From NCBI GenBank assembly GCA_030018415.1, contig JASEGC010000001.1:129971-193970 (forward strand): a stretch of 64,000 nt of DNA. The letters run 5' to 3'. How positions within the stretch are numbered: the stretch's first letter is position 1; each line of letters begins with the position of its first letter. The position numbers and the translations under genes are program-made. Source of the DNA: Candidatus Aenigmatarchaeota archaeon. Its GTDB lineage: Archaea > Aenigmatarchaeota > Aenigmatarchaeia > CG10238-14. Shown in pieces: positions 1 through 64,000 of the stretch. The notes below the pieces were generated by a model that worked only from the letters and a program-made list of their open reading frames with translations, did no database searches and was not told where the DNA came from.

Positions 1-634
1 TAAGAGGTTGCAGTACATATGTGAAAAGGAAGGAATAAAATGTGGTAAAGAAATTCTTAAACAACTAGCAAAGAGATCTGAAGGGGATCTACGCTCGGCT
101 ATTAACGACTTGGAAACTCTTTCTAGGAAGGGAGAAATTAAACTCAGCGACCTGGAAAGTTTGGGTACGAGGGAAAGAGAAACGAGCATCTTCGATGTGT
201 TGAAGATGATATTCAAGACTAAGACCGCATTAGCAGCAAAGTTATCGATCCAAAACTTGGATAAAGACCCTGATGAGATTTTTCTATGGATAGAACAGAA
301 CATCATAAACGAATACGAGAAACCGGAAGAAATCGCAAAGGCTTACGAAATTCTATCGAGAGCGGACATTTTTATGCAGAGAACGAAGAAGAGACAGAAT
401 TGGAAATTCCAAAAATACATGATCGATTTGATGACTGCTGGCGTTGCTTTAGCAAAGAAAGAGATGTACAAAAAATTCACAAGGTACCAATATCCTGATA
501 GGATAAATTTCCTTAGGAGGACGGAAGTTGAAAGAGCAGAAGAAAAACAACGTTTACTAGAGCTTTCCAAACGATTGCATTGTTCAACAAAAAAAATAAA
601 AAAAGAATTCTTGCCATTCTTTAAGGTCGAGTAA
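1..634 (+). CDS. rfcL: Replication factor C large subunit, C-terminal part (5' end upstream of window)
   Basis: Frame is open from nt 2. The SEGDLRSAINDLE clamp-loader AAA+ lid motif is followed by a helical C-terminal domain; stop TAA at 632-634. Confidence 0.7.
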   Translation, partial: KRLQYICEKEGIKCGKEILKQLAKRSEGDLRSAINDLETLSRKGEIKLSDLESLGTRERETSIFDVLKMIFKTKTALAAKLSIQNLDKDPDEIFLWIEQNIINEYEKPEEIAKAYEILSRADIFMQRTKKRQNWKFQKYMIDLMTAGVALAKKEMYKKFTRYQYPDRINFLRRTEVERAEEKQRLLELSKRLHCSTKKIKKEFLPFFKVE

Positions 635-1001
635 CATTGAAGTTTGTCTTAAGTGTAACTTTCTGGGACACCAAAACCATCCTTATGTTGACGATACTTG
701 CTTCGACTGTATAATTGAAAACAAGGTCATACCCTTTCTCACTAGCCATTCTCTTCACAAAATTCGTGTAGTTTGCGAGATTATTCTTTAAAGTGTTATC
801 GTCAGTAGAACTTATTTTAACTGTTTTAATCGCTTTTTCTTTCACGTTTTCAAAGAATGATTCTTCTCCTCCTATCACAGTTTGAGAAGTATCCACAAAA
901 CTATAAGGGTTTATGTACTTACTCAAAGTGTAGAAAACCCCGACTATCACAACAGTAGTAAGGACGAAAAACTGAGCTTTCTTACCGGATAAATTGAGCA
1001 T
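621..1001 (-). CDS. Small pilin-like protein with class III (type IV pilin-type) signal peptide
   Basis: Internal Met 1001 gives MLNLSGKKAQ/FFVLTTVVIVGVFY: basic residues, a small residue, then a hydrophobic helix, as in archaeal prepilin signals. The longer ORF-track start would overlap DUF424 heavily. Confidence 0.45.
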   Translation of the reverse strand: MLNLSGKKAQFFVLTTVVIVGVFYTLSKYINPYSFVDTSQTVIGGEESFFENVKEKAIKTVKISSTDDNTLKNNLANYTNFVKRMASEKGYDLVFNYTVEASIVNIRMVLVSQKVTLKTNFNVTRP

Positions 1002-1269
1002 GAGGGACCTCACCAATGAAAATAATATTCTCTTTTGTAATAAACTTTTTTTCGAGAGCAAGCTTAACGATTTCTTTTCCGAGGAGATTGCAGATGTTTG
1101 CCTTCTTCATCGACTCTAAAGCTTTAGCATCATCAATAATTTCTCCTCCATAGAATTTCTCTTCCACCTTAACCTCCAACTCTTTTCCAATTTTTTTACC
1201 AAGCAAATTTTTATCGCAGATGGCAACTATAAAATTCCCTTTAACTGAATGACACTTGCACCAAAACAT
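982..1269 (-). CDS. DUF424-family conserved archaeal protein
   Basis: 95 aa with AICDKNLLGKK and FYGGE motifs typical of the small archaeal DUF424 family. Confidence 0.5.
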   Translation of the reverse strand: MFWCKCHSVKGNFIVAICDKNLLGKKIGKELEVKVEEKFYGGEIIDDAKALESMKKANICNLLGKEIVKLALEKKFITKENIIFIGEVPHAQFIR

Positions 1270-1290
1270 AATGATACAAATAAAGAAAAG

Positions 1291-1638
1291 TTAAACTTTA
1301 AACTTTCTATCCAAATCCCTGATCAAGGCATCGCAATCTTGCTTTATCTTCTCCAAGCTCGCAAGTATCCTCTGTTTTTCCTTTTCCATTTCCTCTACAT
1401 CGTTGTAGATTTGAATAGCCTCCTTGAATGTACTGATATCGACTGATGCGTAAGGTTTTTCATTCATCTTTTTCGTCACTCTTTCACACATACCCGCCAG
1501 CCATTTGTTCATTCCCTCTTTCACTTCTTTCTTTATCAGCTTATTCTTGTCAAGATTCTTCCTCATTATCTTGATTATCGGAGCTGTCGGTAGAGGTAAA
1601 CTTTCAGTTTTTTCTAGATTTTCAGTCAAAACTATCAC
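1291..1638 (-). CDS. Divergent histone-fold protein with C-terminal coiled-coil tail
   Basis: LPLPTAPIIKIMRK...VKEGMNKWLAGMCERVTKKM...VDISTFKEAI aligns by eye to the archaeal histone pattern LPIAPIGRIIK...V..ED...AI. About 45 extra charged residues follow (EEMEKEKQRILASLEKIKQD). Confidence 0.4.
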   Translation of the reverse strand: MIVLTENLEKTESLPLPTAPIIKIMRKNLDKNKLIKKEVKEGMNKWLAGMCERVTKKMNEKPYASVDISTFKEAIQIYNDVEEMEKEKQRILASLEKIKQDCDALIRDLDRKFKV

Positions 1639-1773
1639 CTCAGCACTATAGAATAGCGTTTTTGAAATTTATATAACCTTAGATGCGCCTCAAGACGTGT
1701 TTGTCAACACAAGAGCCTCGTTTAAACTTTTTTTCTTTTCAATTCACCCACAGAATCAAACAGATGGTTACAG

Positions 1774-2163
1774 CTATTTTTGTGCTAATAACGAATAACA
1801 TTGCCCGAAATACAGATTTGTGAATTCCTGTATATCTTTGAAACCAATTTCCTTCAATATTTTTTTCATCTCTTCTGAAGTATAACCATGTTTCACGATT
1901 TTGCTTACTTCACTTAAAATGCTTTTTCTCCAGATGTTCTTCCCGTGAGGGCGAAAAAACCATTCTTCTTCAAGACTCTATGATGCTCTTTTAAATATTT
2001 TTCAAAATCATCAACAAAATGAACAACAAACATAGAAGTTATACCATCAAACATTTCATCTTCGAACGGCAATTGCTCAGCACTTATGTTATGAGTATGA
2101 AGTCTTTCTATATACTTTGTCATAAGCATCAAGATATTTACTTTCCCACACGCTGTTCGTCAT
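1774..2163 (-). pseudogene. Decayed class I SAM-dependent methyltransferase
   Basis: Three frame fragments are present. MTNSVWESKYLDAYDKVYRK ends in a stop. LPFEDEMFDGITSMFVVHFVDDFEKYLKEHHRVLKKNGFF is the post-motif I region. EVSKIVKHGYTSEEMKKILKEIGFKDIQ lies in another frame. The glycine-rich SAM motif I is missing. Confidence 0.55.
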
Positions 2164-2359
2164 ATTTATTAGATTTAAACTAAGTTTTTTAAACATACTT
2201 TACATTGAATAAATGGATTTTTGTTCTTATGATACTCGATGACTGATTTCTTCATCCTAAACATACCCTACACGTAAACGAACTTAAAGCAACATGAGAA
2301 AAGATAGATATTTGTAAACAAATATTTACAGTAAGTTTGAGAGTTTCAGAAACGGGTTT

Positions 2360-2773
2360 TTATATTCTTCTTAAAACGTGTTTGGCTCCACATGCCTCAC
2401 ATTTCAAAAAGATCATCCTTTTACTCTTCTCAAAGTGTGTGTCAGGTCTGTTGCATTCTTTACAATAGACGAATTCGTTCATGTAATCTTCAATTTTTTT
2501 CTCTATGAGACTTCTTATGACTTTTCTTTGAAGTATTAGCCTGTTACCATCCACATGACCAGGGGTCGCTAACTCTTTTAATAAATACTTTGAAAGATGC
2601 TTTAAGTCTCTTCTTAAACTCTCAGCTATTTCAGTGAAGTTGGTTATGAATGTTCTATTGCCTTGAATGTTCGTTTGTGGTGGAGGAACTTCCAACCTAC
2701 TCTCTTTTGTTACATCCTTAGGAATCCTTTCTATAGCTTCTTTCAACATTTCCTCGTATGACTTCATGATCAC
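2360..2773 (-). CDS. eif2b: Translation initiation factor aIF2 beta subunit
   Basis: 137 aa with a central conserved domain and a C-terminal CKECNRPDT...CEACGA zinc ribbon. Confidence 0.85.
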   Translation of the reverse strand: MIMKSYEEMLKEAIERIPKDVTKESRLEVPPPQTNIQGNRTFITNFTEIAESLRRDLKHLSKYLLKELATPGHVDGNRLILQRKVIRSLIEKKIEDYMNEFVYCKECNRPDTHFEKSKRMIFLKCEACGAKHVLRRI

Positions 2774-3507
2774 GCCTTCTTTATTACTCCAGGAGATGGT
2801 TCATAGCAGATACCGTTCGATAACAATTCGTTGACCACTTCTTCGAAGATGCTCTCGGGTAGTTTAGACTCTTCCATTAGTTTTCTAAATTCTACACCCT
2901 CTCCCTTATCCAGCCTCTCTATAACTTCTAAAAGAAGAGGTTTGTAATCTTTTTCTATTGTTTCTTCTTCTGTCGAAAGAGATTCTATTATTCCTTCTAC
3001 AACATCTTCATCTATATGGTATTTTTTTGCTTGTGCCTTGAGTTCTTCTAAATCAGCAAACTTATCCTTTTCATTCTTGATAATTTCTAATGCCTTTTTT
3101 TGCATGAGCAATTGTTTAAGAACTTCTAATCTATGCAAGGATTCATAATTTGGATCTGCGATTTTTTTGACTATGTCTGGGATGATGTATTTTTCATCAG
3201 CGTATTCTCTCACCTTTCCTATCACCATAACAGAGTCTCCGACATCAAGATTATCAAAAATGTTCGAATTCTCCTTGAAAGCCTTTACTCTGATGGAATC
3301 GGAATCGTCATCCACAGTTATATTGGAATAGTTACCATCCTCACTCATGAACTTATCGACTATTGTTGCGACCAAGTTTGCTCTCGATATTTTCTGACCT
3401 AATTCAGTCAAGACATAACTCGGCTCTAACCCTTCTTTTCTCACAAACTTACCGTTTAATATATCAGAAATTCTTGTTTTGATTGCTTTCTGTCTGAGAG
3501 TGTTCAT
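2770..3507 (-). CDS. RPA32/Stn1-like OB-fold ssDNA-binding protein with C-terminal winged helix
   Basis: OB-fold pattern ANLVATIVDKF...IRVKAF...GDSVMVIGKVREY followed by a helical winged-helix-like C-terminus. Lies beside MCM. Confidence 0.5.
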   Translation of the reverse strand: MNTLRQKAIKTRISDILNGKFVRKEGLEPSYVLTELGQKISRANLVATIVDKFMSEDGNYSNITVDDDSDSIRVKAFKENSNIFDNLDVGDSVMVIGKVREYADEKYIIPDIVKKIADPNYESLHRLEVLKQLLMQKKALEIIKNEKDKFADLEELKAQAKKYHIDEDVVEGIIESLSTEEETIEKDYKPLLLEVIERLDKGEGVEFRKLMEESKLPESIFEEVVNELLSNGICYEPSPGVIKKA

Positions 3508-3619
3508 GGTTCTTATATGGATGGATAAAGACTAAAATATAACGATATTCAAAAAAACTTAAACACAAACTCCATCGATGTATGAAGAGAAGTTTGTTAA
3601 TAAAAATATTCAAACATAG

Positions 3620-5626
3620 TTAAATCTTCTGTAAGAAGCCTGGTCTGGGGGCGAACACCATTCCTTCGTTCTTCATCCTTCTCAAGATATCATCAACATC
3701 ATCCACACCTTCTTCCCTCGCTCTTCTTGTTATTTCTTCTTCTGGTATGACTTTACCTATGATATTCGTCAACTCATCTATCACATCCAAAACAATCCTT
3801 ATTTTGCTCCTTTGAGCACTGGTTATTGCACCTTCAGCTCTATCTATATCTATCATTCCAGTCTCGGGTTCGAAACCAAATTGTCTCAAGCTTGTTTTCA
3901 TCAGTCTTATGGCTCTCTCTGCATCCTTGACAGTGACTTTATCGCTCAACCTAATTTTCGCTGATGCTTCTGCTATCCTTATCAACGCTTCATACTGTCT
4001 GAGTGTGATGGATACAGGTGCTTCCTCTCCAGCCTTCGCTCTCATCTTCAGGTAAAAATCTTTGATGATTTCTCCCGCCTCTTTGGTTAAAACTGGATGA
4101 ACATGACTCTTCGCGTATGCGACATATTTCCTGAGTAGTTCTGGTTCGATAACAGGCTTAGCCTCATCTTCGAAATGTCTCATCCTCAAGATATGATCTG
4201 CCAGTTTAGTATCCAATTCTGGGTTGGGTACATCTCTCAGAGCGAACCTTAGGTCAAACCTGCTAAGGAGGACTTCGTCTATGTCAACCTGTTCCCTTAT
4301 TGGAATGTAAGGATCAAACCTCCCGAGTTTTGGGTTACCTCCGGCAAGAACGGCTGTTTGCGCTGGTAAAGTTGCGACGATGGATGCTTTTGCTATGGAT
4401 ATGGTTTCCATGGACATCGCCTCCTGTAGTGCGACTTGATCCTGCGGTGATACCTTTGAGAACTCGTCGATCGCACAAAGACTTCTATTGCTCATGACTA
4501 GTGCTCCTGCCTCCAAAACCCATCCCCCCAGAAATTGTTCATCCCTGACCACAGTGGCTGTCATTCCTGGGCCAGTTACGCCTGTCCCACTAACATACTT
4601 ACCTCTTGGTATAAGTTTAGAAGTTAATTGCATCAATTGCGATTTCCCACTAGCCGGGTCACCAACTAATAAGATATGTATGTTTCCTCTTATCCTTGTC
4701 CCATCTTTCAAAAGTTTAGGTTCTCCACCAAAGAGTTGAAGAATTATCGCCAATTTCACATCATCCATACCGTACATACTTGGAGCGAGTGAAGCGACTA
4801 ATTTATCGTAGATATCTGGATCTTTAGCTAGCTTCTGTATCTTCTTCTCGTCTTCTGGGTCTATGACCAATTCCTCCCATTCCACTTCCACTGCTTCTAC
4901 GTTATTAGCATCTAAAAGTATATCCATCTGTCTTGTTTTTTTACCTGCCACTGTTCTTTTAGGAACTTCCTTCAGTATACCAACAACTTTTATTCTGTTT
5001 CCAGGCTCAGTTTTATTTCGCATCTTGAGTGAAGTCAAATCTTCCTTCAAATAAATCATTATCTCAGAAGGCCTCTCACCAGTCGTTATTTCAAAAGGTT
5101 CTTCTATCGCAATCCATCTGGCATCGTACAGCTTTTGATCTACTTGTCTAAATCCTCTTCTACAACCGCAATCGCATCTTGTTGGCAACTTAATCGTTTT
5201 TTCTTTTTCTGTCTGCACCACAGTTATTCTTTTGTTACAGTCTGGACATTCAAAGACAATTTCAGCTACTTCGGGCCTAATTTCAGATGCTCTCTTAACG
5301 ATTCCGTCAACGCACAACAATTTACCAATGTGTTCTGCCCTGATATTTCTTATCCTGATCTTATTGCTGTCAGGAATGTTAAAAAATCTTACGTGAAGTC
5401 TTCCTTTTTGAGGCAAATCTATTTGTTCAACGGATTGTTCTAAGAGTTCTATAGTTTCTTCAGCTTTTTCTAATATCAAATCTGCTAACTCAGGATCGAA
5501 TCTATCGACTAAGGAAAAATCAACCTCGAGAGATTTCTTACCTTCCATCACAGCCAAAGCCAAGTCTTTGTAGTAATAATCTCTCAAGAATTCTGAAAAC
5601 TTCTCTATGATCTCATCTTTCTTCAT
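3620..5626 (-). CDS. mcm: MCM replicative helicase (no intein)
   Basis: 668 aa. Zinc motif CPDCNK...CDCGC, Walker A GDPASGKSQL, Walker B CAIDEFSK and arginine finger SRFDL are all present. Confidence 0.95.
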   Translation of the reverse strand: MKKDEIIEKFSEFLRDYYYKDLALAVMEGKKSLEVDFSLVDRFDPELADLILEKAEETIELLEQSVEQIDLPQKGRLHVRFFNIPDSNKIRIRNIRAEHIGKLLCVDGIVKRASEIRPEVAEIVFECPDCNKRITVVQTEKEKTIKLPTRCDCGCRRGFRQVDQKLYDARWIAIEEPFEITTGERPSEIMIYLKEDLTSLKMRNKTEPGNRIKVVGILKEVPKRTVAGKKTRQMDILLDANNVEAVEVEWEELVIDPEDEKKIQKLAKDPDIYDKLVASLAPSMYGMDDVKLAIILQLFGGEPKLLKDGTRIRGNIHILLVGDPASGKSQLMQLTSKLIPRGKYVSGTGVTGPGMTATVVRDEQFLGGWVLEAGALVMSNRSLCAIDEFSKVSPQDQVALQEAMSMETISIAKASIVATLPAQTAVLAGGNPKLGRFDPYIPIREQVDIDEVLLSRFDLRFALRDVPNPELDTKLADHILRMRHFEDEAKPVIEPELLRKYVAYAKSHVHPVLTKEAGEIIKDFYLKMRAKAGEEAPVSITLRQYEALIRIAEASAKIRLSDKVTVKDAERAIRLMKTSLRQFGFEPETGMIDIDRAEGAITSAQRSKIRIVLDVIDELTNIIGKVIPEEEITRRAREEGVDDVDDILRRMKNEGMVFAPRPGFLQKI

Positions 5627-6188
5627 AAATCTTATTTTTTAAGGCATTGATATTTTTTAATTTTTCGTATATAGTGCTGACAGCATATTCGATATCCTCA
5701 ACTTTTCTGACACCGGTACAAACAATCTTACCCGAACTGAACAGTAAGAATGCAACCTTAGGGGTTTTCGTCCTGTAGACCAAGCCTGGGAATTGTTCTG
5801 GCTCGTATTCAGAATTCTCTAACTCGAAAGCGATTTTATCCAAGTTTAATCTATTAGGGAGTTGAGCAGAAGCAACTATGTTTTCAACCTGTATTGAATA
5901 TTTCTTGGGGTTTCCAAGCTTTGCTGATCTTATCATTCTCACGACTTTTCTGACTACTTTTCTTACTTCCTCGATGCTTCTAGCCCCAGTACAAACAATC
6001 TTTCCGGATGAGAAGATTAATACAGCTGCCCTAGGGTCTTTCAAACGATAGACCAAGCCTGGGAATTGTTCTGGCTCGTATTCAGTACCTTCCAAATGCT
6101 CAACAATCTTTTCTAGCGGTATTCTGATCATTAAAGATGCAGAAGCTACGATGTTTTCGATTTTTATGTTGAATTTTTTCATCATCAC
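5613..6188 (-). CDS. tbp: TATA-box binding protein
   Basis: Two direct repeats carry IENIVASA...PEQFPGLVYR...LLFSSGKIVCTG. Confidence 0.95.
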   Translation of the reverse strand: MMMKKFNIKIENIVASASLMIRIPLEKIVEHLEGTEYEPEQFPGLVYRLKDPRAAVLIFSSGKIVCTGARSIEEVRKVVRKVVRMIRSAKLGNPKKYSIQVENIVASAQLPNRLNLDKIAFELENSEYEPEQFPGLVYRTKTPKVAFLLFSSGKIVCTGVRKVEDIEYAVSTIYEKLKNINALKNKIYEER

Positions 6189-6243
6189 CCTCCAAGTGAA
6201 ATTCTATTCTATATTTTTTTCGCAAGTATTTATAAAAAACTAC

Positions 6244-6738
6244 TTAAATGTATTCACTCAAAGTGAGTAAAAATTGATTGAGTTTCCAGACAGGCACTAT
6301 GATGGTATCCTCGTGTTTTAAAAGGTCTTCCTCAAACAAAGTAACGATAAGCGGGATAAATTTTGTTTTCTCAGTAATTTTTAATTTACTTTTTGCTATA
6401 GGATTATCTTTGAGGAAATTTTTCAATTCTTCTAATCTGTATTTTTGCCCTTCAACTGCATACTTCAATCCAGTCTTCTTGTATCTTCCTCTACTCCACT
6501 GTTTACAGTCAATCACAAAAACATAATTCTTGTCAAAAGCTAGAATATCAACTTCAAACCTTCTATCAGTCTTGAACCTAAAATTATGGAATGTTAAGAA
6601 GTCATGTTTTTTGAAAATTTCTGCTACGAGTTCTTCAAATTGTTTCCATCCTATCTCTTCAACTATATTTTCAATTTCTTCGCCTGATAAGATTCTATTT
6701 TTAATCTCTTCTATATCAACCATAAATTTAATAAGCAA
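6244..6738 (-). CDS. PD-(D/E)xK restriction-endonuclease-fold protein
   Basis: EVDILAFDKNYVFVIDCKQW matches the D...(D/E)xK nuclease core. Exact family is uncertain. Confidence 0.4.
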   Translation of the reverse strand: MLIKFMVDIEEIKNRILSGEEIENIVEEIGWKQFEELVAEIFKKHDFLTFHNFRFKTDRRFEVDILAFDKNYVFVIDCKQWSRGRYKKTGLKYAVEGQKYRLEELKNFLKDNPIAKSKLKITEKTKFIPLIVTLFEEDLLKHEDTIIVPVWKLNQFLLTLSEYI

Positions 6739-6763
6739 TTAAAAGAGTAAATATAGGATTTGT

Positions 6764-7813
6764 ATGAAAATCAAAGATCAATACATCAAAGAAGCATTGC
6801 TCTATGGAAAATTGAAGAACAAAAAAGTTAGATGTAACACTTGCAACAGACGTTGCATTATTCTCCCAGGTAAATTAGGCTTCTGTAAGACGAGAGAAAA
6901 TAAGGATGGTAAATTATACACATTAGAATATGGTTTGATATCATCGATAAATGTTAACCCAATAGAAAAAAAACCATTATTCCATTTTTGGCCCGGTAGT
7001 GATTGTTTGACGATTGGAAGTTGGTCTTGTACTTTTACATGTCCTTGGTGCCAGAATTATGATATAAGCAAAGTTGAACCAAACATAGAAAACTCGACTA
7101 TCTTAACACCAGAGGAGCTTGTAAACTTAACTGTTAAAGAGAAATGTCAAGGTGTTTCTGCAAGCTTTTCCGAACCTACAACTTTCCTTGAATATTCACT
7201 CGATGTTTTTAAATTAGCAAAGAAAAGGAACCTATATACAAACTTCATTACGAATGGGTACTTTACTCCAGAAGCATTGAAATTGTTGTTGAAATCAGGT
7301 TGCGATGCTTTCAACATTGACATAAAAGGTGATAAAGAAGCTGTAAGAAAATACTGTGGTGCGGATGTAGAGTTTGTTTGGCAGAACACGATAGAAGCAA
7401 GAAAGAAAGGTGCATGGGTTGAACTAACTACTCTTATAATTCTTGGCATCAATGACGATGAAGAATGTTTGAGAGGAATAGCGAAAAGAATTCATGATGA
7501 GGTTGGTGATAGCACACCTTGGCACGTTTCAAGATATTATCCCTGTTATAAGTTTACTGTCTCTCCAACTCCTGTCGAAGCCTTAGAGAAAGCATTCAAG
7601 ATTGGAAAGGAAGAAGGTTTAAAATTCATCTACGTTGGTAATGTGCCTGGTCATAAAGAAAACACTTATTGTCCTAGTTGTGGAAAAGTTTTAATAGAAA
7701 GGTTTGGTTTTAATGTTTTAAGTTTTAATCTAACTAAAGAAAATAAGTGCCCAGAGTGCGGAGAAAAAATCCCGATTGTTGGAAAATTTATTAAACGTGA
7801 AAGAATTTGGTAG
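6764..7813 (+). CDS. AmmeMemoRadiSam-type radical SAM enzyme (PFL-activase-like)
   Basis: N-terminal CNTCNRRC cluster, radical SAM CTFTCPWCQN motif and a C-terminal CPSC...CPEC ribbon. Confidence 0.7.
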   Translation: MKIKDQYIKEALLYGKLKNKKVRCNTCNRRCIILPGKLGFCKTRENKDGKLYTLEYGLISSINVNPIEKKPLFHFWPGSDCLTIGSWSCTFTCPWCQNYDISKVEPNIENSTILTPEELVNLTVKEKCQGVSASFSEPTTFLEYSLDVFKLAKKRNLYTNFITNGYFTPEALKLLLKSGCDAFNIDIKGDKEAVRKYCGADVEFVWQNTIEARKKGAWVELTTLIILGINDDEECLRGIAKRIHDEVGDSTPWHVSRYYPCYKFTVSPTPVEALEKAFKIGKEEGLKFIYVGNVPGHKENTYCPSCGKVLIERFGFNVLSFNLTKENKCPECGEKIPIVGKFIKRERIW

Positions 7814-7857
7814 TTTTGAAAAATACGTTACTCAATTAAAGATGAGGTGGGAAATAT

Positions 7858-8596
7858 TTGAAAATTTTAGGCATCGATGAAGCTGGCAGTGAACATAAGT
7901 CTTAAAATCATAGGCTTATGCTCGCCAAAAGGAGCAATCATCGGTCCACTAGTCATCTGCGGATTAATGACAGACGAAAAGAATGAAAAAAAGTTAAAGG
8001 AAATTGGAGTTAAAGATTCCAAACAACTAACCCCAAAAAGAAGGGAAGGACTTGTAAAGGAAATAGAGAAAATCGCTACTCATATCGTCGTTCTTCGCAT
8101 TCCCGCTTGCAAAATCGATGCCAACAGGAAAAGGGGAATAAACCTTAATCAGATTGAAGCTTTGAAGATGGCGGAGATAATAAACTTACTTGAACCAGAT
8201 AAAGCCATAGTGGATGCACCAAGCTTCAACACGAGTAAATTCAGGGATTACCTTCTGTCAAAAATAGAAAACAAAAATTTTAAGTTAATATGCGAGAATT
8301 ATGCAGATGAAAATTATCCTGTGGTGAGTGCTGCTTCCATCATAGCCAAGGTCAACCGTGATGAAAATATTGAAGAATTGAAGAGGAAAGTTGGTTTTAA
8401 TTTTGGTGTCGGTTATAGTCATGATCCCCTCACCATAGAATTCTTGAATAAGCTAACAAAAGAAAACAGAGGGAAATTGCCTACATACGTAAGAAATACA
8501 TGGGATACCGTCAAGAGAATAAAGAAGGAATACAGCCAGCCGAGAATTTTAAGTTTCTTTAAACAAATGTTCAAGAAGAAAAAAACTACTTCTTAA
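7858..8596 (+). CDS. rnhB: Ribonuclease HII, interrupted by a 40-nt insert (exon 1 7858-7889, exon 2 7930-8596 under the intron model)
   Basis: A TTG start sits 8 nt after GAGGTG. Exon 1 reads MKILGIDEAG, and exon 2 reads GAIIGPLVICG...DSKQL...DAPS...ASIIAK. The catalytic GIDEAG lies in a different frame from the rest. Confidence 0.75.
7890..7929 (+). other. Putative BHB-like (relaxed HBh') mRNA intron in rnhB
   Basis: 4-bp helix 7884-7887/7924-7927; 3-nt bulge AGT 7888-7890; 11-bp stem 7891-7901/7913-7923 with an 11-nt loop; opposite bulge AAA 7928-7930. Removal restores GIDEAGRGAIIGPLV. Confidence 0.55.
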
Positions 8597-16010: not shown

Positions 16011-16724
16011 GGGATGAAAACTGAAGAAAAAATGATCATAAAAGGAAGAAGATTGGACGGAAGGGAACCAGATGAATTGAGAGAGATAGAGATGAAAGTA
16101 GGAGTCATCCCAAACGCCAATGGTTCTGCTCAAGTAAGTTTTGGTAATACTGTTGCCATAGCAGGAGTTTATGGACCAAGGTTACTCCATCCCAAGCATC
16201 TACAAAGAGCTGATACTGCTATCTTGCAATGCAGGTATAACATGGCACCATTTTCAGTCGATGAAAGAGCATCTCCAGGGCCTTCAAGAAGGTCTATCGA
16301 AATATCTAAAGTGACGAGATTAGCATTAGAACCAGCCCTATTCCTCGAGGAATATCCTGAAACTGTCGTGGATGTTTACATCGAAATCCTACAAGCAGAT
16401 GGTTCGACGAGAGTTACTGGGATAAACGCTGCTTCCCTGGCTTTGGCAGATGCCGGTGTTCCTATGAGGGATTTAGTCGTTGCTTTGTCTGGAGGGAAGA
16501 TCGATGAAACACCTATAATCGACCTGAACGGAAAAGAAGATAATTATTCTGTGGCGGATATACCGTTCGCTTTCATGCCAAGAAAGAAAGAGATTACACT
16601 CTTGCAGATGGATGGACTATTAACTCCAGATGAGATTAAAAGTATTTTTAAGAACTTGTTAAAGGCTGGCCAAACAATCTATGAAATGCAGAAACAGGCT
16701 CTGAGAAAAAAATACGAGGAATGA
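16008..16724 (+). CDS. rrp41: Exosome complex exonuclease Rrp41 (RNase PH-like)
   Basis: RLDGREPDELREI...GSAQVSFGNT...GSTRVTGINAASLALADAGVPM RNase PH motifs. Confidence 0.9.
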   Translation: MGMKTEEKMIIKGRRLDGREPDELREIEMKVGVIPNANGSAQVSFGNTVAIAGVYGPRLLHPKHLQRADTAILQCRYNMAPFSVDERASPGPSRRSIEISKVTRLALEPALFLEEYPETVVDVYIEILQADGSTRVTGINAASLALADAGVPMRDLVVALSGGKIDETPIIDLNGKEDNYSVADIPFAFMPRKKEITLLQMDGLLTPDEIKSIFKNLLKAGQTIYEMQKQALRKKYEE

Positions 16725-16728
16725 TTGA

Positions 16729-17487
16729 ATGCGACCTGATTACATACTGAAGTTGTTAGAGAATGAAGAAAGGATGGATGGTAGAAGGATGGATGAATTC
16801 AGGAAGATAAAAGTAGAAACTCAAAACATAAAAAAAGCTGAGGGTTCTGCTAGAGTTAAGATGGGGAACACTGATGTGATAGTCGGGGTGAAGATGGAGA
16901 TCGGAACACCTTTTCTAGACACACCAAACATGGGTATCCTGAAGACTGGAGCTGAATTCACTCCGATAGCTTCTCCTGATTTTGAATCCGGACCACCTGG
17001 GGAAGATGCGACAGAACTCGCTAGAGTGATAGATAGAGGAATCAGAGAGTCAGAGAGTATAGACTTAGAAAAATTGTGTTTGAATGAAGGAGAAAAAGTG
17101 TGGAAAGTTTTCGTCGATGCTTACATAATCAATCATGATGGCAACTTGACAGATGCCTCTGCTCTGGCTGCAATAGCTGCTCTTAAAGTCGCAAAAATCC
17201 CGAAGTTAGAAGATGATAAAATTATTAGAGATGTGTTTGAGAAAGATTTACCTTTACTACACACTCCGATCACTGTGACGATAGGCAAAGTGGCAGATAA
17301 ATTCATAATAGATCCAAACAGAGAGGAAGAAGAAGTATTGGACGCGAAACTGACTGTAGCTGTGAGAGAAGATGGAATGGTATGTGCCATGCAGAAAAGT
17401 GGCTCGCATGGGTTGACGACAGAGGACGTAGAAAAGATGATAGATTTAGCCATCAAAAAATCGAAAGAGTTGAGAAAACTTTTGTGA
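16729..17487 (+). CDS. rrp42: Exosome complex component Rrp42
   Basis: RMDGRRMDEFRKI...GSARVKMGNT and a second RNase PH-like domain; lies immediately after rrp41. Confidence 0.9.
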   Translation: MRPDYILKLLENEERMDGRRMDEFRKIKVETQNIKKAEGSARVKMGNTDVIVGVKMEIGTPFLDTPNMGILKTGAEFTPIASPDFESGPPGEDATELARVIDRGIRESESIDLEKLCLNEGEKVWKVFVDAYIINHDGNLTDASALAAIAALKVAKIPKLEDDKIIRDVFEKDLPLLHTPITVTIGKVADKFIIDPNREEEEVLDAKLTVAVREDGMVCAMQKSGSHGLTTEDVEKMIDLAIKKSKELRKLL

Positions 17488-17657
17488 CCGAAGTGGGGAG
17501 AAAAATACTGAGCAGGAAATTAAGGCAGATAAAGGCTGGAAAAATCAGGCTTGCTCCTAGATGGGTAGATATAAAGAAGTTTGGATTAAAAAGGGCTAGA
17601 AACAGGAGAGTATCTATAACTAGGAGAAGTTGGAAGAGGAAAAAACTAAGGTTATGA
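17484..17657 (+). CDS. rpl39e: Probable ribosomal protein L39e
   Basis: About 57 aa and very basic. KLRQIKAGKIRLAPRWV...RRSWKRKKLRL resembles the L39e pattern (K..R.P.WV...RR.WRR.KL). A GTG start overlaps the rrp42 stop. Confidence 0.5.
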   Translation: MTEVGRKILSRKLRQIKAGKIRLAPRWVDIKKFGLKRARNRRVSITRRSWKRKKLRL

Positions 17658-18101
17658 ACAAGAATCTGAGAAAGCCGATTTCTCGGCGTAGATTGAGACA
17701 GTTTCTCCGCACAATGCCGAAGCCCTCACAAAATTTAAAATCTCGCCAGATGGGAAACTACAGTTTATCTCGTACTTTTTAATAATTCCACCTGGAATAG
17801 TATCGGTTTGATTACTAACACAAGTTGTTTGATTTGTTGTCCTCATGTAAAAGGATGGGTTTGTCAAAGGCATTGAACCTATGTTGTGAATCATAACAGT
17901 CACATTAGTAGTATGATGACACAAGGCATCAACGATATCCATAACGACTCCGGAACAATTGACTTCTTTTCCAAATGTTCCGCCTACTGTCTCAGTACCG
18001 GTCTTACTAACAGATGCCAACCAAGTGCCAATAATAGTTGCTACACCCAGAGTAAATGCTATTAACAATACGCTTGCGATCAGGGGACTTATTCCTTTCA
18101 A
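17652..18101 (-). CDS. Archaeal type IV pilin/archaellin-like protein (class III signal peptide)
   Basis: MKGISPLIASVLLIAFTLGVATIIG is the classic archaeal pilin N-terminus (KG/xSP.IA.VLLI). Confidence 0.75.
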   Translation of the reverse strand: MKGISPLIASVLLIAFTLGVATIIGTWLASVSKTGTETVGGTFGKEVNCSGVVMDIVDALCHHTTNVTVMIHNIGSMPLTNPSFYMRTTNQTTCVSNQTDTIPGGIIKKYEINCSFPSGEILNFVRASALCGETVSIYAEKSAFSDSCS

Positions 18102-18192
18102 AACATCACTATCATAATATCTATCAGAAGGTATATAAAAACATCCAAATGAGATTTATAGATGGTTAAAACAAAATATTCTTAGTGGTGAG

Positions 18193-19530
18193 ATGTACTC
18201 TGAAAGAGTCCAGCACTTCCTGGATAAAAAAAGGATAAATGTTGGTGATGAAGTAAGGTTGATCAAAGACAAGAAAACTTATGAAGGTATCTTAATGCCT
18301 AGGATTGAGTTGGGCGACAAGGATTGTTTGGTATTAAAGTTGAGGAATGGCTACAACATAGGTATAAAATTTGAAAGAAATGTTAAGATCGAAAAATTGA
18401 AGGGACATAAGAAGCTTGAAAAATTTCCTGCGAGAAGGTTTGAACAAAAACCAAATCTACCGAAAGTATCGCTCCTAGCAACTGGTGGAACTATAGCTTC
18501 CAGGATAGATTACTTAACTGGTGGTGTAAAAATGGCGTTTAAACCGGAAGAATTCTTCTTTACTGTCCCTGAACTTGCTGATATAATCACTTTCAAAAAA
18601 ATAAGATTACTCTCAAGCCTTGCATCAGAAGATCTTTGGTACAAGAATTGGCAGCAGATGGCTGAAGAGGCTGCAAAAGAGTTGAATAGAGGTGCAAGAG
18701 GAATAATAATCACTCATGGAACAGATACGATGCATTTCTCTTCTGCTGCTTTAAGTTTCATGATGAAGAATCTGAACAAGCCAATAGTCTTCGCTGGAGC
18801 ACAGAGATCGTCCGATAGAGGAAGTTCTGACACAGTGATGAATCTAATATGCTCTGCTCATGTTGCTGGATATTCTGATTTTGCTGAAGTTGGGATATGC
18901 ATGCATGCTGAAAGTTCTGACACTTTCTGTTTTTTTACGAGAGGAACGAAAGTTCGAAAATGTCATACGAGTAGGAGAGATGCTTTCAGACCTATAAATG
19001 ATTTACCTCTAGCTAAAGTTTGGCCAGACGGAAAGATTGAGATAATGAATGAAAATTATAAAAAGGTTTCTGAAGGGAGGATTAAAGCAGATATTAAATT
19101 CGAACCGAAAGTAGCATTGCTGAAGGCTTATCCTGGCTCAGACCCTAAATTGATAGATCATCTTGTAAAGGATGGTATCAAAGGGATTGTGATAGAAGGA
19201 ACTGGCCTAGGTCATGTTCCAACATCCACTCCAGAACCAGAGCGGTCATGGGTCCCTCATGTAAAAAATGCGATCGATAGTAATGTACCAGTTGTTATTA
19301 CATCCCAATGTATTTGGGGGAGAGTTCATCCTTATGTTTACAGGAACCTTAGGATATTGGATTCTACGGGAGTTATTTGGGGTGAGGATATGATACCAGA
19401 AGTAGCCTATGTAAAACTTGGTTGGGTTATTGCTCATACTAAAAATTTGAAGAAGATTAAAGAGATGATGTTAACGAATTATGCAGGTGAAATTTCAAAG
19501 AGAAGCGATCCCAGAACATTTCTATATTAG
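18193..19530 (+). CDS. gatD: Glu-tRNA(Gln) amidotransferase subunit D
   Basis: Asparaginase-like core LATGGTIASR and HGTDTM, with the N-terminal GatD-specific domain. Confidence 0.9.
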   Translation: MYSERVQHFLDKKRINVGDEVRLIKDKKTYEGILMPRIELGDKDCLVLKLRNGYNIGIKFERNVKIEKLKGHKKLEKFPARRFEQKPNLPKVSLLATGGTIASRIDYLTGGVKMAFKPEEFFFTVPELADIITFKKIRLLSSLASEDLWYKNWQQMAEEAAKELNRGARGIIITHGTDTMHFSSAALSFMMKNLNKPIVFAGAQRSSDRGSSDTVMNLICSAHVAGYSDFAEVGICMHAESSDTFCFFTRGTKVRKCHTSRRDAFRPINDLPLAKVWPDGKIEIMNENYKKVSEGRIKADIKFEPKVALLKAYPGSDPKLIDHLVKDGIKGIVIEGTGLGHVPTSTPEPERSWVPHVKNAIDSNVPVVITSQCIWGRVHPYVYRNLRILDSTGVIWGEDMIPEVAYVKLGWVIAHTKNLKKIKEMMLTNYAGEISKRSDPRTFLY

Positions 19531-19538
19531 AGAGTGAA

Positions 19539-20987
19539 ATGATGATCGATTACAAAAAACTTAACCTTAAATGTGGGTTGGAGATTCATCAACAACTAGA
19601 TACTCGTAAACTTTTTTGTGATTGCAGTTCCGCGATGAAGAATGAACAAATTCTAACGATAAAAAGAAAACAACATGTTGTCGCGGGTGAACTGGGGGAA
19701 GTAGATTTTGCAGCTCAGTATGAATTCCTAAGGAATAGAACTTTTCATTACCAAATCTTCTCAGGAGAAGATTGTCTAGTGGAATGTGATGAAGAGCCTC
19801 CGCACCCAGTGAATCGAAAAGCATTGGAGATAGCTCTACAAATAGCTTTACTCTTCAACTGCACGATACCAGATGAAATCCATGTCATGAGAAAGACTTT
19901 GATAGACGGCTCAGCTATATCTGGTTTTCAAAGAACTACAATAGTTGGGCTTAATGGGTATTTGAAGTACAAGGACAAAAAGATCGAGATAAAGCATGTC
20001 AGTTTGGAAGAAGATGCTGCTGGTATTGTCGAAGAAAGTGCGGGAAACGTGACTTACAAGTTGAATAGGTTAGCGATTCCTCTAGTCGAGATTGGAACTG
20101 GCTTGTTGATTGGTCATACTCCTCAAGAAATTCAAGAGATAGCTTATCTGATCGGTATAGTCTGCCGATCTACTGGAAAAGTTAAGAGAGGGATAGGAAC
20201 GGTTAGACAAGATGTCAATGTGAGCATAAAAGGTGGAAAAAGAGTTGAGATAAAAGGTGTTCAAACTTTAGGTTTGTTATCTAAAGTAATTGAATTAGAA
20301 GTGAAAAGACAACTATCTCTACCAGAAGTGAAAGAAGAAACTAGGGCTGTAAACCCTGATGGAACTACTAGGTTCATAAGACCATTACCAGGAGCTGCTA
20401 GGCTTTATCCAGAGACGGATATTCCGCCTATCTCTATAGATAAGAAAACGATTGAAAGAATTAAAAAAAGATTGCCTGAACCGTGGACGAAGAAACTCAT
20501 CAGGTTTAAGAAACAATTGAAATTATCGGATGAGTTGTCTAAACAAATTCTAAGATCAGATTATCTGGATTTGTTCGAGAAAATCGTCAAAAAGTTTAAG
20601 GTTAGTCCGTCGGTAGTTGCGAATGTTTTTGTTTCCACGCTCAAAGATTTAAGAAAAAGAGGAGAAGCTCCTGTGGAGAATTTGACTGATGAAGACTTTG
20701 AAGAATTGTTTGGATTGCTTGAAAAAGGAAAAATCGTGAAAGAATCTATACTGGATATTCTATTGTACAAATCAAAAAATCTTGATATATCGATTAAAGA
20801 TTGCATCAAAAAATTAGAGTTGGAAACAATAACGGAAAAGGAACTGAGAGAAATCGTTAAAGATGTTATAAAAATGAACAGAGATAAACCAGTTGAAAAA
20901 ATAATCGGAATAGTCATGAGCAAGGTCAGGGGTAGAGTTAAGAGTGAAAATGTAGTAAAGGTCGTAAAGGAAGAATGCAATAAATGA
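19539..20987 (+). CDS. gatE: Glu-tRNA(Gln) amidotransferase subunit E (short form, 482 aa)
   Basis: LKCGLEIHQQL...LFCDC N-terminus, GatB/E catalytic core and a YqeY-like tail. Follows gatD directly. Confidence 0.8.
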   Translation: MMIDYKKLNLKCGLEIHQQLDTRKLFCDCSSAMKNEQILTIKRKQHVVAGELGEVDFAAQYEFLRNRTFHYQIFSGEDCLVECDEEPPHPVNRKALEIALQIALLFNCTIPDEIHVMRKTLIDGSAISGFQRTTIVGLNGYLKYKDKKIEIKHVSLEEDAAGIVEESAGNVTYKLNRLAIPLVEIGTGLLIGHTPQEIQEIAYLIGIVCRSTGKVKRGIGTVRQDVNVSIKGGKRVEIKGVQTLGLLSKVIELEVKRQLSLPEVKEETRAVNPDGTTRFIRPLPGAARLYPETDIPPISIDKKTIERIKKRLPEPWTKKLIRFKKQLKLSDELSKQILRSDYLDLFEKIVKKFKVSPSVVANVFVSTLKDLRKRGEAPVENLTDEDFEELFGLLEKGKIVKESILDILLYKSKNLDISIKDCIKKLELETITEKELREIVKDVIKMNRDKPVEKIIGIVMSKVRGRVKSENVVKVVKEECNK

Positions 20988-21265
20988 AGATATTTAAACT
21001 TGAATAGAATTAAAATTTGGTGATAAGAACGCAAAAAATTATGATCAAAACCATGCATGCTTTAGATGAAAAATCAATCAGGAACTTGATTTTGATAAGA
21101 AATCATTTGGATGAAGTCCTAGAAACCTTAGATGTAATGAGTAGTCCAAGAATTATTTATTATTTCATTTTGTAATAAAAAATATCCTAATAATCTAGTT
21201 TAAACAATTTTGAATTTTGAATAAGTTTATTAACTAGTTAAACAAAAAAACAAATAAGAGACTGT

Positions 21266-21814
21266 ATGAAAAAAATCCATAAAATTGTTTCACATACGTT
21301 ATTAATTCTAACTTTATCTGTTTTTTTGACATTATCTTTTGATTTTGTAACTGCTCAAGTTACTACTACTACTGTGCCTACTGGAGTACCAACAGTCTCT
21401 TTTCTTGATCCTAAGCTGATAGTATTCATCATTGCAGTCGTTGTGTCGATAATAACTGATGGGATAGCGATGGGTTTTCTAGCTGGCGGATTCCGTCTTT
21501 TAAGATCTATATTCTCAAGCATACCGTGGTCTTTTGTTAACGTCTACTGGTGGGATTTCATAGCTCCTATAGTAGCTGGTTATTCATTCTTGAATTTGAA
21601 GTTCTTTCAAGTAGGAAATCCTGCATGGGGTTATTGGGTTGGTAGCAATGTTATAATAGCTTTTCTTGGTAATTTAGTAATGGAACAAGCAGTCTTCAGG
21701 TTTGCTAGGGGGGCTGCAACTTCGCCTTGGAGCATGGATTTAGCCTTGGCAGGATTGGATGCTGTGTTGCCGATAATATTGTTTATGGTTTTACCAAGTT
21801 TTGGAATCGTTTAA
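21266..21814 (+). CDS. Multi-pass membrane protein with signal peptide
   Basis: N-terminal signal or anchor followed by a threonine run (VTTTTVPTGVPT) and then 4-5 hydrophobic helices. Confidence 0.4.
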   Translation: MKKIHKIVSHTLLILTLSVFLTLSFDFVTAQVTTTTVPTGVPTVSFLDPKLIVFIIAVVVSIITDGIAMGFLAGGFRLLRSIFSSIPWSFVNVYWWDFIAPIVAGYSFLNLKFFQVGNPAWGYWVGSNVIIAFLGNLVMEQAVFRFARGAATSPWSMDLALAGLDAVLPIILFMVLPSFGIV

Positions 21815-21817
21815 GAA

Positions 21818-22642
21818 TTATTTTTTCTCTTCGATGAACTTCGCTGTTTTACTAAGTAAAGCTTCTAAGTTAACAGTTTTAATGAATTGAACATTTCTTT
21901 TATAAATTTCAGAAAGTTTTGAAACATCGCTGTACATCGCACCAAATTCTTCTTCATATAGTTTCTCAAGTTTTGGAATCGTTTTTCTTCTTTCAGAACC
22001 AATAATAGCATCGAAAGAGTGAACAAGATCTAAGAACTCACGTTGTGCTCTTAAAAGGTCAGTTAAATTAAGTTTTGTGTATACATCCCTAAAATTTGTT
22101 TTAAAAAAATCAGGATTTCTGGCAGTTCCAATAAAGTTTTCGCACTGATTCAAGAATTTTGTTTGGGAATTCCAAAGTGAATTCAAATAACGCCTAAGTT
22201 TAGGCGTCATTACTCCGTATTTACCGAAAGTTGAATGCGATAAAATTTCATTCAATAATTTCGCACTGTCTTCTAGTTCTTTCTTTATTCCTTCACATCC
22301 GTTCCACCACTCTTCCGCTAATTTAGTAAGGCCTTCTTTTCTCTCTACTTCTTCTGTCGCTAAACGTATTTGGGTATTTAAATCAGATATGCATTTATTT
22401 ACATAATTTACCCATTCCGTCATTGCTTTAGCGTAGCCTCGATGTGTAATGTGTTTTCCAAAAAACCCAGTTTGGTATCTATTTAGGTTAGCGCGTAGCT
22501 CTTCTAGTGATTTTAAAGTTTCTTTACCTATGATAACAAGCTCATTAAGTTTTTCCAGTTTTGATACAAGTCCAGTTCTGCCTTCGTTAAAAGCATTATA
22601 AAAATTGTTCCAAGCCTCATCAAAGTCTTTTTCTATACCCAA
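21818..22642 (-). CDS. Hypothetical all-helical soluble protein
   Basis: 274-aa ORF with a coding-like composition. It is Trp- and Asn-rich and helical. No family recognised. Confidence 0.4.
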   Translation of the reverse strand: MGIEKDFDEAWNNFYNAFNEGRTGLVSKLEKLNELVIIGKETLKSLEELRANLNRYQTGFFGKHITHRGYAKAMTEWVNYVNKCISDLNTQIRLATEEVERKEGLTKLAEEWWNGCEGIKKELEDSAKLLNEILSHSTFGKYGVMTPKLRRYLNSLWNSQTKFLNQCENFIGTARNPDFFKTNFRDVYTKLNLTDLLRAQREFLDLVHSFDAIIGSERRKTIPKLEKLYEEEFGAMYSDVSKLSEIYKRNVQFIKTVNLEALLSKTAKFIEEKK

Positions 22643-22650
22643 ATTATCAC

Positions 22651-23319
22651 CTAAGCTATAAGGTTACGAATGCGGTTAGTATTGTTCTTAAGAATAATAA
22701 TCATATTGTTAATAGCCTGATTTACAGGAGCTGGTAAGCCTGGTGCTGCGCCCGGTCCCCCTAATGGTGTAGGTATTGCAGGTGGTGTAGGTGGTATTGT
22801 AGGTGGTATTGTAGGTGGTGTAGGTGCCCCACCCAAACCCAATCCTCTTAAAGTATAAAAAATAAGGGCAATCCCAACTATCGGAAGCACCCATGCCATT
22901 ATGATTAAAATCGGAGATAGGCTAGCAAACCATCCATATAGTGAATATGTAAACGGAAAGGGAAGTTGCATGAAAGCTATAGCAAAACAAAGTACAACTA
23001 AAGGTCTCTCTATATTTCTATAAGCGTAATAAACTCTTTGCTGAATGCCTACTATAGCTACGTTGAGTGCAAAGAATATCAGTGTAAAATAAATTAAAAA
23101 CGGGAAAACGAACAAACCTACCATTCTCCAAGGTTGATCTTCCGTTTTAAACGCTGCATCAGCAAAATCTTTCCACATTTTTATGTACGCTTCAGGAGAT
23201 GTTGGCCAAACCCCAGTAGAAGCACCCTGCCACAGGTAGAAGCCTGCAGCCATAATAATTGTTACGATCACTAAACCAAGAATAAGTCCCCAACCCTGCC
23301 CTTTTCTACCGAATCTCAT
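22651..23319 (-). CDS. Membrane protein with C-terminal Pro/Thr-rich repeat
   Basis: Five or six hydrophobic helices followed by PTPPTIPPTIPPTPPAIPTPLGGPGAAPGLPAP. Confidence 0.4.
   Translation of the reverse strand: MRFGRKGQGWGLILGLVIVTIIMAAGFYLWQGASTGVWPTSPEAYIKMWKDFADAAFKTEDQPWRMVGLFVFPFLIYFTLIFFALNVAIVGIQQRVYYAYRNIERPLVVLCFAIAFMQLPFPFTYSLYGWFASLSPILIIMAWVLPIVGIALIFYTLRGLGLGGAPTPPTIPPTIPPTPPAIPTPLGGPGAAPGLPAPVNQAINNMIIILKNNTNRIRNLIA
22766..22826. repeat. Imperfect 12-nt tandem repeat (AGGTGGTATTGT-like) encoding the Pro/Thr linker
   Basis: AGGTGGTATTGT at 22789-22800 is repeated at 22801-22812 and flanked by degenerate copies. Confidence 0.6.
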
Positions 23320-23420
23320 CTCATCACAAAAGCTTCTATAAATTACTTGTCAAAAGTAAATTTAAATCTTCTCATCTCCCTTTAAAAGGGAGGAAAGAGA
23401 AAATATTAAAGGGAATAAAA

Positions 23421-23672
23421 ATGGAAAAAGAACAGATCGTAGTCTTGCTCTACACGATACTTGGATGTATAGTTGGTTACTTTTCCGTCTATGTAACAAA
23501 CTCTCTTTTACTCTTCGGTTTAGTCCTGGGCATATACTTCATCACCGTTATTCCTCTATCGAAGAAGATAACTGTAAATAAGCTCATGAAATGGCTTTTA
23601 TCTAACACTTTTTTAGTTTACATCCTCGTATGGTTAATGGTTTATATTTTACTGAGTAACACAATCGTGTGA
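23421..23672 (+). CDS. Small 3-TM membrane protein
   Basis: 83 aa, hydrophobic. Its stop overlaps the start region of smc. Confidence 0.35.
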   Translation: MEKEQIVVLLYTILGCIVGYFSVYVTNSLLLFGLVLGIYFITVIPLSKKITVNKLMKWLLSNTFLVYILVWLMVYILLSNTIV

Positions 23673-23677
23673 ATTAC

Positions 23678-26600
23678 ATGAAAACCAGGATCAATAAACT
23701 GAGCCTTCAAGGGTTTAAGTCATTCAGAAGAAGAGTATCTGTACCATTTTTCCCTGGTTTTAACGTTTTTTGTGGACCGAATGGGGTCGGAAAATGCCTT
23801 TTGGGGTCGATTTTAGTTCCTCTTCCAAACGGAGAATCTAAATCTATTAGAGAACTCGTTGAAAATGCATTATCTAAATCTAAGAACGTTAATAAGATCG
23901 ATGATGGGTTTTACACGTACGAGAACCCAGACAACATAAAAATACTGACATTAGACAGTTCATTCAAGTTAAGACCGAAAAAAGTTAAGGCATTTGTTAA
24001 AAGAAGCGCCCCTAATAAACTTTTGAAAATCTTAACGAGGTCTGGAAGGGAGATTATAGTCACACCATATCATCCTCTATTCTCGATTAACGATGGTAAG
24101 ATTAAATCGTTAAAAGCGGAGGAATTACAAAAAGATGTAAAAGTAGCAACTCCAAGAAAGCTACCTGTTTATGGACAAAGAAATAAGATAGACTTGATAA
24201 ACCTTTTCTCAAAAGAAGATGATGTTTACGTTCCATTTTCCTTAGAACTTAAAAAAGAAGTGGAGAAACTCTTGAATGAGTTTCCTTCATACAAAGACTT
24301 TTGTAAATCTGTTGGGATATCCTACCATACTATTAAAGGACTTTTAGATGGACAGTCTATAAAATACTATTCATTAGCAAAAATATTGCAAGCAAACGGT
24401 TATTCGAGAGAAAAGATTGAAGGTTTTCTGAAGAACATAAAACACAAAAAAACGAACAAAACAATAAGAATACCCGTTGAACTGAACGAGGATCTAGCAA
24501 GGTTTCTGGGATACTTAATTTCAGAAGGTTTATCGAGTATAAACAACCAACTTAGGTTTACTAACGAAGATCAATCCTTGATAAACGATATCTGTAATCT
24601 TTCTAATTCTTTGTTCCAAACTAAAACTCATGTTTATTCGTATAAAGGTTCTACTAAAGACTTGATAATATACTCAAAACCAGGTCAGATTTTCTTAGAA
24701 AGAGTTTTTGGAATCAAAGTTGGTAGTGATTGCAGGAGCAAAAACATTCCATCCATTATTTTTAAGTCAGACAAAAATATTATAGCACATTTCCTTGCTG
24801 GTCTTTTTGATGGAGATGGGTATTTACACCTTAGCTTTCATAAAAACAAGACACGATGTTACTTTAGGTATTCTACTGCGAACAGTAGGTTAGCAAAAGA
24901 TGTTTTTGATTTACTGCTAAGATTGAATCTACAACCCATAATAAGAAAAAAAGATAAGTATGCATCTAATACAAAAAAAAGGAAAAAAAAGGAATATTAT
25001 TCAATTTTTGTTTTTGGGGTGAAACAAACTAAAAAATTATGTGAGTTGATCCCTTTTAAGAGTTTAAATAAAAGAAGAATCAAAGAAGAGATTAAGACGA
25101 TCAATGTCAAGTATAACCCCAACCTTGATTTAATTCCTGGCATCAACAAATTAATCAAAAAAATCGTTAGAGAAGCAAGAGTTAGCGTCAAAGCTAATAA
25201 AAGATTGTGTCCAAAACTACAAGCATACTATGAAAATAAGTGTGAATGTAGTAGGAATGGTTTACTAGAAGTTCTAAGTTTCATCGAAGAAAAAGGTAAG
25301 ATAACAGAAAAAACTAGAAAGAAAATAGAGTATTTGAGAAATCTTGCTAAATCTGATATATACTGGGACGAGATAGTAGAAATTGAAGAGATTAAGCCAA
25401 AAAAAGAATGGGTATACGACCTTTGTGTTGATGAAACCCACAATTTTGTTGCTGAAGACTTAATAGTTCATAATAGTAACATATTAGATGCTATAAGCTT
25501 CGTTCTAGGCAGTGCATCAACAAAGGCTTTACGTGCTGGCAGACTGCATGAGTTGATATACCATGGCAACGGTGATATCCCTCCCTCAGATTACGCCTCC
25601 GTCACACTTTGGCTGGAGAATTCTGATAAATTATTCCCGTTCGAGGTTCCTGAAGTTGCGATAAAGAGGATAATAAACAAGAAAGGAATGAGCATCTTCA
25701 AGATTAACGGCAGGACAACGACGAGAGAAAAAGTGATAGAATTACTCTCATCTGCTCAAATTTATCCTGATGGTTATAATATCATCATGCAGGGCGACGT
25801 ATCACAAGTCATAGAGATGAATCCTCAGGAGAGAAGGGGTGTAATCGATGAAGTATCAGGCATAGCTTACTACAACGAGAAGAAAGAGAAAGCGCAGAAG
25901 AATCTTGAAAAAGTCGGAGAAAAATTGAAAGAAGTTGAGATCATCCTTACGGAAAGGCTGGAAAGATTGCAAGAACTGGAAACTGATAGGAATACTGCCT
26001 TAAGGTACAACGAATTACGAGAAAAATTGCAAACACTCGAGGCTTCCTTGGCGTACAAGAGATTCCAGATAGAACAAGAGAAGTACTCCAAGGTTGAGGA
26101 AGAAATAAAGGAATGTGAAGCTGACATTCTAAGAGTAGAAGATAATATCAGGAACATAGACAAAACGATAGAAATGAAAGAAAAGAGAAAAAAGGAGATA
26201 ACAGAGATAATCCTGATAAGGTCGAAGGAAGCCAGGATAAGGGAAGAAATTGAAGAGGTTAAGAACAAGATTCTGAGAAATGAGGATAAGATAGAATCTA
26301 TCCAGAGAGAGATTGAAAGGATAGATAAGACTATAGAAAGGCTGAGAACACTACAAGAAAGAAAACCTGTTCTGTTTAAAAGAGGAGTGAAAGCGATTTT
26401 AGACCTTAAAATTGCTGATGTTTTCGGGACAATCTCAGAATTGATAAAAGTCCCAAAAGAGTACCAGGCTGCGATAGAAGTGGCTGGTGGTTCCAGGCTT
26501 CAAAACTTAATCGTGAAAGATACTAAGACCGCGACTGATTGTATCGAATATTTGAAGAGAGAAAAAATAGGGAGAGCTACATTCTTGCCGTTGAACAGAA

Positions 26601-27856
26601 TAAAACCAAGAAAACTTAATCCAGAGCAAAAATCGCTATTGAAAAAACCTGGTGTCGTTGGGTTGATAACAAACATCATCAATTTCGATCGAAAGTATTC
26701 TCCCGCCATCGAATATGTTTTTGGGGATACTATAATAGTCGAAAACCTTGGCGTTGCCAGACAACTTGGAATCGGAAAAGTTAGGATGGTCACGTTGGAT
26801 GGTGACCTAGTAGAGAGATCAGGGGCGATGATCGGTGGTTACTACAAGAAGGAAGAGGTAACTGGCGGGTTTGATTTCGGAATAGAAGAATACGAGAACA
26901 ATAAGAAAGAACTTGAAGAAGAGATAAATTTCCTCAGGATTGAGATTGGACAATTGAATCGAAAGTTAGACGAGTTGAGAGCTAGCAAAGAATCAGAGTC
27001 AAAAGAAGTTCTAGACCTAGAGAGCGAGAAAATAAAGATAGATGAAGAGTTGGCAAAAATTGCACTGATAAGAAAAGAACTGTACGAAAAAAGACTTGAA
27101 TTACAGACTCAAGTGAACAGGCTGAAGATAAGCAACGCAAAAAAAGAGGCCGAGTTGAATAATCTAAAACTTGAAATGGAAAAGTACAAGGTAATCGAAT
27201 ACATCGATGGAAAGCCAGCCGTTCTTGAACTGCAGATTCAACAAACCATATCAACACTTAACTCATTAGGCCTAGTCAACATGAAAGCCATAGAAGAATA
27301 CGATGCGTTTAAGGGAGAATTCGAGGAGTTAAAGCACAAGTATGATCAAATCAAGAAAGAAAGAGATGCTATTGTGGATATGATTGAGAAGGTAGAAGGA
27401 AAAAGGAAAGAAGTGTTCTACGAATGTTTGAGAGTTATAGACAAGAATTTCAGAGAAATTTTCAGAGAGATTGCTGACGGGGAAGCTTCACTCGAGTTGG
27501 AAAATCCCCTGGATATAGAGAGTGGTTTGCTGATACAAGCCAACCCAGCAGGAAAGAGTTTATTGAACATAGATGCTATGTCTGGGGGGGAAAAAGCTTT
27601 GACTGCTCTGGCTTTCTTGTTCGCGATACAGAAGTACAAACCTGCTCCCTTCTACGTTCTCGACGAAGTTGATGCGTACTTGGATAAGGTCAACACTAAA
27701 AGAGTTGTGGAGATGATAAAAAAACTTTCTGAGAAAGAACAGTTCATAATCATAACGCACAATGATTACACGATTAAGCAAGGAGATCGTGTCTATGGTA
27801 TAAGTATGGAAAACGGAGAATCGAAGATACTTGGCTTGGAATTACCAGAGATGTAG
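23678..27856 (+). CDS. smc: SMC chromosome segregation ATPase containing an intein in the Walker A loop
   Basis: N-terminal LSLQGFKSF...FCGPNGVGK, long coiled coils, a hinge (GTISELIKV...), signature MSGGEKALTALAF and Walker B FYVLDEVDAYLD. Confidence 0.9.
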   Translation: MKTRINKLSLQGFKSFRRRVSVPFFPGFNVFCGPNGVGKCLLGSILVPLPNGESKSIRELVENALSKSKNVNKIDDGFYTYENPDNIKILTLDSSFKLRPKKVKAFVKRSAPNKLLKILTRSGREIIVTPYHPLFSINDGKIKSLKAEELQKDVKVATPRKLPVYGQRNKIDLINLFSKEDDVYVPFSLELKKEVEKLLNEFPSYKDFCKSVGISYHTIKGLLDGQSIKYYSLAKILQANGYSREKIEGFLKNIKHKKTNKTIRIPVELNEDLARFLGYLISEGLSSINNQLRFTNEDQSLINDICNLSNSLFQTKTHVYSYKGSTKDLIIYSKPGQIFLERVFGIKVGSDCRSKNIPSIIFKSDKNIIAHFLAGLFDGDGYLHLSFHKNKTRCYFRYSTANSRLAKDVFDLLLRLNLQPIIRKKDKYASNTKKRKKKEYYSIFVFGVKQTKKLCELIPFKSLNKRRIKEEIKTINVKYNPNLDLIPGINKLIKKIVREARVSVKANKRLCPKLQAYYENKCECSRNGLLEVLSFIEEKGKITEKTRKKIEYLRNLAKSDIYWDEIVEIEEIKPKKEWVYDLCVDETHNFVAEDLIVHNSNILDAISFVLGSASTKALRAGRLHELIYHGNGDIPPSDYASVTLWLENSDKLFPFEVPEVAIKRIINKKGMSIFKINGRTTTREKVIELLSSAQIYPDGYNIIMQGDVSQVIEMNPQERRGVIDEVSGIAYYNEKKEKAQKNLEKVGEKLKEVEIILTERLERLQELETDRNTALRYNELREKLQTLEASLAYKRFQIEQEKYSKVEEEIKECEADILRVEDNIRNIDKTIEMKEKRKKEITEIILIRSKEARIREEIEEVKNKILRNEDKIESIQREIERIDKTIERLRTLQERKPVLFKRGVKAILDLKIADVFGTISELIKVPKEYQAAIEVAGGSRLQNLIVKDTKTATDCIEYLKREKIGRATFLPLNRIKPRKLNPEQKSLLKKPGVVGLITNIINFDRKYSPAIEYVFGDTIIVENLGVARQLGIGKVRMVTLDGDLVERSGAMIGGYYKKEEVTGGFDFGIEEYENNKKELEEEINFLRIEIGQLNRKLDELRASKESESKEVLDLESEKIKIDEELAKIALIRKELYEKRLELQTQVNRLKISNAKKEAELNNLKLEMEKYKVIEYIDGKPAVLELQIQQTISTLNSLGLVNMKAIEEYDAFKGEFEELKHKYDQIKKERDAIVDMIEKVEGKRKEVFYECLRVIDKNFREIFREIADGEASLELENPLDIESGLLIQANPAGKSLLNIDAMSGGEKALTALAFLFAIQKYKPAPFYVLDEVDAYLDKVNTKRVVEMIKKLSEKEQFIIITHNDYTIKQGDRVYGISMENGESKILGLELPEM
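23795..25474 (+). mobile_element. Intein (560 aa) with LAGLIDADG homing endonuclease domain, inserted GPNGVGK/C...VHN/SNILDA
   Basis: Cys1 is at 23795. The intein ends in His-Asn at 25469-25474, with Ser as the +1 residue. LAGLIDADG motifs are LARFLGYLISEGL and HFLAGLFDGDGYL. Removal rebuilds GPNGVGKSN. Confidence 0.85.
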
Positions 27857-27857
27857 G

Positions 27858-28559
27858 ATGGTTAAAGTGGAAGAAGAAAACTTGTTGGAAATGATAATAA
27901 AAGAAGAGTCTTGGGAAGAATTGATATACAACATAGTTTCTTATGAGGGAATTGACCCGTGGGATGTTGACATCGTAAAATTAACTGATTCTTTCATAAA
28001 GTACATAGAAGGTTTAAAGTTTTTGGATTTTAGGATTCCTGCTAAAGTCGTTCTTGTCGCAGCAATTCTCCTGAAGTTGAAGTCAGACGTACTTTCTCCT
28101 ATAAAAGGAGAAGAGATGGAATATCTCCCAGAAGAAACCCTAACAGCAGATGAATTCGAACAGATAAGAGAAGAACTTTCAAGATTGACTCTAAAACCTC
28201 CTATCGAAATACATGTGAAAAGAAAAGTTATTTTGGATGAACTCGTAGATGCTTTGAAAAAAGCGATGAGGGTAGAAGAAAAAAAGGGGAAGATTAGGAA
28301 AAGGCTAGGAAAAAGGCTAAGGAGTGAAATCGGCGAAGAAATAGACATAGAAATAAGGATAAAGGATTTAATGTTTGAGATAGATAGGTTGTTGGCAAAA
28401 CTCAAATCGGATAAAGTTGAATTCTCAAAGATTGTGGAAAAATGGGAGAGAGACGAGATAGTAAAACAGTTTATGCCTTTACTCTATTTGTCCTGCAGAG
28501 GAAGGGTTAACACAGAACAGGAAGAATTTTTCAAGGAAATTTGGATTCAAAAGAAATGA
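27858..28559 (+). CDS. scpA: Segregation and condensation protein A (kleisin)
   Basis: The ATG lies 2 nt after the smc stop. WEELIYNIV...IDPWDVDIVKLTDSF matches the ScpA N-terminal pattern. Confidence 0.75.
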   Translation: MVKVEEENLLEMIIKEESWEELIYNIVSYEGIDPWDVDIVKLTDSFIKYIEGLKFLDFRIPAKVVLVAAILLKLKSDVLSPIKGEEMEYLPEETLTADEFEQIREELSRLTLKPPIEIHVKRKVILDELVDALKKAMRVEEKKGKIRKRLGKRLRSEIGEEIDIEIRIKDLMFEIDRLLAKLKSDKVEFSKIVEKWERDEIVKQFMPLLYLSCRGRVNTEQEEFFKEIWIQKK

Positions 28560-28789
28560 AAATATGAATATTCAGTGACAACTTACATACTTCGCAGGCT
28601 CAAATCCGACCTTCCACATAAAAATTATTTCTTTGCAAATCTTTCTGCCCTTTCGATTATTTTTTTTGGAGATAATATCTCTAATTTTATAGGTATTATA
28701 CGTGTTCTTGTTGAGCGGATTTTATTTTTAACAAAATTGTTTGAATGAAATTAGTTTAAGCCTTTTCCCAAGAACAAAAATCTATCTGA

Positions 28790-31384
28790 TTATTTGGATA
28801 ACTTTTTGATCAAGTAGTTTGCATTGATTTCAGTTATCCCCAATTCTTTTGCAACCTTCTTGTAATCATTACCGCAACTCTTTATTGTCTTTCTCAACTC
28901 ATCTTCGATTTCTTTCACTTGCAATATAGTCTCAACAACCTTGTCAGGATTAACGCCAATCGAGTCAAGATGTATGGTCAAGAATTTTATGAAATCCCTC
29001 CCAAGATCGCTTGGTGCTTGTCCACATATGCCTACAGTCCTAGGAGGACTCATGGAATGCGCTCCTTCACACAGCATCTCTATAGATTTCACTACTGCAA
29101 GGTTGGATTCATCGAACTCCCATGCCAGCACTTCACAGTCTCTGTCTATACCAAGAGTTAATTGAGTTAAGTCGTTACTTCCGATGCTGAAACCATCACA
29201 ATACTTGCTGAACTCTTTCGGAATTATGCAAATGCTTGGAATTTCAGCCATGAATATTATATCAGGTATTTTCAAACCTGCCTTCTTGAAAATTTCCTTA
29301 ATGTCTTTTGTAATCATCTCTGCTTCTGCTATCGTCCTAACGAACGGAACCATCGGAACAGCATTCGTCAAACCTAATTCATGAACTTTAACAAAAGCCT
29401 TTAATTCCAAGTTGAAAGCATCACGGAATAGTTTGCTAACATACCTTGATGCCCCCCTGAAACCAATCATCGGGTTGTTCTCTCTGAATTCTAGTTCAAT
29501 CTTTTTAACTTCTATCTTATCCGACTCACAGATTGGGCATTTCTTTTGCTCTTTTAAGGATATACTCCTACCACAACCACATTTTATCTCATAGTATGTT
29601 GCTCCTGGCAACGATCCATATTCGTTCGTCTTGAAATCACTGAACCTGACGATGATTTTACGTGGATAGAATGCACCTGCTATGATGGCAATACCAGTCT
29701 TTAACCTTTCCACATATTCTTCTGAAAGAGAGTTGATGAATGCGTACTTTTCTTTTATATCCTTGGCCCATCTGTCTGAACCTAGTTCATCAGCTCTCAA
29801 CGCAAAAACAGGATGCAATTCTGCACTCGATACAACAAACTCTATCCTGACTAATGAACTGCCTTGAGATGGTAATTGACTGGTGTTCAAAGCTTCATCA
29901 GGACTTCCTATATTTACCATGACTTTAGTAGCAGTCTTTGGAATTTCTTTCAACTCTACTTCTTGGATTTCAAACGGTATCTCACCTTTGTATATCCTTG
30001 CCTCACCAGATGAACAGTCCAACGTCACTATGTCACCATCTTGCATGTTAAGGGCACCAGTAACGCCTACAGCACAAGGTATACCCCTTTCTCTGGAAAC
30101 TATCGCTGCATGAGATGTCCTATTCCCTCTCTCACAGATTATCGCAGAAACTTTTTCTAAACTCATTACGACCTCCCAGTCTGGTGTGGTCATCGACGTC
30201 ACTAGTACAGGTTTTTTGCCCTTCTTGTTGTATGCTTCGACTTCTTCTCTAGCTTCTATATGGTCTTTAGCTTTAACAACAGGACCTGATGCTATCTTCG
30301 TCCCAACAGGTATACCAGTAAGGATTGGATCTGTTTTAGGTTTTTCTTTAAGTCTGAAAAGACTGAGGACTGTTCTAGTAGCATGAACTGTCTCTGGTCT
30401 GGCCTGTGTAATCCAAGCCTTTCCTTTTTCAATGGCAAACTCTACATCCATCGGTTTTCCATATGATTTTTCAATTTTTGTTGTATGTTCTGCGACTTGG
30501 TTTGCTTCATCGAACGTAAGAACTCTAGAATCACGTAAACCAGCAGGAGTGGTAATATTTTCTTTCCTTTTTTCATCGTAAACTAACATTTCTTTTTGTG
30601 GACTTTTTGGTGGTACAGTACCGAGTAACTTAACTTCCGGTTCTTTCATGAAAGCTGTCCATGAAGCAGTTTCCTTTCCCTGAACGATCATCTCCCCTAA
30701 ACCGTAGACAGCTTGGATAACACCAACATTACGGTTACCAGTATCAGGATCTATAGAAAAAGCAACACCAGCCTTCTCCGAATCTACCATGACTTGGACA
30801 GCAACAGATATGAGACCTCTCTTGAGTAGTTCAGATTCCGATAGATCTAAAATCTTTTTCTTACGTAGATTCTGTCTGTAATCTACAACCCTCCAACCGA
30901 ATGCAGAACCTATACATTTCAACACGTACTTGATCACGCTAGAATCTAACGGAACGTTCAAGTAAGTTTCAAACTGGCCGGCAAATGCGGCAGTAGCCAT
31001 ATCCTCAATTATGCCAGAACTTCTCACGGCAACTCTATGTCTGCCAACACGTTTTTTCATCATCTCGATCTTTTTCTCTAATGCCTCTAAGAGTTTTGGT
31101 TGTGTCTTTATGTTCTCAATAGTCTCTCTTATTTTTTCAGAAATCTTCATGGCTTCTTTCTCGTTGTCTTTAGATAATGCCTCATCCAACTTTTTAACGA
31201 GCTCTACGACATTCTTATCGTTTAGTAAAACCTTGGAGAATTCTGTAGTGACCATTATTGCATAAGGTACATTGTCTTTTCCCAATACCTTGAATAGTTT
31301 AGCTAAACTCGAACCTTTTCCTCCTGTTAATCTTCCATCAATAGCAGTAGGTTCTTCGATGCTAACAACCAGATTATCGCTCAT
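28790..31384 (-). CDS. ppsA: Phosphoenolpyruvate synthase-like (pyruvate, water dikinase family) with zinc-ribbon insertion and C-terminal HTH-like tail
   Basis: ATP-grasp N-domain (LTGGKGSSLAKL), phosphohistidine swivel (GNRTSHAAIVSRERGIPCAVG) and PEP-utilising TIM barrel (NPMIGFRGASRY, GSNDLTQL). Confidence 0.75.
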   Translation of the reverse strand: MSDNLVVSIEEPTAIDGRLTGGKGSSLAKLFKVLGKDNVPYAIMVTTEFSKVLLNDKNVVELVKKLDEALSKDNEKEAMKISEKIRETIENIKTQPKLLEALEKKIEMMKKRVGRHRVAVRSSGIIEDMATAAFAGQFETYLNVPLDSSVIKYVLKCIGSAFGWRVVDYRQNLRKKKILDLSESELLKRGLISVAVQVMVDSEKAGVAFSIDPDTGNRNVGVIQAVYGLGEMIVQGKETASWTAFMKEPEVKLLGTVPPKSPQKEMLVYDEKRKENITTPAGLRDSRVLTFDEANQVAEHTTKIEKSYGKPMDVEFAIEKGKAWITQARPETVHATRTVLSLFRLKEKPKTDPILTGIPVGTKIASGPVVKAKDHIEAREEVEAYNKKGKKPVLVTSMTTPDWEVVMSLEKVSAIICERGNRTSHAAIVSRERGIPCAVGVTGALNMQDGDIVTLDCSSGEARIYKGEIPFEIQEVELKEIPKTATKVMVNIGSPDEALNTSQLPSQGSSLVRIEFVVSSAELHPVFALRADELGSDRWAKDIKEKYAFINSLSEEYVERLKTGIAIIAGAFYPRKIIVRFSDFKTNEYGSLPGATYYEIKCGCGRSISLKEQKKCPICESDKIEVKKIELEFRENNPMIGFRGASRYVSKLFRDAFNLELKAFVKVHELGLTNAVPMVPFVRTIAEAEMITKDIKEIFKKAGLKIPDIIFMAEIPSICIIPKEFSKYCDGFSIGSNDLTQLTLGIDRDCEVLAWEFDESNLAVVKSIEMLCEGAHSMSPPRTVGICGQAPSDLGRDFIKFLTIHLDSIGVNPDKVVETILQVKEIEDELRKTIKSCGNDYKKVAKELGITEINANYLIKKLSK

Positions 31385-31457
31385 GCTTTCACCCTTTTTT
31401 ATGCCCTTTCAAATGCAAATAATATTATAACACGTATTTAAAAAATTTTCATTCATT

Positions 31458-32393
31458 TCATTCTAGAAATTCAACTTCATCTATGATCCCATCGGAATCT
31501 ACGTCAATGCCCTGAACAACTTTTGCTATAATATCATGTTTAACAGAATTTCCTTCCATGATTTTTTTCAGGTGTTTTATGAAAGCTAGTACAGCAGCTC
31601 TAGTTCCTTTGAACCCCTTACCAGAAAAAACGAGTATTTCTTTTCCATTAGAGAACGGGCTAGGTATTCGTGCTATAAAGCCACTCTGAGCTTCTCTGTA
31701 AACTGTCTTAGAAAGTGTAGATACGATATTCCATTCCAAGAATTCTTCTGAATAATCGAAGTATATCGGCAACTGCTTGTTGATCTTATCCGCTATGATA
31801 TTAGTCTTTGGACCACCAATGACTATCAAATTATTCTCAAAATCTTCTTTCTGAACTTGTGTGTCTAACTTATAATAAGGAATTTTCGATTCAACGATGA
31901 ATTGTCCCAAGAACATGCCCAAGTCTATCGCACAATAACCATCAGAGGCTGGGGCTTTATATTTTCCATGAGGATCTGGACTGCCCACAACGATTATCGA
32001 ATTGAGCTTGCCATCTTGTACGAAAGGTTTCAGGAATTTTAATTCTGCTGCTCTCGTTTTTATGTCGTTTATGCGTTCTCCGTCGAATAATTTGAAAGAA
32101 ACGACTGAAGAAATGGGAGAATATATCTTGGCAATCGCACCGACTCTCTCTTCCATGCTCACAACTTTTATTAAACCTAATCTTTCGAGATTTCTCATGT
32201 GATAATAAACTTTCTGTTCATGAACTTTCAGTCTTCTCGCTATGTCCATCGCACAAGCAGGCTGTTTTCCTAATTCTCTAATGATCTTTAATGCCAACTC
32301 ATTGCTCAGTACGGGAAGAAGCCTAGGGTTATCGATAAGGATAGTTTCGAATGCTCTCTGTCCCTCTTTCGTTTCCTCGACTAAAAATCTCAT
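31458..32393 (-). CDS. ArsR/TrmB-like winged-HTH regulator fused to a large C-terminal domain
   Basis: ACAMDIARRLKVHEQKVYYHMRNLERLGLIKV wHTH. The roughly 220-aa C-terminal domain is unrecognised and ends in the acidic DVDSDGIIDEVEF. Confidence 0.5.
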   Translation of the reverse strand: MRFLVEETKEGQRAFETILIDNPRLLPVLSNELALKIIRELGKQPACAMDIARRLKVHEQKVYYHMRNLERLGLIKVVSMEERVGAIAKIYSPISSVVSFKLFDGERINDIKTRAAELKFLKPFVQDGKLNSIIVVGSPDPHGKYKAPASDGYCAIDLGMFLGQFIVESKIPYYKLDTQVQKEDFENNLIVIGGPKTNIIADKINKQLPIYFDYSEEFLEWNIVSTLSKTVYREAQSGFIARIPSPFSNGKEILVFSGKGFKGTRAAVLAFIKHLKKIMEGNSVKHDIIAKVVQGIDVDSDGIIDEVEFLE

Positions 32394-32436
32394 GGATTAT
32401 AATTGAAATGTTAATATTATAAATTTAATTATAAGA

Positions 32437-34155
32437 TTACATTCTTTCAGGAGTCTCGATTCCCAAGAGGTTTAAGCAATTCTTCAACGTAGTCTTTGTT
32501 GCTTTCACGAGAGTTAACCTGAAGTTTCTCAATTCTTCTGTTTCTGCTTTTAATACAGGACAGACATGGTAGAATTCAGAAAAAATAGTAGCAAGCTCGT
32601 AGGCGTAATTACAGAGATAATGAGGTCTAAAATCTATTAAAGCTTTTTCCACCAAATCAGGAAATTCTGCAAGTTTCTTTACTAAGTTTTTCTCACTTTC
32701 AACAAGATTCTCATTCTTAATGTTTATTTTCCATTTTTTAGCTTTGTTCAATATACCGTTACATCTTGTGTGAGCATACTGTAAATAAGGGCCAGTGTTG
32801 CCTTCTAAACGCAATGCCTCTTTCCAATCGAAGACCAAAAGCTTATCACAACTCATACTCAACATTCCATACTTTAAAGCACCTATTCCAATTTTTTTAG
32901 CCAATTCCTGCTTCTTTTTCATGCTCATTCTTGGGTTTCTTTTTTCGACTTCTTTTAGAACTTTTTTCAATATCTTATCTCTTAGTTGAGTGTACAAAAC
33001 TACTGTTCCTAATCTTGAAGACATCTTTCCAGTCTTTAAAGTTACTAACTCATAAACTAGATGATAACTTTTTCCAGCACCAGAGGAACCAATTAATTCA
33101 AAAACTTTGAAAAGTTGTTGGAAGTATAATTTTTGTTCAGAACCGACGACGTGAATACATCTGTCGATCTTGAAATCGCCGAACTCTCTTTCTGCTAGGG
33201 CCAAATCCTTTGATTCATAAACAGGGTTGCCTTCACTTGTCAACAACAAAAAAATCCCTAAATCGTATTTTGATAGATCAATTATTATTGCACCTTCACT
33301 CAACCTTGCTACGCCCCTTTTAAGAAGTTCTTTAGATATCTCTACTGCTCTTTTTTCAACTTCACTCTCGAAGTAAAATTTATCGAACTTTGTTCCTAAT
33401 TCTTTGTATATTTTATCAAAATCGTCCAGACTCCATTTTCTTGTCATCTTCCATAGCTTTACTATTTCTTTATCTCTAGCGTACAGTTTGTTGTTGATTT
33501 CTCTGACTTCTCTGTTGACTCTTTCGTCATCTGAAAATTTTTTATTGACTTGAGCGTAAACCTCACCTATCCATTCTCCTTTATTTTCTTCTGGTGTTTT
33601 ACATTTGTACAAATTTATGAATCCCCATAAAGCCTTTGCAACGTGCGGACCTATGTCCCCTTGGTAGTTTGTCCTGAAAACTTTATGTCCAGTGAACTCC
33701 AGGATTCTTGATATGGATTCTCCTATGCTGATGTTCCTTAAATGACCTATGTGGAATCCTTTGTGAGTGTTTGGGTGGGCAAATTCAACCATGATTCTTT
33801 TTTTCTTACCGATGTCAGAGGAACCATAGGAATCTTTTTCTTTCAAAATTTTTCTCAGAACAACTCTGGTAATTTTTGAATAGTTGAAAAAGAAGTTGAT
33901 GTAACCAGCCTTTGCTTCTACTTTGCTCATCAACGAATCTTTTGGAATTTTGATTTTTTTTACAATTTCATTTGCGATATCCTGAGGTGATTTTTTCAGT
34001 TTTTTAGAGAGTGAGAAAGAAATGTTTGAAGCCAAATCTCCAAATTCTGGTTGAGGTGGTTTTTCAAAAGTCTCTTCTATTTTCTCGTCCTTAAGTAAAT
34101 CAATTCCTTTCAGTAGTAGAGTAATTTCTTTTTTGATTTTTTTAGTAAGGTTCAT
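32437..34155 (-). CDS. argS: Arginyl-tRNA synthetase
   Basis: HPNTHKGFHIGHLRN (HIGH), class I core, DALR anticodon-binding domain, and a terminal PERM. Confidence 0.9.
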   Translation of the reverse strand: MNLTKKIKKEITLLLKGIDLLKDEKIEETFEKPPQPEFGDLASNISFSLSKKLKKSPQDIANEIVKKIKIPKDSLMSKVEAKAGYINFFFNYSKITRVVLRKILKEKDSYGSSDIGKKKRIMVEFAHPNTHKGFHIGHLRNISIGESISRILEFTGHKVFRTNYQGDIGPHVAKALWGFINLYKCKTPEENKGEWIGEVYAQVNKKFSDDERVNREVREINNKLYARDKEIVKLWKMTRKWSLDDFDKIYKELGTKFDKFYFESEVEKRAVEISKELLKRGVARLSEGAIIIDLSKYDLGIFLLLTSEGNPVYESKDLALAEREFGDFKIDRCIHVVGSEQKLYFQQLFKVFELIGSSGAGKSYHLVYELVTLKTGKMSSRLGTVVLYTQLRDKILKKVLKEVEKRNPRMSMKKKQELAKKIGIGALKYGMLSMSCDKLLVFDWKEALRLEGNTGPYLQYAHTRCNGILNKAKKWKINIKNENLVESEKNLVKKLAEFPDLVEKALIDFRPHYLCNYAYELATIFSEFYHVCPVLKAETEELRNFRLTLVKATKTTLKNCLNLLGIETPERM

Positions 34156-34331
34156 CCAAACACTCCAAATTTAATTAGTCTTCCAATAGTAATAAGATTA
34201 ATCATTACTCCAAATCTATCAATAGGTCAATAGATTTAAAGATTAAAACATCAATTATAATCGATGAATAAGAGAACTACACCTTAATCCTAATCCTGCA
34301 TATTTTTTTCTAAACTTAAGGAGGTAATTTC

Positions 34332-35270
34332 ATGAAAAAATTCCAAAATCTAAAACCTATCAAGGATATAAAAATTAAAAGAAAAACTTCGGTAAATGAT
34401 TTAGTCAAACAGATGTATAAATCTGGTGGATTTACAGCTAAGAATCTCGCAATAGGAGTTGATATTCTGGGGAAGATGATAAAAGATAAGAATTTTTTGA
34501 ATTTTCTTTCCTTTCCTGCATGCATAATAGCTACTGGCACAAGAGGAATAATTAAAGAAATAGTCAAAAGAAAATTATTTGATGTGTTGATAACGACGTG
34601 TGGAACTTTGGATCATGATCTTGCAAGGGTCTGGAAGGATTACTACCATGGCAGTTTTTTTGTCGATGATAGAGAACTACACAAAAAAGGAATCAACAGG
34701 TTGGGAAACATATTTATTCCAAACGAATCTTATGGATTGATAATCGAAGAAAAAATGAAAATTTTTCTGGAAGAAATACACAAAGAAAAAAATGAAATTT
34801 CAAGTTACGAATTAGCTTGGGAAATTGGTAAGAAAATAAATGATAAGAATTCCATACTATATTGGTGCTATAAAAATAAAATTCCAGTCGTAATTCCTGG
34901 TATAACCGATGGTGCTGTGGGTTATCAAATATGGCAGTACTCTCAAGATCATAATTTCAAGGTTGACATGTTAAAAGATGAACAATTAATGAGTGATTTG
35001 ATTTGGAATGCGAAAAAAACTGGAGCATTAATTATTGGTGGTGGGATATCAAAACACCACACGATATGGTGGAACCAATTTAAAAATGGTTTAGATTATG
35101 CGATCTACATAACGACCGCAGTGGAATGGGATGGTAGCTTATCTGGAGCTAGACCGAGAGAAGCAATTTCATGGGGAAAAATAAATGAAAAAGCTAAGCA
35201 CGTAACGATAGAAGAAGATGCGACTGTTGCTCTACCGATAATGTTTGCAGCTATATTAGAAAGATTATAA
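34332..35270 (+). CDS. dys: Deoxyhypusine synthase
   Basis: GGFTAKNLA...FLSFPACIIATGTRG...TTCGTLDHD...GGGISKHH motifs; GGAGG Shine-Dalgarno upstream. Confidence 0.85.
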   Translation: MKKFQNLKPIKDIKIKRKTSVNDLVKQMYKSGGFTAKNLAIGVDILGKMIKDKNFLNFLSFPACIIATGTRGIIKEIVKRKLFDVLITTCGTLDHDLARVWKDYYHGSFFVDDRELHKKGINRLGNIFIPNESYGLIIEEKMKIFLEEIHKEKNEISSYELAWEIGKKINDKNSILYWCYKNKIPVVIPGITDGAVGYQIWQYSQDHNFKVDMLKDEQLMSDLIWNAKKTGALIIGGGISKHHTIWWNQFKNGLDYAIYITTAVEWDGSLSGARPREAISWGKINEKAKHVTIEEDATVALPIMFAAILERL

Positions 35271-36185
35271 TCATAGATTGGAAATGAATGCATCGAACTC
35301 TCTCTTTGTTTTTTTCGCATAGAGTATAGCTAATATATGAGAGATACAAACCACAAAATCCCAAATTTTGCTCTTTTTTGTTCTCATGCCAAGTTCCAGA
35401 GTGAAATCCTCTAAAATTTTCATCAGAGGGTTATTAGCAAGAATCATGTATCCTCTATCAACTTCCCAACCGTTCCTTATCTTATTCTTTATGTAATCGT
35501 AAGAATTACTTACCCTCTCTAAAGATAGTTCTTTCATCTCTCTCAATGTCAAATGTCTACAATTCTTGAACTCGGTCTTTCCTTTTTTAATCGCATTTAA
35601 AATGGAATGTGTATCTGGCTCTGAATCAACTACAGTCAAACATAAATTGAGCATCTTAGGCAAGTGCGCATCTGCTCCTACTGCCTTTGGTTTACCTAAT
35701 CGAGAAGCAACCAAATCCGCATATCTATCTTCAAATCCAAATATATCTAAAGGATTGAAAACCTCGACTATTCCATCGATTTCTTTTATCTTTGTTCCAA
35801 TACCAGCATTCCTTATATCAAAAAGATGGGGAATATAAACTTCTCCACCAGAATCTTTGATCAAATCTCTTGCTTCTAGTGTGGTTATGGGTCTACTCAA
35901 GTTTTCCTCTAATCCCACATCTACATCTAGGCCGATCAAGTGTCCATCAAGTGTTTTTATTTCTATTCCGTTTATCAACAGAATACCGCTTTCCTCTGCA
36001 TGTTTTTTAATCTTGGGATAAGCGCTTGTAGTGTCGTGATCTGTTACGGCGATAACATCAATACCATTCCTCTTCGCCAAATCCACAGCCTGTTTTGGGT
36101 TTATTATAGAATCAACGACTATTCTCGTTCCCTTGGATTCTGTCGTGTGCAGGTGTAACTGAGCAGTTAATCTCATAAAAATCAA
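35271..36185 (-). CDS. PHP-domain metal-dependent phosphoesterase
   Basis: LHLHTTES...AVTDHDT...HL PHP histidine/aspartate motifs. Confidence 0.6.
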   Translation of the reverse strand: MIFMRLTAQLHLHTTESKGTRIVVDSIINPKQAVDLAKRNGIDVIAVTDHDTTSAYPKIKKHAEESGILLINGIEIKTLDGHLIGLDVDVGLEENLSRPITTLEARDLIKDSGGEVYIPHLFDIRNAGIGTKIKEIDGIVEVFNPLDIFGFEDRYADLVASRLGKPKAVGADAHLPKMLNLCLTVVDSEPDTHSILNAIKKGKTEFKNCRHLTLREMKELSLERVSNSYDYIKNKIRNGWEVDRGYMILANNPLMKILEDFTLELGMRTKKSKIWDFVVCISHILAILYAKKTKREFDAFISNL

Positions 36186-36196
36186 TCTTCGTATGA

Positions 36197-36448
36197 TTAT
36201 TTATCCTTTTGTTCTTTCAACCACATCTTAGAAGCAAGAATATGGGAACAATTCTTCTGATGCAAAGAAAAGTAATAACAATCACAAGTAAATTCGTTCT
36301 TCTTCTTGTCAAAAATCACGAAATGTTCTTTATCTTCACTCTTCAATGAAAAGTGAATTCTCTTATCCGTTTCTAATTCTTTCTTAACTTTTCCCTGTTT
36401 AAACAACCAGTATGCTTTTCTTTCTGTTCTTTTGGAAAACTTCTCCAT
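36197..36448 (-). CDS. SWIM zinc-finger protein
   Basis: CDCYYFSLHQKNCSHILA fits the SWIM pattern CxC...CxH. Confidence 0.6.
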   Translation of the reverse strand: MEKFSKRTERKAYWLFKQGKVKKELETDKRIHFSLKSEDKEHFVIFDKKKNEFTCDCYYFSLHQKNCSHILASKMWLKEQKDK

Positions 36449-36487
36449 AGAATTCTAATTTATAAATGGAAAGATTTAATTTTAGTT

Positions 36488-37126
36488 ATGATACTCACTC
36501 TACTTTTAATTTTTTTGAATGTAGTGGTATTCTTCTACACATATCCCAATCTTCCATTTTATATCAACGGATATGGGTTTGAACCAGTCTCTTTTCTAGG
36601 AGGAAGGTACCACACAATACTTACATCATTGTTCCTACATGCTAACGAGATTCATCTCATTTTTAACATGATATCTTTATTTCTGCTTGCTCCTTCCGTT
36701 GAGAAGAAGGTTGGAGCACTGAAATTTTATTTTGTCTATTTTTTTGGTGGTATGATCGCAAATTTAGCTACGTTCATTCCTTTCTTCTATAAACCGGGGA
36801 TTCCAGGTATAGGCGCATCTGGGGCTATTTCTGCCTTAATCGGTCTAGGGACATTTCTTTGCCCAGGAAAACTTGTTATTTCACAATTTCTAATACCATT
36901 GCCTTTTGTGGTGGTTGGAGCTTTTTACTTTTTATCTAATGCGTTGAACTTATTCATTCCGTCTAACATCGGATACCATGTTCACATGGTTGGATTAATA
37001 TTCGGATCATTTTTTGGTTTGATTTGGTCTAAGAACTGGATAAAAGGAATATTAATATTTATAATAGTACTCATCCTGATAATGTCGTTGCCTTATATCT
37101 TATCGATGGTCCTGGAGATGCTTTAA
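36488..37126 (+). CDS. Rhomboid-family intramembrane serine protease
   Basis: HLIFNM, GASGAISALIG (GxSG) and a downstream His in a TM helix (HMVGLIFG). Confidence 0.75.
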   Translation: MILTLLLIFLNVVVFFYTYPNLPFYINGYGFEPVSFLGGRYHTILTSLFLHANEIHLIFNMISLFLLAPSVEKKVGALKFYFVYFFGGMIANLATFIPFFYKPGIPGIGASGAISALIGLGTFLCPGKLVISQFLIPLPFVVVGAFYFLSNALNLFIPSNIGYHVHMVGLIFGSFFGLIWSKNWIKGILIFIIVLILIMSLPYILSMVLEML

Positions 37127-37173
37127 AAGTTAGCGATTAAAATGAGATTATGCATCTAGGTTGAGTTGGTTCA

Positions 37174-38058
37174 ATGAAAGATTTGGAGGAAATAATTGAA
37201 GAATTGAAGAAATTTAGAGCAAAAAGAATTTTCATCCAATTCGCAGACGGATTAAGGTACAAGATCCAGGAGATTGTTAAAAAAATCGAAGAACATGGTT
37301 TTGAGTGTGTTATATCTTTAGAACCTTTGTATGGAGCTTGTGATGTCAGAGATCTTGAGAGTGAACGCTTAGACTGTGATGTAATCTTGCACATAGGCCA
37401 TTCCAACTTCGGTGTTCCTTCTAGAATCCCTGTTGTTTACTGGGATTATTTTTATGAAGTCGATGCTTTATATGCCCTGAAAAAGGAAATCGACAAGTTA
37501 AACCAATTCAAAAAAATAGGTCTTATCACAAGCTTACAGTTTGTTCCTGCCATGGAAAAAGTGAAAGATTATCTGCAGAAGATTGGTAAAGAAGTCTACG
37601 TTCATAAATCATTGAAGTATCCTGGTCAGATATTGGGTTGTGATGTACGAGCTGCAAAGAAGATTGAAAAAAAGGTTGATTGCTTTCTCTATGTTGGAGC
37701 AGGAAAATTTCATAGCCTAGGTGTCACAATAGCAGTAAAGAAACCAGTCCTCAGTCTTGATGTGGAAAAAAAACAAGTCTACAGTCTTGAAAAAGAAAAA
37801 AATGTATGGTTGAAAAAGAAAGCCTGGTATGATGTTAAATTGAAGGATGCAAGAAGAATTGGTATCATTGTTTGTTGGAAGAAAGGTCAAAACAGAATCG
37901 ATGAAGCTGAAAAATTAAAAAAGGAACTAGAAAACAAAGGTAAGGAAGTTTATATACTGGCGTTTGATAATGTTAGCAAAGATAAGACCGAAGGGCTAAA
38001 GCTTGATGGCTTGATTAACTTAGCCTGTCCTAGGTTAGACGATGAGTTGATCTTCTAG
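37174..38058 (+). CDS. dph2: Diphthamide biosynthesis enzyme Dph2
   Basis: RIFIQFADGLRY...YGACDV...ILHIGHS pattern typical of archaeal Dph2. Confidence 0.75.
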   Translation: MKDLEEIIEELKKFRAKRIFIQFADGLRYKIQEIVKKIEEHGFECVISLEPLYGACDVRDLESERLDCDVILHIGHSNFGVPSRIPVVYWDYFYEVDALYALKKEIDKLNQFKKIGLITSLQFVPAMEKVKDYLQKIGKEVYVHKSLKYPGQILGCDVRAAKKIEKKVDCFLYVGAGKFHSLGVTIAVKKPVLSLDVEKKQVYSLEKEKNVWLKKKAWYDVKLKDARRIGIIVCWKKGQNRIDEAEKLKKELENKGKEVYILAFDNVSKDKTEGLKLDGLINLACPRLDDELIF

Positions 38059-38069
38059 AGAATAAAAAA

Positions 38070-38273
38070 CTAACGAAACGATGAAGAAAAAAATTTGAAA
38101 AATTTGTAGATCAAACTTAAAGGTGCATAAAAAGGTTTTCGAGCAGTTTCCAATTTTGCTCCCAACTCCCTAGCAGTTTCACCGATTTCCATCTTTGCTT
38201 GCCAAACGAAGAAAAATATCGCAAGTAAAATTATAACAAATACCACGAAGATCAAAATATAGATTCCTGCCAT
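38070..38273 (-). CDS. Small single-TM protein
   Basis: Internal Met gives MAGIYILIFVVFVIILLAIFFFVW, a TM helix. The longer track ORF would overlap the divergent neighbour. Confidence 0.3.
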   Translation of the reverse strand: MAGIYILIFVVFVIILLAIFFFVWQAKMEIGETARELGAKLETARKPFYAPLSLIYKFFKFFSSSFR

Positions 38274-38316
38274 CAAGTTAAATATGAATTTGCCAATATT
38301 TATTCCTAGTGGGAAT

Positions 38317-39105
38317 ATGAAAAAAATTCTTGTAATGCTCATCTTTTTGTTCTTTCTGTTACAAAACTCATTCGCATGGAATTTTGCAACTCACGAATTC
38401 ATCTGCGAACAAATCTATCAAACGAACAAAGAGCTGAACAAAATCCTAGATCACGATCAATTCTTGAGAGGTTGTAATGCTCCAGATACAGAATTCAACG
38501 ATCAACAGAATCATCACTGTTATGTTGCAAGACAATGTCATGTCATAGACACTTCCAAGATTAAGCCTAATAGTTTGGCTTACTTTTCAGATATCGAAGA
38601 TTGTGTGGAAGGATCGTATTTTGATTGCCCGGCAATGGAGAAGTTTGAAGAATATATTGAAAAAGCTTCTGAAAATAATTTTTCTTTTTATGTTGGGGTT
38701 TCCACTCATTACTTCACCGATGCACACGTCCCAGTACACCAGACTATGGGTGAAGATTATTGGAAATGTCACATACCTTTTGAGAAAAAAATCGATGATA
38801 ATTTAAAAAGCGGAAAAAGATCCTGGACCGTCTCTGTAAAATGCGAAGTATATTTTCCCTGTGAAAAGGTTAAGAAGGTAAGTAGAAAATGCGATAAAGG
38901 GTACAACGTTGATGTTATTTATTCTTATAAAAATATTGTTGAGTTAATCGAAAAGACCGACAAAACGTTAAGTAAAAAATTGGACTTATCGTATGAGAGT
39001 GATTATTCTCATTTACTTGGAAGACGTTCAACAGGATTTTTTACATTAATTGCAAGCAGGATCGTTAACTTTTTCAGAATCTTGATTGATTTTATAAAGG
39101 GATGA
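38317..39105 (+). CDS. Secreted zinc-dependent phospholipase C / S1-P1 nuclease-superfamily-like protein
   Basis: Signal peptide MKKILVMLIFLFFLLQNSFA, then W-NFATHE at the predicted mature N-terminus and HYFTDAHVPVHQ metal-ligand-like motifs. Confidence 0.4.
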   Translation: MKKILVMLIFLFFLLQNSFAWNFATHEFICEQIYQTNKELNKILDHDQFLRGCNAPDTEFNDQQNHHCYVARQCHVIDTSKIKPNSLAYFSDIEDCVEGSYFDCPAMEKFEEYIEKASENNFSFYVGVSTHYFTDAHVPVHQTMGEDYWKCHIPFEKKIDDNLKSGKRSWTVSVKCEVYFPCEKVKKVSRKCDKGYNVDVIYSYKNIVELIEKTDKTLSKKLDLSYESDYSHLLGRRSTGFFTLIASRIVNFFRILIDFIKG

Positions 39106-39180
39106 TTTTGGAGAAAATGCATTACTGCGTGTAGCATAGTTAATTATTAATTTTTCATTTTATTTAACATATCGGATGTT

Positions 39181-39813
39181 ATGAACAAAAAGCAGCTTGA
39201 AATCACACTATCAAAATTGAAAGATAACCCAAACCCTAGAGTGGAATTGGAACAATACACGATTCCTTCTGATTTAGCGGCTGAAATATTGAATTTGGCT
39301 TATTTGAATGGAGATGTAAAAGGAAAAGTCGTCGTAGACTTGGGTTGCGGTTCTGGTAGATTGATGATAGGCGCAGCGCTAATGGATGCTAAAAAAGTGA
39401 TTGGTATCGACGTAAATAAAGACGTACTTGCAATTGCAAAAGAGAACGTGAAAATCGCTGAGAGATTAACAAATCAAGAAATCGGTACCAGAATAAAACT
39501 TGTCTGTAAAGATGTCTCAGACTGGGATGGAAATGTTGACACGATAATCCAAAACCCGCCATTCGGTATCCAAAAACTACACGCGGATAGACACTTCTTA
39601 CAAAAAGCATTAGAATGCGCAAGAAAAATATACTCATTGCACAGACACTATGAAAAATCACGAATCTTTTTAAAGAAATTGATCGAACAAAATGGTGGAA
39701 AAGTAGAAAAGATCATAAAATTTAAATTTAAAATACCTTATATGTTTAAATTTCACAAGAAACCTTATGCAATATACGATGTAGATTTGTTCATAATTTC
39801 GAGGCTAAGATGA
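39181..39813 (+). CDS. METTL5-like (COG2263-type) N6-adenine RNA methyltransferase
   Basis: SAM motif VVDLGCGSGRL and catalytic IQNPPFG. Confidence 0.7.
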   Translation: MNKKQLEITLSKLKDNPNPRVELEQYTIPSDLAAEILNLAYLNGDVKGKVVVDLGCGSGRLMIGAALMDAKKVIGIDVNKDVLAIAKENVKIAERLTNQEIGTRIKLVCKDVSDWDGNVDTIIQNPPFGIQKLHADRHFLQKALECARKIYSLHRHYEKSRIFLKKLIEQNGGKVEKIIKFKFKIPYMFKFHKKPYAIYDVDLFIISRLR

Positions 39814-40094
39814 TGAAATTGTCCCTAATAAAAAAAGATGATAACTCTATGGTAATTGAATTTAAAGGAGAAAGCTTCAGTTTTGTCAACCTGATCGAGG
39901 AAGAGTTGTGGAAGAGTAAGAATATCGATGAGGCAGCCTGTATAAAAGAACATCCTTATATGGTTGAACCAAAATTGTACATCAAGATGAAGGCAAAGAA
40001 ATCACCAGAAGTGGACCTGAAGAAAGCTATAAAAAGAATTCAAGCTCAATTGAATGAATTGAAAAAAAAATTCACTAAAGCTTTAAAAGATTAA
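39810..40094 (+). CDS. rpoL: DNA-directed RNA polymerase subunit L (Rpo11)
   Basis: EFKGESFSFVNLIEEEL...ACIKEHPYMVEPKLYIK matches the RpoL/Rpb11 pattern. Confidence 0.8.
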   Translation: MMKLSLIKKDDNSMVIEFKGESFSFVNLIEEELWKSKNIDEAACIKEHPYMVEPKLYIKMKAKKSPEVDLKKAIKRIQAQLNELKKKFTKALKD

Positions 40095-40136
40095 AAATTA
40101 TTTAAGACTGTTCTACTAAAATGATATTTAGAAATC

Positions 40137-40760
40137 ATGTACGAACCATATGGTGAGAAGAGAAGGTTAAAAATAGACTGGGAAAGTTTGAAAGAAAAAA
40201 TTAAAAGCTTAAAACTCACCAAAACTATTTGGATAATAATTGCTGTCATCGCCATAGCTGCTGTAAGCGGAATAACAGGTTATGTCTCCTACACTTTAAA
40301 AGTGACAGAGTTGAACTCTAAAATATTAATTAAAGAGAAACAGATGATTGCTGTTCAAAACAACCTGACTTCTTGTTTAACTGATTTAGACACAGCAAAG
40401 GGTAATATAAATACACTACAAACAGAGAACACGCAATGTAAAGTTGATTTACAAAACAAAGAAACAGAACTCAAAGGATGTAACAGTGAGAAGGAAAGGT
40501 TGAACGCTGATTTAGCTGAAATGAAAAGTACTATGGGAGAATGGAAATCTAAGTATGAAGACCTCGAGGATAGGTATGAAATCTTAAAGAATACACGTGA
40601 TTCCATGGAGCGTAACTACGCAAGGGGTTGTTGTAATTTCGGGTTTTCATACTATTTTGTGAAGGATGGTACTAAAGTAATCTGTTGCTCGAGGAAAGAC
40701 GTAAATTCATGCGGAGAAGTACCAGAAAACTTAGAGATGATAAAAGAAATAACGTGTTAA
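40137..40760 (+). CDS. Membrane-anchored coiled-coil protein with Cys-rich C-terminus
   Basis: One TM helix (IWIIIAVIAIAAVSGITGYV), a heptad-rich segment, and a CC..C..CC...C tail. Confidence 0.4.
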   Translation: MYEPYGEKRRLKIDWESLKEKIKSLKLTKTIWIIIAVIAIAAVSGITGYVSYTLKVTELNSKILIKEKQMIAVQNNLTSCLTDLDTAKGNINTLQTENTQCKVDLQNKETELKGCNSEKERLNADLAEMKSTMGEWKSKYEDLEDRYEILKNTRDSMERNYARGCCNFGFSYYFVKDGTKVICCSRKDVNSCGEVPENLEMIKEITC

Positions 40761-41728
40761 ATTTCAAGCAAACAATCTTTCAAACTTTTATCCTCTCTCA
40801 ATCTTATGAAGCTAGGAGCACGCATTATTTTATTTTTCGAAAGATTCATGAATTTTACTTCACAAACAAGCTTAGGTTTAACCCATACTGGAATAATATC
40901 AAGAGGTAATTCTGGTTTTTCTTTGAATGGACATTTATCAGTTTTTAATTTTTGTAATTTTTCTGTGAGTTCAGCATATCCTTTTTCATCTAGTCCTGTT
41001 CCTACTCTTCCAACATATCTTAATTTGTTTTGATAATAACAACCGAGAATTAAAGCACCAAAGTATTTTTGTCTCCAGCCTGTTCCAACCGTATAACCAC
41101 AGATGATGCAATCCAAAGTCTTCAAACTCTTTATCTTCAACCAATATTCACTCCTCTTACCGATCAAATAAAGACTATCTTTCACCTTTCCCATGACACC
41201 TTCAAGTCGCTGTTTTTTGACTACTTTAAAAAGCTCTTCCCCATTTTCGGTAAAAAAACATAGATTAATTCTGGTACTTTCACTAACGACTTCCTTCAAT
41301 ATCTTTTTTCTTTCTAGCAAGAGTAAGTTAGTCAAATCTCTATTATTTACTGATAGTATATCAAAAACAACATAAGTTGCAGGCATCTCTTTCGATAGTA
41401 TTTCAATTCTAAGTTTGCTATCAACATGTTCTCTTTCGGCTAACCGATAGAAATCAGGTCTTTTACCAGTTTTATCTAGGACTATGATTTCACCGTCAAG
41501 AGTAGCTGAATTAGCGCTTATATTATTGATAGTTTCAAGTAGTTCAGGATAGCGATAAGTTATATCCATATTGCGCCTATTAATTATCTTTATAGAATTG
41601 TCTTTTTTGAAGAGTAAAGCTCTAGTGCCATCTAGCTTCGGCTCGAAAATCAAATCTTTTCTTTTAAGATCCTCTCTACTTCCTAACTTAGCTAACATTG
41701 GTTTTATGGTTTGGTCCCAAAGAGACAT
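40757..41728 (-). CDS. Minimal ATP-dependent DNA ligase (adenylation + OB domains, LigD-ligase-like)
   Basis: Motif I EPKLDGTR, 323 aa, no N-terminal DNA-binding domain. Lies in an operon with Ku. Confidence 0.8.
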   Translation of the reverse strand: MSLWDQTIKPMLAKLGSREDLKRKDLIFEPKLDGTRALLFKKDNSIKIINRRNMDITYRYPELLETINNISANSATLDGEIIVLDKTGKRPDFYRLAEREHVDSKLRIEILSKEMPATYVVFDILSVNNRDLTNLLLLERKKILKEVVSESTRINLCFFTENGEELFKVVKKQRLEGVMGKVKDSLYLIGKRSEYWLKIKSLKTLDCIICGYTVGTGWRQKYFGALILGCYYQNKLRYVGRVGTGLDEKGYAELTEKLQKLKTDKCPFKEKPELPLDIIPVWVKPKLVCEVKFMNLSKNKIMRAPSFIRLREDKSLKDCLLEI

Positions 41729-41729
41729 T

Positions 41730-42035
41730 CTATCTTCTTTTTTTGAATTTATCGTAAATCCAGATTATGAAACAGGAGAGGAGATACCAAAATATTAAAT
41801 CGAATAGAAGATAATTATACTTCCAATAATATCCACTTTTCCCCCACCCTGGCGCACACTCAACTCGCCTTAAAAATTTAAAAGGGAATCCTATCACTAA
41901 ACTAGGTCCACATTCGGGAAGGTAACGAAGTTCTTCTACTTCAGCCCTTCCATAAAAATATGAGGCTACAATAAACAATATAATAAATACAACAATCTTT
42001 CTCCAGTCTGGTTTTAAAAATTCATTCCATTTCAT
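41730..42035 (-). CDS. Small 2-TM membrane protein between Ku and ligase
   Basis: 101 aa with two hydrophobic helices. Its start overlaps the Ku stop by 4 nt. Confidence 0.35.
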   Translation of the reverse strand: MKWNEFLKPDWRKIVVFIILFIVASYFYGRAEVEELRYLPECGPSLVIGFPFKFLRRVECAPGWGKSGYYWKYNYLLFDLIFWYLLSCFIIWIYDKFKKRR

Positions 42036-42823
42036 CTGGCTTTCACTTTCTTTTTCTTCACAGCTTCAACACTTGCTTTTAAACTCTCCATTAGTTCTCT
42101 TGCTTTCTCAACTTTCTCTTCTTTCACCTCTATTGCTTTCCCTTCAGCTTTAGCTTTTATCAATTCCATCAGAGCCTCTGTGTAAGTATCTTTGAATTTC
42201 TTTGGATCAAACTCGGATTCAGTCAGTTTTTGAATTAAAGTCCTTGCGAGCTCCAGCTCTTCCTTACTTACAACGACAAGATTCTTCAATTCTGATAATT
42301 CTTCGATTTCTCTAATCTCACCAAGATAATAGAGAACATGCATGACAATACCTTTCTTGAAAGCTCTTAGAGCGATGAGATACTCTTTGTTCCTCATCAC
42401 TACTTTTCCCAAAGCAGCCTTATTGGCAAGCCTAAGAGCTTCTACAAAAAGAGAATAAGCCTTAACTCCAGTCTCTTGTGGAACGACATAGTAAGGCTTT
42501 TCAAAGAATATGGGATCAATCTGACTTACATCGATGAACTCTTTAATGTCGATAGTTTTAGTAGTGGGTAATTTAATCCTATCCAAATCCTCTTTCTTGA
42601 TTATTATCCATTTATCCTTCGATATCTTGTATCCTCTGTCGATGTCCTGCCATCCTACTTCTTTGTTGCACTTTGGGCACCATCTCTTGTAAAGCAGAGG
42701 AGTTTGACAAACGTTACAAACCATGTGAAGATCGATTTGTTTGGGTTGAGATGCTGCGTAAATTTTAATTGGGATCGATACTAACCCAAAACTTATATTC
42801 CCAGAGAAGATCGCTCTCGGCAT
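42032..42823 (-). CDS. ku: Ku DNA end-binding protein (prokaryotic single-domain type)
   Basis: MPRAIFSGNISFGLVSIPIKIYAA N-terminus, Ku core, and an internal CNVC...CPKC zinc ribbon. Confidence 0.85.
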   Translation of the reverse strand: MPRAIFSGNISFGLVSIPIKIYAASQPKQIDLHMVCNVCQTPLLYKRWCPKCNKEVGWQDIDRGYKISKDKWIIIKKEDLDRIKLPTTKTIDIKEFIDVSQIDPIFFEKPYYVVPQETGVKAYSLFVEALRLANKAALGKVVMRNKEYLIALRAFKKGIVMHVLYYLGEIREIEELSELKNLVVVSKEELELARTLIQKLTESEFDPKKFKDTYTEALMELIKAKAEGKAIEVKEEKVEKARELMESLKASVEAVKKKKVKAR

Positions 42824-42827
42824 GATA

Positions 42828-43922
42828 TCACGTTATGTAATTAATATTTAATTTTTTAGCATAATTAACTGCTTTTATAAATTCTTCTTCGGTAATTCTT
42901 CTGTTTATTTCTGGATACTCATTAGCTCTCCAATGAGGTGTAAACTGATCCATGAGATTAACAATACATTTTTCTTTTATATTATTAGCAATCCAATTCA
43001 AGATCGGAAAAGTGCAACATTCCAGATGTGATGGAAGAATCAAGTGTCTCACAGTAACTTCTGCTTGTCTTGCCGCTAACAAATGATTCCTTGAAACTAC
43101 TTCAAAATAATTTGGCACTTTAGAAAGCCTTAAAGCACATTTATCGTTACCATACTTGAAATCTGGTAGGTACATATCAACTATACCGTCTAGAATTTTC
43201 ATAGTCTTTAGAGTCATGTAAAAGTTCGAGTTCCATATTACTGGAACGTTTACGTTACAATATTTTAATGATTCTAAGACCCATAATAAACTTGGTGTTG
43301 GAGACGCACCAACATAATTTACGTTTCTACAGCCTTCTTTTCTTCTTCTTTCTATTCTAAGTGCTAATTCTTTCGATGAAATTTCATATCCTGTTTCAAA
43401 CCATTGGCTAATACTCCAATTCTGACAATATTGACAGTGAAAATTACAACCCATGAAAAATATGGTGTGAGATGGGCTTATATGAGCTTCTTCACCAAGA
43501 TGAATGTGTTCAGATGAAATCAAACAATCTTTACCAACCCTGCAATTTCCCAACTTTCCTTTCAACCTGTTGACATGACATTTTCTCTCACATAATTCAC
43601 ACGACTTCATTATTTCTTCTGTTAATCTTATCTTCAAATCTAGCAACGAGAATTCTGATTTCTTAAGACCATTCAGTTTGATTTTTCCTTTGTCCACATC
43701 TTTAATCGTCCTATAAAATTGTTTCATCGAATTAGAATGAGCTTTCCAAAGGTCTTCGATGCTCATATTTCTTTTTATTTCAAACTTAATCCTTTTCGCA
43801 ACTTGGAATTTTGCAATAGCTTGATCGTTTACAACTTTCACATATCTTGGCAGGATTCTTTTAATCATGGGTTTGTCTAATGCGTTTATAGTGTCTGGTC
43901 TTAGAAGGTATAATTCAAACAT
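42828..43922 (-). CDS. PflX-like radical SAM protein
   Basis: CNFHCQYCQNW radical SAM cluster motif and an upstream CELCERKC cluster. Confidence 0.65.
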   Translation of the reverse strand: MFELYLLRPDTINALDKPMIKRILPRYVKVVNDQAIAKFQVAKRIKFEIKRNMSIEDLWKAHSNSMKQFYRTIKDVDKGKIKLNGLKKSEFSLLDLKIRLTEEIMKSCELCERKCHVNRLKGKLGNCRVGKDCLISSEHIHLGEEAHISPSHTIFFMGCNFHCQYCQNWSISQWFETGYEISSKELALRIERRRKEGCRNVNYVGASPTPSLLWVLESLKYCNVNVPVIWNSNFYMTLKTMKILDGIVDMYLPDFKYGNDKCALRLSKVPNYFEVVSRNHLLAARQAEVTVRHLILPSHLECCTFPILNWIANNIKEKCIVNLMDQFTPHWRANEYPEINRRITEEEFIKAVNYAKKLNINYIT

Positions 43923-43932
43923 GGTTTTCTAT

Positions 43933-45549
43933 TCATTTTTTAATACAAGCTTCTATAAATCCTCTGAACAACGGGTTAGGATTCAAAGAACGTGATGTGA
44001 ACTCTGGATGGAATTGACTTCCGATGAAATACTTCAACCCTGGTAATTCGCCAATCTGCATTATTTTTTCGTCAGGAGTCGTACCAGAAAAAACAAACCC
44101 CTTTTCTTCGAGTAGTTTAACATACTTCGGATTGATCTCATACCTGTGTCTGAATCTTTCTACTACAACACTCTTTCCATACAATTTATGAGCAAGCGTT
44201 CCAGGTTTAATTTTCACTTTTTGTCCGCCCAGCCTCATCGTCGCTCCATACTCAGATTTCTTTATGTAATCTTTTTGTCCTGGTAGAAGATCGATAACAG
44301 GATAAGGAGTTTTTGGGTCCATCTCAGTTGAATGTGCTCCATCCAGACCACAAACATTCCTCGCGAATTCCACGACAGCCAATTGCAAACCTAAACATAA
44401 ACCAAGGAATGGAATGTTGTTTTTTCTCGCGTACTCTATCGCTAGAATCTTCCCTTCTATTCCAAGTGAACCAAAACCTCCTGGCACGATGATTCCATCA
44501 AAATTCTTCAACATGTTCAACTTATCTCTATTCTTCTCAAAAATTTTAGAATCAATCCACTCTATTTCGGGAATTATGCCATGACACCAACATGCATGTT
44601 TGATCGCTTCTATCACGGAAATATAAGAATCTGGTAGCTGAAACTCTCCTATGGTAAAATATTTGCCAACGATTCCTACCTTGACTGTTTTTTTTGCGCT
44701 CTTTATCCTTTCGATGAATTTTTTCCACTCTTTGAGATCTTTTTTCTTTTTTTTCAGGTTCAACTTTTTAAGAATCTTATCACATAGCCCTTGATCATCA
44801 AAAACTATCGGTAACTCATAGGATATTTTTAAATCTGGGTCAGACATGACGTCTTCTTCTTTTATGTTGCAGAATAGTGCAATCTTTTTTCTCCTCACAT
44901 CGTCTAAAGGTTTTTCTGCCCTGCAAACGATGAAATCTGGTTGAATACCTATTTCTCTCAAGTCTCTGACAGAGTGTTGGGCCGCCTTTGTCTTCATTTC
45001 GCCGAGAGTTTTGACTATGGGTAGATAAACGACATGGACGAACAAAACACTCTCACCTTCAAACCTCATCTGCCTTGCAGCCTCTAGGTAAAGCACGTTC
45101 TCATAGTCGCCTACTGTTCCACCTATCTCTATTAGGATAAAATCTACGTTCTCTTTGGCAATTTCTCTAAACCTTCTCTTTATCTCATCCGTTACATGAG
45201 GAATGGGTTGGACAGTTTGACCCAAATATTTGCCAGATCTTTCCTTTTGTATAACTTCGTGGAATACTTGACCGGTTGTTATGTTGTGAGATTTTGGTAT
45301 GTTCACGTCAAGAAACCTTTCATAGTGCCCTAAATCCTGGTCTATTTCCCCGCCATCTTCTGTTACCCAAACTTCACCATGCTCCGTTGGTCTAAGAGTT
45401 CCTGCATCATAATTTAGATATGGATCGACTTTTGCGGCAGTTACTTTAAAACCAGAGGATTGTAAGAGTTTTCCGATAGAAGCAGTTACTATACCCTTAC
45501 CCAATCCAGAAAGTACTCCTCCAGTCACAAAAATGTAATGCTGTTGCAT
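43933..45549 (-). CDS. pyrG: CTP synthase
   Basis: IFVTGGVLSGLGKG N-terminus, GATase domain with GLCLGLQ and HRYE. Confidence 0.95.
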   Translation of the reverse strand: MQQHYIFVTGGVLSGLGKGIVTASIGKLLQSSGFKVTAAKVDPYLNYDAGTLRPTEHGEVWVTEDGGEIDQDLGHYERFLDVNIPKSHNITTGQVFHEVIQKERSGKYLGQTVQPIPHVTDEIKRRFREIAKENVDFILIEIGGTVGDYENVLYLEAARQMRFEGESVLFVHVVYLPIVKTLGEMKTKAAQHSVRDLREIGIQPDFIVCRAEKPLDDVRRKKIALFCNIKEEDVMSDPDLKISYELPIVFDDQGLCDKILKKLNLKKKKKDLKEWKKFIERIKSAKKTVKVGIVGKYFTIGEFQLPDSYISVIEAIKHACWCHGIIPEIEWIDSKIFEKNRDKLNMLKNFDGIIVPGGFGSLGIEGKILAIEYARKNNIPFLGLCLGLQLAVVEFARNVCGLDGAHSTEMDPKTPYPVIDLLPGQKDYIKKSEYGATMRLGGQKVKIKPGTLAHKLYGKSVVVERFRHRYEINPKYVKLLEEKGFVFSGTTPDEKIMQIGELPGLKYFIGSQFHPEFTSRSLNPNPLFRGFIEACIKK

Positions 45550-45592
45550 AATATGTGTTATGGTTAAACGATTTAAAGCTTTGCTGTGATGA

Positions 45593-48343
45593 TTACTTCT
45601 TTAACCACTCTCTATACTTCACTAATGCTGCCATAGTTTTGATGGCTCTCTCTGGAGTGGGGTATACTGGGACATTACCTTCATTCAACCTTCGACTCAA
45701 TTCTCTAGTAAACTTCCCACCAGCCGCACAAACTAGCAAAGGTTTTTTATATTTTTTATGGAGTTGAACGATATGATCGACCACTTCCTTCTCTAGAGTA
45801 GGGACTTGGAATAAAGTTATTGCTATTACTCCATCGAATTCATTGCTCTTCAAACAGCTTTCGATAACAACTTTGTAACGATTTGCGTTTGCATCTCCTG
45901 TTAAATCTATTGGGTTGTGAAAAGTAGCGTAGGGAGGCATTACTTTTGAAATTTCCTTCTTCAATTTTTCGGATGGCTCTGGTAATTGTAAGCCTTGCTT
46001 CTCAGCTTCGTCTGTCGCTAAAACACCAAAACCTCCTCCATCTGTAATGATAGCAATCCTGTTTTCTTTAGGTAAAGACTGAGTCGAAAAGCCTCGAGCA
46101 AAATCGAACAGTTCTTCCCATGAGTTTGCCTCGATAACACCAGTCTGTTTAAAAGCAGCAGAATAAATTTTGTGTGAACCCCCTAAAGATCCTGTGTGAG
46201 AAAAAACAGCCCTTAAGCCTTTCTCAGTCCTACCAGCTTTAAGGATGATTACAGGTTTTTTCTTGGTAACTTTTTTTACAATCTTCATGAATTTTTGACC
46301 AGATGCTTCTATTCCTTCTAAATAGACAGTAATCACATCGGTCTTATCATCATCGGCGAGATATTCTAGTAAGTCACAATCATCCACATCCATGGCATTC
46401 CCGTAAGAGATGAATTTACTGATTCCTATACCCTCTTCTGACATCCAGTCGAGGATGGTAGAGCCAACTGCCCCAGATTGGGTTATGAATGCGATGTTTC
46501 CTTCTTTTGGCCTTCCGCATCTCTCTCTTGATAAGAACAGAGTATCCACATGGGTATAAGGATCGTAGACACCAATGCAATTAGAAGCGATAATTTGACC
46601 GAAAACGAGGTTATGAGTATCAGCCACCTCAAAATCATATGCAATACCCCTCTCTGGAATCCTCTCTATTTTTTTTACTCTCCTAAAAAACACTGGTTCT
46701 TTAATTCTACTTTTAAATTTTTTACTGCAACGAAGAATAAATTTTGACAATTCTGAGGACCTGTTGTCCAAGAAATGAAAGCCAATGCTTGAAAGTTTTC
46801 TTAGGGCTTGTGTAGAATCAGTCCTAATCTCATACAGTGGAGTAATTTTTGAGCGCTGAACATTTTTTATTTTCATCTGTTTTCTATCCAATTTTTTAAC
46901 ATAGAACGGTCCTACTCCTAGAATGTTAAATAAAAATTGAAGCTGATCCGCAAGTTTTTTAGAGACAGTATAGTAAAAAAGGGTTGTCCTCTTTCTTTTT
47001 TTATTGTAAGAGACCCTCCCATCACCAGTAAAAAGACTAGACAAAAAGCTACCTATCATCCGCTTCTTTGCGTTGAAAATGAATGCAGGGATCTGTTTGG
47101 TTTCTGCACTATCTCCGATCTTTAAAATGTGCTTAAGAAAAATCTTTCCTAACTTTCCACCGAATTTTATTTCTTTCCGCTTTGACAAATCTTTTCGTCT
47201 GTAATTTGGGCGTGAGACGAAAACTCTATCTATATCTTTTCTTACTTTTTTCTCAACTTCTGGCTCTTTAATATAACCAATCACTAATTGATTACTTTTG
47301 TAATTTCCGTCCGCAATAAATAAACCCAAAATCTCACAGAATTCTTCAGTTATCGGAAACAGTAGCGGTACTTTAACCATACCATGTTTTGTTGTGAGAA
47401 AACAATCTTTGAGATTAATCTCTGAAGATTGCTTTTCAAATTGCTGTATATCATAAGACTTATCTTTATATCGAACCCTTAATTCAGACTTTATTTTTTC
47501 TGGTAACCTGTTTATCTCTTCCAACAAATTTATGCAGTTAACAGCTTGGTCTCTATCTATTTCAAAACAGCAAGGTATTAAATCTCCTACTGATAAATCT
47601 TTACATTCAACCTTGCGTAGCGAATCTTCCCGTTTAATTAAAAATGGGTGTTCTGGAGTACAACAAAGTTCCCTGCCCCCTTCTACTGTAACGCGATAAA
47701 ATATAGAATTAAACTTTTTTAATATACCAACCACATCTTTGAAAACAATACGATTTCCATCCCACGACAAAACCTTGATCCTGTCTTCATCCTTAAGTAT
47801 GTTCGACGGCAAAGTAACAGAATCCTCTGTTTTTCTCACGTACCCAGAATATTTTGATAACATATGCTCAACAAAATCTCCTATATTAACGTATTCGATG
47901 GTTCCGGGGTTTTTTCTTCTAACTAATAACCCAGTAGAACCTGATACACAATTCGGCCCAATTATTCTCGCATGTGTTCCTTCTATAATCTTCTTACATT
48001 TTATCTCTAATTTTTTACCTTCTTCTCCAATCTCAGAAAATCCGGCTGAAATTATTATGATCGATTCTATCCTTTTTTTAACACATTGTCTCAGAACATC
48101 TGGGACTGATTCTGCCGGTATAACTATTATGACTAAATCCAAATCGTCTTTTATGTCCAGAACAGACTTATAGACTTTCAAGCCTAGTATAGGAGTGGTA
48201 TCAGGATTAACTGGATATATTTTTCTTTTAAAGCCAGCACCAAGAAAATTTGCTAGAATGGCATAACCTATTTTACCAGGCTTATGAGATGCTCCTATTA
48301 TTGCTACTGATTTTGGGTTGAAAAAATAATCGAGTTGTTTCAT
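45593..48343 (-). CDS. acdA: ADP-forming acetyl-CoA synthetase alpha subunit (CoA-binding/succinyl-CoA-synthetase-like) containing an intein
   Basis: SVAIIGASHKPGKIGY CoA-binding domain, IIGPN/.../CIGVYDP, and phosphohistidine loop FSHTGSLGGS. The host is 459 aa after removing the intein. Confidence 0.75.
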   Translation of the reverse strand: MKQLDYFFNPKSVAIIGASHKPGKIGYAILANFLGAGFKRKIYPVNPDTTPILGLKVYKSVLDIKDDLDLVIIVIPAESVPDVLRQCVKKRIESIIIISAGFSEIGEEGKKLEIKCKKIIEGTHARIIGPNCVSGSTGLLVRRKNPGTIEYVNIGDFVEHMLSKYSGYVRKTEDSVTLPSNILKDEDRIKVLSWDGNRIVFKDVVGILKKFNSIFYRVTVEGGRELCCTPEHPFLIKREDSLRKVECKDLSVGDLIPCCFEIDRDQAVNCINLLEEINRLPEKIKSELRVRYKDKSYDIQQFEKQSSEINLKDCFLTTKHGMVKVPLLFPITEEFCEILGLFIADGNYKSNQLVIGYIKEPEVEKKVRKDIDRVFVSRPNYRRKDLSKRKEIKFGGKLGKIFLKHILKIGDSAETKQIPAFIFNAKKRMIGSFLSSLFTGDGRVSYNKKRKRTTLFYYTVSKKLADQLQFLFNILGVGPFYVKKLDRKQMKIKNVQRSKITPLYEIRTDSTQALRKLSSIGFHFLDNRSSELSKFILRCSKKFKSRIKEPVFFRRVKKIERIPERGIAYDFEVADTHNLVFGQIIASNCIGVYDPYTHVDTLFLSRERCGRPKEGNIAFITQSGAVGSTILDWMSEEGIGISKFISYGNAMDVDDCDLLEYLADDDKTDVITVYLEGIEASGQKFMKIVKKVTKKKPVIILKAGRTEKGLRAVFSHTGSLGGSHKIYSAAFKQTGVIEANSWEELFDFARGFSTQSLPKENRIAIITDGGGFGVLATDEAEKQGLQLPEPSEKLKKEISKVMPPYATFHNPIDLTGDANANRYKVVIESCLKSNEFDGVIAITLFQVPTLEKEVVDHIVQLHKKYKKPLLVCAAGGKFTRELSRRLNEGNVPVYPTPERAIKTMAALVKYREWLKK
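46580..47950 (-). mobile_element. Intein (457 aa) with LAGLIDADG endonuclease domain, inserted IIGPN/C...ASN/CIGVY
   Basis: Cys1 codon at 47950-47948, terminal Asn codon at 46582-46580, +1 Cys. LAGLIDADG motifs ILGLFIADGNY and SFLSSLFTGDGRV. Removal rebuilds GPNCIG. Confidence 0.8.
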
Positions 48344-48475
48344 GAGAAATATTTTCTATTCTTAGAACTAAAAGTTTTTATCGGCTTATTTTTTTTGTAA
48401 AAGTCTTGAATATGCCGAAGAGGAAAACTAGTACTATCAATGCTATCAAAAAAACTATTGCATTGAAAGTTTGTA

Positions 48476-49645
48476 CTAAAACCATTTTCCTGTTTTGGAA
48501 TTATAAGTTCCTTGTTTACAACTACAATCGTTTCCGAAGTTTCTTGCTACCATAGCTATATCTATTATATTAATCGTTTCATCATTGTTCAAGTCAGCAT
48601 TTCGATTCCATCTTGGATCTTCTGGTTTTGTTCCATAGGCGATAGCCATTGCTGCGATATCTAAAATATTAACTTTTCTGTTATCATCTATGTCCCCTTT
48701 GATGTCTTTTGTGTAATAGCATGCGCCATTACGACATTTGGTATTATGCCAATCTTCACAATTGATTTTATTATAAGGGGGTCTTTTATGAATACATTCT
48801 CCCCCTAAAAGAGGTATTTCGCAATAATATTCAATCAGTATGTTTTCAGAGTCTTCAGTACACACATCTACGTAAGAATATTTACCACAAATTAAAGTAT
48901 CACCTCTTACGAATGGGTCAAAACCACATGGTAAGAATTTGGATTATTTGGATCGCACTTAGGAGGGTCAAATGCAAAGCATGTCATCTTCTCAACTTTT
49001 TCTTTCTCTTCCCATAACATCAATGTCATTGCATTTACATTTGTTTCACTTGGATTGTAGTATATTTCAGGTATGTATACGTTTAACAACTCAAAGAATC
49101 CGTAAGTTTCCCCTTTGGTAACTGACTGTCTTCCTGACGGTTTTTCGCAAGGCCTTCCTTCGCAGACGCTGATCACTCCTGTAATACTAGAGGTTATGCC
49201 TTCAACTTTTATTGTGTATAAATGTGTACCAATCATATCTGTGTATGATTCACCTTCTTTTAAAGTAACTTCTACTGCTGAGATAATTTCAACTATCAAT
49301 GGGTTGGACTCAAGTGACATTTCTCTCCATACAGGCTTTGGTGGTGGATCGTCAATACATCTTGCTCTCACATAATACGTACCTGCTTCTCTCCAAGAAT
49401 GGGATAGTTTTGCTTCTCCTTTTATACCACAGACTTCACTCGTAGTCCCATCTCCCCAATCAAATTCATAGCAATAGCCATCTGTTCCGTAAGGTCCTGT
49501 ACACATACTTGTATACTCATATAGCCTATATACAACCCCCTTTGTTCGTCCTGATGGTGTTGTTGGTGGATAAGGATAATATATACCATAAACAATTGGA
49601 ATAATCAACAGAAAAAAAGGAAATCAAAATTAGTTTTTTAAACAT
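48476..49645 (-). CDS. Secreted PKD-like + dockerin-repeat protein; frame broken twice at T homopolymers
   Basis: Signal peptide MFKKLILISFF (ATG 49645) is one frame off the body. PKD-like YEFDWGDGTTSE...GTYYVRARC. Dockerin-like DIDDNRKVNILDIAAMA and DLNNDETINIIDIAMVA. The second shift lies within 48907-48943. Confidence 0.5.
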
Positions 49646-49740
49646 AATTTATTATTCGTTTTTTTAACTTAAACTTATCGATGTGTGGAAAATACAGATT
49701 TTTTCACTTTCAGAGTCCCCTAACCAAATGTTTTGGTATT

Positions 49741-49774
49741 GTGTAAAGTGGAACATTTAGAGTTTACTTTACAC
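49741..49774. repeat. Perfect 9-bp inverted repeat GTGTAAAGT/ACTTTACAC with 16-nt spacer
   Basis: Arms at 49741-49749 and 49766-49774, in the divergent spacer between the PKD-dockerin gene and the SRP RNA. Confidence 0.6.
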
Positions 49775-49813
49775 TTATCATTTTAACTTTAACAAACAAA
49801 CAATAAAGAGAAA

Positions 49814-49823
49814 CTATTTAAGA
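49814..49823 (+). promoter_or_regulatory. TATA-like box for SRP RNA
   Basis: CTATTTAAGA is centred about 26 nt upstream of the predicted SRP RNA 5' end. Confidence 0.35.
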
Positions 49824-49844
49824 ATGCTAACGATAAAACTATTT

Positions 49845-50122
49845 TGCAAGGGACCATACGGTCGGAGGGCTACAGGTCCTCTGTGATCGCAAAACCTGTT
49901 ATGGCGAGACCGCAGTCTGAGGGCGATTCAGTTTTGTGGTCAGGCCCAGATCTTGGACTAAGAAACCATGTCTCCCAGGGTCAAATGTACGTCGAACGGG
50001 CCAGGTTCGGAAGAAAGCAACCATAAGGCGTATATTTGATGCTTGCGAGTTCCCATGGTGGAGAAAGAGATTTGGATTAACCTGATCATGAAGCTGTCTC
50101 CACTGAAGACGTGTCCCTTGCA
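49845..50122 (+). ncRNA. ffs: Signal recognition particle RNA (7S)
   Basis: Only GC-rich island in the window. A 10-bp terminal helix pairs 49845-49854 with 50113-50122. CCAGGTTCGGAAGAAAGCAACCATAAGGC matches the helix 8 GGAA tetraloop and AGCA loop consensus. Confidence 0.8.
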
Positions 50123-50137
50123 TTTCATGGTGATAGA

Positions 50138-50890
50138 ATGAATGAGATCGTCATCATCTTAATTTGTCTACTAGTTTTCCTTATAGTTTATTCAGCTCTC
50201 TACACTACAACTATGTTTCCTAAAACAGAAGTGGAAAACATAACTACTACAACGGAAAGCCAAGTGAAAAAAGAATTCTATCCTACTCATGCAGAGGCAA
50301 CTACCATCGATGTACCAGCGATCGATAAAGAAGGGAAAGGTGTGATGGCTAAACTATCAGTCGAAACAAAGCCTGGAATAGGAAGGACTCTCGTGGACAT
50401 AGACCAAATCCTGTTGTGGGTCGACACGCAGGATTCAATCAGAATAGCTAAGGCTATGGCAGAGAACATCACTGGCATCGATTTATCCGATCACGACATA
50501 ATCTATTCTGTCCAGGCAAATGCCTCAGTCATAGAAGGACCATCAGCAGGATCTGCTTTGTGCATAGCGACTATACTAGAATTGAAAAATAGAACGCCTA
50601 ACAATAAAGTTACCATAACTGGAACTTTGAACGAGGAAGGAAGGATTGGAAGAGTTTCGGGGATAATCGCAAAGGCAAAAGCTGCCAAAGAAGCTGGTAT
50701 GGAAGTTTTCCTGGTCCCAAAAGGACAGAAAACTTATACTAGTTACACTAAAGAAAAGAAATGTGAAAAATATCTATTCACTGAAATCTGTCGAACAGAA
50801 ACAAAACCTGAACAAGTAGATGTAGAGAAGTATGTTGGAATAAAAGTAGAAGAAGTTGACAACGTGCAAGAAGCATTAAAATATTTCTAG
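50138..50890 (+). CDS. Membrane-anchored S16 (Lon C-terminal proteolytic domain) peptidase without ATPase domain
   Basis: N-terminal TM helix, then the Lon protease domain with GPSAGSALCIA (catalytic Ser) and GIIAKAKAAKEAG (Lys). Confidence 0.7.
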   Translation: MNEIVIILICLLVFLIVYSALYTTTMFPKTEVENITTTTESQVKKEFYPTHAEATTIDVPAIDKEGKGVMAKLSVETKPGIGRTLVDIDQILLWVDTQDSIRIAKAMAENITGIDLSDHDIIYSVQANASVIEGPSAGSALCIATILELKNRTPNNKVTITGTLNEEGRIGRVSGIIAKAKAAKEAGMEVFLVPKGQKTYTSYTKEKKCEKYLFTEICRTETKPEQVDVEKYVGIKVEEVDNVQEALKYF

Positions 50891-50904
50891 AATAAAGTAA
50901 TATC

Positions 50905-51477
50905 ATGAAAGCATTCACAAGCGCAGAATTGAGGGATATAGTCATAGCAATAATAGTCTTGGCTTTAATATTCTCTTTTCCCGATCTAACTCTTTTTTTG
51001 ATATCTTTGGTCTTAGTATTCTTCTCTTATTTTGTTCACGAAATGGGTCACAAGTTTGTCGCAAGAAAGTTTGGTTGCACGGCAACTTTTAAGATATGGC
51101 CTACTGGTATTTTCTTGGGAATAATGACGATGTTTTTCAAGCTCATCGGAGGATGGGGTATAGTTTTTGTCGCTCCTAGTTTTGTGGAGATAATGCCTTA
51201 TAGCTTTGGTAGATGGGGGTTTAAAGTTGCAAGAGTGAGTAAGAAAGATCTTGCATTCATATCTTTGGCTGGAGTTGGAATCAATGTTCTATTCGCTGTT
51301 TTCTTCAAGATGCTTCCTGGCAATATATTCAGAAGACTCAGTTATTACAATGGATTGATAGCATTATTCAACCTATTACCAATTCCACCTTTGGATGGAA
51401 GTAAGATATTCTTGTGGAAGATGTGGGTTTGGTTGTTTTTGATTTTCATAGCAGTTCTTACATTGTTTGTTTCTTGA
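50905..51477 (+). CDS. M50 site-2 protease family metalloprotease
   Basis: HEMGHKFVARKFG (HExxH) lies in a TM helix. A downstream NLLPIPPLDGSK motif is present. Confidence 0.75.
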   Translation: MKAFTSAELRDIVIAIIVLALIFSFPDLTLFLISLVLVFFSYFVHEMGHKFVARKFGCTATFKIWPTGIFLGIMTMFFKLIGGWGIVFVAPSFVEIMPYSFGRWGFKVARVSKKDLAFISLAGVGINVLFAVFFKMLPGNIFRRLSYYNGLIALFNLLPIPPLDGSKIFLWKMWVWLFLIFIAVLTLFVS

Positions 51478-51510
51478 AGAAACTTATATTTTAAGCGATA
51501 ACTAAATTAT

Positions 51511-52035
51511 ATGTCGCTGACACAGATATTCCTACATATCATAATAAACAGTCATAGTTTCGTCAATAAATGGGGTTATTTAGGGATATTCATCGTTTCA
51601 CTCGTAAGTTCTGCGTCAATCATCTTCCCTGTCCCAAGTTTTGTGATACTCTTCTCTTTTGGAGCGATTTTTAATCCTTTATTAGTGGCGATAGTTGGAG
51701 CTCTAGGCGCTTCCATCGGCAACACAACTAGTTACATCCTTGGACTGGGAGGAAAAGAAATACTCGAAGATAAGTATGAGAAAAAATTGGAAAAAATTAA
51801 GGATACTTTTAAAAAATATGGTGCTCCTTTCTGGATCATCTTGGTTAATGCTACACCTTTACCAGATGATATCGTCGGTATATTCTGTGGAATAATAAGA
51901 TACGATTTTAGGAGGTATTTTCTATACATGTTCATAGGAGAAGTGATACTGGCACTTCTCCTGTCTTATTCTGGTTATTATTCAATAAATTGGGTGTTAG
52001 AATTCCTTCAACCAAGGCTTGGTATTTTAGAATAG
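51511..52035 (+). CDS. DedA/SNARE-associated family membrane protein
   Basis: Pattern WGYLGIFIVSLVSSASIIFPVPS...G...LG, with 4-5 TM helices. Confidence 0.5.
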   Translation: MSLTQIFLHIIINSHSFVNKWGYLGIFIVSLVSSASIIFPVPSFVILFSFGAIFNPLLVAIVGALGASIGNTTSYILGLGGKEILEDKYEKKLEKIKDTFKKYGAPFWIILVNATPLPDDIVGIFCGIIRYDFRRYFLYMFIGEVILALLLSYSGYYSINWVLEFLQPRLGILE

Positions 52036-52821
52036 TTCGATATCAATACAGTATTTATTGACTCTTGGAGCGTAAGGCGATACTTTTTTTGTCTTGCAAT
52101 CAATACTCTTCTTTGTTTTTTTCTTTAATTCATCGACTAAATCTTTAACTTTTTTTTGAAGGTTTTCTTCTCTTTCGATCAAATAGAGATGAATGATTCC
52201 GCCTTTTGATTTAAGACAATCGCAAGCTACATCAAGAAATTTAAATGCTTCACGAGGTAAAGGCATTATAACTCTGTCACATTTTCCATGCCAACCCTTG
52301 CATTTTTCTTTCACATTCCCGAGGACTGGAAGAATTTTATCCCCTAGCCTGTTCATTCGGATGTTTTCCTTCATGTATTCAAAAGCTACTGGGTTGATTT
52401 CAACCGAAATTATCTTTTTAACTTTTGGTTGTTTCTTTGATATCATTATAGCGTAAGAACCGATGCCAGAAAACATTAGCATTATCGTTTCATTCGGTTT
52501 AATTTGGTTAGCAATTCTCAACCTTTCAGTCCCTTCCCTAGGAGAAAAATATACTTTTTGAGGATCAAGTTTTAATCGGCATCCATGCTCTATATGAATA
52601 ACTTCTGTGTTTTTGTCGCCTAGTAAAAATTCATACTCTCTAGTCCTGAAAATTCCTTTTCTCGCCGATACTTTTTTCAAAACAGATCTTACGTTCTTGT
52701 GTCTCTTCAATATTTCTTCTGCTATTTGTCTTTCTTTATCTTGAAACTCATCTGGCATATCTACGATTGCTAGAGCTTTCTCTCTCGAGCCTATAATCTC
52801 GTAGCTTGGAATTTTTTTCAT
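52027..52821 (-). CDS. trm5: Trm5/Taw2-family tRNA methyltransferase (Met-10 like)
   Basis: KVYFSPREGTER, SAM motif LMFSGIGSYAI, and VIMPLP. Confidence 0.7.
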   Translation of the reverse strand: MKKIPSYEIIGSREKALAIVDMPDEFQDKERQIAEEILKRHKNVRSVLKKVSARKGIFRTREYEFLLGDKNTEVIHIEHGCRLKLDPQKVYFSPREGTERLRIANQIKPNETIMLMFSGIGSYAIMISKKQPKVKKIISVEINPVAFEYMKENIRMNRLGDKILPVLGNVKEKCKGWHGKCDRVIMPLPREAFKFLDVACDCLKSKGGIIHLYLIEREENLQKKVKDLVDELKKKTKKSIDCKTKKVSPYAPRVNKYCIDIELF

Positions 52822-52881
52822 GATACCATCACTTAATTTAATCGTTAAGAACTATAAAATTACAAAAAATAGGAGACATTT

Positions 52882-53754
52882 ATGTTAGATCTGATAGAAA
52901 GAGCGAAAAAATCAACGATGAGTGAGATGCTTGAGCTTTGCGAAGATGTTTTAAATTTATTGGCTGAGGATAGAAAAGATGGGGCATTGTTCCATCTTCC
53001 GTCAAGTGGAAAAGCGACGATAATCGGAGATATTCATGGTGATCTAGAAAGCCTTTCCCTTATCTTGAATCATAGCATGTTTCTTAAAAATAAAGACAAT
53101 TATCTGATCTTTCTTGGTGATTATGGAGATAGAGGTGAACAATCGGCTGAGGTTTACTATACAATCCTAAGCCTCAAGAAAGAATTTCCGAAGAATGTTA
53201 TACTTCTGAGGGGAAATCATGAGTTTCCAGTTAATATTCCGGTCCACCCTCATGATCTACCTCATCGTTTAACACAAAAATTTGGAAAATCTGGAATAAA
53301 AGTGTATGAAAAAATTCGAGAATTGTTCGACTGTCTTTTGAATGCAGCAACACTAGAAAAAAAATATATACTGCTCCATGGAGGATTACCTGTCAATCTA
53401 ACTTCTTTGGATGATATAGCATTCGCACATAGAACTCATCCTTCTAAAAGTTTCTTGGAAGAGATCCTATGGAACGATCCTGAAGATATTCGAGGTTTTT
53501 ATCCTTCTCCAAGAGGAGCAGGAAAAATATTCGGTAAAGATGTGACAAAGAGAATACTGAGAATACTCGGAGTAAAAACACTCATAAGAAGTCATCAACC
53601 ACTACCTGAAGGAGTTTCAGTAAAACATGATGGGACGGTACTCACAATATCCTCGACAACAATATATGGTGGGAAAGCGGCTTACCTGAAGATAGATTTA
53701 TCAGAAGAAGCAAAGAGTGCTTATGAATTGAGCGAAATAGCACACAAATTTTAG
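52882..53754 (+). CDS. PPP-family serine/threonine protein phosphatase (metallophosphoesterase)
   Basis: GDIHGD, GDYGDRG and GNHE signature motifs. Confidence 0.85.
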   Translation: MLDLIERAKKSTMSEMLELCEDVLNLLAEDRKDGALFHLPSSGKATIIGDIHGDLESLSLILNHSMFLKNKDNYLIFLGDYGDRGEQSAEVYYTILSLKKEFPKNVILLRGNHEFPVNIPVHPHDLPHRLTQKFGKSGIKVYEKIRELFDCLLNAATLEKKYILLHGGLPVNLTSLDDIAFAHRTHPSKSFLEEILWNDPEDIRGFYPSPRGAGKIFGKDVTKRILRILGVKTLIRSHQPLPEGVSVKHDGTVLTISSTTIYGGKAAYLKIDLSEEAKSAYELSEIAHKF

Positions 53755-53799
53755 TCGATCAACATTATAAACTAGAAATCTAAAACATAGGATGATGGA

Positions 53800-54030
53800 A
53801 TGAAGTGGGATAGAATTTTAGGTTATGTTGGTTTGGGTATAATAATTCTTGTCATAATTTACTTATCGCTGAGGATAATTGGTCTGATCAAAACCGTCTC
53901 TATTGAAGAGATACTTCTAAGCTTTGGAGGAGGTCAAGCTTTACTCGATGTATACTTGTTGAGGGCTATTGGAGGGATCGAAGGGAGATTAGATTTAAAA
54001 TCCAGCAGAAAATTTCCTGAAATGTTATAG
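53800..54030 (+). CDS. Small membrane protein
   Basis: 76 aa with one clear TM helix (ILGYVGLGIIILVIIYLSL). Confidence 0.3.
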   Translation: MKWDRILGYVGLGIIILVIIYLSLRIIGLIKTVSIEEILLSFGGGQALLDVYLLRAIGGIEGRLDLKSSRKFPEML

Positions 54031-54168
54031 ATTTCTCCTTAGAAAAAAACTTTTTACATCCGAATATCCAAAGGACTATATCGCTTAAACTCATTCTTCC
54101 TTTCATGAACCAATGTAATAAACCTTCCATATTTAAGTCTTAGAACTCTAATCTAACTATTGATGTGA

Positions 54169-54942
54169 ATGTTATGGTTCATCAGCATAGGTTTAAGTGA
54201 TGAAAGAGATATGAGTCTTAAAGCTCTAGAAGCTGCAAGAAAATGTGATCTTCTATTTGCAGAATTTTATACGTCAAAACTCAACACAACAAAAGGAAAG
54301 CTAGAAGAATTGATAGGAAAACCAATTAGAGTCCTTAACCGTGAAGAAGTAGAAGAAAAATATCAAAATATAATTTTAGAAAAGGCTAAGAATAAAAAAG
54401 TTGGATTTTTAGTGGGAGGAGATTGTCTCGTATCTACCACCCATCTTGCCCTTAGATTAGATGCTTTAAAACAAGGAATACAAACAAAGATAATCCATGG
54501 TTCATCAATAATCTCATCGGTTGCTGAGACAGGATTACACATTCAAAAATTTGGCCCTTTCATAACTATACCGTTTCCGGAAAAAACTGGAAATGAGCTA
54601 CCTCTTTCCACTTACGATAGAATAAGAGAAAATAAGAGTAGAGGTTTACATTCTCTTCTATTATTGGATGTCATATCTGAAAAAAACAAATACATGACAC
54701 CGAATGAAAGTATAGAAATAATGTTAAGAATCGAAGGCGAGAAGAAAGGAAATATTTTCACAAAGAATACAGAAATAGTTGTTTTTGCCAGAGCTGGAAG
54801 TGAAGATCCTTTGATAATTTATGGTAAAGTTAAAGAATTATTGAAGAAAGATTTTGGAAATCCTCCTTTTGTGTTAATAGTTCCTGGTAAATTACATTTC
54901 ACTGAGAAAGAATACTTAGAATTTTTTAGAGTGAGTAAATGA
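54169..54942 (+). CDS. dph5: Diphthine synthase (Dph5)
   Basis: Tetrapyrrole-methylase fold: FISIGLSDERDMSLKALEAARKCD...VGGDCLVSTTH. Confidence 0.85.
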   Translation: MLWFISIGLSDERDMSLKALEAARKCDLLFAEFYTSKLNTTKGKLEELIGKPIRVLNREEVEEKYQNIILEKAKNKKVGFLVGGDCLVSTTHLALRLDALKQGIQTKIIHGSSIISSVAETGLHIQKFGPFITIPFPEKTGNELPLSTYDRIRENKSRGLHSLLLLDVISEKNKYMTPNESIEIMLRIEGEKKGNIFTKNTEIVVFARAGSEDPLIIYGKVKELLKKDFGNPPFVLIVPGKLHFTEKEYLEFFRVSK

Positions 54943-55174
54943 GGGATAGAATACCAAAAAAAGAAATAGAAAAGTGGTTATCTAAAATTAAGAGAGAGTT
55001 GAAGTCTATAAAAGCAACAAACAAAAAAGGGGGAAATTCTTAGATAACATTAATGCATATGTAAACGATTGTGAATATTTTCAGAAAAAGGAGGATTTAT
55101 TCTTGAGTTGGGAATGTTGTTTATGGGCTTGGGCATATCTTACTATAGGTAAAGATTTGAAATTGTTAGAGTAA
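54939..55174 (+). CDS. DUF357-family protein, frame broken in an A6G5 run
   Basis: MRDRIPKKEIEKWLSKIK... stops after KKGGNS. The other frame continues FLDNINAYVNDCEYFQKKEDLFLSWECCLWAWAYLTIGKDL, which is DUF357-like. The ATG overlaps the dph5 stop. Confidence 0.5.
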
Positions 55175-55179
55175 TAAAA

Positions 55180-55584
55180 TCAGATTTTCTCAGCTCTTTC
55201 TTTGATTTCTTTAAATGCCTTTTCCATTTTTTCCAGTTCGGCCTTCTTCTTCTCTATCTCCTCTCGTTTCTTCAACACAGCTCTTTGGACATCCTCGAAG
55301 AACAAATCCACGTTGCTGTAAAATTTTTCTAATTTTGTTTGATAGGCACTCGAAGTGAAACGCCTTAGGCCTGTTAGAATCGCGGCTATTGTGCTAAGTA
55401 TGCTGTTAACTTGTTTTGTTAACCTATCTTTAAATGGTCCTTTAATGTTCTTGATTTCCGGAATTTCCTTTACTCTTTCTACTTTTAGAGCAAGTTCCTC
55501 GTTGAATTTTATAAATTTTTCCATCTCTCTCTTGACTGTGGGAAGTTGTAGGATGACATTGCTTGCGCTTGGTCTCTCTGCCAT
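55180..55584 (-). CDS. Hypothetical coiled-coil protein
   Basis: Start at the internal Met (MAERPS). Helical and charged, with a KKREEIEKKKAELEKMEKAFKEIKERAEKI tail. Confidence 0.35.
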   Translation of the reverse strand: MAERPSASNVILQLPTVKREMEKFIKFNEELALKVERVKEIPEIKNIKGPFKDRLTKQVNSILSTIAAILTGLRRFTSSAYQTKLEKFYSNVDLFFEDVQRAVLKKREEIEKKKAELEKMEKAFKEIKERAEKI

Positions 55585-55622
55585 ATGTATAGAATGGTTT
55601 TCTTGAAATATATAAGATATTA

Positions 55623-56105
55623 ATGCCAGGAAAAACAATTATTGATAAGATGATGATAGAGATATTTTTGGGGTTTGTAGCAATTGTTTTTGCTATTGCT
55701 GGCGCTGCGTTAATGAAATGGAAGCCCAAAACAAGTAGTGAAAGGAATCCTTTTAAAAATGCCTTTGAAGCAATTGGAGAAATTAATAAAATGGATAAAA
55801 CTCTTTATGAATTAAGTCAACCTGGAGCAGAAAAGTACCTGTACAATCCAAATTTCTTGAGCAAGTTATATGAAAATATTAAAAGAAGGCTTGAAAAAAT
55901 AGCTCCTAATGTCGATGATCTGCTGAGTTTGAAGTATAAAATTAATCAGACCCTTAAACGTCTGGAAGAGGACAGTGTTTTCTACAATAAAATGAGTGAA
56001 CTTTTTGGACGATATTTTGAGAAAGGCCCTGGAAAGGTTGGTCAAGCACTTAAGCATTATTTAAGATCATTATCTGAAAGAAGAAAAGCTGAAAAGATGG
56101 CTTGA
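55623..56105 (+). CDS. Hypothetical N-terminally membrane-anchored helical protein
   Basis: TM helix IEIFLGFVAIVFAIAGAALM followed by a helical soluble domain. Confidence 0.35.
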   Translation: MPGKTIIDKMMIEIFLGFVAIVFAIAGAALMKWKPKTSSERNPFKNAFEAIGEINKMDKTLYELSQPGAEKYLYNPNFLSKLYENIKRRLEKIAPNVDDLLSLKYKINQTLKRLEEDSVFYNKMSELFGRYFEKGPGKVGQALKHYLRSLSERRKAEKMA

Positions 56106-56111
56106 GAAAAA

Positions 56112-56462
56112 TCACCCTCCAACTTTTACTGTAATTATGTAGTTCTTGTAATTGATGTATGAATACAAAAGAATGCAAACCCCAAGTAAAATTAAAGCAA
56201 AATCATCATCCCTCATATTCATCCAGTATATGATGAGGCTGAGAACGAAAATATCAAAAACCTTGAACAAAAGAAATTTTCTAACATCGTCTCTGAGTAA
56301 ATACCTAAGAATGGGGTTTTCTTCAATTCTGTATCCTTTCTTCGAGAAAGTTTTTAGAGTAAGATAAGCATCTATGTAGTTCAAAAGAACCAAGATACCC
56401 AAAAGAATAAATACGTACATGATAAAAGTATTGTGTTTGAAATTGAAGTTATTTTTATTCAT
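56112..56462 (-). CDS. Small 3-4 TM membrane protein (possibly DUF5658-like)
   Basis: DAYLTLKTF...IEENPILRY resembles the D..T...E.NP motif. The family assignment is weak. Confidence 0.3.
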   Translation of the reverse strand: MNKNNFNFKHNTFIMYVFILLGILVLLNYIDAYLTLKTFSKKGYRIEENPILRYLLRDDVRKFLLFKVFDIFVLSLIIYWMNMRDDDFALILLGVCILLYSYINYKNYIITVKVGG

Positions 56463-56551
56463 ATCAGATAGAAAATGTTACTACTAAACGATAGAAATCT
56501 TTAAATACTTGATACTTGAATTATTTGTAGTTACTAAATGGTGAAAAAAAT

Positions 56552-57010
56552 ATGCCAGGTGTTGAAGGTTTAGAACAAAGAATGTATGCATTTCAAGACA
56601 TGATAAAGGGAGAAATTGAAAAGAAAGCAACAGCAGGTAGAAAATTAGGTGAATACCAGAGAGTAGATGCAACATTACAAGATCTAGCAGATCCAGCAAC
56701 GATGTTTCTGGTTGCATACAGAGCGCTACTTGAAAAAGCAAAAGCACTTAAAAAAGCGATAGAAGAGGAGATAAAAAAGAAAGATCCAAAAACTTATGTA
56801 GCAGTTTTAGAGCAAATGAAAGTATACAATGAGTTTGTAAATACATACATTGAACCAGCTAGATCATATGTAAGTGCAATTTATAAGACAGGTGTTGTAA
56901 AGCCCTTTGAAGATGCGATGAAAGACACAGATGAACTACTCAACACAAAACAAGCGTTCATCAATGAGATTAAAGAAGCGGAAAAAGAAGTAAAAAAGGA
57001 CCCTCAGTGA
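56552..57010 (+). CDS. Hypothetical helical protein
   Basis: 152 aa, charged and helical. No family recognised. Confidence 0.35.
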   Translation: MPGVEGLEQRMYAFQDMIKGEIEKKATAGRKLGEYQRVDATLQDLADPATMFLVAYRALLEKAKALKKAIEEEIKKKDPKTYVAVLEQMKVYNEFVNTYIEPARSYVSAIYKTGVVKPFEDAMKDTDELLNTKQAFINEIKEAEKEVKKDPQ

Positions 57011-57054
57011 TAACTGACATTGAAGAAGAAATCCCTTTCACTTTTTCTTAATCT

Positions 57055-57606
57055 TTACTCTAGTGGAATCCTCAGGAAACTCTTCTCTCTTGGTCCACCG
57101 ATCATCCACCAAATCAACAGAGCAGTAAATATCAATACCCCTATTATTATCAACGTATTCTGGTCTATATTAGCTGGTATATTGGTTGGAACTCCGGGTA
57201 GAGTTATACCAAGAATGTCAAATCCTCCGGCCAAATAAAACAAAACAACAGCGATTATTATACCAAACAAAAAAAGACCTGTTAGAGGTTTTTCTGTCTC
57301 AAAAGAACGCCATGCCTTTTCTCCGACTATAAGACCTACGATTAACATTACCATGAAGAGGAACAATAATATCGTAGCACCTCCAGCAAAGAATGATGTC
57401 AAGAAGAGCCCCACAGCCTGACCCATCGTCATAACGTACAAAGCAGCAATCAAAGCAATGAGACCGCTAATTTTCTTCTCTTCTCCAAATATCTTAGTCT
57501 TGGCCAAAACTGCATAAACTATTGCAAAAACGATCAGAAAAGGTAAATAATGAGTGAAGATACCGAATTCAGCCAACTTTGCGATGTAGTCAGCCAATGT
57601 TGTCAT
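57055..57606 (-). CDS. 5-TM membrane protein, paralog 1 of a tandem triplet
   Basis: Shared N-terminal signature L..FG.F..YLPFLIVF...AKTKIFG and a similar TM layout to the two upstream genes. Confidence 0.5.
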   Translation of the reverse strand: MTTLADYIAKLAEFGIFTHYLPFLIVFAIVYAVLAKTKIFGEEKKISGLIALIAALYVMTMGQAVGLFLTSFFAGGATILLFLFMVMLIVGLIVGEKAWRSFETEKPLTGLFLFGIIIAVVLFYLAGGFDILGITLPGVPTNIPANIDQNTLIIIGVLIFTALLIWWMIGGPREKSFLRIPLE

Positions 57607-57614
57607 TTAAGGTT

Positions 57615-58193
57615 TCACTTCTCTTTTGGTGGTTTTTCAGGTGGGGGTGCAGGTTTCCTTTCCCATGTGATTAATAATATGGGAACTACTATTAATAATA
57701 TTATCGCAACGATCGTTATCGTATCTTCTGGGAGAGTGGCTATAACCTGAGGACCTAACAACACATTCCCAAGTCCACTCAAGAATAGTATTAAAAAACC
57801 GAAGAATACACCGACTATCAGTACTGCCCCTGCTTTGTTGCCTTTTAATAGACCTTCTGACAGTATTTTAGGTAAGTCTGGTGGTAAGAACATTCCCATG
57901 ATCATCAGTACCACCATGAAAACTAAGGTTACGACCAAAGCTTGAGCGAAGAATGGTGGTAGTAAGCCTTCTATGCTCACTCCTGATAGAATGGGATATG
58001 CCAAGACCATGAGTGCGGCAACTATCGCTACTATCCCATTCACAGCAACGTTTTTCTCAGGCTCACCAAAAACCTGTGATTTCCTTAGCAAACCATAGAA
58101 GATAGCGGAGGTGAGTATGTATGGAAAAAGGAAGTTGAAAGCCCCTATATCTCGCAATTTTTCGATGACTGCCACGAATATATCTGGCATCAT
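57615..58193 (-). CDS. 5-TM membrane protein, paralog 2 of a tandem triplet
   Basis: IEKLRDIGAFNFLFPYILTS...RKSQVFGE, with a proline-rich basic tail PAPPPEKPPKEK. Confidence 0.5.
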   Translation of the reverse strand: MMPDIFVAVIEKLRDIGAFNFLFPYILTSAIFYGLLRKSQVFGEPEKNVAVNGIVAIVAALMVLAYPILSGVSIEGLLPPFFAQALVVTLVFMVVLMIMGMFLPPDLPKILSEGLLKGNKAGAVLIVGVFFGFLILFLSGLGNVLLGPQVIATLPEDTITIVAIILLIVVPILLITWERKPAPPPEKPPKEK

Positions 58194-58726
58194 TTCTCAC
58201 CTTCTACTCCCCATTCAACCCCTACCAACACCAATATGCCTATGATGAGAGCAACCAACATCACGATTAACGTAGTAACATCCGCTTCCTTGCCGGGCGG
58301 TGGAAACCCGGTTATCAAAACTTTATACAATCCACTAGTGAAGAACAAGGCACTGACGAAAATAGCGAGAAAAACCCATATTATAGTCCTCGATTTGAAT
58401 GTCGTCGTCAAGAATTCGCTGAACTTTGGGTAGAACATGCTCGCTCCCAACAGACCAAACAGAAAAACTATTATTATAACCAGACCTTGAGTGATGAATA
58501 CCGATAAATATTTTCCCAATCCAATTGCTACTGGTGAAACCAGATAACCCCACACAAGAAAAGCGACTGAAATCGATAGTATGGCATTCACTAGAGGAGA
58601 CTCGAATATCTTCGATTTGTTGAGTAAAGCCCAGAATACAGTTGTCGTGATGATCCAGGGAATGAAGAAGTTTATCACTCCCAACTCAATTAATCTTTCC
58701 ATGATGAGTTGGAATGGGTTGAGCAT
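58190..58726 (-). CDS. 5-TM membrane protein, paralog 3 of a tandem triplet
   Basis: MERLIELGVINFFIPWIITT...NKSKIFES. Met 58726 was chosen by alignment to the paralogs. An alternative TTG at 58774 overlaps the upstream stop. Confidence 0.5.
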   Translation of the reverse strand: MLNPFQLIMERLIELGVINFFIPWIITTTVFWALLNKSKIFESPLVNAILSISVAFLVWGYLVSPVAIGLGKYLSVFITQGLVIIIVFLFGLLGASMFYPKFSEFLTTTFKSRTIIWVFLAIFVSALFFTSGLYKVLITGFPPPGKEADVTTLIVMLVALIIGILVLVGVEWGVEGEK

Positions 58727-58770
58727 AATCTCATAGAATAATTCGTGAAGTGCGAATAAATATTTTCCAC

Positions 58771-59424
58771 TCAAGCCTCTTTCTTAAACCTTTGAACTAG
58801 GTCTGAAAGAGATCTCACACTCTCTATCAAAGCTGGCAACGCCTCTCTAAAAGCCTTATCTAGACTTGATATCCTAGCATCGATATCAGTCATCGAATCC
58901 TTGAAAGAATCCAGTTTACTTATTATAGTTTGCTCTGCCTGTGATCTTCCCTTTGAGGCAATGGTTAGTCGATTGTGTAGGTCTGCTATTTTTCTCTCAA
59001 GGTCTGCCTGTTTTATCCTAAATTCCTTCAACTTATCCTCAACTTCTCCCATCTTCTCATGGACTATAGATTCTACTAACTCTTCTGTTCCATACTCAGG
59101 ATAAGTTTGTGGATATTCGAGTGATCTTTCTGGCATTTGCGGCATCGTTGGTTGTGGTGCCTCAAAAGGTTGTGGTTCTATATCCTGCAAAGTCGGTAAA
59201 CCTGTCTCTTCTGGTTCGCCGGTAACGCCTATCTTCAAAGCCTGTGTTAGAGCTCTGTCTATCTCTTCTGCACTGAACCCTTCTTTCCTGAGGACATCGA
59301 TGATTTCGGGCTCAGAGAATCCTTTGCCACTCAGCTCTCTCACTCTGTCAGTGGGAATGAATCCTTTGCCGAGAGGGACTGTCTCTTCTTTCCTTCCTCC
59401 AAACAGTTTGATCATGTCATTCAC
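58771..59424 (-). CDS. Hypothetical protein: small helical N-domain, Pro/Gln-rich linker, C-terminal coiled coil
   Basis: GFSEPEIIDVLRKEGFSAEEIDRAL helical hairpin, a PQPFEAPQPTMPQMP linker, then heptad-rich LKEFRIKQADLERKIADLHNRL. Confidence 0.4.
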   Translation of the reverse strand: MNDMIKLFGGRKEETVPLGKGFIPTDRVRELSGKGFSEPEIIDVLRKEGFSAEEIDRALTQALKIGVTGEPEETGLPTLQDIEPQPFEAPQPTMPQMPERSLEYPQTYPEYGTEELVESIVHEKMGEVEDKLKEFRIKQADLERKIADLHNRLTIASKGRSQAEQTIISKLDSFKDSMTDIDARISSLDKAFREALPALIESVRSLSDLVQRFKKEA

Positions 59425-59466
59425 TCGTCGATAATAAAAATTCTGATTTCTTCCAATTTATATTTA

Positions 59467-59886
59467 TCATGTCGTTGTTTGTTTTACAGTCTTTTCGGAG
59501 AGCTTATTCTCCACGATCCGCATGACTTCATCTTTTGTCGTGAACCTTGATTTTATTGGATTGTACAAATCCAGTAGACTTTCTAGTTCTTTTAGTTCTG
59601 CTTTTTTTGCTGTCTTATCAAGGTTCTTGTTTATATTCAGGATTTCAGCATGAATCTCTGAAAGATTCTGAGAAACAGCTTTAACATCCACAGAAATCTG
59701 ATCAAAACTTTTCCTCAATCTGTCTATTTCGTCTATTATTTTTTCTTGCAGAGTACCTATCCTTGATTCTGCAGCACTCATCCTCTGTTCGAGTGTTCTT
59801 ATCCTTCTTGTGTTAGTGTTTATCCTATTAGTAATCTCGATGCTAAGAGCCTGCACGTCTCCAGGAACACTCTTTTCAAAAACCAT
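59467..59886 (-). CDS. Hypothetical coiled-coil protein (FlaC-like by composition only)
   Basis: RIRTLEQRMSAAESRIGTLQEKIIDEIDRLRKSFDQI heptads. The resemblance to archaellum accessory coiled coils is inference. Confidence 0.35.
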   Translation of the reverse strand: MVFEKSVPGDVQALSIEITNRINTNTRRIRTLEQRMSAAESRIGTLQEKIIDEIDRLRKSFDQISVDVKAVSQNLSEIHAEILNINKNLDKTAKKAELKELESLLDLYNPIKSRFTTKDEVMRIVENKLSEKTVKQTTT

Positions 59887-59975
59887 GGAATCAATATAAT
59901 TTTGTTTTGTTGTGTAATAAAGCTTAACTAGAAATCAATTTTAACTCAGAAAAGAAATATTTTTTAGGTGTTGTC

Positions 59976-62900
59976 TTGGTCTGTGAATTCGAGACAAGGA
60001 ATGGGTTAATAAGGGTAAGCTGTGCGAACTGTGTTTTTGGCTCGAGTGTGGAAGATTTTGATGTCTGTTTTGCTAAAACCATAGACAAGATTCTACAAGT
60101 AAGGAAAGTTGAGAGGATAGTATTATCAGGGATAAGAGAATACGAGTACGATTACGAACAGACCAAACTCCTGATAGAGATAGCGGAAGTGTACGACAAA
60201 CTCATGAACAGAGAAAAAATAATGAGCTTTGCTAGGGTTGGGAGTGAAAAGTGCGAGAGATGTTTTCCTAAACGCCTGGCAGAATTACAATTCTTATTGA
60301 GTGAAATGTTGAGGAAAGATCCTATCGGAGCTTACGTGAAGATCAACAGAATGATAAGACATTACACAGAAGTGGGAAAGAGAGAGAAACTCATGTGCAG
60401 AAGATGTTATGAATACTATGTAAAGAATGCATTGGTTCCGATGAAAAAAGAGTTGGAAAAAACTTCTCTCATACAGATGATCAAGGACAAGATACATGGT
60501 TATAAGCCAGGAGATAGATCACTCTACAGAGAAATTTTTACTCCTTTGATAAGACCAATCTTCATGTTAACAAGGTACATGCCCATTCCTCCCAAAAGGG
60601 GAAGACCTTTAAAAAGATATACACTCATGGGGAACATAATAGTAGAGATATTCGATGTTCCTGGGAAGGTTAGACGTTTTTATCATGTTTCTCCTCCTGA
60701 GTTCAGGCTATCGGATGAAAAGTATTCCATCATAGATTCAGCACGTCGATACTTAGCTGAGCACAGGCCGACAGAGACAGAAACTACTCATCCAGAAAGG
60801 GCGAGAGAACTCCTGACAAGCATGGGAATGGAGCTGATCAGGAGAATGTCCTTGGACATGGGTTTACGTTTATCTGATGAAGAGTTGAAGGAGATGGTTG
60901 ATATTCTTGTTAGATACACGGCTGGTTTTGGAGTTTTGGAAGTTTTACTCTCAGATGAAAAGGTACAAGATATATACATAAATTCTCCAATAGGGACTGT
61001 GCCCATTTATTTAGGACATGATGATTTTGAAGATTGTGAAACTAATCTAATACCGACGAGAGAAGATGCAGAAGGTTGGGCCACGAGGTTTAGGTTATTA
61101 TCGGGAAGACCACTAGACGAAGCTAACCCTGTTCTAGATACAGAGTTATTTTCTCCTGGAGGAAGGGCAAGAGTTTGTGCTATAACAAGAACATTATCGC
61201 CAGAAGGTATAGGCTATGCTTTGAGAAGACATAGAGAAAGGCCATGGACTTATCCCCTGTTTTTGGATGTGAAATTCTTCGACCCAATTTTTGCTGGGTT
61301 GATGAGCTTCTTAATCGATGGTTCTAGGGCACTCCTTTTCAGTGGAGGAAGATCGTCGGGAAAAACTAGCCTTTTATCCGCGACTTTGCTGGAGATAATG
61401 AAGAAGTTCAGAATAGTTACTGTAGAAGACACTTTAGAAATTCCAGTAGTCCAGCTGAGGAATTTGGGCTACAATATAGAAAGGTTGAAGTCTCGCTCAG
61501 TCATTACTAGAGTGGAAGCTGAATTACCGGCAGATGAGGCATTGAGGACAGCCATAAGGCTTGGAGATTCCTGTTTGATTGTGGGAGAAGTGAGATCTTC
61601 GATTCCCGGAGATGAAGAAGTTTTCATCGTTCAAGACAGAATACCTAAAAAAGTACGAATAAGAGAGTTGGAAAATGTTGACGTGAGCAGGATATTAGTT
61701 CCGACACTCGATCTGAAAGAGAATTTCAAAGTTAAACTAGAAAAACTAAGAGCCTTCGTCAAGCACCCCAAAAGAAAGTTGTTCATCAGGATCACGACAA
61801 AGACTGGGAGGGAGGTGACAGTCACACCAGATCATAGTGTATTTACTTTGGGTTCTTTGAGGATAAAAGAAGTCGAAGCTGATAAACTGAAGGAAGGAGA
61901 ACCCATAATCATACCATCGAAGTTGCCTTGTGGCTACAATGACCTAGATTACCTGGATTTAACCACGATACTGAAAGATTTTAGACTCGAAAATGCAGAA
62001 GAGTACATTAGGTTAGCCATAAAAAAGGTTGGATGGAAAAGAGCGAGTGAAATCTGTGGAGTTAAAGACGTTTACAGGTACTTATTATCCACTCAAAAAA
62101 CAAGGATTCCTGTAAATGCTTTTCTTAAACTCGTGAAGGAAGCGAGAATAAACTTTAACGTAGATAAGCTCAGAATAAAGAGAGGTACTTCGAATACTTT
62201 ACCAGCAAGGTTGAGAGTAGATGAGAACTTTTGCAGATTTTTAGGATATTATTTGTCTGATGGTTATATCGATCGAAATACGAATTTAGTCGTGATCTCA
62301 AATTCTGATGAGAGAATTTTGGAAGACATCAAAACTGTCTGTTTAAAATGTTTCGGTCAGGAGCCTATTTTTAGGCAGACTAAAAGTTTAGGAATTTCAA
62401 CTCAAGTAATAATCCCAAATTCTCCACTCGCTCATCTTCTGATTAATCTTGGATGTGGGAGAGTGTGTAAGGAAAAGAGAATTCCAGCGCTTGTTTACGG
62501 ACTGAATGAAAGGAAAATTTCAGCATTCCTGAAGGGGATGTATAGTGGAGATGGTTGCTTCACTCCATCAAAAAATGCAGGCAATGCTGTTAGATACTTC
62601 ACAACGTCAAAACAATTAGCCAATGACTTGATGTATCTGCTTCTTTCTCTAGGAATTGTGGGAAGTATTTTTATACACGAACCCAGTGGAAGAGGGGGTA
62701 AAAAACTTTACATTGTCGAATTTAAACAGAGAGACTATGTGAAAAAGTTTCTTAAAAAAGTCGGGTTTGTTAGAAAAGTACGTGAAATTTTTGAAAAGGG
62801 GCGGCAACACTCACAAGTTAATATGTTAAAATTCAGAGAGGATGAATTAAAAGAACATATAGTTAAACTTCCGAGAAGATACAGACATCTGAAAAGATTC

Positions 62901-63728
62901 GGAAGATGTAGTAAATTTTACCTCGAGAAGATCATCGATGAGATTCCTTCTGATGAATATCTCAAGAACTTCGTGAGAGGCGATTTTTATGTGGATGAAG
63001 TAAAGAAAGTAGAAAAGATAGAAAAAGCTATTCCAGAATATGTTTTTGACCTCTCCGTTAACCCAACAGAAAATTTCATCGGTGGGTTGGGAGCTATTCT
63101 GCTACACAATACAGAAGCTAAAGCACTTTACGAAGCCATGCGTATCGGCGCTTTGACTAATGTCGTAGCCGGAACTATACATGGAGAGTCTGCATACGGG
63201 GTTTTTGATAGAGTTGTCAATGATCTAGGAGTCCCTCCAACGAGCTTTAAAGCGACTGACATCATCGTAATAGCTGGAAGGTTAAGGACTGCTGACGGTT
63301 TACATACATTCAGAAGAGTCCTAGAAGTGACAGAAGTGAGAAAACATTGGCAGAAAGATCCTATGGATGAAGGTGGCTTCGTGAACTTGATGGAATATCA
63401 TGCGAAAGAAGATATGTTGAAACCTACAGAGACTTTGATAAACGGAGAGTCTTTCATCGTTAATGAGATTGCTAAAAGAGTGAAAGAATGGCATGGTGAC
63501 TGGGATGCTGTCTGGAGTAACATCGAGTTGAGAGGAAGAGTGAAGCAGGCAATGGTTGATTATGCAAGAAAGCTTGGGAATAAGGAGATACTAGAGGCAG
63601 AATGGGTAGCCTTGAGTAATGACATGTTTCACGTGTTTTCGAATGAGGTTAGGAATGAGCTCGGTTATTTGGATTCTAAGGAGATATTCAAGAGATGGGA
63701 TGAGTGGTTTAAGAAGACGGTGAAATAA
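59976..63728 (+). CDS. Type II/IV secretion-family ATPase (FlaI/PilB/KlbA-like) with Cys-rich N-terminal extension and an intein
   Basis: Walker A SGGRSSGKTS, Asp box IVTVEDTLEIP, Walker B CLIVGEVRS, His box VAGTIHGES. A TTG start follows AGGTG by 5 nt. Confidence 0.8.
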   Translation: MVCEFETRNGLIRVSCANCVFGSSVEDFDVCFAKTIDKILQVRKVERIVLSGIREYEYDYEQTKLLIEIAEVYDKLMNREKIMSFARVGSEKCERCFPKRLAELQFLLSEMLRKDPIGAYVKINRMIRHYTEVGKREKLMCRRCYEYYVKNALVPMKKELEKTSLIQMIKDKIHGYKPGDRSLYREIFTPLIRPIFMLTRYMPIPPKRGRPLKRYTLMGNIIVEIFDVPGKVRRFYHVSPPEFRLSDEKYSIIDSARRYLAEHRPTETETTHPERARELLTSMGMELIRRMSLDMGLRLSDEELKEMVDILVRYTAGFGVLEVLLSDEKVQDIYINSPIGTVPIYLGHDDFEDCETNLIPTREDAEGWATRFRLLSGRPLDEANPVLDTELFSPGGRARVCAITRTLSPEGIGYALRRHRERPWTYPLFLDVKFFDPIFAGLMSFLIDGSRALLFSGGRSSGKTSLLSATLLEIMKKFRIVTVEDTLEIPVVQLRNLGYNIERLKSRSVITRVEAELPADEALRTAIRLGDSCLIVGEVRSSIPGDEEVFIVQDRIPKKVRIRELENVDVSRILVPTLDLKENFKVKLEKLRAFVKHPKRKLFIRITTKTGREVTVTPDHSVFTLGSLRIKEVEADKLKEGEPIIIPSKLPCGYNDLDYLDLTTILKDFRLENAEEYIRLAIKKVGWKRASEICGVKDVYRYLLSTQKTRIPVNAFLKLVKEARINFNVDKLRIKRGTSNTLPARLRVDENFCRFLGYYLSDGYIDRNTNLVVISNSDERILEDIKTVCLKCFGQEPIFRQTKSLGISTQVIIPNSPLAHLLINLGCGRVCKEKRIPALVYGLNERKISAFLKGMYSGDGCFTPSKNAGNAVRYFTTSKQLANDLMYLLLSLGIVGSIFIHEPSGRGGKKLYIVEFKQRDYVKKFLKKVGFVRKVREIFEKGRQHSQVNMLKFREDELKEHIVKLPRRYRHLKRFGRCSKFYLEKIIDEIPSDEYLKNFVRGDFYVDEVKKVEKIEKAIPEYVFDLSVNPTENFIGGLGAILLHNTEAKALYEAMRIGALTNVVAGTIHGESAYGVFDRVVNDLGVPPTSFKATDIIVIAGRLRTADGLHTFRRVLEVTEVRKHWQKDPMDEGGFVNLMEYHAKEDMLKPTETLINGESFIVNEIAKRVKEWHGDWDAVWSNIELRGRVKQAMVDYARKLGNKEILEAEWVALSNDMFHVFSNEVRNELGYLDSKEIFKRWDEWFKKTVK
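61599..63110 (+). mobile_element. Intein (504 aa) with LAGLIDADG endonuclease domain, inserted GEVRS/S...LHN/TEAKAL
   Basis: Ser1 block A SIPGDEEVFIV, terminal His-Asn, +1 Thr. LAGLIDADG motifs FCRFLGYYLSDGYI and AFLKGMYSGDGCF. Length is a multiple of 3. Confidence 0.75.
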
Positions 63729-64000
63729 TGCCTTATCTGTCTACTTTGTCTAAATTAATTCTTCTACTCCTGGCTGTCGCTATCGCCTCTTATTTGTTTT
63801 ATAAGGGGTTGGTATTTATAGAACCTCCTTCACCAGAAAGTAAGGAAAAAGCTAGGTTTTTAAGAACTCTCACATGTGCGTATGCAATGTGTGCAAGGAA
63901 AGGTTGTGATGCTGTAATAATCGATATTGGTTTCTTGGATAAAGACCAAACAATAAGTTGTTATAAAAAATGCAAAGAATTTGAAAATAGATATCACGAA
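63728..64000 (+). CDS. Membrane-anchored Cys-rich protein, 3' end beyond window
   Basis: The ATG overlaps the ATPase stop (TAATG). MPYLSTLSKLILLLLAVAIASYLFY is a TM helix, followed by a Cys-rich domain. The frame stays open to the window end. Confidence 0.45.
   Translation, partial: MPYLSTLSKLILLLLAVAIASYLFYKGLVFIEPPSPESKEKARFLRTLTCAYAMCARKGCDAVIIDIGFLDKDQTISCYKKCKEFENRYHE

Follow-up and report, generated by a model that had tools for sequence, protein, structure and literature searches.

At the rnhB locus of the window (the whole 64-kb stretch of DNA that was analysed), the gene deposited as ribonuclease HII does not begin with the frame that carries the catalytic motif; the features of the locus are summarized in Table 1. 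The frame starting at TTG 7858 reads (M)KILGIDEAGSEHKS and terminates at TAA 7903-7905, and the ORF 7877-8596 lies in the +1 frame and resembles RNase HII only from GGA 7931 onward (GAIIGPLV). The initial annotation had described GAGGTG 8 nt before TTG 7858, the MKILGIDEAG reading, the TAA at 7903, and the long ORF in the +1 frame, and the sequence agrees with this description. The deposited 239-aa protein begins with MKLAVNISL..., its residues 1-18 originate from out-of-frame exon 1 and the intron, and it is devoid of the catalytic Asp-Glu pair. This pair (D7 and E8) is encoded in exon 1 and, together with G10, R11, G12, D106, and D137, is invariant in an alignment of 31 homologues (alignment A1).

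Table 1. Positions of the features of the rnhB locus in the window
Feature	Position	Strand	Description
Shine-Dalgarno-like GAGGTG	7844-7849	+	8 nt 5' of the true start, TTG 7858
Exon 1	7858-7889	+	32 nt; TTG start, (M)KILGIDEAG codons, and AG of the split Arg codon
Distal exon-exon helix, 5' strand	7873-7880	+	AUCGAUGA (codons I-D-E); pairs with 7938-7945
Unspliced ORF as deposited	7877-8596	+	239 aa, P0001, annotated "ribonuclease HII"
GC of outer helix h	7882-7883	+	Proximal remnant; pairs with GC 7934-7935; probability 0.97 in the constrained fold
Central helix H, exon strand	7884-7887	+	UGGC; pairs with GCCA 7924-7927
5' bulge	7888-7890	+	AGU, unpaired; 5' cut predicted at 7889|7890 (cut rule from PMC2738675)
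Intron	7890-7929	+	40 nt, frame-shifting; predicted excision by the splicing endonuclease
Intron hairpin h'	7891-7923	+	Stem 7891-7902/7912-7923, loop 7903-7911; -9.3 kcal/mol
Central helix H, intron strand	7924-7927	+	GCCA; partner of UGGC 7884-7887
3' bulge	7928-7930	+	AAA; 3' cut predicted at 7929|7930
Exon 2	7930-8596	+	A of the Arg codon, GAIIGPLV..., through stop TAA 8594-8596
Distal exon-exon helix, 3' strand	7938-7945	+	UCAUCGGU (codons I-I-G); pairs with 7873-7880

Removal of the 40 nt at 7890-7929 yielded GIDEAGRGAIIGPLV and a complete Pfam RNase_HII match, in line with the earlier proposal that a 40-nt deletion fuses the two frames into the RNase HII N-terminus. Nine 40-nt deletions with starts from 7884 to 7892 were tested, and this one alone generated GIDEAGRG with the conserved Arg. 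The comparison against the RNase HII profile (PF01351) with and without these nucleotides, also proposed initially, gave 140.3 bits over profile positions 8-199 for the unspliced product and 161.7 bits over positions 1-199 of 199 for the spliced product. The full-length match including the N-terminal GIDEAGRG was obtained only after removal, and exon 1 joined to exon 2 encodes an RNase HII of 232 aa.

We considered whether the RNA is not spliced at all, translation starting at ATG 7877 to give an RNase HII-like protein with an altered N-terminus and no catalytic activity, the hairpin then serving as a regulatory or structural element of the mRNA. The ORF 7877-8596 does exist and is predicted by gene callers, but a Shine-Dalgarno motif accompanies TTG 7858 and none accompanies ATG 7877. 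Moreover, the N-terminus that would result is not conserved, since relatives have MPKG..., LPRG..., MDWTKLAV..., or no start codon; the conserved part is instead exon 1 with its Shine-Dalgarno motif and start, and GAGGTG with TTG is also retained in L086, L089, and L091, three relatives with an intron. With a product devoid of the invariant D7 and E8, this explanation is very improbable. The source is a metagenome-assembled genome, which leaves room in principle for an assembly or sequencing artefact, a refutation foreseen in the initial annotation. However, Logan contig SRR23186779_20396, a second assembly (run SRR23186779), is 100% identical to window positions 7277-9196 with the intron included, and equivalent inserts are present in dozens of assemblies obtained independently from further samples. 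Within the limits of sequence data, an artefact is refuted, and its likelihood is practically negligible.

Folding of the probable intron and its flanking exons

The pairing proposed initially (UGGC with GCCA, the AGU bulge, the stem 7891-7901/7913-7923, and AAA) was borne out, except that RNAfold extends h' by U7902-A7912 and the loop is therefore 9 nt. The h' stem contains an A.C mismatch (7893/7921) and a G.U pair (7900/7914), and the in-frame stop UAA 7903-7905 is located in its loop. The AGU bulge between H and h' is exactly 3 nt. The initial annotation had placed the cuts after the second bulge nucleotide; this matches the rule for cbf5 introns (PMC2738675) and joins GGC AG to A GGA, giving G-R-G.

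The minimum free energy (MFE) of 7870-7945 was -24.7 kcal/mol (z = -3.95), and equally good folds were found in 0 of 200 shuffles. The pair probabilities of the 8-bp exon-exon helix were 0.96-0.98. Those of central helix H were just 0.13-0.26, and H is not part of the MFE structure; the bulge-helix-bulge (BHB) conformer lies 1.2 kcal/mol above it. In this conformer, the pairs G7882-C7935 and C7883-G7934 stack on the central helix. The outer helix had been called weak and limited to C7883-G7931. This holds for the immediate surroundings of the 3' bulge, where C7883-G7931 is the sole possible adjoining pair (probability 0.01), but not for the exons as a whole, which form both the 8-bp helix and the GC/GC pairs. 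AAA 7928-7930 is a 3-nt bulge only with C7883-G7931; under the constrained fold, the bulge at the 3' site instead spans 6 nt (7928-7933). This placement of the 3' site by the energy model indicates that the motif is relaxed and HBh'-like rather than a strict hBHBh'. Both flanking helices are present, h' adjoining the bulge and the exon-exon helix h displaced.

Equivalent introns in relatives

Other assemblies yielded 30 distinct rnhB introns, 20-41 nt long, all in the same catalytic motif and in three splice registers within 8 nt of each other. Class A introns follow GAC GAA and precede GCA, class B introns lie between GGN A and G AGG, and class C introns, including that of the window, lie between GGY AG and A GG. 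Class C comprised 21 distinct introns at the position homologous to 7890-7929. The carriers belong to Aenigmarchaeota-like, Woese/Nanoarchaeota-like, and Micrarchaeota-like lineages, with one Promethearchaeota (Asgard) MAG. The class and presence of the intron vary between proteins that are approximately 80% identical, and the class C intron of the window occurs among class B and intronless relatives.

Because 13 of the 30 introns were located by protein searches, selection for pairing was not involved in their discovery. In loci L092-L115, the search pattern itself dictated the H helix and bulges, so that independent evidence there comes only from h' and the exon helices. Register assignment demanded the invariant G-R-G, for which reason a G.U-rich alternative register of some class C introns (giving GIDEAARG) was dropped. 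The H helix had 4/4 pairs in all 30 introns, and cutting after the second bulge nucleotide gave an in-frame G-x-[DE][DE]-x-G-R-G in 30/30 across all three registers. The BHB register was the sole coding-compatible one with 4/4 pairs in 29/30; L098 has a second.

All six base-proximal pairs of h' vary on both sides, with 92.9% of cells paired, and the whole structure was 86.8% paired versus 26-53% in slid controls. The covariation score was 0.429 versus 0.19 for shuffled alignments, a value reached by 0/500 shuffles. In class B, H occurs in the compensatory variants CAGG/CCUG, CGGG/CCCG, CUGG/CCAG, and GCGG/CCGU, and its covariation accompanies synonymous codon changes. In regard to the exons, 75.6% of cells in the distal exon-exon helix were paired (21 class C introns), and the median energy of the exon-exon duplex was -13.0 kcal/mol in intron-bearing versus -6.5 kcal/mol in intronless genes (Mann-Whitney p = 6.7e-6). 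The exon-1 frame terminates within the intron in 29/30 cases; for the in-frame introns, a stop was found in the exon-1 frame in 16/16 versus 5/16 for each other frame.

These data bear on two further explanations. The first is that rnhB lost its function through an insertion of 40 bp and is now a decaying pseudogene, as the annotated 239-aa protein without the catalytic Asp-Glu might suggest. The downstream ORF would then be expected to decay in relatives carrying the insert, which the initial annotation had named as a possible refutation. Exon 2 is intact in every complete carrier except L104, in which a stop interrupts it after 24 codons; this is the only such case and speaks for decay there. 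Against this explanation stand the full-length exon-2 ORF of the window, which scores 140-162 bits against RNase_HII, and the 30 distinct inserts in diverse lineages with covarying stems, exon-1 differences that are synonymous or conservative, and, apart from L104, intact exons; retention can be explained without a second copy of rnhB. A pseudogene is thus highly unlikely.

The second is translational recoding, in which the ribosome either skips the 40-nt segment in the manner of phage T4 gene 60 or shifts frame, and the RNA is left uncleaved. The hairpin and stop just 3' of a Gly codon and the insert length of 20-41 nt superficially resemble the gene 60 gap. However, the take-off and landing codons are unmatched, as GGC 7885-7887 has no GGC counterpart immediately before A GGA 7930, and the same hop would be required for in-frame introns of 24-39 nt. 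Furthermore, the three registers place the split, in the Arg codon or between E and A, exactly according to the 4-bp helix and 3-nt bulges, and the intron-exon helix H covaries; bypassing predicts no such placement. We consider recoding scarcely credible.

The geometry of the relatives' introns, the compensatory changes, and the intact ORFs, by our assessment, exclude a pseudogene, an artefact, and chance, and support the BHB-intron interpretation of the initial annotation. We conclude that rnhB is very probably split by a 40-nt archaeal-type BHB intron at 7890-7929, its splicing being inferred without RNA data, and we classify the element as a real, unannotated BHB pre-mRNA intron.

Predicted splicing and a second probable intron in psmA

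In the proposed reaction, UGGC near the end of exon 1 in the pre-mRNA would pair with GCCA near the end of the intron, the intron body forming a hairpin immediately beside the AGU bulge, and the exons would be tethered by 7882-7883/7934-7935 (GC/GC) and the 8-bp helix 7873-7880/7938-7945. The tRNA-splicing endonuclease EndA is predicted to cut after the second nucleotide of each bulge, and an RtcB-type ligase would join ...GGC AG to A GGA... and probably circularise the excised 40-mer. The spliced junction should read GCTGGCAG followed by AGGAGCAATC (longer form, ATCGATGAAGCTGGCAG followed by AGGAGCAATCATCGG), and the circular-intron junction ...TTATGCTCGCCAAA followed by TGAACATAAGTC.... The mature mRNA would encode the 232-aa RNase HII with N-terminus MKILGIDEAGRGAIIGPLV, for which the predicted junction-spanning sequence is GIDEAGRGAIIGP and the predicted peptide is ILGIDEAGRGAIIGPLVICGLMTDEK. 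Unspliced RNA would yield only a 15-residue peptide terminating at UAA 7903, and active enzyme is therefore expected from spliced RNA alone.

Motif searches covered the 64-kb window, which is part of a 610-kb contig, together with 674 kb of fetched loci. They detected no EndA, and no RtcB in the window or the fetched loci of intron carriers; the single RtcB found in the fetched loci belongs to an intronless organism. The failure to find EndA, the deviation of the 3' site from a strict BHB, and the diversity of DPANN EndA architectures (PMC5829648) leave room for a real intron removed by another route, such as self-cleavage or a different structure-specific RNase. Nevertheless, 20-41 nt is below the size of group I and group II ribozymes, the invariant features are exactly the ones that EndA measures (helix of 4 bp, bulge of 3 nt, and cleavage behind the second nucleotide of the bulge), and EndA is known to act on relaxed HBh' and BHL motifs (PMC6379350). 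Such a route is very unlikely.

A second intron of like kind splits the proteasome alpha gene psmA at 13848-13877, 6 kb from the rnhB intron, and shows compensatory changes in a relative. The deposited proteasome alpha subunit is without its N-terminal signature, and the predicted spliced junction is ...GGCTATGACCGCACAA followed by TAGCAGTATTCAGCC. Each of the two introns lies in an invariant N-terminal motif near the start codon and contains an in-frame stop. Scanning the entire window for generic BHB motifs (H of 4 bp, bulges of 3 nt, and an h' with no fewer than 5 contiguous pairs) was uninformative, with 2086 matches versus approximately 1800 in shuffles, and the A.C mismatch of the rnhB intron caused this intron to be overlooked. 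Looser coding-filtered scans gave hundreds of matches, of which only rnhB and psmA were convincing by homology; an analysis of Shine-Dalgarno motifs plus starts also picked out these two genes. ARAGORN found no tRNA in the window, so that no tRNA introns from this genome were available for comparison, and Rfam matched only the SRP RNA.

In the literature searched to 2025, archaeal BHB introns in coding sequences were reported only for crenarchaeal cbf5, with one further case in a 5' UTR, and no account was found of mRNA introns in rnhB, psmA, Aenigmarchaeota, or DPANN. This fits the initial remark that such introns are known from few cases such as cbf5, and rnhB and psmA would be the second and third host genes. 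Gene callers systematically mis-annotate genes split in this manner, here the products of rnhB and psmA. The lineage spread would show that protein-gene introns spliced by the tRNA machinery are far commoner than thought, and the introns in Asgard relatives are relevant to discussions of how the archaeal ancestors of eukaryotes processed RNA. At least 30 natural variants in three registers constitute a data set for the substrate rules of relaxed endonucleases and for intron gain, loss, and sliding. On the basis of the rnhB hot spot, the turnover of classes, the psmA intron, and the shared N-terminal placement and stops, we tentatively raise the possibility, which remains doubtful, that short BHB introns are recurrent and evolutionarily dynamic in housekeeping protein genes of DPANN and Asgard archaea. 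If this were true, intron gain would be ongoing, for example through reverse endonuclease/ligase action or through intron transposition followed by recombination, and the synthesis of replication, repair, and proteolysis enzymes may be gated by the RNA-splicing machinery.

Comparison with known systems

Phage T4 gene 60 likewise contains a short untranslated hairpin gap with a stop inside the coding sequence. Bypassing there depends on take-off and landing codons that match and requires no exon-intron helix, and neither condition fits rnhB. In the unconventional splicing of eukaryotic HAC1/XBP1 mRNA, IRE1 cuts stem-loops, tRNA ligase or RtcB rejoins the exons, and splicing shifts the frame. 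The rnhB intron would work alike, but in HAC1/XBP1 the nuclease (IRE1) and the recognition motif differ, the process is stress-regulated, and nothing suggests common descent. Splicing of the HAC1/XBP1 type is listed as spliceosome-independent (PMC13149111). The BHB intron of Haloferax volcanii HVO_1309 is a splicing endonuclease substrate in vivo and in vitro (Schwarz 2020, PMC7714728). The substrate is an mRNA, as for rnhB, but this euryarchaeal intron lies in the 5' UTR and leaves the coding sequence uninterrupted.

The non-canonical, relaxed HBh'/BHL introns of archaeal tRNAs (Marck and Grosjean 2003; reviewed in PMC6379350) are of similar size and likewise have a 4-bp central helix between exon and intron. 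They share with the rnhB intron one well-formed 3-nt bulge beside the intron hairpin and a second site in a looser loop. Unlike these, the rnhB intron resides in an mRNA, has no tRNA body to aid recognition, and forms H with an exon half that is constrained by codons.

The crenarchaeal cbf5 intron (Watanabe 2002; Yoshinari 2006; Yokobori 2009, PMC2738675) is also short, ORF-less, and hosted by a protein-coding gene. The cbf5 pre-mRNA introns are 16-44 bp, lie at a catalytic residue, and are cut between the second and third bulge nucleotides (PMC2738675). Both they and the rnhB intron split a catalytic residue or motif, have an unconventional relaxed BHB with the same cut position, and are patchy among relatives, which implies gain and loss. 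The rnhB intron differs in its host (with psmA nearby) and in its occurrence in Aenigmarchaeota, other DPANN-like archaea, and a Promethearchaeota MAG. It also differs in its position 32 nt from the start codon, its three registers within 8 nt, and its distal exon-exon helix, and it has neither cDNA proof nor sequence homology to the cbf5 introns. With rnhB as the host instead of the catalytic Asp codon of crenarchaeal cbf5, the rnhB intron is not a member of the cbf5 intron family, and its inferred mechanism is the same.

Frames and product of the rnhB insert

The RNase HII ORF of the window (G+C content, 36%) is identical to the deposited protein "MAG: ribonuclease HII [Candidatus Aenigmarchaeota archaeon]". 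The initial annotation had proposed that a 40-nt intron of the bulge-helix-bulge (BHB) type splits this gene, and its positions for the SD motif, the TTG start, the stop codon and the long ORF were exact. The proposed fusion of the two frames was reproduced by removing 7890–7929, which gave GIDEAGRGAIIGPLV. This product arose from only one of the nine 40-nt deletions tested (starts 7884–7892); the remaining ones placed K, S or P where conserved residues are expected. The score against Pfam RNase_HII was 140.3 bits before the removal, with alignment only from profile position 8 on, and 161.7 bits after it, with the whole profile covered (1–199 of 199). An alignment of 31 homologues showed no variation at D7, E8, G10, R11 or G12. 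These results indicate that the insert cuts off the first acidic residues of the catalytic site from the remaining enzyme.

Positions of the features discussed, in nucleotides of the window
Feature	Position	Strand	Description
rnhB SD motif	7844–7849		GAGGTG, upstream of TTG 7858
rnhB TTG-start frame	7858 to TAA 7903		Reads (M)KILGIDEAGSEHKS
Long rnhB ORF	7877–8596		Other frame (one over); RNase HII-like from GGA 7931
rnhB central helix (H)	7884–7887/7924–7927		UGGC/GCCA
rnhB 5' bulge	7888–7890		AGU
rnhB intron hairpin (h')	7891–7902/7912–7923		One A.C mismatch, one G.U pair
Unpaired nucleotides after H	7928–7930		AAA
Distal exon-exon helix	7873–7880/7938–7945		AUCGAUGA/UCAUCGGU; pair probability 0.96–0.98
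Proximal exon-exon pairs	7882–7883/7934–7935		GC/GC; pair probability 0.96–0.98
psmA gene	13805–14545		Called ORF 13904–14545
psmA start	13805		ATG after AAGGTGA
psmA exon 1	13805–13847		Encodes MPDMLPEYMGYDRT
Putative psmA intron	13848–13877		30 nt; in-frame insert with in-frame TAA
psmA H	13842–13845/13872–13875		GCAC/GUGC
psmA bulges			AAA and AUU
psmA hairpin	13849–13871		
SMC ORF	23669–27856		1395 aa
Archaeal SRP RNA	49847–50120	+	Rfam RF01857, 119.2 bits; no other Rfam family in the window reached gathering score

Other readings of the insert were considered. No sign of an assembly artefact was found: Logan contig SRR23186779_20396, from a separate assembly, matches 7277–9196 exactly. 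Decay into a pseudogene is opposed by the conserved SD motifs and TTG starts, the synonymous exon-1 variation and the exon-2 ORFs of the relatives, which are intact (207–226 codons) in every complete carrier except L104 (Ga0071330_1070703, a locus of the same splice register as the window). A stop lies 24 codons into the second exon of L104 and is absent from the near-identical loci L105 and L107; a pseudogene, an error in sequencing and another interruption are all possible. Translation from ATG 7877 was rejected, as the N-termini so created are unconserved and no SD motif is present at this codon.

Registers, folding and covariation of the RNase HII introns

An intact ...GIDEAGRG start was found in the majority of close RNase HII homologues, and aberrant or truncated N-termini occurred in about one tenth of the best 120 RNase HII clusters. 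The DNA of the aberrant clusters, a one-genome-per-species scan and one DNA-pattern scan of metagenomes together gave 39 loci with an RNase HII intron, representing 30 distinct introns of 20–41 nt in three registers. The metagenome pattern matched 24 times, in each case at an RNase HII N-terminus, with 0 by chance. In class A (L008, L013 and L018; three distinct introns), the cuts follow GAC GAA and precede GCA GGC, and H is GACG/CGUC. In class B (L010, L049, L086, L089, L090 and L091; six), they follow GGN A and precede G AGG, and H is CAGG/CCUG, CGGG/CCCG, CUGG/CCAG or GCGG/CCGU. Both registers lie within 8 nt of the window site, which belongs to class C (21 distinct introns; cuts after GGY AG and before A GG; H, UGGY/GCCA).

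Cutting after the second bulge nucleotide is the rule established for cbf5 introns (PMC2738675); the position given in the initial annotation agrees with this rule and fits all 30 introns. In this register (4-bp helix, 3-nt bulges), four of four H pairs formed and splicing gave G-x-[DE][DE]-x-G-R-G in 30/30 introns. It is the sole coding-compatible register with 4/4 pairs in 29 of the 30, L098 having another. The segment from the first bulge to H is invariably a single hairpin, the closing pair of which adjoins the bulge and H in 27 introns; L106, L109 and L114 have two unpaired nucleotides at each end.

The region 7870–7945 folded at -24.7 kcal/mol; relative to dinucleotide shuffles, this is z = -3.95. 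H, the AGU bulge, h' and the AAA were all found there as initially described. The outer exon-exon helix had been called weak, a description that overlooked the distal and proximal pairings listed in the table. H is absent from the unconstrained MFE; forcing H and both bulges cost 1.2 kcal/mol (-27.1 vs -28.3 kcal/mol) and left the 3' site within a 6-nt bulge (7928–7933). The motif as modelled is thus a BHB of the relaxed (HBh'-like) type, as originally suggested, in which the outer helix is displaced, rather than a strict hBHBh'.

When the 21 class C introns were aligned on their structure, double changes occurred in all six base-proximal h' pairs, with 92.9% of cells paired. The whole structure was 86.8% paired, compared with 26–53% when partners were slid by 1–3 columns, and the covariation score was 0.429 vs 0.19 for shuffled alignments (0/500 shuffles as high). 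H was fixed by the search pattern in 17 of these 21 sequences. In class B, however, the members of which came from protein searches, H covaries: between L086 and L089, the exon changes synonymously from GCA to GCG and the intron from U to C to match.

A stop in the exon-1 frame lies inside 29 of the 30 introns (7903–7905 in the window). Among the in-frame introns, this frame contained a stop in 16/16, vs 5/16 for each other frame; shuffled introns gave a stop probability of 0.61 each and a joint probability of 2.5e-4. This pattern looks like selection against translation of unspliced RNA. Furthermore, the exon-exon duplex between the I-D-E and V/I-I-G codons had a median of -13.0 kcal/mol in class B and C carriers vs -6.5 kcal/mol in intronless genes (p = 6.7e-6; p = 1.2e-4 against 21 close intronless relatives at equal G+C). 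Phylogenetic non-independence inflates these p-values; the effect itself is large.

A putative second intron in psmA

The proteasome alpha gene psmA was picked out both by a structural scan and by SD-plus-start analysis. Joining ACA A to UA GCA gives YDRTIAVFSPDGRLFQVEYA, and the spliced product gains Pfam Proteasome_A_N (50.2 bits, 1–23 of 23), a signature missing from the called ORF. The unconstrained MFE already holds H, a 3-nt bulge and h'. In L116, a relative with 77% identity, a 31-nt intron occupies this site; its H is GUAC/GUAC, which makes up for a synonymous CGC to CGT change, and its stem differs yet pairs. The majority of PsmA homologues are intronless. Judged from sequence, psmA is the second protein gene of the window with a BHB intron.

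An intein that includes a LAGLIDADG homing endonuclease appears to lie within the SMC ORF; Pfam Intein_splicing and LAGLIDADG_3 fall on the same product in the identical Logan locus L117. No tRNA genes were detected in the 64 kb by ARAGORN or Rfam; they may simply be absent or be disrupted by non-canonical introns that escape both.

Distribution, processing and known introns

In a rough neighbour-joining tree of spliced proteins, intron-bearing sequences were scattered among intronless ones. The window (class C, 40 nt) grouped with the class B loci L086 (83% identical protein), L089, L090 and L091 and with the intronless L087, and class A carriers had intronless genes as their sisters. Further class C introns occurred on the branches nearest Woese/Nanoarchaeota-like, Micrarchaeota-like and Asgard sequences. 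The Asgard-related carriers are L119, L120, L106 and L114, the last with a protein 73–78% identical to Promethearchaeota/Lokiarchaeota RNase HII. L119 (about 1470–1500), from the Promethearchaeota MAG GCA_048940925.1 (JBHLOC010000001.1), has a 30-nt intron with an in-frame TAA and H of UGGC/GUUA, including two G.U pairs. MQKG/MLKG N-termini, a tell-tale of the intron, were present in 9/120 Asgard-type RNase HII clusters. The shifts of class and presence between close proteins suggest a hot spot where gain, loss or sliding is rapid; the pattern would fit an old intron lost many times, recurrent gain at a hot spot or 1-nt sliding between B and C alike. The neighbourhood is conserved with or without the intron (MCM, TBP, NERD/Mrr nuclease, radical-SAM, rnhB, convergent FEN1 with XPG_N/XPG_I, then L15e; 3620–9620 in the window, and L001, L003, L087 and L089). 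The radical-SAM gene upstream of rnhB in L086 also carries an intein.

What the sequences of rnhB and its relatives show directly is the anatomy, the rule for the register, the covarying pairs, the intact exons and the stops in frame. By sequence criteria the element is a BHB intron and would work like one; we consider it very probable that it is spliced, which is itself an inference. The tRNA-splicing endonuclease EndA would read the helix-bulge geometry and cut both sites, and the ligase RtcB would join the exons and circularise the intron, as inferred from known systems (PMC6379350, PMC2738675, PMC7714728). Translation of unspliced RNA would give no more than a 15-residue peptide. Given the relaxed motif, a broad-specificity endonuclease is expected in this organism, whose EndA is not encoded in the window; extra loops in DPANN enzymes have been associated with relaxed tRNA introns (PMC5829648). 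Each of the two introns interrupts an invariant N-terminal motif close to the start codon. Plausible, untested ideas are that invariant codons keep the exon half of the motif stable and that this placement makes the unspliced product null rather than harmful.

In the literature searched up to 2025, cbf5 alone is cited for coding-sequence BHB introns, in addition to the 5'-UTR intron of HVO_1309 (PMC6379350, PMC7714728). This incomplete search gave no account of mRNA introns for rnhB, psmA, Aenigmarchaeota or DPANN, and it does not exclude an earlier description. A negative-regulator role has been proposed for the cbf5 intron (PMC2738675). No homology connects the rnhB intron with that of cbf5. 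Also of note are the hot spot with its three registers, the displacement of the exon-exon helix and the spread to Asgard-related genomes.
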